The notes under the pieces: generated by a model
Databases searched by the model: none
Told to the model about the DNA's origin: nothing
Seen by the model: the letters and a program-made list of their open reading frames with translations, nothing else
Program-made: the position numbers and the translations under genes
Shown: piece by piece, positions 1-24,357 of the stretch
Layout of the letters: every line of letters starts with the position of its first letter
How positions within the stretch are numbered: position 1 is the stretch's first letter
Assembly: GCA_037133055.1 (NCBI GenBank)
Contig: JBAXOY010000042.1
Location: 1 to 24,357, forward strand
DNA length: 24,357 nucleotides
Source: Chlamydiota bacterium
Lineage (GTDB): Bacteria > Auribacterota > Tritonobacteria > UBA1439
Reading direction: 5' to 3'

Positions 1-231
1 ACAAGCGAAATCCGCCCAGCAGAAACTGGACAAACAGCAACCCCGGGTCCCCTAAACCAATATGGGCACTTTCCTAATTCTCTCGTATCCAACCTATTAT
101 GCTACCTGCCAATAGGTTGCGGCAATAACTTCGAGTAGCAAATTAGGCACTTTTTGCTGCATATAGGCCATGATCTAGTCACAATTTGGTCACAAGACGC
201 TTACCTGAGTACACGATGGGTGATTCAATTT

Positions 232-257
232 TAGTAGCGGGGGCGGGATTTGTACCC
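232..257 (-). mobile_element. tRNA-fMet 3'-end fragment, probable att site remnant
   Basis: Minus strand reads GGGTACAAATCCCGCCCCCGCTACTA, matching the T-arm/acceptor end of bacterial initiator tRNA (GGTTCAAATCCCGCCCCCGCTACCA type). No D-arm or anticodon arm lies upstream. Confidence 0.65.
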
Positions 258-1064
258 GATTCGGACAAAGTCCCCGTCCTTACGGCGCACTGGCTGTATG
301 CGGGGACTAAACGGGGCGCAAGAGACATGCAGTGGGTGGGATTGGCGCCTGGCCCATGAAAGTGCGAAGAATAGCGTCACAAGCGTTGTTGCGTCACCTA
401 TACCCAACCTGCCCATTAGGCCTGATCACAGAACCCTAAAATCATTACGTGGCGTCGTTCCTCTCTTGATCACCTGACGGGTTTGTCCTGCGGCGCGCCA
501 GCTACGAGAGCATCGATCTGCCCCCGGGATGCTCGAAACGGGATGCTCAAGGGCTGCGCCGGCACGGTGCTGCAGGCTGTGGGAGTAGCGGTCCCGCCGA
601 CGATATGGGAACTATAACGTGCTATCTCAGGGGAAGCAATATGTAGTGCCAAAGACTTTTTGCGTCTCTGTAACTCCTTCGTAATGAACATACTCGTGTT
701 TTGAACTGTAGAAGATGGGCGATGCTAAATCTCTCTTCCTTCAGTTCGCCTGGAGGTACCCAGCCGGGCCTGCCTTTTTTAAAATCAACGACAAAGCGCA
801 CTCGGCGAAGATGTCGTTATTCGACTACGGACTGCGGAGGGATCGTGTCTGATGGTTACTACTTTTGTTCGTGAAAAGTGGTACAATAATCGTTATACAA
901 TTGAATCCTGATAGACACTTTTTGGACACCGTGCCGTTTTTCTTGCCGCACATGGTGAGTTATTGACATAACGCAACTAACTTCTGCGCAGCATAATAGA
1001 TTCAATGCGAAGATCTCTCACCCTCTTTGAGGGTTCGAGATCCGCAATGTGCTGCGCACATTGC

Positions 1065-1154
1065 GGAGGGGTGGCTGAGCGGACGAAAGCGCCGGTCTTG
1101 AAAACCGGTAGGCCCGCAAGGGTCTCGTGGGTTCGAATCCCACCCCCTCCGCCA
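1065..1154 (+). tRNA. tRNA-Ser (anticodon TGA)
   Basis: 90 nt. Acceptor stem GGAGGGG/CCCCTCC, anticodon arm CCGGT-CTTGAAA-ACCGG, long variable arm with GCAA loop, T-loop GGTTCGAATCC, discriminator G and encoded CCA. Confidence 0.98.
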
Positions 1155-1429
1155 AATTTTTTTGTGATCTCGAGCGTATGATAATTAAAAATTATTAAGG
1201 AGGTAGTCGTGGTGTTAGGGAGGAACAAGATGAAGGGCTCGGCGGAAGAGGATATATGTGCGCTGGAAGAGACATACTGCGCGTCCCGGATGGCATCCGA
1301 GTCGGTCACGACTATAGGTATTTCGTTGAGCACGATCGTCGAGGATAACTCATGCGTGGGTAAAAGACAGCAACCGCTGGAAAGTTTTGGGCGGCATGAG
1401 CTACGACCAATAATTAGGGGGAGACGAAC

Positions 1430-3097
1430 ATGGGAAACGTAGCGGAATATATTGTAGACCGTCTGTCCAAATTAGGCATTACAGATTGCTTCGGCGTTCC
1501 GGGTGATTTTGCCTTTCCGCTGAACGACGCCGTCGTCTCGAATCCGAAGATGCGGTGGATCGGATGCTCCAACGAACTTAACGCATCCTATGCCGCGGAC
1601 GGATACGCGAGGGTAAGGGGCGCGTCCCTTCTTTGCACGACCTACGGAGTGGGGGAGCTGAGTGCCCTTAACGGTGTTATGGGGGCCAGGGCCGAGCATG
1701 TCCCCGTCTTCCATCTCGTCGGCATGCCGACGATGCGCCATCAGCTGAATCACAAGATCATTCATCACACGCTGGGAGATGGCGTATTCCAGAATTTTGC
1801 GTCTTTATCCGCTGCCGCTGCATGCATAAGCGCCGTAGTAACGCCGGATAACGTCGTCAATGAAATGGAGCGTGTTATAGCGGCCGTCAAGGCCAAAAGC
1901 CAGCCCGCATATCTGCTTGTGGCCGAGGATATGGCTTTAGCTCCGGTGAGTAAGACGCCTCCACCGGCATACCCTGTCCCGACATCGGATCCGATCGAGC
2001 TGGAAAAGGTGATGGACCGGCTAAAGGCCATATTCAATTCCGGTCAGCGTGTCGTGGTCATGCCTTCATACAAGATCGCCCGTTTTCGTATGGAAAAGGA
2101 GCTGCAGGCTGTTATCGAAAAGTCGGGCCGTCCTTTTGCCACGATGGGCATGGACAAGGCCGTCCTCTCCGAAGATCATCCGCAGTTTGCAGGGATGTAT
2201 TCGGGCAATAACTCCGATCCGGCTGTGCGGGACCTGGTGCAGGGCGCCGACTGGGTAGTGAATCTGGGTGGCTCGTTCTTTAACGATGGCAATACGCTTG
2301 GATACGATTTCACCCTGGACGAGCGAAGGGTCATAATCGCAGATATCGATTTCGTCCGGATAGGAAATGATATATTTAATCCTGTCCAGTTGAAGGATGT
2401 ATTGAGCGGCCTTACCGGGGCCATCAAAACGCCGGCAACGGCCTATCGTCGCTCCGCCCGGGCCGGGATCCCTATAGTGGGCGAGCCACAAGCGCCGATC
2501 AGCGTAGAGAGCCTATATTCACGCTACGCGAGTTTTATCCGCGAAGGCGATATCATTATTGCTGAAACAGGCAGTCAGGGCTCCGTTGCCGCATTGCCTT
2601 TCCCAAAAAATGCCACTTATTACAATCAGGCGCAATGGGGATCGATAGGTTTTGCTACCGGATGCGCGTTTGGAACGTCCATAGCGGCGTCCGGCCGTAG
2701 GACGGTCCTGTTCACGGGCGAAGGATCCCACCAGCTGACGGCAAACGAGCTTGGTAATATGGGGCGCTATGGCGTCAAGCCGGTAATATTCGTGCTGAAT
2801 AATTCAGGATACATGATCGAGCGGGCGCTAGAACTATCGCCGGATCAGAAATATAACGATCTGGCCCCATGGAACTACACGGCTCTGCCGGCAGCTTTCG
2901 GGTGCAAGGATTGGTTTACGGCCAGGGCTGCCACAAATGCCGAACTGGATAAGGCGATGGAGAAGGCCCAAAATCATAAGGGCGCTTGCTACATCGAGAT
3001 CATCGCCGGCCGCACGGACTTCCCGCTCGGATTAAAGGTCATGAATTCCCGCCTTATGCAGATGTACGGTTTTGATGATAAAAGAGAGATGCCGTAA
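1430..3097 (+). CDS. ThDP-dependent alpha-keto acid decarboxylase (pyruvate/indolepyruvate decarboxylase family)
   Basis: 555 aa. Motifs FGVPGDF, SNELNASYAADGYAR, TTYGVGELSA, HHTLG, WGSIG, ThDP/Mg motif GEGS...LNN and GYMIER. GGGAG RBS. Confidence 0.93.
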   Translation: MGNVAEYIVDRLSKLGITDCFGVPGDFAFPLNDAVVSNPKMRWIGCSNELNASYAADGYARVRGASLLCTTYGVGELSALNGVMGARAEHVPVFHLVGMPTMRHQLNHKIIHHTLGDGVFQNFASLSAAAACISAVVTPDNVVNEMERVIAAVKAKSQPAYLLVAEDMALAPVSKTPPPAYPVPTSDPIELEKVMDRLKAIFNSGQRVVVMPSYKIARFRMEKELQAVIEKSGRPFATMGMDKAVLSEDHPQFAGMYSGNNSDPAVRDLVQGADWVVNLGGSFFNDGNTLGYDFTLDERRVIIADIDFVRIGNDIFNPVQLKDVLSGLTGAIKTPATAYRRSARAGIPIVGEPQAPISVESLYSRYASFIREGDIIIAETGSQGSVAALPFPKNATYYNQAQWGSIGFATGCAFGTSIAASGRRTVLFTGEGSHQLTANELGNMGRYGVKPVIFVLNNSGYMIERALELSPDQKYNDLAPWNYTALPAAFGCKDWFTARAATNAELDKAMEKAQNHKGACYIEIIAGRTDFPLGLKVMNSRLMQMYGFDDKREMP

Positions 3098-3252
3098 ATG
3101 GAAAATATGGGATGCGTCATAAAGACGCTTCTCATACTCTTTATAGCGGCAGGCCTTCCTGGCTGTCTCCTGGCTTATTTTTAGGGATCTGCCTATCTCT
3201 TTATAGCTCATTCCTAACATGTGCAGTGGTTTCGCCTTATGGGCGTATATTT

Positions 3253-3452
3253 GTAACTACTCAGGTAGTCAGAAGTCAGGAGCCAGAATCCAGAATGGAT
3301 CGCGAATAAGCTTCCCGCAGCGTGCTGACCTTTTCGAGTACCTGCATTAACTCGGAAACATCGCAGTAGCCCAGGTCCTCAAATGTCGCTGCCGGCGTTC
3401 TCATTCCTACTCCTGGCTCCTGATTCCTGAATTCTGGCTCCTGAGCAGTTAC
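3253..3452. mobile_element. 200-bp non-autonomous MITE-like element
   Basis: TIRs GTAACTACTCAGG (3253-3265) and CCTGAGCAGTTAC (3440-3452), 12/13 match. A perfect 8-bp direct repeat GTATATTT flanks both ends (3245-3252, 3453-3460). Inverted 7-mer arrays inside; no transposase. Confidence 0.9.
3276..3404 (-). pseudogene. Internally deleted four-helix-bundle (23S rRNA IVP/Avd-like) gene
   Basis: 42 aa with AGGAG RBS. MRTPAATFEDL resembles the family N-terminus (F.DL.VW) and is fused directly to GYCDVSELMQVLEKVSTLREAYSRSI, which resembles the family C-terminus (DLGY...L.EVS.LL..Y). Confidence 0.7.
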
Positions 3453-3588
3453 GTATATTTTGTATACTACAGGCTGTTTATTGACGGGAATTACGATATC
3501 GGCGGCGATCTCGGAAAAGGTTCGAATTGGTACGTACCGGGTCCGCCAGTTGGTATGCAGAGATGTTTGATCGAGGGGTCCGTGCGTC

Positions 3589-4133
3589 ATGAGATCGGAA
3601 AAGTCTTCCATGGACAGGGGAATTCTTGGCGCTCCCTTGCGAGTGGTCAACCGGCTTATGCGGGAGGGGCATATCCTGGACTATGCGATCGCCGGCGGCG
3701 TCGCGGCGCTCTACTACACCGAACCGGTATTGACGTATGATTTCGATGTCGTGTGCCGATTCCCGGGGAAGGGGCGACTGATTGATCCCTCTCCTCTCTA
3801 TTCGAGACTCAGAACCATGGGATATACCTTCGGCGCCGAGGACCGGGTGGCGATCGAAGGTGTGCCCGTCCAGTTCATACCCGCTTCACCGGGCTTGATG
3901 GAAGAGGCGTTGAGTCAGGCGAGAGCGGTCACCATCGGTGGCGTGAAGACGAAAATTCTGCGGGTGGAGCACCTCGCCGCCATTAGGTGCTCGATTTGTA
4001 CAGGCCGAAAGATCGTGCTAAACTGGATCTGATCGTCGGCAACGAGGCCCTCACGTTTGACGCGGGATTGTTCACGGGTATTCTCACCCGATATGGACTG
4101 ACGGGGAAATGGCGACGTTTCCATGAAAAGTGA
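3589..4133 (+). pseudogene. Nucleotidyltransferase-fold protein, frameshifted at about 3985
   Basis: NTase signature YAIAGGVAA...TYDFD. After EHLAAI a shift to the GTG at 3987 gives VLDLYRPKDRAKL...ILTRYGLTGKWRRFHEK, stop 4131-4133, which has the expected RPKD motif. Start could be 3610. Confidence 0.75.
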
Positions 4134-4302
4134 CTCGCTCGCGCAGTCCAAGAAGCTCACCCGGCGTGAATCCGCAGGCCTGTCATTCGATGCAAAACTT
4201 GCCATACTGATCCGGCTGCAGGAAACCGCGCGCGAGATGGCCCGCGCCGCGGGGCGCCCGTTCAGGGGGACCGTCTGGAAATGCGGCAGGCGCACGAGCT
4301 GA
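4123..4302 (+). CDS. Small basic helical protein (59 aa), probable partner of the nucleotidyltransferase
   Basis: MKSDSLAQSKKLTRRESAGLSFDAKLAILIRLQETAREMARAAGRPFRGTVWKCGRRTS. Overlaps the corrected NTase stop. Missing from the ORF track, whose shortest entries are 60 aa. Confidence 0.65.
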   Translation: MKSDSLAQSKKLTRRESAGLSFDAKLAILIRLQETAREMARAAGRPFRGTVWKCGRRTS

Positions 4303-4597
4303 CAGCCTCGAGGGATGGCCGTGGCGGCGCGGAAATCCCGGTGATGAATCGTGGAACGCCGGATTACCGTTTCCGTGGAATGAGACCCCCAAGAAAACAC
4401 CCTTCCTCGCGACGTAACCATTACCTGTTGGCACCGCATTGGAATCATGACGTTCCTGCGGGACGCGGGCTGCCCGGCGCATCGGTACGGGGTTTCGACG
4501 AGGCCGGTCTTCCTTTTGAGGTGGGAGATAAAGTGGGTGGATGAATTCATGGAGAAGATGGGGGCGTGAGAACGGTTCAGGGGCGGGGAGGGGGGCG

Positions 4598-5824
4598 ATG
4601 AGCGAACGCCGGATGGCCGGGAAAGCGGAGGCGTACCTGAAGACGCTGTGCGGCGTGAAGCCGAACAGGCGCACCGGGTCGCCCGGGAACCGCGAGGCGG
4701 CGGAGTTCTTCGCCCGCACGATACGGCAATGGGGATACCGGCTTGACACGACGCCGTTTCCCTGCATGGACCACCGGAGCGGGGAGGTGTCGTGCGCGTG
4801 CGGGGGCCGCTCGTTTGAGGTTGAGATCAGCCCGTACTCTCCGGGGTGCGACGTCACGGCCGAACTGGTTGCGGTCTCCACGGTCGAAGAGCTCGAGAAG
4901 TGCGTGTGCAGGGGGAAAATCCTCCTGATGAAGGGCACGCTCTGCGCCGAACAGCTGATGCCCAAGAACTTCGTTTTCTACAACCCCGACCACCACAAGA
5001 GGATCTACGCGCTCCTGGAGAAGAATCGGCCGGGGGCGATCATCGCTGCAACGGGGAAAAACCCCGACCTGGTCGGGGCGCTCGACCCCTACCCGCTCAT
5101 CGAGGACGGCGATTTCGACATTCCGTCGGCGTACTGCAGGGAGGCCGTCGGAGCGAAGATCGCCCGCCTCGCGGGGAAAACTTTCAGACTCACGATCGAC
5201 GCCCGGCGCATCCCGGCGACCGCGTGGAACGTGGTCGCGCGGAAAATGCCGGATGCGAAAGAGAAGATCGTCGTCTGCGCCCACATCGACGCGAAGGAGG
5301 ACACGCCCGGCGCGTCGGACGACGCCGCGGGGACGGTCGTCCTGCTCCTGCTCGCGGAGATGCTCGAGGGGTACGACGGCCCGACGGGGATAGAGATCGT
5401 CGCGCTGAACGGCGAGGACAACTACAGCGCCGGGGGGCAGATGGACTACCTGCGCCGATACGGGAAAGAGATCGACGGGATAGCGGTGGCGATCAACGTG
5501 GACGACGTCGGATACGTGAAGGGGAAAAGCGCCTATTCCCTGTATGAATGTCGGGACTTCATTAAGAGGAAAGCGGACAGGGCGTTCGGCGCCCATAAGG
5601 GGATCATGAAAGGAGAGCAGTGGTACCAGGGGGATCACATGATCTTCGTCCAGAGGGGGAGGCCGGCGATCGCCTTCACCGCAGAAAAGATGCGCGAGCT
5701 GATGGCGAAGATCACGCACACCCCCGCGGACACGCCGGAGATCGTGGATTGCCGGAAACTCGTCGAGGTCGCGGAGGCGATCGCGGATTTCATCGCGGAA
5801 TACGGGAACGGGCGGAAACCATGA
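4598..5824 (+). CDS. M28 family metallo-aminopeptidase with PA-like insert
   Basis: Motifs [34 protein letters not shown] 4598 follows GGAGG. Confidence 0.88.
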
Positions 5825-8100
5825 CAGCGGAAAACATCATCATCACGAACGCGCGGACGCACAACCTGAAGGGCATTTCGCTGGAGATCCCGCGGAACAG
5901 GATCGTGGTCTTCACGGGAGTCTCCGGATCGGGGAAATCGTCGCTGGTCTTCGACACGATCTACACCGAGGCCCAGCGGCAGCTCATCGAAACGTTTTCC
6001 TCGTTCGCCCGGGCGCGGCTCCCCAAGCTCTCCAAGCCCGACGTGGAGGAGATCCGGAACATCTCGACGGCGATCGTGATCGACCAGAAGAGGATGGGGA
6101 CGACCCTGCGGAGCACGGTGGGGACCGCGACAGAGCTCTACACCTACCTGCGGCTCCTCTTCTCGCGGTGCGGCCGGCCGCTCATCGGCCCGTCGTTCGT
6201 ATTCGGGTTCAACCACCCGGCGGGGATGTGCCCCGGCTGCAAGGGGCTCGGGAAGAGGATCCGGATCGACACAACCCGGCTGATCGACGGGGAGAAGACC
6301 ATCCGGGACGGGGCGATCGTCCATCCCGACTACAAGGTGGGCGCGTGGAACTGGCGGGAGATGGTCGCGATCGGCCTGTTCGATGTGGACAAGAAGCTGA
6401 AGGATTTTTCGGAGAAGGAGCGCGCCGACCTGCTCCACGCGGAGGGAATCCCCGTCGAGAAGCGGCACGGGGCCGGGACCTACACGAAGAACTACGAGGG
6501 GATCGTCAGGAAGCTCGAGCGGCTGCACATCAACAAGGCGAAGGATCAGCTCTCCTCGGAGAGGCGGGACGCGTACGAAAAATATTTCATCTACTCGGAC
6601 TGCGATTCCTGCGGGGGCGCGCGGATCAACGAGAAGGCGCGGGCCGTCACCGTGAACGGCAAAACGATCCCGGAGCTGGTGGAGATGGAGCTCACCGACC
6701 TCCGTGCGTTCCTCGACGCGGTCGAGGGGGAGGTCGCAAGGCCCATGGTCCGGAAGATGCGGCAGATGCTCTCCTCCCTGACGGAGATCGGGGTGGGGTA
6801 CCTGTCGCTCAACCGCGCCGTGGCCACGCTCTCGGGGGGCGAGAGCCAGAGGGTGAAGATGGCGCGGCAGCTCGGGTGCGACCTCGTCGACCTGATGTAC
6901 ATACTGGACGAGCCGTCGATCGGGCTCCACCCGAAGGACATCCACGCGATGATCGGGATGCTGAAGCGGCTTCGGGACAAGGGAAACAGCGTCCTGGTGG
7001 TCGAGCACGACCCGGCCGTGATACGGTGCGCCGACTACGCGGTCGACATCGGGCCGTCCGCCGGGAGCCGCGGGGGGGAGGTGGTGTACGCCGGGACGGT
7101 CGAGGGGCTTCTGCGGTCGGAGGGGATCACCGGGGAATACCTGAACAGGAACACAGCGGGCGGCGGTCCCCGGAAGGGATGGACCCGATCGATCGAGATC
7201 CGGGACGCGGCGCTGCACAACCTGAAAAATGTCACGACGCGGATCCCGAGGGGTGTGCTCACCTGCGTGACCGGCGTGGCGGGGTCCGGGAAGAGCAGCC
7301 TGATCCACGGCGTATTCCTCGAGAAAAACCGGGACGCGATCTGCATCGACCAGTCGCCGGTGGGAAGATCGTCGCGGTCGAACCCCGCGACGTACATCGG
7401 CTTCTTCGGCCTGATCAGGAAGGAGTTCGCGCGCGCCACGGCGGCGGACCCTTCGCTCTTCAGCTTCAACTCGCGGGGGGCGTGCCCCGAGTGCAAGGGG
7501 CTCGGCACGATCAGCGTGGAGATGAGCTTCCTCGACGAGGTCAAGATCACCTGCGACGAGTGCGGCGGGAAGCGATACACGGACGAGGTGCTCGCCCTGC
7601 GGTACAAGGGGAAGAGCATCCATGAAGTCCTGAGCATGACGGTCGCCGAGGCGCAGGGGTTCTTCGACGACCGCGAGATCGGAAGGAGGCTGCGGATCCT
7701 GTGCGACGTGGGGCTGGACTACCTGGAGATCGGACAGCCGCTGAGCACGCTGTCGGGAGGCGAGGCGCAGAGGATCAAGCTGGCGTCGGAGCTGCACAAG
7801 AAGGGGAATGTCTATGTGATGGACGAGCCCACCACGGGCCTCCACATGGCCGACATCGAGAAGCTGATGGAGGTCGTCGGAAGGCTGGTCGAGAATGACA
7901 ACACGGTGATCGTGATCGAGCACAACCTGGATGTCATCCGGCGCGCCGACTGGATCATCGACCTCGGGCCCGAGGGGGGCGCCAGGGGGGGGGAGATCGT
8001 GTGCGAGGGGACGCCGGAGGAGATCATGCGGTGCGCGGCGAGCCATACGGGACGGCATCTGAGGGGAGAGGGGGAGGGTGCCGGGGAGAGACAGTCATGA
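5821..8100 (+). CDS. Class II UvrA homologue (DrrC/UvrA2-like), lacks the UvrB-binding domain
   Basis: 759 aa. ARTHNLK, two Walker A motifs ([18 protein letters not shown]), two LSGGE signatures, [18 protein letters not shown], CxxC pairs. RLLFSR runs almost directly into FGFN, so the UvrB-binding insert is absent. ATGA overlap with the upstream stop. Confidence 0.92.
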
Positions 8101-8293
8101 TGTATCCCTCCCCCGGCACATGGCCGGGGGGGGCAATTCCCCCCCGACACCGTCTGTCGCCGAGGCCCTGCCGCCGCCGTGTTCCCGGCAGCCGCGTGAT
8201 TCGCGTGATTATGGTGTACACCCCCCCGCGGATTTACTATTGTATGCCCCCTCCGGACTGCGCACGAAGAACGCCCAGAAGAGGGAGACGACC

Positions 8294-8653
8294 ATGATCA
8301 GGAAAAAAGAGGGATATCACGCCCCCGGCAGGGACGGCATCAAAAGCGCGGTGGCGAGGCTCTTGCCGTTCGTGCCGCGCGAGACGATCGAGAGCCTTGA
8401 CTTCACGCCGCTCTATTCCATCCATAGCGAGATCGAATGTTACGGCCTCGACCCCGAGGGAGTCGCCGAGGCGAACATCACGGGGTTCCGGGGCAGCCGC
8501 CCGGGCGGGAAGGAAGCGGTCAAGGAGTTCCGGCGCGCCCTGAAGGCGCAGCTCGCCGAGGCGGCGCGGCGCGTACGGGACGAGGCGCGGGCGAAGGAGC
8601 ACGCGGCCCGCGAGCGCGTGCGCGCCGCGAGGATAAAGGCCCGCGCGCGGTAA
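8294..8653 (+). CDS. Hypothetical protein (119 aa) with basic coiled-coil-like C-terminus
   Basis: GAGGGAG RBS before ATG 8294 and host-like GC3-rich codons. No recognised motif. Confidence 0.65.
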   Translation: MIRKKEGYHAPGRDGIKSAVARLLPFVPRETIESLDFTPLYSIHSEIECYGLDPEGVAEANITGFRGSRPGGKEAVKEFRRALKAQLAEAARRVRDEARAKEHAARERVRAARIKARAR

Positions 8654-8807
8654 GAGAGCCCGCATTTCCGGGCACGATACTCTCCGGCCCGCCCCCCCGA
8701 TTCCGCTCCCGCAGGCCGCGAATGCCCGCGGGCGCGGTGTCCTCTTTCCCCGGAAGAAGAGTGGGAGGGGGCCCATGCGGGCCGCGAACGAAGCAGGGAG
8801 AACAGCC

Positions 8808-10085
8808 ATGGTCATCAACGAACCGGGGGTCACGCTGAATCAGATCCCCTTTGAGGAGATCGTCTCCTGCATCCAGGGCCTCATCGAGATGCAGACGGTC
8901 TCCGGACAGGAGGAGAAGCTGGTCAAGCACCTGATCCGCACCGCGAGCCGCCTCGGCTTCACCGGGGCGTGCTCGGACCGGATGGGCAACCTGGTCACCG
9001 AAATAGCGGTCGGGTCGGGGGAGGGGCCGAAGATCGTCCTCACCGGGCACCTCGACACCGTGAGCGCGAACCCGGCGGAGTGGGACCCTCAGACGCGCGC
9101 CTTCACGGGGTCCATCATGAACGGGCGGCTCTACGGGCGGGGCGCGTCGGACATGAAGGCGTCGTTCGGCGTGATGCTCCATGCCGCCGCGAGCCTCGCG
9201 GGCCTCCAGGGGCCGTTCAGCGGAAAGATCTATGTGGTCGGCACCGTCGTGGAGGAGCTTTTCGAGGGGGTCTGCTTCCTCGAGGCGCTGAAGCAGATCC
9301 GGCCCGACTATGTCATCGTCGGCGAAGCGACCGAGGGGCGGATCAACATCGGGCAGCGCGGGCGCGCCGAGATCGTCTTCACGGCCTTCGGGGAGCCGCA
9401 GCACGCCTCCACGGGCCGCAAGGTGATCAACGCGATCGAGCAGGTGGCCTACATCATCGACGCCTTCCACGTCTGGTACCGGTCGGAAGGGGACGAGGTC
9501 CTCGGCAAGAGGAACATCGTCCCCACGGACATCAAGATCCCGGTGGGCGGCGGGGGCGGCATCGACGGGCGGGGCGGGAACTCCACCGTCCCGAACAGGG
9601 TCGAGCTCACCTACGACATACGGACCCTCGCCGGCGACACCGAGGAGAGCATCATCCTCCTCGTCAGGGAGAACATCGACCGGGTCGTCCAGAACGGCCG
9701 GAAGCGCTACCCGCAGTTCAGGGTTCCCTCGATCCAGTATTCCTCCGAGAGGGCGGTGACGTGGACCGGGGAGCCGATCGTCGAGAAGAAGTTCGCCCCC
9801 GCATGGAAGACCGCGCGCAAGGGGAACCTCGCCCTCAGGGCGATGGCGGGCTTCGAGAAGGGGACGGGGAAGAAGCCGAGGCTCGGTTCGTATGGCTTCT
9901 GCACGGACGGGAGCGGGGTGGTGCGGTACCGCGAGCTCTTCCCGGACCGTGCGATCGAGGTCATCGGCTACGGGCCCGGATCGGAGAAGGACGCGCACAC
10001 CGTGAACGAGTCGATCGGCCTGGATGAGTTGAAGGAGGCGTACGCGGGCTTCCAGGGCATCCTGCTCGAGCTGCTCAGGAAATAG
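8808..10085 (+). CDS. M20 family metallohydrolase, YgeY-like
   Basis: Motifs GHLDTV, LYGRGASDMK, GTVVEELFEG, YVIVGEAT, IGQRGRAEI, HAS, FCTDGS, GYGPGSE..AHTVNE. AGGGAG RBS. Confidence 0.88.
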   Translation: MVINEPGVTLNQIPFEEIVSCIQGLIEMQTVSGQEEKLVKHLIRTASRLGFTGACSDRMGNLVTEIAVGSGEGPKIVLTGHLDTVSANPAEWDPQTRAFTGSIMNGRLYGRGASDMKASFGVMLHAAASLAGLQGPFSGKIYVVGTVVEELFEGVCFLEALKQIRPDYVIVGEATEGRINIGQRGRAEIVFTAFGEPQHASTGRKVINAIEQVAYIIDAFHVWYRSEGDEVLGKRNIVPTDIKIPVGGGGGIDGRGGNSTVPNRVELTYDIRTLAGDTEESIILLVRENIDRVVQNGRKRYPQFRVPSIQYSSERAVTWTGEPIVEKKFAPAWKTARKGNLALRAMAGFEKGTGKKPRLGSYGFCTDGSGVVRYRELFPDRAIEVIGYGPGSEKDAHTVNESIGLDELKEAYAGFQGILLELLRK

Positions 10086-10176
10086 CGAATTTTCCCTCCC
10101 GCGATGCAGGGTCGCGGGGAGGGAGATGGTTGGTTGCCCGGGCGGCGCAAGGTCGCCTGGAGTGAAGGAACGGCGC

Positions 10177-11115
10177 ATGCGCGAGCGGGGAGCGAAGCGG
10201 GTGACGTTCCGGCGGCGCGCGACGCTCTGGGGCGTCGCGGTGAGGGCCTACGCCTACCCGGCGAGCATCGTGCCCGTGCTCCTCGGGAGCGTCTATGCCT
10301 GGTACGCGCGCGGCGTGTTTCTCCCCGGCCATTTCCTCCTCGCCCTGTGCGCCGGCATGCTCTACCACACCGGCTGCAATCTCCTGAACGACTATTACGA
10401 CTACCGCTACGGCGTCGACCGGGACGAGGCGTTCGGAGGGAGCGGCCTCCTCGTCAGGGGGCTCATGACGCCGCGGCAGATCGCGCTCGGCGCGTGGGCG
10501 TGCCTCGCCGCCGGGTCGCTTGTCGGGTTCTACTTTGTCTGCCTGTACGGCATCCCGGTCCTCGCGATCGGCGCGGCGGGATTCCTCGGGGCGATATTCT
10601 ACACCGCGACGCCGTACGGCCTGAAGTACCATGCGCTCGGCGAGCCGCTCGTCTTCCTGACGATGGGCGTGGGGATGGTCCTGGGCGGCTGCGTGACCCA
10701 GGGGGCCGTGTTGAACGCGCGGGCGTGCGCGGTGGGTCTCCCCGTCGCGTTCCTCGTTGCGGCGATTCTCCAGGCGAACGACACGCGCGACATCGCCGGC
10801 GACCGGGCGAGCGGCGTCAGGACCCTCTCGGTGCTCCTCGGCGCGCGGGGCGCGCGGGTCTTCTATTATCTGCTCATGCTCGCGGCCTATGCCTCCCTCG
10901 CGGGGCTCGTCGCGTGGGGGATTGTGCCGCGCGCGGCGCTCCTCGCCCTGCTGAGCCTGCCGATGGCGCACCGCCTGTGCGCGCGGTTCCGGGCGTTCCC
11001 AGGTGAGAACGACGAGCGGCTCGCGCCGGCGGTGCGGGGGACCGCGGTGCTCCACCTCGTCTTCGGGCTCCTGATGACGGCGGGGATCGCGCTGGGCGGA
11101 GCGCTGCGGCGATGA
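10177..11115 (+). CDS. menA: 1,4-dihydroxy-2-naphthoate prenyltransferase (UbiA superfamily)
   Basis: PASIVPVLLG, NLLNDYYDYRYGVD, YTATP..LKY..LGE, ANDTRDI.GDR.SG.RTL. Multiple TM segments. Confidence 0.85.
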   Translation: MRERGAKRVTFRRRATLWGVAVRAYAYPASIVPVLLGSVYAWYARGVFLPGHFLLALCAGMLYHTGCNLLNDYYDYRYGVDRDEAFGGSGLLVRGLMTPRQIALGAWACLAAGSLVGFYFVCLYGIPVLAIGAAGFLGAIFYTATPYGLKYHALGEPLVFLTMGVGMVLGGCVTQGAVLNARACAVGLPVAFLVAAILQANDTRDIAGDRASGVRTLSVLLGARGARVFYYLLMLAAYASLAGLVAWGIVPRAALLALLSLPMAHRLCARFRAFPGENDERLAPAVRGTAVLHLVFGLLMTAGIALGGALRR

Positions 11116-11150
11116 AGGGGCGCCCTTTCGTTCGAAGTATGTGAGACCGC

Positions 11151-11798
11151 ATGAAAGGATCCGGCGTGAGAACCATCATGGTGGTCGGGCGCGAGGCGCT
11201 CCTGGGGGAGAGGCCGTTCCAGGGCTTCTCCCCGGCGGCGGCGTACGACTACGAGTCGCTGATCCTGAAGGGCTACCGCTACGCGCCCCGCGCGGAGGCG
11301 GAGGAGAACCCCGCCCTCAAGCAGCCGATCGCCTACTGCATCATCGTGAACCCGCGGGAGAGGCTGGTCCTCGCCTACCGCAGGGCCGAGCGCGAGGGGG
11401 ATTACGCGGAGAAGCGTCTTCGCGGGAAGTGGTCCATGGGGGTCGGCGGGCACATCGACCCGGTGGACCTCGACGGCGCGAACCCGATCAGGACGAGCAT
11501 GCTCCGCGAGCTCGGGGAGGAGATCGTGTGCCCCCGCGCGGGCGAGCCGCGGATCCTCGGGTACATCAACGACGACGTGGACATGGTCGGCGCGGTGCAT
11601 TTCGGCCTCCTCTACCGGCTCGACACGGACGCGCGCTCGGTCGCGTCGGCGACGCGCGAGATCGCCGAGGCGAAGATGATCCCGGCCGGGGAGTGGAGGG
11701 ATAGGCTCGCCCGCAGCGACGCCGCGGTCGAGGGCTGGTCCCGCATCGCGTTCGGGCCGCTGATCGCGAGCCTCTGTGGATTGGGGTCAAATCTTTAA
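11151..11798 (+). CDS. NUDIX-family predicted phosphoesterase (COG4112/YmaB-like)
   Basis: AEENPALKQPIAY, EKRLRGKWSMGVGGHID, MLRELGEE, GYINDD..VG.VHFG. Confidence 0.85.
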   Translation: MKGSGVRTIMVVGREALLGERPFQGFSPAAAYDYESLILKGYRYAPRAEAEENPALKQPIAYCIIVNPRERLVLAYRRAEREGDYAEKRLRGKWSMGVGGHIDPVDLDGANPIRTSMLRELGEEIVCPRAGEPRILGYINDDVDMVGAVHFGLLYRLDTDARSVASATREIAEAKMIPAGEWRDRLARSDAAVEGWSRIAFGPLIASLCGLGSNL

Positions 11799-11867
11799 AC
11801 TTGAATCTTTGTCCACCGCGCTGTGATTTATCCAGGAAGATTCAAGTTTAAAGATTTGACCCCAATC
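11779..11867. repeat. Perfect 31-bp inverted repeat (REP/REPIN-like, GGGGTCA-type end)
   Basis: GATTGGGGTCAAATCTTTAAACTTGAATCTT (11779-11809) and its exact reverse complement (11837-11867), 27-nt spacer. Confidence 0.9.
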
Positions 11868-11880
11868 GCCCTTCTCGCTC

Positions 11881-11926
11881 TTCACCCAAAGGCCGGGATG
11901 TGTTACTATGCTATAAATAGTAACAC
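11881..11926 (+). promoter_or_regulatory. Sigma70 promoter overlapped by a palindromic NikR-type operator
   Basis: TTCACC(11881)-17-TACTAT(11904) with extended TG. Palindrome GTGTTAC-N13-GTAACAC at 11900-11926 (arms pair over 9 bp). Confidence 0.75.
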
Positions 11927-11957
11927 TAACCCGCGGCGCGGGGAGAGGGGGATCGCC

Positions 11958-12722
11958 ATCAGGCATTCATTCATCGACCGGTACGCGGACTGTGACGGCC
12001 CGCTTCAGCGGGTCGATCCGCGCGTGAAGCTCATCGCGGCGCTCGTCGCGGTGGTGCTTATCGTCACCACGCCGAACGCGGCCTGGCCGAGCTTCGCCGC
12101 CTATGCCCTCCTCGCGGGGGGCCTGCTCGCCGTTTCCCGCCTCCCCCTGCGGTTCGTGTGCGCGCGGTTGATGGCGGCGGCCCCGTTCGTCATCCTGATC
12201 GCCGGCTTCATCCCGTTCATGGCGGCCGGCGCGCACGCCCCGGGCGCGCCGTGGTTCCACCCGAGTCGCGAGGGTCTCGCCCTTTTCCTGGGCGTCGTCG
12301 TGAAATCCCTCCTCTCGATCGTCTGCCTGGTGATCCTCACGAGCACGACGCGGTTCGACCGCCTGCTCGGGGGGGCGGAGTCGATGGGATGCCCGCGCCT
12401 CGTCGCCATGATCCTCTCGTTTATGTACCGGTACGCGTTTCTCATCACCGACGACCTGATGCGGATGGCGCGGGCGAAGGAGGCGCGGGGGCCGGAGCGG
12501 CGGCCATGGCGGGATCTCGCGGCGCTCTCGTCGATGGTGGGGGTGCTCTTCGTGCGCTCCTACGAGCGGGCGGAGCGGGTCTATCTCGCCATGTGCGCGC
12601 GCGGGTTCGACGGGACGGTCATCCCGCGGCGGCCGCTCGCCCTCGCCCCGCGCGACCTGGCCTGCCTCGCCGCGGCGGTCGCGTGCTTCGCGGCGGGGAG
12701 ATTCGCGGGAGGCATCCGGTGA
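11958..12722 (+). CDS. cbiQ: ECF transporter T component (CbiQ/NikQ)
   Basis: FIDRY...LQRVDPRVK, TT.F..LL, MYRY, LFVRSYERAERVYLAMCARGF. Start placed at the ATC after the GGAGAGGGG RBS; uncertain (see findings). Confidence 0.9.
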   Translation: MRHSFIDRYADCDGPLQRVDPRVKLIAALVAVVLIVTTPNAAWPSFAAYALLAGGLLAVSRLPLRFVCARLMAAAPFVILIAGFIPFMAAGAHAPGAPWFHPSREGLALFLGVVVKSLLSIVCLVILTSTTRFDRLLGGAESMGCPRLVAMILSFMYRYAFLITDDLMRMARAKEARGPERRPWRDLAALSSMVGVLFVRSYERAERVYLAMCARGFDGTVIPRRPLALAPRDLACLAAAVACFAAGRFAGGIR

Positions 12723-13456
12723 GCGCCGAGCCCGCGATCGTGATACGGCGGTTGAGTTTCACCTATCCCGACGGAATCCCGGCGCTCCGCGACGTGTCGC
12801 TCGACGTCGCGCGGGGGGAGACGGTCGGCATCGTCGGCGCGAACGGCGCGGGGAAAAGCACGCTCCTCCTTCACCTGAACGGACTCCTCAGGGGGACGGG
12901 CACGGTGCGCGTCGCGGGGATCGAGGTGGACGGGAACAACCTCCGGGAGGTGAGGCGGGCGGTGGGGCTTGTTTTCCAGGACCCCGAGGACCAGCTCTTC
13001 ACGCCGACGGTGTACGACGACGTGGCGTTCGGCCCGTTGAACCTGCGCACCCCGCTCCACGAGGTGGACGCCCGGGTGAAAAGGGCGCTCGTCCTCGTCG
13101 GCATGGCGGGGTTCGAGGCGAGGAGCGCGCACCACCTGAGCTTCGGCGAGAAGAAGCGGGTCGCGCTCGCGACGGTGCTCTCCTGCGGCCCGGAGATCAT
13201 CGCCCTCGACGAGCCGACCAGCACCCTCGACCCGGCGGGGCGCGAGGGGTTAATCCGCGCCCTCGCGGCGCTCCCGGGGACGAAGCTCATCGCGACGCAC
13301 GATCTGGAGATGGTCCTCGATGTCTGCGGGAGGGCGGTGGTCCTCAGCGGGGGAAGGGTCGCCGCCGACGGGCCCGCGGCGGCGCTGCTCGGGGACAGGG
13401 AGCTCATGGAGCGGAACGGGCTCAGGGTGCCGGTGAGCCTGCGGGCGCGGGGGTGA
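12719..13456 (+). CDS. cbiO: ECF transporter ATPase (CbiO/NikO)
   Basis: GANGAGKST, FQDPEDQLF, LSFGEKKR, LDEPT, ATHD. GTGA overlap with the cbiQ stop. Confidence 0.93.
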   Translation: MSAEPAIVIRRLSFTYPDGIPALRDVSLDVARGETVGIVGANGAGKSTLLLHLNGLLRGTGTVRVAGIEVDGNNLREVRRAVGLVFQDPEDQLFTPTVYDDVAFGPLNLRTPLHEVDARVKRALVLVGMAGFEARSAHHLSFGEKKRVALATVLSCGPEIIALDEPTSTLDPAGREGLIRALAALPGTKLIATHDLEMVLDVCGRAVVLSGGRVAADGPAAALLGDRELMERNGLRVPVSLRARG

Positions 13457-13471
13457 CGGGCGGCCGGAAGG

Positions 13472-13532
13472 CTCGGATTTGAAATCCCGGATTCTGGATC
13501 GATGTTCCGAGATCCGAGATTTCAAATCCGAG
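13472..13532. repeat. 7-mer-based inverted repeat between convergent genes, possible bidirectional terminator
   Basis: CTCGGATTTGAAATCCCGGAT (13472-13492) versus ATCCGAGATTTCAAATCCGAG (13512-13532), 20/21 complementary. Confidence 0.75.
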
Positions 13533-13545
13533 ATCAGGAGGCGCC

Positions 13546-14493
13546 TTACCGCGCCGCGAGGATGCGGTCGCACGCGGCGGTGATCGCCGCGAGCTCCTCG
13601 GGCGAGAGCTCCCACTCGATCGCCCCCGCGTTCATGACCGCCTGCTCCGCCGTCCTGCCCCCGACGAGCGCCGCGGTGATCCCCTCCTGCTGCCGCACCC
13701 AGTTGATGGCGACCTGAGCGAGGGGCCTGCCGCGCCGGTCCGCGATTTCGCGCATCTCCCCGAGGAGTTTCTGCGTCCGGCTCCAGTGCGGCTCCCGGTA
13801 GAACATGTAGAAGAAGCTGCGGCAGTCGGTCTTGTTGAAGCAGGGCGGGTCGGTGTACTTGCCGGTGAGGATGCCGCTCCCGAGGGTGCCGTAGGAGATG
13901 ACGCCGAGGTTCCGGGCGCGGCAGAGGGGCAGGGTCTCCGCCTCGATCTTCCGCTGGAGGAGGGAATACTGCGGCTGGAGGCTCGCGACCGGGCCGGCGG
14001 CGAGCGCCCGCGCGAGGAGGGGCGGCTCGAAGTTCGAGACGCCGATGGCGCGGATCTTCCCCTCCTCGCGCATCGCGACCATCTCCCGCATGGTCTCCTC
14101 GATCGGCGTTTCCGGATCGGGCCAGTGGCACTGGTAGAGGTCGATCGTGTCCACGCCGAGCCTCCGGAGCGATTCCTCGAGTTCCTTCCTGATCTCCGCG
14201 GGCTTCAGGTTGAACAAGAACGTCCTCCCCGCCGCATGAAGGCCGCACTTCGTGGCGATGATCACCCTGTCGCGCCTGCCGCGTATCGCCTTCCCGACGA
14301 CCTCCTCCGCGTGCCCCCTGCCGTAGGCGGGGGCGGTGTCGATCAGGTTCACCCCCGCGTCGAGCGCCGCGTGGATGGCCGCGATCGACTGGGTGTCGTC
14401 GGCCTTTCCCCAGTGCTCGCCCCCCATCACCCACGTGCCGAAGCCGACCGCGGAGACCTCGATCCCGCTCGACCCCAGTGCGCGATAGTCCAT
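13546..14493 (-). CDS. Aldo/keto reductase
   Basis: GFGTW, DTAPAYG, IATKCG, SLRRLGVDTIDLYQCHWPD, GKIRAIGVSNF. Start MDYR at 14493 follows GAGG. Confidence 0.93.
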   Translation of the reverse strand: MDYRALGSSGIEVSAVGFGTWVMGGEHWGKADDTQSIAAIHAALDAGVNLIDTAPAYGRGHAEEVVGKAIRGRRDRVIIATKCGLHAAGRTFLFNLKPAEIRKELEESLRRLGVDTIDLYQCHWPDPETPIEETMREMVAMREEGKIRAIGVSNFEPPLLARALAAGPVASLQPQYSLLQRKIEAETLPLCRARNLGVISYGTLGSGILTGKYTDPPCFNKTDCRSFFYMFYREPHWSRTQKLLGEMREIADRRGRPLAQVAINWVRQQEGITAALVGGRTAEQAVMNAGAIEWELSPEELAAITAACDRILAAR

Positions 14494-14627
14494 ACCTCGT
14501 CCCTCCCGCCGGCCGTTGTACCGCACGAGTATACTGCATGCCTGCCGCGGGCTCAAGGGACGTGAAAATGTATCGAGACTGACCGCCGCCATGTACTATA
14601 CTACGGCTCGAACAGGAGTGCACGGCC

Positions 14628-14879
14628 ATGCCGATCTACGAATATCGATGCGCGAAGTGCGGCGCGGTGAGCGAGTTCCTCGAGGGGGTGGGGAGGGGAG
14701 CGCCCGCCAGGCGCTGTGCCTCCTGCGGCAGCGCCGCCTTGAAAAAGATTCCGTCCGCCGGCCGCGTGGTGCGCGGCGGTTCGTCCGCGGCGACGCCGTG
14801 CGACCCCTCCTCATGCGGGCGCGGGGACTCGTGCGAGTCGCAGAGCTGCGGCGGGGCGTGCGGGCTCGCGGAGGAATAG
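14628..14879 (+). CDS. FmdB-family zinc-ribbon protein with Cys-rich tail
   Basis: MPIYEYRCAKCG...CASCGS, five further Cys in the tail, AGGAG RBS. Confidence 0.88.
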   Translation: MPIYEYRCAKCGAVSEFLEGVGRGAPARRCASCGSAALKKIPSAGRVVRGGSSAATPCDPSSCGRGDSCESQSCGGACGLAEE

Positions 14880-14901
14880 CCGCCGCGGGGGGGGGATCGC
14901 G

Positions 14902-15771
14902 ATGAAGGGGAAGCTCGAATGCCAGCCCTGCCTGCTCAGGCAGGCCCTCGAGGTCGCGCGGCTTGTCAGCGACAGCGAGGCGATGCACGCCCGTGTGCTG
15001 AGACGCATCCTGCGCGTGCTCTCCAAGACCGATTTTCGCCTTCCCCCGCCGATGATCGCCTATTACGTCTACCGCGCCATGGGCAAGGTCACCCGCTGCC
15101 CCGACCCGTATCTCCAGACGAAGGAGCGCAGCGACGGAATGGCGCTCGAGTGCGCCGGATGGGCGCGCGAGGTGATCGCCCGGTCTAAGTCCCCGCTCGA
15201 CACCGCCCTGAAGCTCGCGGTCGCCGCGAACGTGGTCGATTTCGGGGTGGGGGTGAGGTTCGACCTGAAGGAGTCGCTGCGGAACGTCCTCGAGAAGGGC
15301 CTCCACCTCGACGAGAGTGCCGCGTTCAAGGAGGCGCTCGCGCGGGCGTCGATGCTCCTCTACATCGGCGACAACGCCGGCGAGATCGTCTTCGACAAGC
15401 TCCTGCTCGAGACCATCGGCGCCCAGTACCCCGCGTTGAAGAAACTGTTCGCCGTGCGCGGGGGCCCGGTCATCAACGATGTCACGCAGAGGGACGCCGA
15501 GCGGGTGAAGATGGGGGAGGTCGCCAGGGTGGTGTCCACGGGCCACGCCGCCCCCGGGGTCATCCTGAATCGCTCGTCGAGGAAGTTCTGCCGCGCCTTC
15601 GCGGGCGCGGATCTTGTGCTGGCGAAGGGGCAGGGAAACTACGAGTCGCTCAGCGCCGAGGGCGGGGCGAAGGTCTACTTTCTCCTGCGGGCGAAGTGCC
15701 AGGTGATCGCCCGCGAGCTCGGCGTCGAGATCGGCCATTTCGTCTTCAAGGGCGGCGGCGCGCGCGGGTAG
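14902..15771 (+). CDS. DUF89/ARMT1-like metal-dependent damage-control phosphatase
   Basis: ECQPC, DPY..K, ANVVDFG, DNAGEIVFD, GPVINDVT, KGQGNYESL, AKC.VIA. Confidence 0.9.
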   Translation: MKGKLECQPCLLRQALEVARLVSDSEAMHARVLRRILRVLSKTDFRLPPPMIAYYVYRAMGKVTRCPDPYLQTKERSDGMALECAGWAREVIARSKSPLDTALKLAVAANVVDFGVGVRFDLKESLRNVLEKGLHLDESAAFKEALARASMLLYIGDNAGEIVFDKLLLETIGAQYPALKKLFAVRGGPVINDVTQRDAERVKMGEVARVVSTGHAAPGVILNRSSRKFCRAFAGADLVLAKGQGNYESLSAEGGAKVYFLLRAKCQVIARELGVEIGHFVFKGGGARG

Positions 15772-15797
15772 GCCGCCCGCCCACGCGAAAATCGTGG

Positions 15798-15842
15798 TTG
15801 ACGCGCGGGAGAGAAGTGTTACTATTGTGAATATCGTGCCAC
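15798..15842 (+). promoter_or_regulatory. Sigma70 promoter overlapped by a second NikR-type operator
   Basis: TTGACG(15798)-16-TACTAT(15820) with extended TG. GTGTTAC-N13-GTGCCAC at 15816-15842. Confidence 0.72.
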
Positions 15843-15874
15843 TACCATCGCGTGGCATCGCCGGGGAGGAACGC

Positions 15875-16774
15875 ATGGGCCTGCATCGTGTGGTCGCGGT
15901 TGCGCTGTGCGCCGTTGTGGCCGCGCCCATGATCTGCGCGGCGCAGCAGATCGACGACACGGAGCCGAGGGCCGAGGAGGCGGAGGTGGAGATCGGGAAG
16001 GCGGAGGTCCCGGAGGGCGAGAAGCCGCTCTTTATCCTGAACCGTGTTCCCCCGCTCGCAAAGGCGGACGGGGCCCTCGACAAACTCGACGCGCTCCTGC
16101 CGCTCAAATTCGGCGTGGAAAGCCAATTCCTCAGCAACTGGCTTAACGAGGGGGGGAACTGGGCGAAGAACGGTGTGCAGATCATGCAGACCTACTATGC
16201 CGAGTATACGCATGAGTTCGGCAGCGCGAGCGCCGGGGTGGGGGTTTCCTATTTTCAGATCGACACGACCTATCAGGAGGTCCACCCCAGCACGCTGGAG
16301 CGGGATTTCACCGTCTACGCGCCGCTCTCGTGGAAGAAGTTCTCCCTGGAACCGTACTGGACGTATGTCTACGTCGACGGCGCGGAGAACTACAACGAGA
16401 TCGGGAGTGAGTTCAGCATCGACATCCCGCTGAAGCCGACGTTCGCCTGGAACCACGATTTCAGCGTCTATACGGGGACGTACTACGAGTGGTCGATCTC
16501 CCACGACATCGACATCGCCCCGCACGGAGAGCGCCTCTTTGTCTTCACCCCTTCCATGGCGATGGGGATGGACTCGCACAAATACCAGGAGGGGACGACG
16601 CTCACGCATATCGATTGGGGGATCGAGCTGGGGATCCCGGTGATGAAGCATTTCGTGGTGAGCGGGGCGATCCACTTCACGAAGAGCCTGACCCACGCGA
16701 CCTACAGCGAGGAAAATGATGTCTTCGAGGACATCATTCCGTGGGGCGGGCTCAAGCTGACGATGGAGTTCTGA
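15875..16774 (+). CDS. Uncharacterised exported protein, probable outer-membrane beta-barrel
   Basis: GGGGAGG RBS, signal peptide (MGLHRVVAVALCAVVAAPMICAA), aromatic-rich amphipathic strands, and C-terminal beta-signal WGGLKLTMEF ending in Phe. Confidence 0.72.
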   Translation: MGLHRVVAVALCAVVAAPMICAAQQIDDTEPRAEEAEVEIGKAEVPEGEKPLFILNRVPPLAKADGALDKLDALLPLKFGVESQFLSNWLNEGGNWAKNGVQIMQTYYAEYTHEFGSASAGVGVSYFQIDTTYQEVHPSTLERDFTVYAPLSWKKFSLEPYWTYVYVDGAENYNEIGSEFSIDIPLKPTFAWNHDFSVYTGTYYEWSISHDIDIAPHGERLFVFTPSMAMGMDSHKYQEGTTLTHIDWGIELGIPVMKHFVVSGAIHFTKSLTHATYSEENDVFEDIIPWGGLKLTMEF

Positions 16775-16786
16775 GAGGGGAGAAAA

Positions 16787-17422
16787 ATGCACCTGCCGGA
16801 TGGCTTCCTGGCGGTGGGCGTTTGGGCGCCGCTCTGGATGGCGGCGTCCGCCGGGATCGCGGGGTGCGTGAAGGCGGTGCAGCGGTCGCTCTCCGACCGG
16901 GCGGTGCCGCTCATGGGCGTGATGGCGGCGTTCATCTTCGCCGCGCAGATGCTGAACTTCCCCGTGGCGGGGGGGACCTCGGGGCACCTCCTCGGGGGCG
17001 TGCTCGCGGCGGTGCTCCTCGGGCCGTGGGCGGGGGCGCTGGTGATCGCGATCGTCCTCGCGGTCCAGTGCCTCCTCTTCCAGGACGGCGGGTTGACCGC
17101 GCTCGGGGCGAACATCGTGAACATGTCGTTTTTCGGGTCCGTGTGCGGCTACGGGATCTACACCGCGGTGAAGGGAGTGAGCGGGGGGAAGACGCTTGCC
17201 GCGGTGGCGGTCGCGTCGTGGTGCTCGGTGATGTTGGCGAGTACCGCCTGTGCGGTCGAGCTCGCCCTCTCGGGGACCGTGCCCCTCCGCACGGCGCTCC
17301 CCGCGATGGCTGTCGTGCACGCGCTCATCGGGGTCGGCGAGGCGGTGATCACGTGCCTCGTCGTGTCGTGCGTCATGAAGATGAGGCCGGATCTCGTTCC
17401 ATCCAAAGGAGCGTGCGCGTGA
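16787..17422 (+). CDS. cbiM: ECF substrate-binding component CbiM/NikM
   Basis: N-terminal MHLPDGFL, AFIFAAQMLNFP, GTSGHLLGG, QCLLFQDGGLTALGAN, HALIG.GE. Confidence 0.95.
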   Translation: MHLPDGFLAVGVWAPLWMAASAGIAGCVKAVQRSLSDRAVPLMGVMAAFIFAAQMLNFPVAGGTSGHLLGGVLAAVLLGPWAGALVIAIVLAVQCLLFQDGGLTALGANIVNMSFFGSVCGYGIYTAVKGVSGGKTLAAVAVASWCSVMLASTACAVELALSGTVPLRTALPAMAVVHALIGVGEAVITCLVVSCVMKMRPDLVPSKGACA

Positions 17423-17718
17423 TGAAGGTGCGGGATAGCATCATCGGGCTCGGAGCGGCGCTGCTCCTCGCGCTGGCCCTCTCGCCGTTCGCCTCGCCGT
17501 GGCCCGACGGGCTTGAGAAGGTCGCGGAGCGGAAGGGGTTCCTCGCGAAGGGAGAGGGGAAGCCCGCGCTCAGAGCGCCGGTCCCCGATTACGCGTGGCC
17601 GGGCGTAAAGAACGAGGGGCACGCGACGCGGATCGCGGGAGCGGTCGGGACGCTGGTAACCTTCGGCGTCGCGTGGGGCGCCGCGGCGCTCATGCGAAAA
17701 AGCGGGGTCAGACCTTAA
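17422..17718 (+). CDS. PDGLE-domain protein (NikN-like)
   Basis: SPFASPWPDGLEKVAE, AP.PDY, two TM helices. Coupled to the cbiM stop; GTG 17419 is an alternative start. Confidence 0.9.
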   Translation: MKVRDSIIGLGAALLLALALSPFASPWPDGLEKVAERKGFLAKGEGKPALRAPVPDYAWPGVKNEGHATRIAGAVGTLVTFGVAWGAAALMRKSGVRP

Positions 17719-17793
17719 CTATACACTGGGATAGAACTTGAGACAGGCCCGGGTGCGGGTGATGAGCCAGTGTATAGTTAAGGTCTGACCCCG
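17703..17793. repeat. Perfect 27-bp inverted repeat (REP/REPIN-like, GGGGTCA-type end)
   Basis: CGGGGTCAGACCTTAACTATACACTGG (17703-17729) and its exact reverse complement (17767-17793). Contains the stop codons of both convergent genes. Confidence 0.9.
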
Positions 17794-18635
17794 GAGGCTA
17801 CGCGGAGCGCCGCCCGGAGCGACTTGAGGTTCTCCACCATGATCGCGAGGTAGGCGCCGGGGCGGTCGGGGCCGCCCGCGACCGGGTCTATGACGCAGAC
17901 GGGCCTGCGCGTCTCGCGCGCGATCAGGCGCGCCGCCTCGGCTGGGACGCGGGGGCTCACGAGCACCACCTGCGCGTCCGTCTCCTTCACCACGGCGACC
18001 GCCTCCTCCGGCGAGGCCGCCGTGACCGCATCGAGCCCCGCCTCGCGCGCGAAGCGAGTCGACGCCCCGTCGAGCGCCGCGGCCTTCACTCCCCGGTACG
18101 GGTCGAAGGAGCCCTTCATCCTGTCCCGGAGCGCCTCCAGACGGGCCACGCACCGCTCGGCGTTCAACGCGTACCGCTCCCGGCGCGCGGGGTCGATCTT
18201 TCGAAGCGCCCTGCCCAGATTCCCCACTTCCATGATCGTGTCGGAGACGCTCATCCAGATCCACGGCAGGCGCGCATCCTCCTCGCCGGGGCGGGCGATC
18301 CCCTCGGCGGTTTCGACGATCGGGAGTTTCGGGTAGCGGATTGCGGTCTCGTCGAGGGAAAGCTCTATGCCGGCGCCGTGCGCGACGAGCACGTCCGCCC
18401 GGTCGAGCGCGGCGCATGCCCCGGGCGAGGCCATATCGCTGCGCTCCTCGGAGGCGGCGGGCCTGAGGCACGACACCTCGACGCCCGGGATGTTCCAGGC
18501 GACATTCAGCGCCATGAGATAGACGGGATACGAGGCGGTCACGATCCGAAACGGTTTTTCGGTCACGGGCTCCGCGTGGAGGAGGGAGCCCCCGAGGGCG
18601 ATGGTCAGCAGCGCGAGGAGAGGACGCGTCTTCAT
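17778..18635 (-). CDS. ZnuA/TroA-like (cluster A-I) solute-binding protein with degenerate metal site
   Basis: Signal peptide, IVTASYPVY, AD.LV..GAG.E, L..IDP....Y..NA, IDP...Y..IM.ENL. The canonical His motifs are replaced. Confidence 0.78.
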   Translation of the reverse strand: MKTRPLLALLTIALGGSLLHAEPVTEKPFRIVTASYPVYLMALNVAWNIPGVEVSCLRPAASEERSDMASPGACAALDRADVLVAHGAGIELSLDETAIRYPKLPIVETAEGIARPGEEDARLPWIWMSVSDTIMEVGNLGRALRKIDPARRERYALNAERCVARLEALRDRMKGSFDPYRGVKAAALDGASTRFAREAGLDAVTAASPEEAVAVVKETDAQVVLVSPRVPAEAARLIARETRRPVCVIDPVAGGPDRPGAYLAIMVENLKSLRAALRVASGVRP

Positions 18636-18820
18636 GGATGACGGTTTCCTTTCGTCGGGGAATGCGGGAATGTCCGCGCCCCGCGACGGCTTCTTTATAC
18701 CACGTCCGAAACCGGGCGCAACAGAATTCCACGGCGGGGGTGCCGCGTTCCCGTGGTTCTTCCGCCCCCTTCCTCCGCGCGCTCCGTGTTCTCCGTGGTG
18801 AAGGCTGTTCTTTAAAGTTA

Positions 18821-18848
18821 TTGCGTGCGCCCGCCCGCATGGTACAAT
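18821..18848 (+). promoter_or_regulatory. Predicted sigma70 promoter for the riboswitch leader
   Basis: TTGCGT-16-TACAAT with extended TG, immediately upstream of the aptamer. Confidence 0.55.
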
Positions 18849-18865
18849 GCCCGACGGATCTTTGA

Positions 18866-19035
18866 AGCAGGTGAGGGAAAACGGTGAGAAGCCGCTGCTG
18901 CCCCCGCAACTGTAAGTGGTGAAGCTGGGAAGCGCCGGTCACTGGCGCGGTGGATCGAAGAGCGCGTGAACGCTCGACGGTTGCCGCACCGGGAAGGCAG
19001 GCGCGTCTGACGGTGCCACGAGCCAGGAGACCTCA
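18866..19035 (+). ncRNA. Cobalamin riboswitch
   Basis: AGGGAA..CGGTGAGAAGCCG, GCCCCCGCAACTGTAA (18900-18915), CACTGG...CCGGGAAGG, B12 box GAGCCAGGAGACCT (19020-19033). Confidence 0.93.
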
Positions 19036-19080
19036 GGGGATGACTTCTTCGGGGTGGGAGAAGGCCTTGGGTGTGCCACG

Positions 19081-19114
19081 GCCGGTTCTTCTTTCCAGAA
19101 GAGTCGGTTTTTTT
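19081..19114 (+). terminator. Intrinsic terminator, riboswitch expression platform
   Basis: Stem GCCGGTTCTTCT-TTCC-AGAAGAGTCGGT (with G-U pairs) followed by a T run, between the aptamer and the start codon. Confidence 0.8.
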
Positions 19115-19145
19115 GTGCCGCGGGGAGCACAAAGAGGAGAAAGAG

Positions 19146-20492
19146 ATGAGATTCTTCACTTGCATCACGGCGGCGCTGGCGTGCGCATGCACCGTGGGGG
19201 CGGCCGCGGTCACGGTGTCGGAGGGATTCACGGCGTCGGCGCTCGGCCAGAACTTCATGGGGGGGTTCGACTATCTTCCCAACGGGGACCTGATCGGGAT
19301 GTACGCGGATCCACTGTTTGCCGGGAACTCGTGGATCGGGATCGTCGACGCGAACGGAGACGGCCTCCCGGCGGCCGTGGAGAAGGTGTACGATTTCGGC
19401 CTGCCGGAATGGGCGGGCTTCGTGAAGGTAAGCCCGGATGGCGCGACCGTGGTCTTCTGTGAGAGCTCGAACTACAGGCTCTTCGCCATGGATCTCGATG
19501 ATTATTCTGCGCGGGAGATCGTACCACGGGGAGGGACGTTCGACGGGGCGTTCGACCTTGCGTTTATCGACGACTCCTCGTGCTACGTGAGCGCCAATCC
19601 GGCGTGGGGTATGACGAACGATATCCTGTTTCTCGAGATCGCCTCGGGGCAGCTGAAGAAAGTCGCATCGGTATCTTCGACCTACTCGGGCCCGCTCGCC
19701 GCAGACGATGAGGGGAGCCTCTACTGCGTCGCGGGGAAGGCGCACTACCCGGTGCAGGCGGGAGATTTCACGCTGCTCAAATTCGATGCGGCGAAACTCG
19801 CCGAGGCGATGGAAGGCGGCACGGTCCTGGGGCGGTCGGATGCGGAGGTCGTCAAGGACGGCCTCGATGGCGGCTACGGCCTGGCGTGGCACGGCTCGGG
19901 CGACCTGTTCGTCTCAGACGCGAACCACGGGAAGATCGTCAGGGTCTCGCCGGGCGGAGCGTCGGCGGAATTCGTCTCGCTCCCCGGCGGGGACGGCGAG
20001 GGGTTCAGGGTGATTTCGATCTTCGACGGCCCGGAGCCGTTCTCCGCGGGGGTGAGGAGCGACTGCCGGCTCGCGACGGACTACCTGCCGCTCCCGGGGG
20101 CGGCGACACCCGACATCTACCGCATCTCTTCTCTCCCGCCCCTTGTGAACGCCGTGGTGAGCGCAAAAACTCTCTCTGCGGGTTCGCGCCTCGCCCTCAC
20201 GGTGACGGCGCAGCCGGAGACGGCGCGCTTCGACGCGTACATCGTGTTTTCCGGCCCCGGCGGCATCGCCTACTCGGTGACGGAGAAAGGGCTCCCCGCG
20301 GGCGTGAAGCCATATGCGTCCGCCGTGCCGGAACTCGCGAAGGAGTTCAAGGCGCGGGTTCTCGACATGGTGGTCCCCCCCGCCGCCGAAACGGGAGCGT
20401 GGACCGTCTACGCGGGGCTCATGCCGGCGGGCACGCCGCCGTCGCCCGCGGCGGCCCTTGCCCTCGACACGACAGGGCTCACGGTGCGCTGA
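19146..20492 (+). CDS. Uncharacterised exported protein, probable beta-propeller plus C-terminal Ig-like domain
   Basis: AGAGGAG RBS, signal peptide MRFFTCITAALACACTVGAAA, blade-like repeats (FDYLPNGDL, VSPDG..V, LAADDEGSLY, LAWHGSGDLFVSD). Confidence 0.75.
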   Translation: MRFFTCITAALACACTVGAAAVTVSEGFTASALGQNFMGGFDYLPNGDLIGMYADPLFAGNSWIGIVDANGDGLPAAVEKVYDFGLPEWAGFVKVSPDGATVVFCESSNYRLFAMDLDDYSAREIVPRGGTFDGAFDLAFIDDSSCYVSANPAWGMTNDILFLEIASGQLKKVASVSSTYSGPLAADDEGSLYCVAGKAHYPVQAGDFTLLKFDAAKLAEAMEGGTVLGRSDAEVVKDGLDGGYGLAWHGSGDLFVSDANHGKIVRVSPGGASAEFVSLPGGDGEGFRVISIFDGPEPFSAGVRSDCRLATDYLPLPGAATPDIYRISSLPPLVNAVVSAKTLSAGSRLALTVTAQPETARFDAYIVFSGPGGIAYSVTEKGLPAGVKPYASAVPELAKEFKARVLDMVVPPAAETGAWTVYAGLMPAGTPPSPAAALALDTTGLTVR

Positions 20493-20501
20493 AGGCGCTG
20501 C

Positions 20502-20963
20502 TCAGCCGGGGCGCTCCCAGAGGTCGAGGTACCGCCGCTTTTCCGCCTCGTTCTCGGATGACGGCTTGACCTCGGGAGCGGGGGAGGGGGAGCGCGTCCT
20601 CGCCTGGAGCCCGGGGCAGAGCCCCGCGAATTCGCTCGAGCGGATCAGTCTCGCCCCCAGGGACCGCGCGCTGTCTCCGACCGGGCGGTCGTCGGTGACG
20701 ACGGTGATGGACCGCGGGCGCGGGGATTCCCTGACGAGCCTGATGATATGCTCGTCGGCAGAGGGTGCGTAGCGGACCTTGAGGTTGGGCAGGATCTGCT
20801 GCATGTCCCCGCCCGCGCTGCTGTCCCAGACGAGCGTGATGAGGATCTGCTTCCGGCCGTAGTGAGCCGCCAGCGCCCGCGTCAGCGCCTCCCGCTCCCC
20901 GTCTCCCGCCCCGCCGAACGCCTTGTAGGCGAGGTTGCACCCGTCGATGACGATCTCTTCCAC
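20502..20963 (-). CDS. NYN/PIN-domain RNase (YacP/Rae1-like)
   Basis: IVIDGCNL, LVWD, SADEHI, VVTDDR, GA..I.S.EF. GTG start after GGAGG. Confidence 0.85.
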   Translation of the reverse strand: MEEIVIDGCNLAYKAFGGAGDGEREALTRALAAHYGRKQILITLVWDSSAGGDMQQILPNLKVRYAPSADEHIIRLVRESPRPRSITVVTDDRPVGDSARSLGARLIRSSEFAGLCPGLQARTRSPSPAPEVKPSSENEAEKRRYLDLWERPG

Positions 20964-21039
20964 CGCGGTCCTCCCGTTCCGGGATCAGTATACCAAATGA
21001 GTTGTAGGGCAGACTGAAGTAAGCCCGGTGGGTTGGCCC

Positions 21040-21068
21040 TTGCCCGGCGCGTCGGGAACGGGTATACT
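21040..21068 (+). promoter_or_regulatory. Predicted sigma70 promoter of eno
   Basis: TTGCCC-17-TATACT. Confidence 0.55.
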
Positions 21069-21150
21069 TGCGAATCCGGTGTGACGGCATCGGCCCACCA
21101 TCAGGTCAATCTGAGATCTCAAATCTGAGATCAACGGAAAGGAATTATAA

Positions 21151-22715
<1,565 letters not shown>

Positions 22716-22737
22716 GCCCGCACCCCCATTGACGCCT

Positions 22738-24357
22738 ATGAACACGCCGGCAGGCCATCTGCCCATCGACGAGAAGCTGTACGGCAGCCTGATGGACTTC
22801 GTTCACCGCACCGTGTCCCTCCGGAGGGCGTGGGTCCTCTACGGGCGCGGCAACGCCATGCTTGCCGAGAACCTCAACAACTGGCGCGCCGCCGCCGACC
22901 TCCTCTTCAAGACCCGCGAGTACCTCGAGATCACCACTGCGGGGAACAAGCTCTTCATCGGCGACACGCTCCTCGGCGGGGAATCCCCCTTCGCGCGCGA
23001 GCTCGTCGAGACCCTCCGGCGCCTCATTATCCGCAGGCTCACGCTCCTCAAGGGGATCGAGGGCGAGGAGCTCTACCAGCTCATGGACATGCTCTCACAG
23101 GAGAGCAGGGCCCTCCTCGTGAAGGGAGGCCCCGTCGCCGTCCTCCGCGACGCGGGCGTCAAGAAGATCCGCGTCATCGAGAACGTGTACCTGAAGCGCG
23201 TGGGCCAGACGGGCGAGATCGTCCTCGACGAGGGGAAGCTCACCATGGACGACCTGAACTTCATCAGGGGGCAGCTGAAAAACATGCTCTCCCTCGCCCG
23301 CGAGGGGTTCGAGCTGCGGGCCGAGGAACGGGGGCTGCTCGCCGAGGTCGCCGAGCATCCGACGTTCATGGGCGAGCTCCTCCGCGAGATGACCGGGGGG
23401 GAGCCCGGGGCACCGCCGCCGCAGCTCAAGGTGCAGGGGGAGCAGATCTCCGAGATGCTCGGCGCCTTCCTCACGGAGCTCCGGAAGGGGGGGAAGTGCG
23501 ATGATGCGTTCCTCAGGGAAAAACTCTCGGACGCGCTGACGGCGCTCGACGAGCCGACCCGGCTCGAGACGCTCGCCGCGGAGTTCGAGACGGCGGGGCA
23601 GGTCGCGCCGATGATCGACGACGAGGTGTTCAGGTGCTCCATCGAGCAGGTCGGCCGGTTCATCATCACGATGTTCCAGCGCGATCCGAACGAGGGAAAG
23701 CGCGCGTCCTCGCTCCTGAGACGCCTCATTCCCGACGGGGACGCGTACCGGGAGGTGGTCGCGCGCGTGAAGACGGACTGCGCGGAGCGGGGCATCGACG
23801 CCGGCAGGGTGGAGGCGATGCTCAGGGAGTCGCTCGGGCCCATGGCGCGGGCCGCGCTCCCCGCGGAGGAAGGCGGCAGCGCCGACGGGATCGCCGCGCG
23901 CCTCGCCTCCCTCGCCGCGGTCACGACCGCCGGGCTGACGTCGTCCCTTTCCGCGGGAGACGAGGACAGGCGGGAGGTCAGGGTGCTCGCCGATCTCCTC
24001 CGCGGGAGCGCCGCCACCCCGGCACTTGCCGCCCGGGCGTCGCTGCGGATCAGGGAGCTCGTGAAGAAGGAGCGCGGGGACGATGCCTGCGCGCTCTTCC
24101 GCGGCCTGCTCTCCCTCCTGCAATCGGGCACCGGGGCGCTCGCGCGCGCCGCCCGCGATGAGATGCGGGGGCTCTGCGCGGACGGCGTGGTGCGGGCGCT
24201 GCTGCTCGCGGGCATCGGCTCGGTGAAGCTTGGTGAACTGCCGGTGCTGGGGAGGATGGCGGCGATCTGGTCCGCGCTGGCCGTCGGCACCGGGGTCTTC
24301 TTGCTGATCTCGTGCAGCTTTCGCCAGCCACATGCCGCGATGACCAGCGTGCTGATG
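22738..24357 (+). CDS. Large alpha-helical protein, 3'-truncated by the window edge (possibly HEAT-repeat family)
   Basis: 540 codons with no stop from ATG 22738 (MNTPAGHLPIDEKLYG...), strongly GC3-biased, absent from the ORF track. The N-terminal pattern LY...LFIG...LTLLKGI..EEL...GG...L...GV..IRV resembles N-termini I recall from HEAT/HD-GYP proteins (unverified). Confidence 0.8.
   Translation, partial: MNTPAGHLPIDEKLYGSLMDFVHRTVSLRRAWVLYGRGNAMLAENLNNWRAAADLLFKTREYLEITTAGNKLFIGDTLLGGESPFARELVETLRRLIIRRLTLLKGIEGEELYQLMDMLSQESRALLVKGGPVAVLRDAGVKKIRVIENVYLKRVGQTGEIVLDEGKLTMDDLNFIRGQLKNMLSLAREGFELRAEERGLLAEVAEHPTFMGELLREMTGGEPGAPPPQLKVQGEQISEMLGAFLTELRKGGKCDDAFLREKLSDALTALDEPTRLETLAAEFETAGQVAPMIDDEVFRCSIEQVGRFIITMFQRDPNEGKRASSLLRRLIPDGDAYREVVARVKTDCAERGIDAGRVEAMLRESLGPMARAALPAEEGGSADGIAARLASLAAVTTAGLTSSLSAGDEDRREVRVLADLLRGSAATPALAARASLRIRELVKKERGDDACALFRGLLSLLQSGTGALARAARDEMRGLCADGVVRALLLAGIGSVKLGELPVLGRMAAIWSALAVGTGVFLLISCSFRQPHAAMTSVLM

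Follow-up and report, generated by a model that had tools for sequence, protein, structure and literature searches.

TonB-dependent receptors are 22-stranded barrels with a plug domain. The named outer-membrane importers of nickel are mostly TonB-dependent and include FecA3, FrpB4, CntO, NikH and others (PMC11247825, in the part of the article available), and in Caldithrix NikR-linked receptors are described beside nikMNQO (PMC5317091, likewise in part). A porin route for nickel rests on indirect evidence. HopV and HopW of Helicobacter pylori are NikR-repressed, predicted His-lined beta-barrel porins that were proposed as nickel channels, and NikR targets were derepressed in a hopV knockout, which points indirectly to a lower nickel level in the cell (available part of PMC5385501). 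PcoB is a TonB-independent barrel with an electronegative pore that conducts copper (PDB 7PGE; PMC9210255), MnoP of Bradyrhizobium is cited as a porin of the outer membrane whose role in Mn2+ uptake has been characterised (PMC6011978), and Fur-regulated porins were predicted before feoAB in Geobacter (PMC545781), as far as the available portions of these three papers go.

We analysed a window (the whole stretch of DNA under study, 24,357 nucleotides) in which the gene for a predicted outer-membrane barrel stands at the head of a nikMN operon (Table 1). Like the TonB-dependent nickel receptors, it would occupy the outer-membrane step before a nickel importer, under NikR, and it takes the same place in the operon, but its product has 299 residues and 12 predicted strands and gave no match to PF00593 or PF07715. 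HopV and HopW are Helicobacter-specific Hop proteins, as described in the accessible part of PMC5385501, and showed no homology to the barrel in searches, as opposed to a direct alignment; unlike their genes, the barrel gene shares one operon with ECF-type nikMN. PcoB resembles the barrel protein in size and shape (Z 15.4, rmsd 3.6, 190 aligned residues, 8% identity). No Pfam or PDB sequence match places the protein in the PcoB/CopB family, and PcoB belongs to a copper-defence operon whereas the barrel gene leads what appears to be a starvation-induced uptake operon. MnoP, likened here by description only, would share the working principle with another metal.

On balance we favour the reading that the barrel is a NikR-repressed, passive, TonB-independent and cation-favouring pore which serves nickel uptake and is probably not strictly nickel-selective, a reading drawn from sequence and a structural model. 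The preliminary description of this DNA had suggested an undescribed component. For the protein family this stands, as the open literature searched (subscription journals fell largely outside) yielded no description of a nik operon with a TorF-like barrel; the idea itself has a precedent in HopV and HopW (PMC5385501, in part).

Table 1. Features of the window that bear on the barrel gene and the nik operons
Feature	Position	Strand	Basis
gene for 299-aa TorF/Gcw_chp-related outer-membrane barrel (P0001), ATG to TGA	15875..16774	+	ORF, fold model, profile comparison
ribosome-binding site GGGGAGG	15863..15869	+	5 nt upstream of barrel ATG
predicted signal peptide, about residues 1-23	15875..15943	+	hydropathy; homologue N-termini
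predicted 12-stranded beta-barrel (residues 77-299), terminal Phe	16103..16771	+	AlphaFold2, structural search
signature codons E92, H245, D247, H267, W290, putative cluster at outer lumen mouth	16148..16744	+	hydrophobic alternation
nikM (CbiM/NikM S component, starts MHLPDG)	16787..17422	+	PF01891 E 1.7e-63
nikN (PDGLE domain)	17422..17718	+	PF13190 E 8.7e-18
nikQ (ECF T component), likely ATC start	11958..12722	+	TIGR02454 above cut-off; start comparison
nikO (ECF ATPase)	12719..13456	+	ABC_tran and ECF ATPase models
NikR-type operator GTGTTAC-N13-GTGCCAC	15816..15842		matrix score 26.1 bits; consensus match
second NikR-type operator, perfect GTGTTAC-N13-GTAACAC, before nikQO	11900..11926		29.1 bits, genome's best
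sigma-70-like promoter (TTGACG, 16 nt, TG-extended TACTAT)	15798..15825	+	consensus match only

The barrel protein and its relatives

The open reading frame ends in a Phe codon and stops exactly 12 nt before the nikM ATG, as had been noted previously. The most hydrophobic 13-mer of the protein (residues 6-18, mean 2.67) is followed by an Ala-rich cleavage-like site, and the full-length homologues have hydrophobic N-termini that end near A-Q; the signal-peptide call is a hydropathy estimate. Residues 24-48 contain nine acidic (D/E) and two basic (K/R) residues. Both values agree with the signal peptide and acidic N-terminal linker of the preliminary description. The protein can also still be called unannotated, because searches of Pfam and NCBIfam gave no match at E<=0.1. 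PDB sequences gave no meaningful match (two cellulase rows at E of about 0.07 were ignored), and no further copy of the gene was found in the source genome.

AlphaFold2, run with 24 homologues (mean pLDDT 76.5, pTM 0.71), predicted N-terminal helices followed by 12 strands over residues 77-299. Foldseek ranked OmpG, autotransporter barrels and PcoB at the top, and a wide structural search returned Hbp (Z 16.2), KdgM (Z 15.7, rmsd 2.5, 167 aligned), PcoB (Z 15.4), AIDA-I (Z 15.4) and a COG4313 channel (Z 15.3), matches that are tied within Z 1 and share 7-10% identity. A relative that scores as Gcw_chp was modelled with the same barrel fold (pLDDT 86.3). We regard the outer-membrane barrel as a secure prediction of fold class; the modelled fold in itself does not reveal a function. 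The earlier assignment as a beta-barrel, for which AlphaFold and Foldseek had been proposed as the check, is supported by this model of 12 strands rather than the 22 of a TonB receptor.

In the model the conserved N-terminal helices (residues 53-74), which precede strand 1, could act as a plug for the pore. The protein might then lack an open pore and, as a plugged surface protein, aid uptake indirectly, by binding nickel or its chelate or by anchoring a partner. The top structural match, at Z 16.2, is a helix-filled autotransporter barrel (the model spanned residues 4-299 including the signal peptide, and KdgM lay within 1 of it); 12-stranded barrels include enzymes (OMPLA, Z 12.4; LpxR, Z 12.2), and one Atlas cluster contains 10% MipA. 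We nevertheless consider a plugged protein improbable. The family repeatedly heads operons for small-ion transporters (further ones being amtB, kdp and feoB), the annotated porin family OprB replaces the barrel in the same slot, and across the family the barrel has no conserved passenger or partner gene next to it. With type Va autotransporters the protein has a fold match only; it lacks a Pfam match, and only about 50 residues, where a passenger would lie, separate the signal peptide from the barrel.

Few close homologues were found (25 and 28 proteins), and the named records among the related loci are from Candidatus Auribacterota or unclassified bacteria. Distant matches of the barrel protein include Gcw_chp proteins, and an Atlas cluster with 98% Gcw_chp had a score of 0.97. 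When alignment A1 was compared with A2 (22 distant relatives), hhalign gave a probability of 99.8 (E 1.9e-29) over 217 columns, which is the whole barrel. At E<=0.1, five of the 22 A2 relatives matched Gcw_chp (PF09694) and eight matched TIGR02001 ('TorF family putative porin'); the Pfam Gcw_chp cut-off was passed by P0033, P0038, P0042 and one L078 protein. The barrel protein itself was not above the curated TIGR02001/PF09694 cut-off and had no match to either at E<=0.1. Because of the hhalign result, the A2 members that score in the family and the shared predicted fold, we place the protein, by sequence comparison, as a divergent relative of TorF/Gcw_chp below the family cut-off. A profile comparison with TIGR02001 had been suggested beforehand, and it did uncover this distant homology. 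MipA/OmpV (PF06629) gave no match to the barrel protein, and 2/22 A2 members matched it weakly (best E 0.0025). In a quick tree of 55 rows the barrel clade was separate, on a long branch.

Five proteins were set aside as fragments (P0023, P0027, P0029, P0030, P0047), as was P0036 (620 aa, unrelated domains); P0026, truncated or frameshifted, was kept in A1 and left out of trees. P0032 was also set aside as chimera-like: a succinate dehydrogenase cytochrome subunit is joined to a barrel C-terminus, likely an assembly chimera.

The Y-x-x-R-G motif is a hallmark of the TorF/Gcw_chp family. It follows strand 1 and is near-invariant in A2, and the barrel protein reads W-L-N-E-G at this site; position 92 is Glu in 19/19 nik-linked, kdp-linked and sister-clade rows and Arg in 10/10 amtB-linked rows. 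The protein is, as predicted, a small secreted barrel with an aromatic end, like TorF/Gcw_chp members, to which it adds H245, D247 and H267, a longer N-terminal helical segment and a NikR-type operator. Relatives lead amtB-glnK operons. NlmA of H. seropedicae is presumably a TIGR02001 protein. In that organism the gene order is nlmA-glnK-amtB, as in these relatives (PMC3023670, in the part available). TorF has been named a porin of the TMAO-reductase system in a gene table (PMC5955497) and was a proteomic hit in one study (PMC13303613).

The nik operon and its NikR-type operators

M, N, Q and O of a NikMNQO set are all present in the window, in two units at least 2.4 kb apart with one operator each. 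The NikR matrix was trained on eight sites, all from other genomes. When the source genome (2.99 Mb) was scanned with it, the two best sites were those of the window and the third reached 13.4 bits. The deltaproteobacterial NikR consensus is GTGTTAC-N13/14-GTAACAC, and the GTGCCAC arm also occurs in one published NikR site (PMC545781, in part). The -10 box of the barrel promoter sits within the left arm of the barrel operator, a layout which, as far as sequence can tell, would suit a repressor site; sigma-70-like promoter sites of this kind numbered 3 in 7.5 kb against 0.5 expected. The barrel gene had been described as the first after an operator, and indeed its promoter is overlapped by the second-best NikR-type site genome-wide. 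NikR and BamA are also encoded in the source genome, as is the large subunit of a [NiFe] hydrogenase, which carries both CxxC motifs.

One published criterion assigns an ECF transporter to nickel when it is controlled by a NikR operator and not by a B12 riboswitch (PMC5317091, available part). The nik genes of the window have NikR-type operators, the genome has a nikR, and the only cobalamin riboswitch of the window (18874-19033) lies downstream of nikN, ahead of another gene, for which reason nickel is favoured over cobalt. Neither the window nor the 19 and 14 loci scanned showed a cobalamin riboswitch ahead of the barrel; in these loci riboswitches were downstream of nikN, and the cobalt reading was rejected on these grounds.

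Several side observations were made along the same stretch. The start of nikQ appears non-standard at one aligned position, which reads ATC in the window (11958-11960) and in L002 (about 3869), ATT in L008 (about 2127) and GTG in L003 (about 2598); in the window a purine-rich ribosome site lies upstream of the ATC. An inverted repeat at 17704-17792 has perfect 26-bp arms around a 37-nt loop; we take it to be REP- or MITE-like, and it has related palindromes on eight other contigs. It spans the stop codons of nikN and of a convergent gene for a ZnuA-family periplasmic binding protein (17778-18635, reverse strand), so both proteins end in SGVRP. Only the closest relatives (L009-L011, L022) have the ZnuA-type gene next to nikMN. 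The stretch 18874-20492 comprises the cobalamin riboswitch and then the gene for a secreted protein of 473 aa, whose sole match, a weak one, is propeller-like. A riboswitch also follows nikN in L002, L003, L007, L008 and L013, and the 473-aa-type gene was seen in L003, L007 and L013. The 473-aa protein is a candidate for B12 binding or uptake in this genome, where no TonB receptor was detected.

We surveyed gene neighbourhoods in the source phylum and among close homologues, and 22 close loci were reduced to 13 distinct ones at 93% DNA identity. The next gene is nikM at 10 of the 13. The three exceptions are L006, where the contig ends just after the gene, L039, which has the operator with no nikM alongside, and L042, where the barrel gene precedes kdpA. 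At seven of the 13 loci nikR lies directly upstream of the barrel, and an operator with at least 14/20 arm matches was found at 11, with a weak one at another and none found in L042. The barrel directly precedes the single nikM in 8/8 family genomes, all eight of which have a match to the NiFe large subunit (both motifs were checked in the source genome). The linkage to nikM, for which a neighbourhood survey had been proposed, is supported and tight, though the counts of loci and genomes are not independent because the family genomes are kin.

Since all nik-linked copies come from this one family of kin, and copies move between operons (to kdp in L042, to an operator only in L039), the barrel gene could merely ride along in the NikR operon as a passenger and play no part in how the cell handles nickel. 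We judge this to be very improbable. The gene is kept before nikM in every family genome although the nikM genes are of two divergent types (37-45% and 66-85% identical to that of the window), the operator is retained where nikR is not adjacent (window, L004, L009), and other porins have taken the same slot independently.

Lumen residues and the kdp-linked copy

Residues were assigned to the lumen side from hydrophobic alternation only, rather than from coordinates, and its resolution is poor in strands 118-130 and 156-167. E92, H245, D247, H267 and W290 are invariant in the 12 nik-linked, one kdp-linked and six sister-clade rows, and the strand order suggests that they lie on neighbouring strands at the outer mouth. 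This signature is absent from 10/10 amtB-linked rows, in which position 92 is Arg and position 247 is His in two of the ten.

The four His-containing segments singled out in the preliminary description (SHDIDIAPHG, DSHKY, THID, THATYSEEND) were all found in the protein. H245 of THID is present in 12/12 nik-linked rows and is predicted to face the lumen; H235 (11/12) and H274 (9/12) lie in loops. H210 (11/12), predicted to point outward, also occurs in 7/10 amtB-linked relatives, and H217 occurs in this protein only. H267, which lies outside the four segments, is present in 12/12 nik-linked rows and again predicted to face the lumen. The full set of His segments was discarded as a nickel signature, with H217 unique to this protein and H210 family-wide.

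The four residues E92, H245, D247 and H267 could form the site of a selective channel for Ni2+ (or for Ni/Co/Fe/Mn), in which case the kdp-linked copy would be a recent move whose function has changed or been lost. Their invariance in 12/12 nik-linked and 6/6 sister rows and absence from 10/10 amtB-linked rows speaks for such a site. The kdp-linked copy has the longest end branch of the 13 close rows (0.72) and predicted lumen changes at positions 106, 179, 193 and 207; among the structural matches, PcoB conducts Cu2+ and holds one such ion at a pair of acidic residues (PMC9210255, in part). Against selectivity, however, the kdp-linked copy retains all four residues, H245 is replaced in P0019, P0024, P0025 and P0046, a distant feoAB-linked member has Arg at position 92, and unrelated porins occupy the same slot. 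We consider a selective channel rather unlikely, though the foremost of the alternatives. The predicted lumen positions are acidic in all groups (10-15 D/E in nik, 8-13 in amt), and an acidic lumen in every group, including the amtB-linked one, points to a general cation preference.

The kdp-linked copy (L042) is 58% identical to the barrel protein and leads kdpABCD. A careful 18-row tree placed it inside the nik clade, with three starred nodes ahead of it, and a test against a nik-only clade was marginal (p-AU 0.042). Its gene lies between nupC and kdpA (L042 5990-7260, genome G007), with a second copy of the T-rich kdp upstream element. The same element precedes kdpA in two relatives that have no barrel there, G005 has nupC-kdpA without a barrel, and the barrel is found at one of the three kdp loci of the family. 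We assume that the T-rich element resembles a KdpE box. Judged by sequence, L042 is a clean case of regulatory re-wiring, and it suggests that the barrel is probably not nickel-specific.

Of the sister-clade copies, that at L043 6053-9908 comes after dtxR-feoA and feoB, and that at L016 5421-6774 after a DtxR-type gene; two of the six sister-clade rows thus stand beside a DtxR-type gene, and the neighbours of the others are not telling. A further family member lies beside feoAB (L077 4198-7294). The members at L043, L016 and L077 are candidate entry pores for iron or manganese. The preliminary description had called the barrel a 'dedicated' nickel porin. This was not borne out, as the 58%-identical copy before kdpABCD keeps the signature without a NikR site and genes for DtxR-type regulators and feoB accompany the sister clade; we regard selectivity as doubtful.

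Porins before nikM across the phylum

A survey of 79 genomes of the phylum gave 33 nikM-type matches; 30 loci were examined, 23 of them outside the barrel family. A different small barrel was found directly before nikM at 4/23 of these outside loci, from three porin families unrelated to this one: OprB (G014, G023), a Phenol_MetA_deg COG4313-type barrel (G039) and an LbtU/OprO-like barrel (G045). All four loci (L114, L115, L116, L117) have a NikR-type operator, with nikR between operator and barrel in three. That unrelated porins were recruited independently is our strongest reason to think that the position before nikM may serve outer-membrane permeation. At the other 19/23 loci no porin was found directly upstream of nikM (within 1.5 kb), the upstream position being taken by nikR, NikK-type or unrelated genes, or by no gene, so a nikM-adjacent porin is optional rather than generally required. 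Upstream ORFs were Pfam-scanned at 21 positions and otherwise judged from translations. In G067 a protein with DUF1214 and a pentameric ligand-gated ion-channel domain is encoded directly upstream of nikM (L101 2002-3372 and L118 2002-4314, both on the reverse strand).

No TonB-dependent receptor barrel or plug was found in the source genome (92% complete), which has two TonB_C genes. TonB receptors, one or two each and 612-829 aa in size, were present in 5/8 family genomes, and no operator of at least 11 bits was found near them in the flanking stretch scanned. Downstream of the nik operon in G007 lie a tonB gene and a receptor gene; the receptors of G002 and G005 are each followed by a double ATPase of their own.

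Under the reading that we favour, the NikR-repressed cation-favouring pore, low nickel would cause NikR to leave both operators and so allow synthesis of the barrel, NikMN and NikQO. Ni2+ would then diffuse to the periplasm through the acidic pore, in which a His/Asp/Glu site at the outer mouth would favour divalent metals, and from there the NikMNQO ECF transporter would bring it into the cell for hydrogenase. Nickel specificity would come mainly from regulation and NikM rather than from the pore. We infer repression by Ni-loaded NikR, an acidic, metal-favouring lumen and transport itself. A bolder and more tentative proposal, which we think rather unlikely, is that the Arg-to-Glu switch and the His-Asp-His lumen site turned this divergent TorF/Gcw_chp branch into selective divalent-metal channels (Ni with NikR; Fe or Mn with DtxR-type regulators).

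The barrel is a small, testable candidate for a nickel pore, with named residues, and the open literature searched hardly mentions its family, TorF/Gcw_chp (one paper under the family names). Among the paralogues the control is by nickel, potassium, iron/manganese or ammonium, a ready-made series in which ion selection by the pore can be set against selection by the regulator. If the bolder proposal is true, a TonB-independent nickel channel would for the first time be defined in a nik operon, the TorF/Gcw_chp family would have its first substrate, and at least four unrelated porin families would have been recruited to the same operon slot in this phylum.
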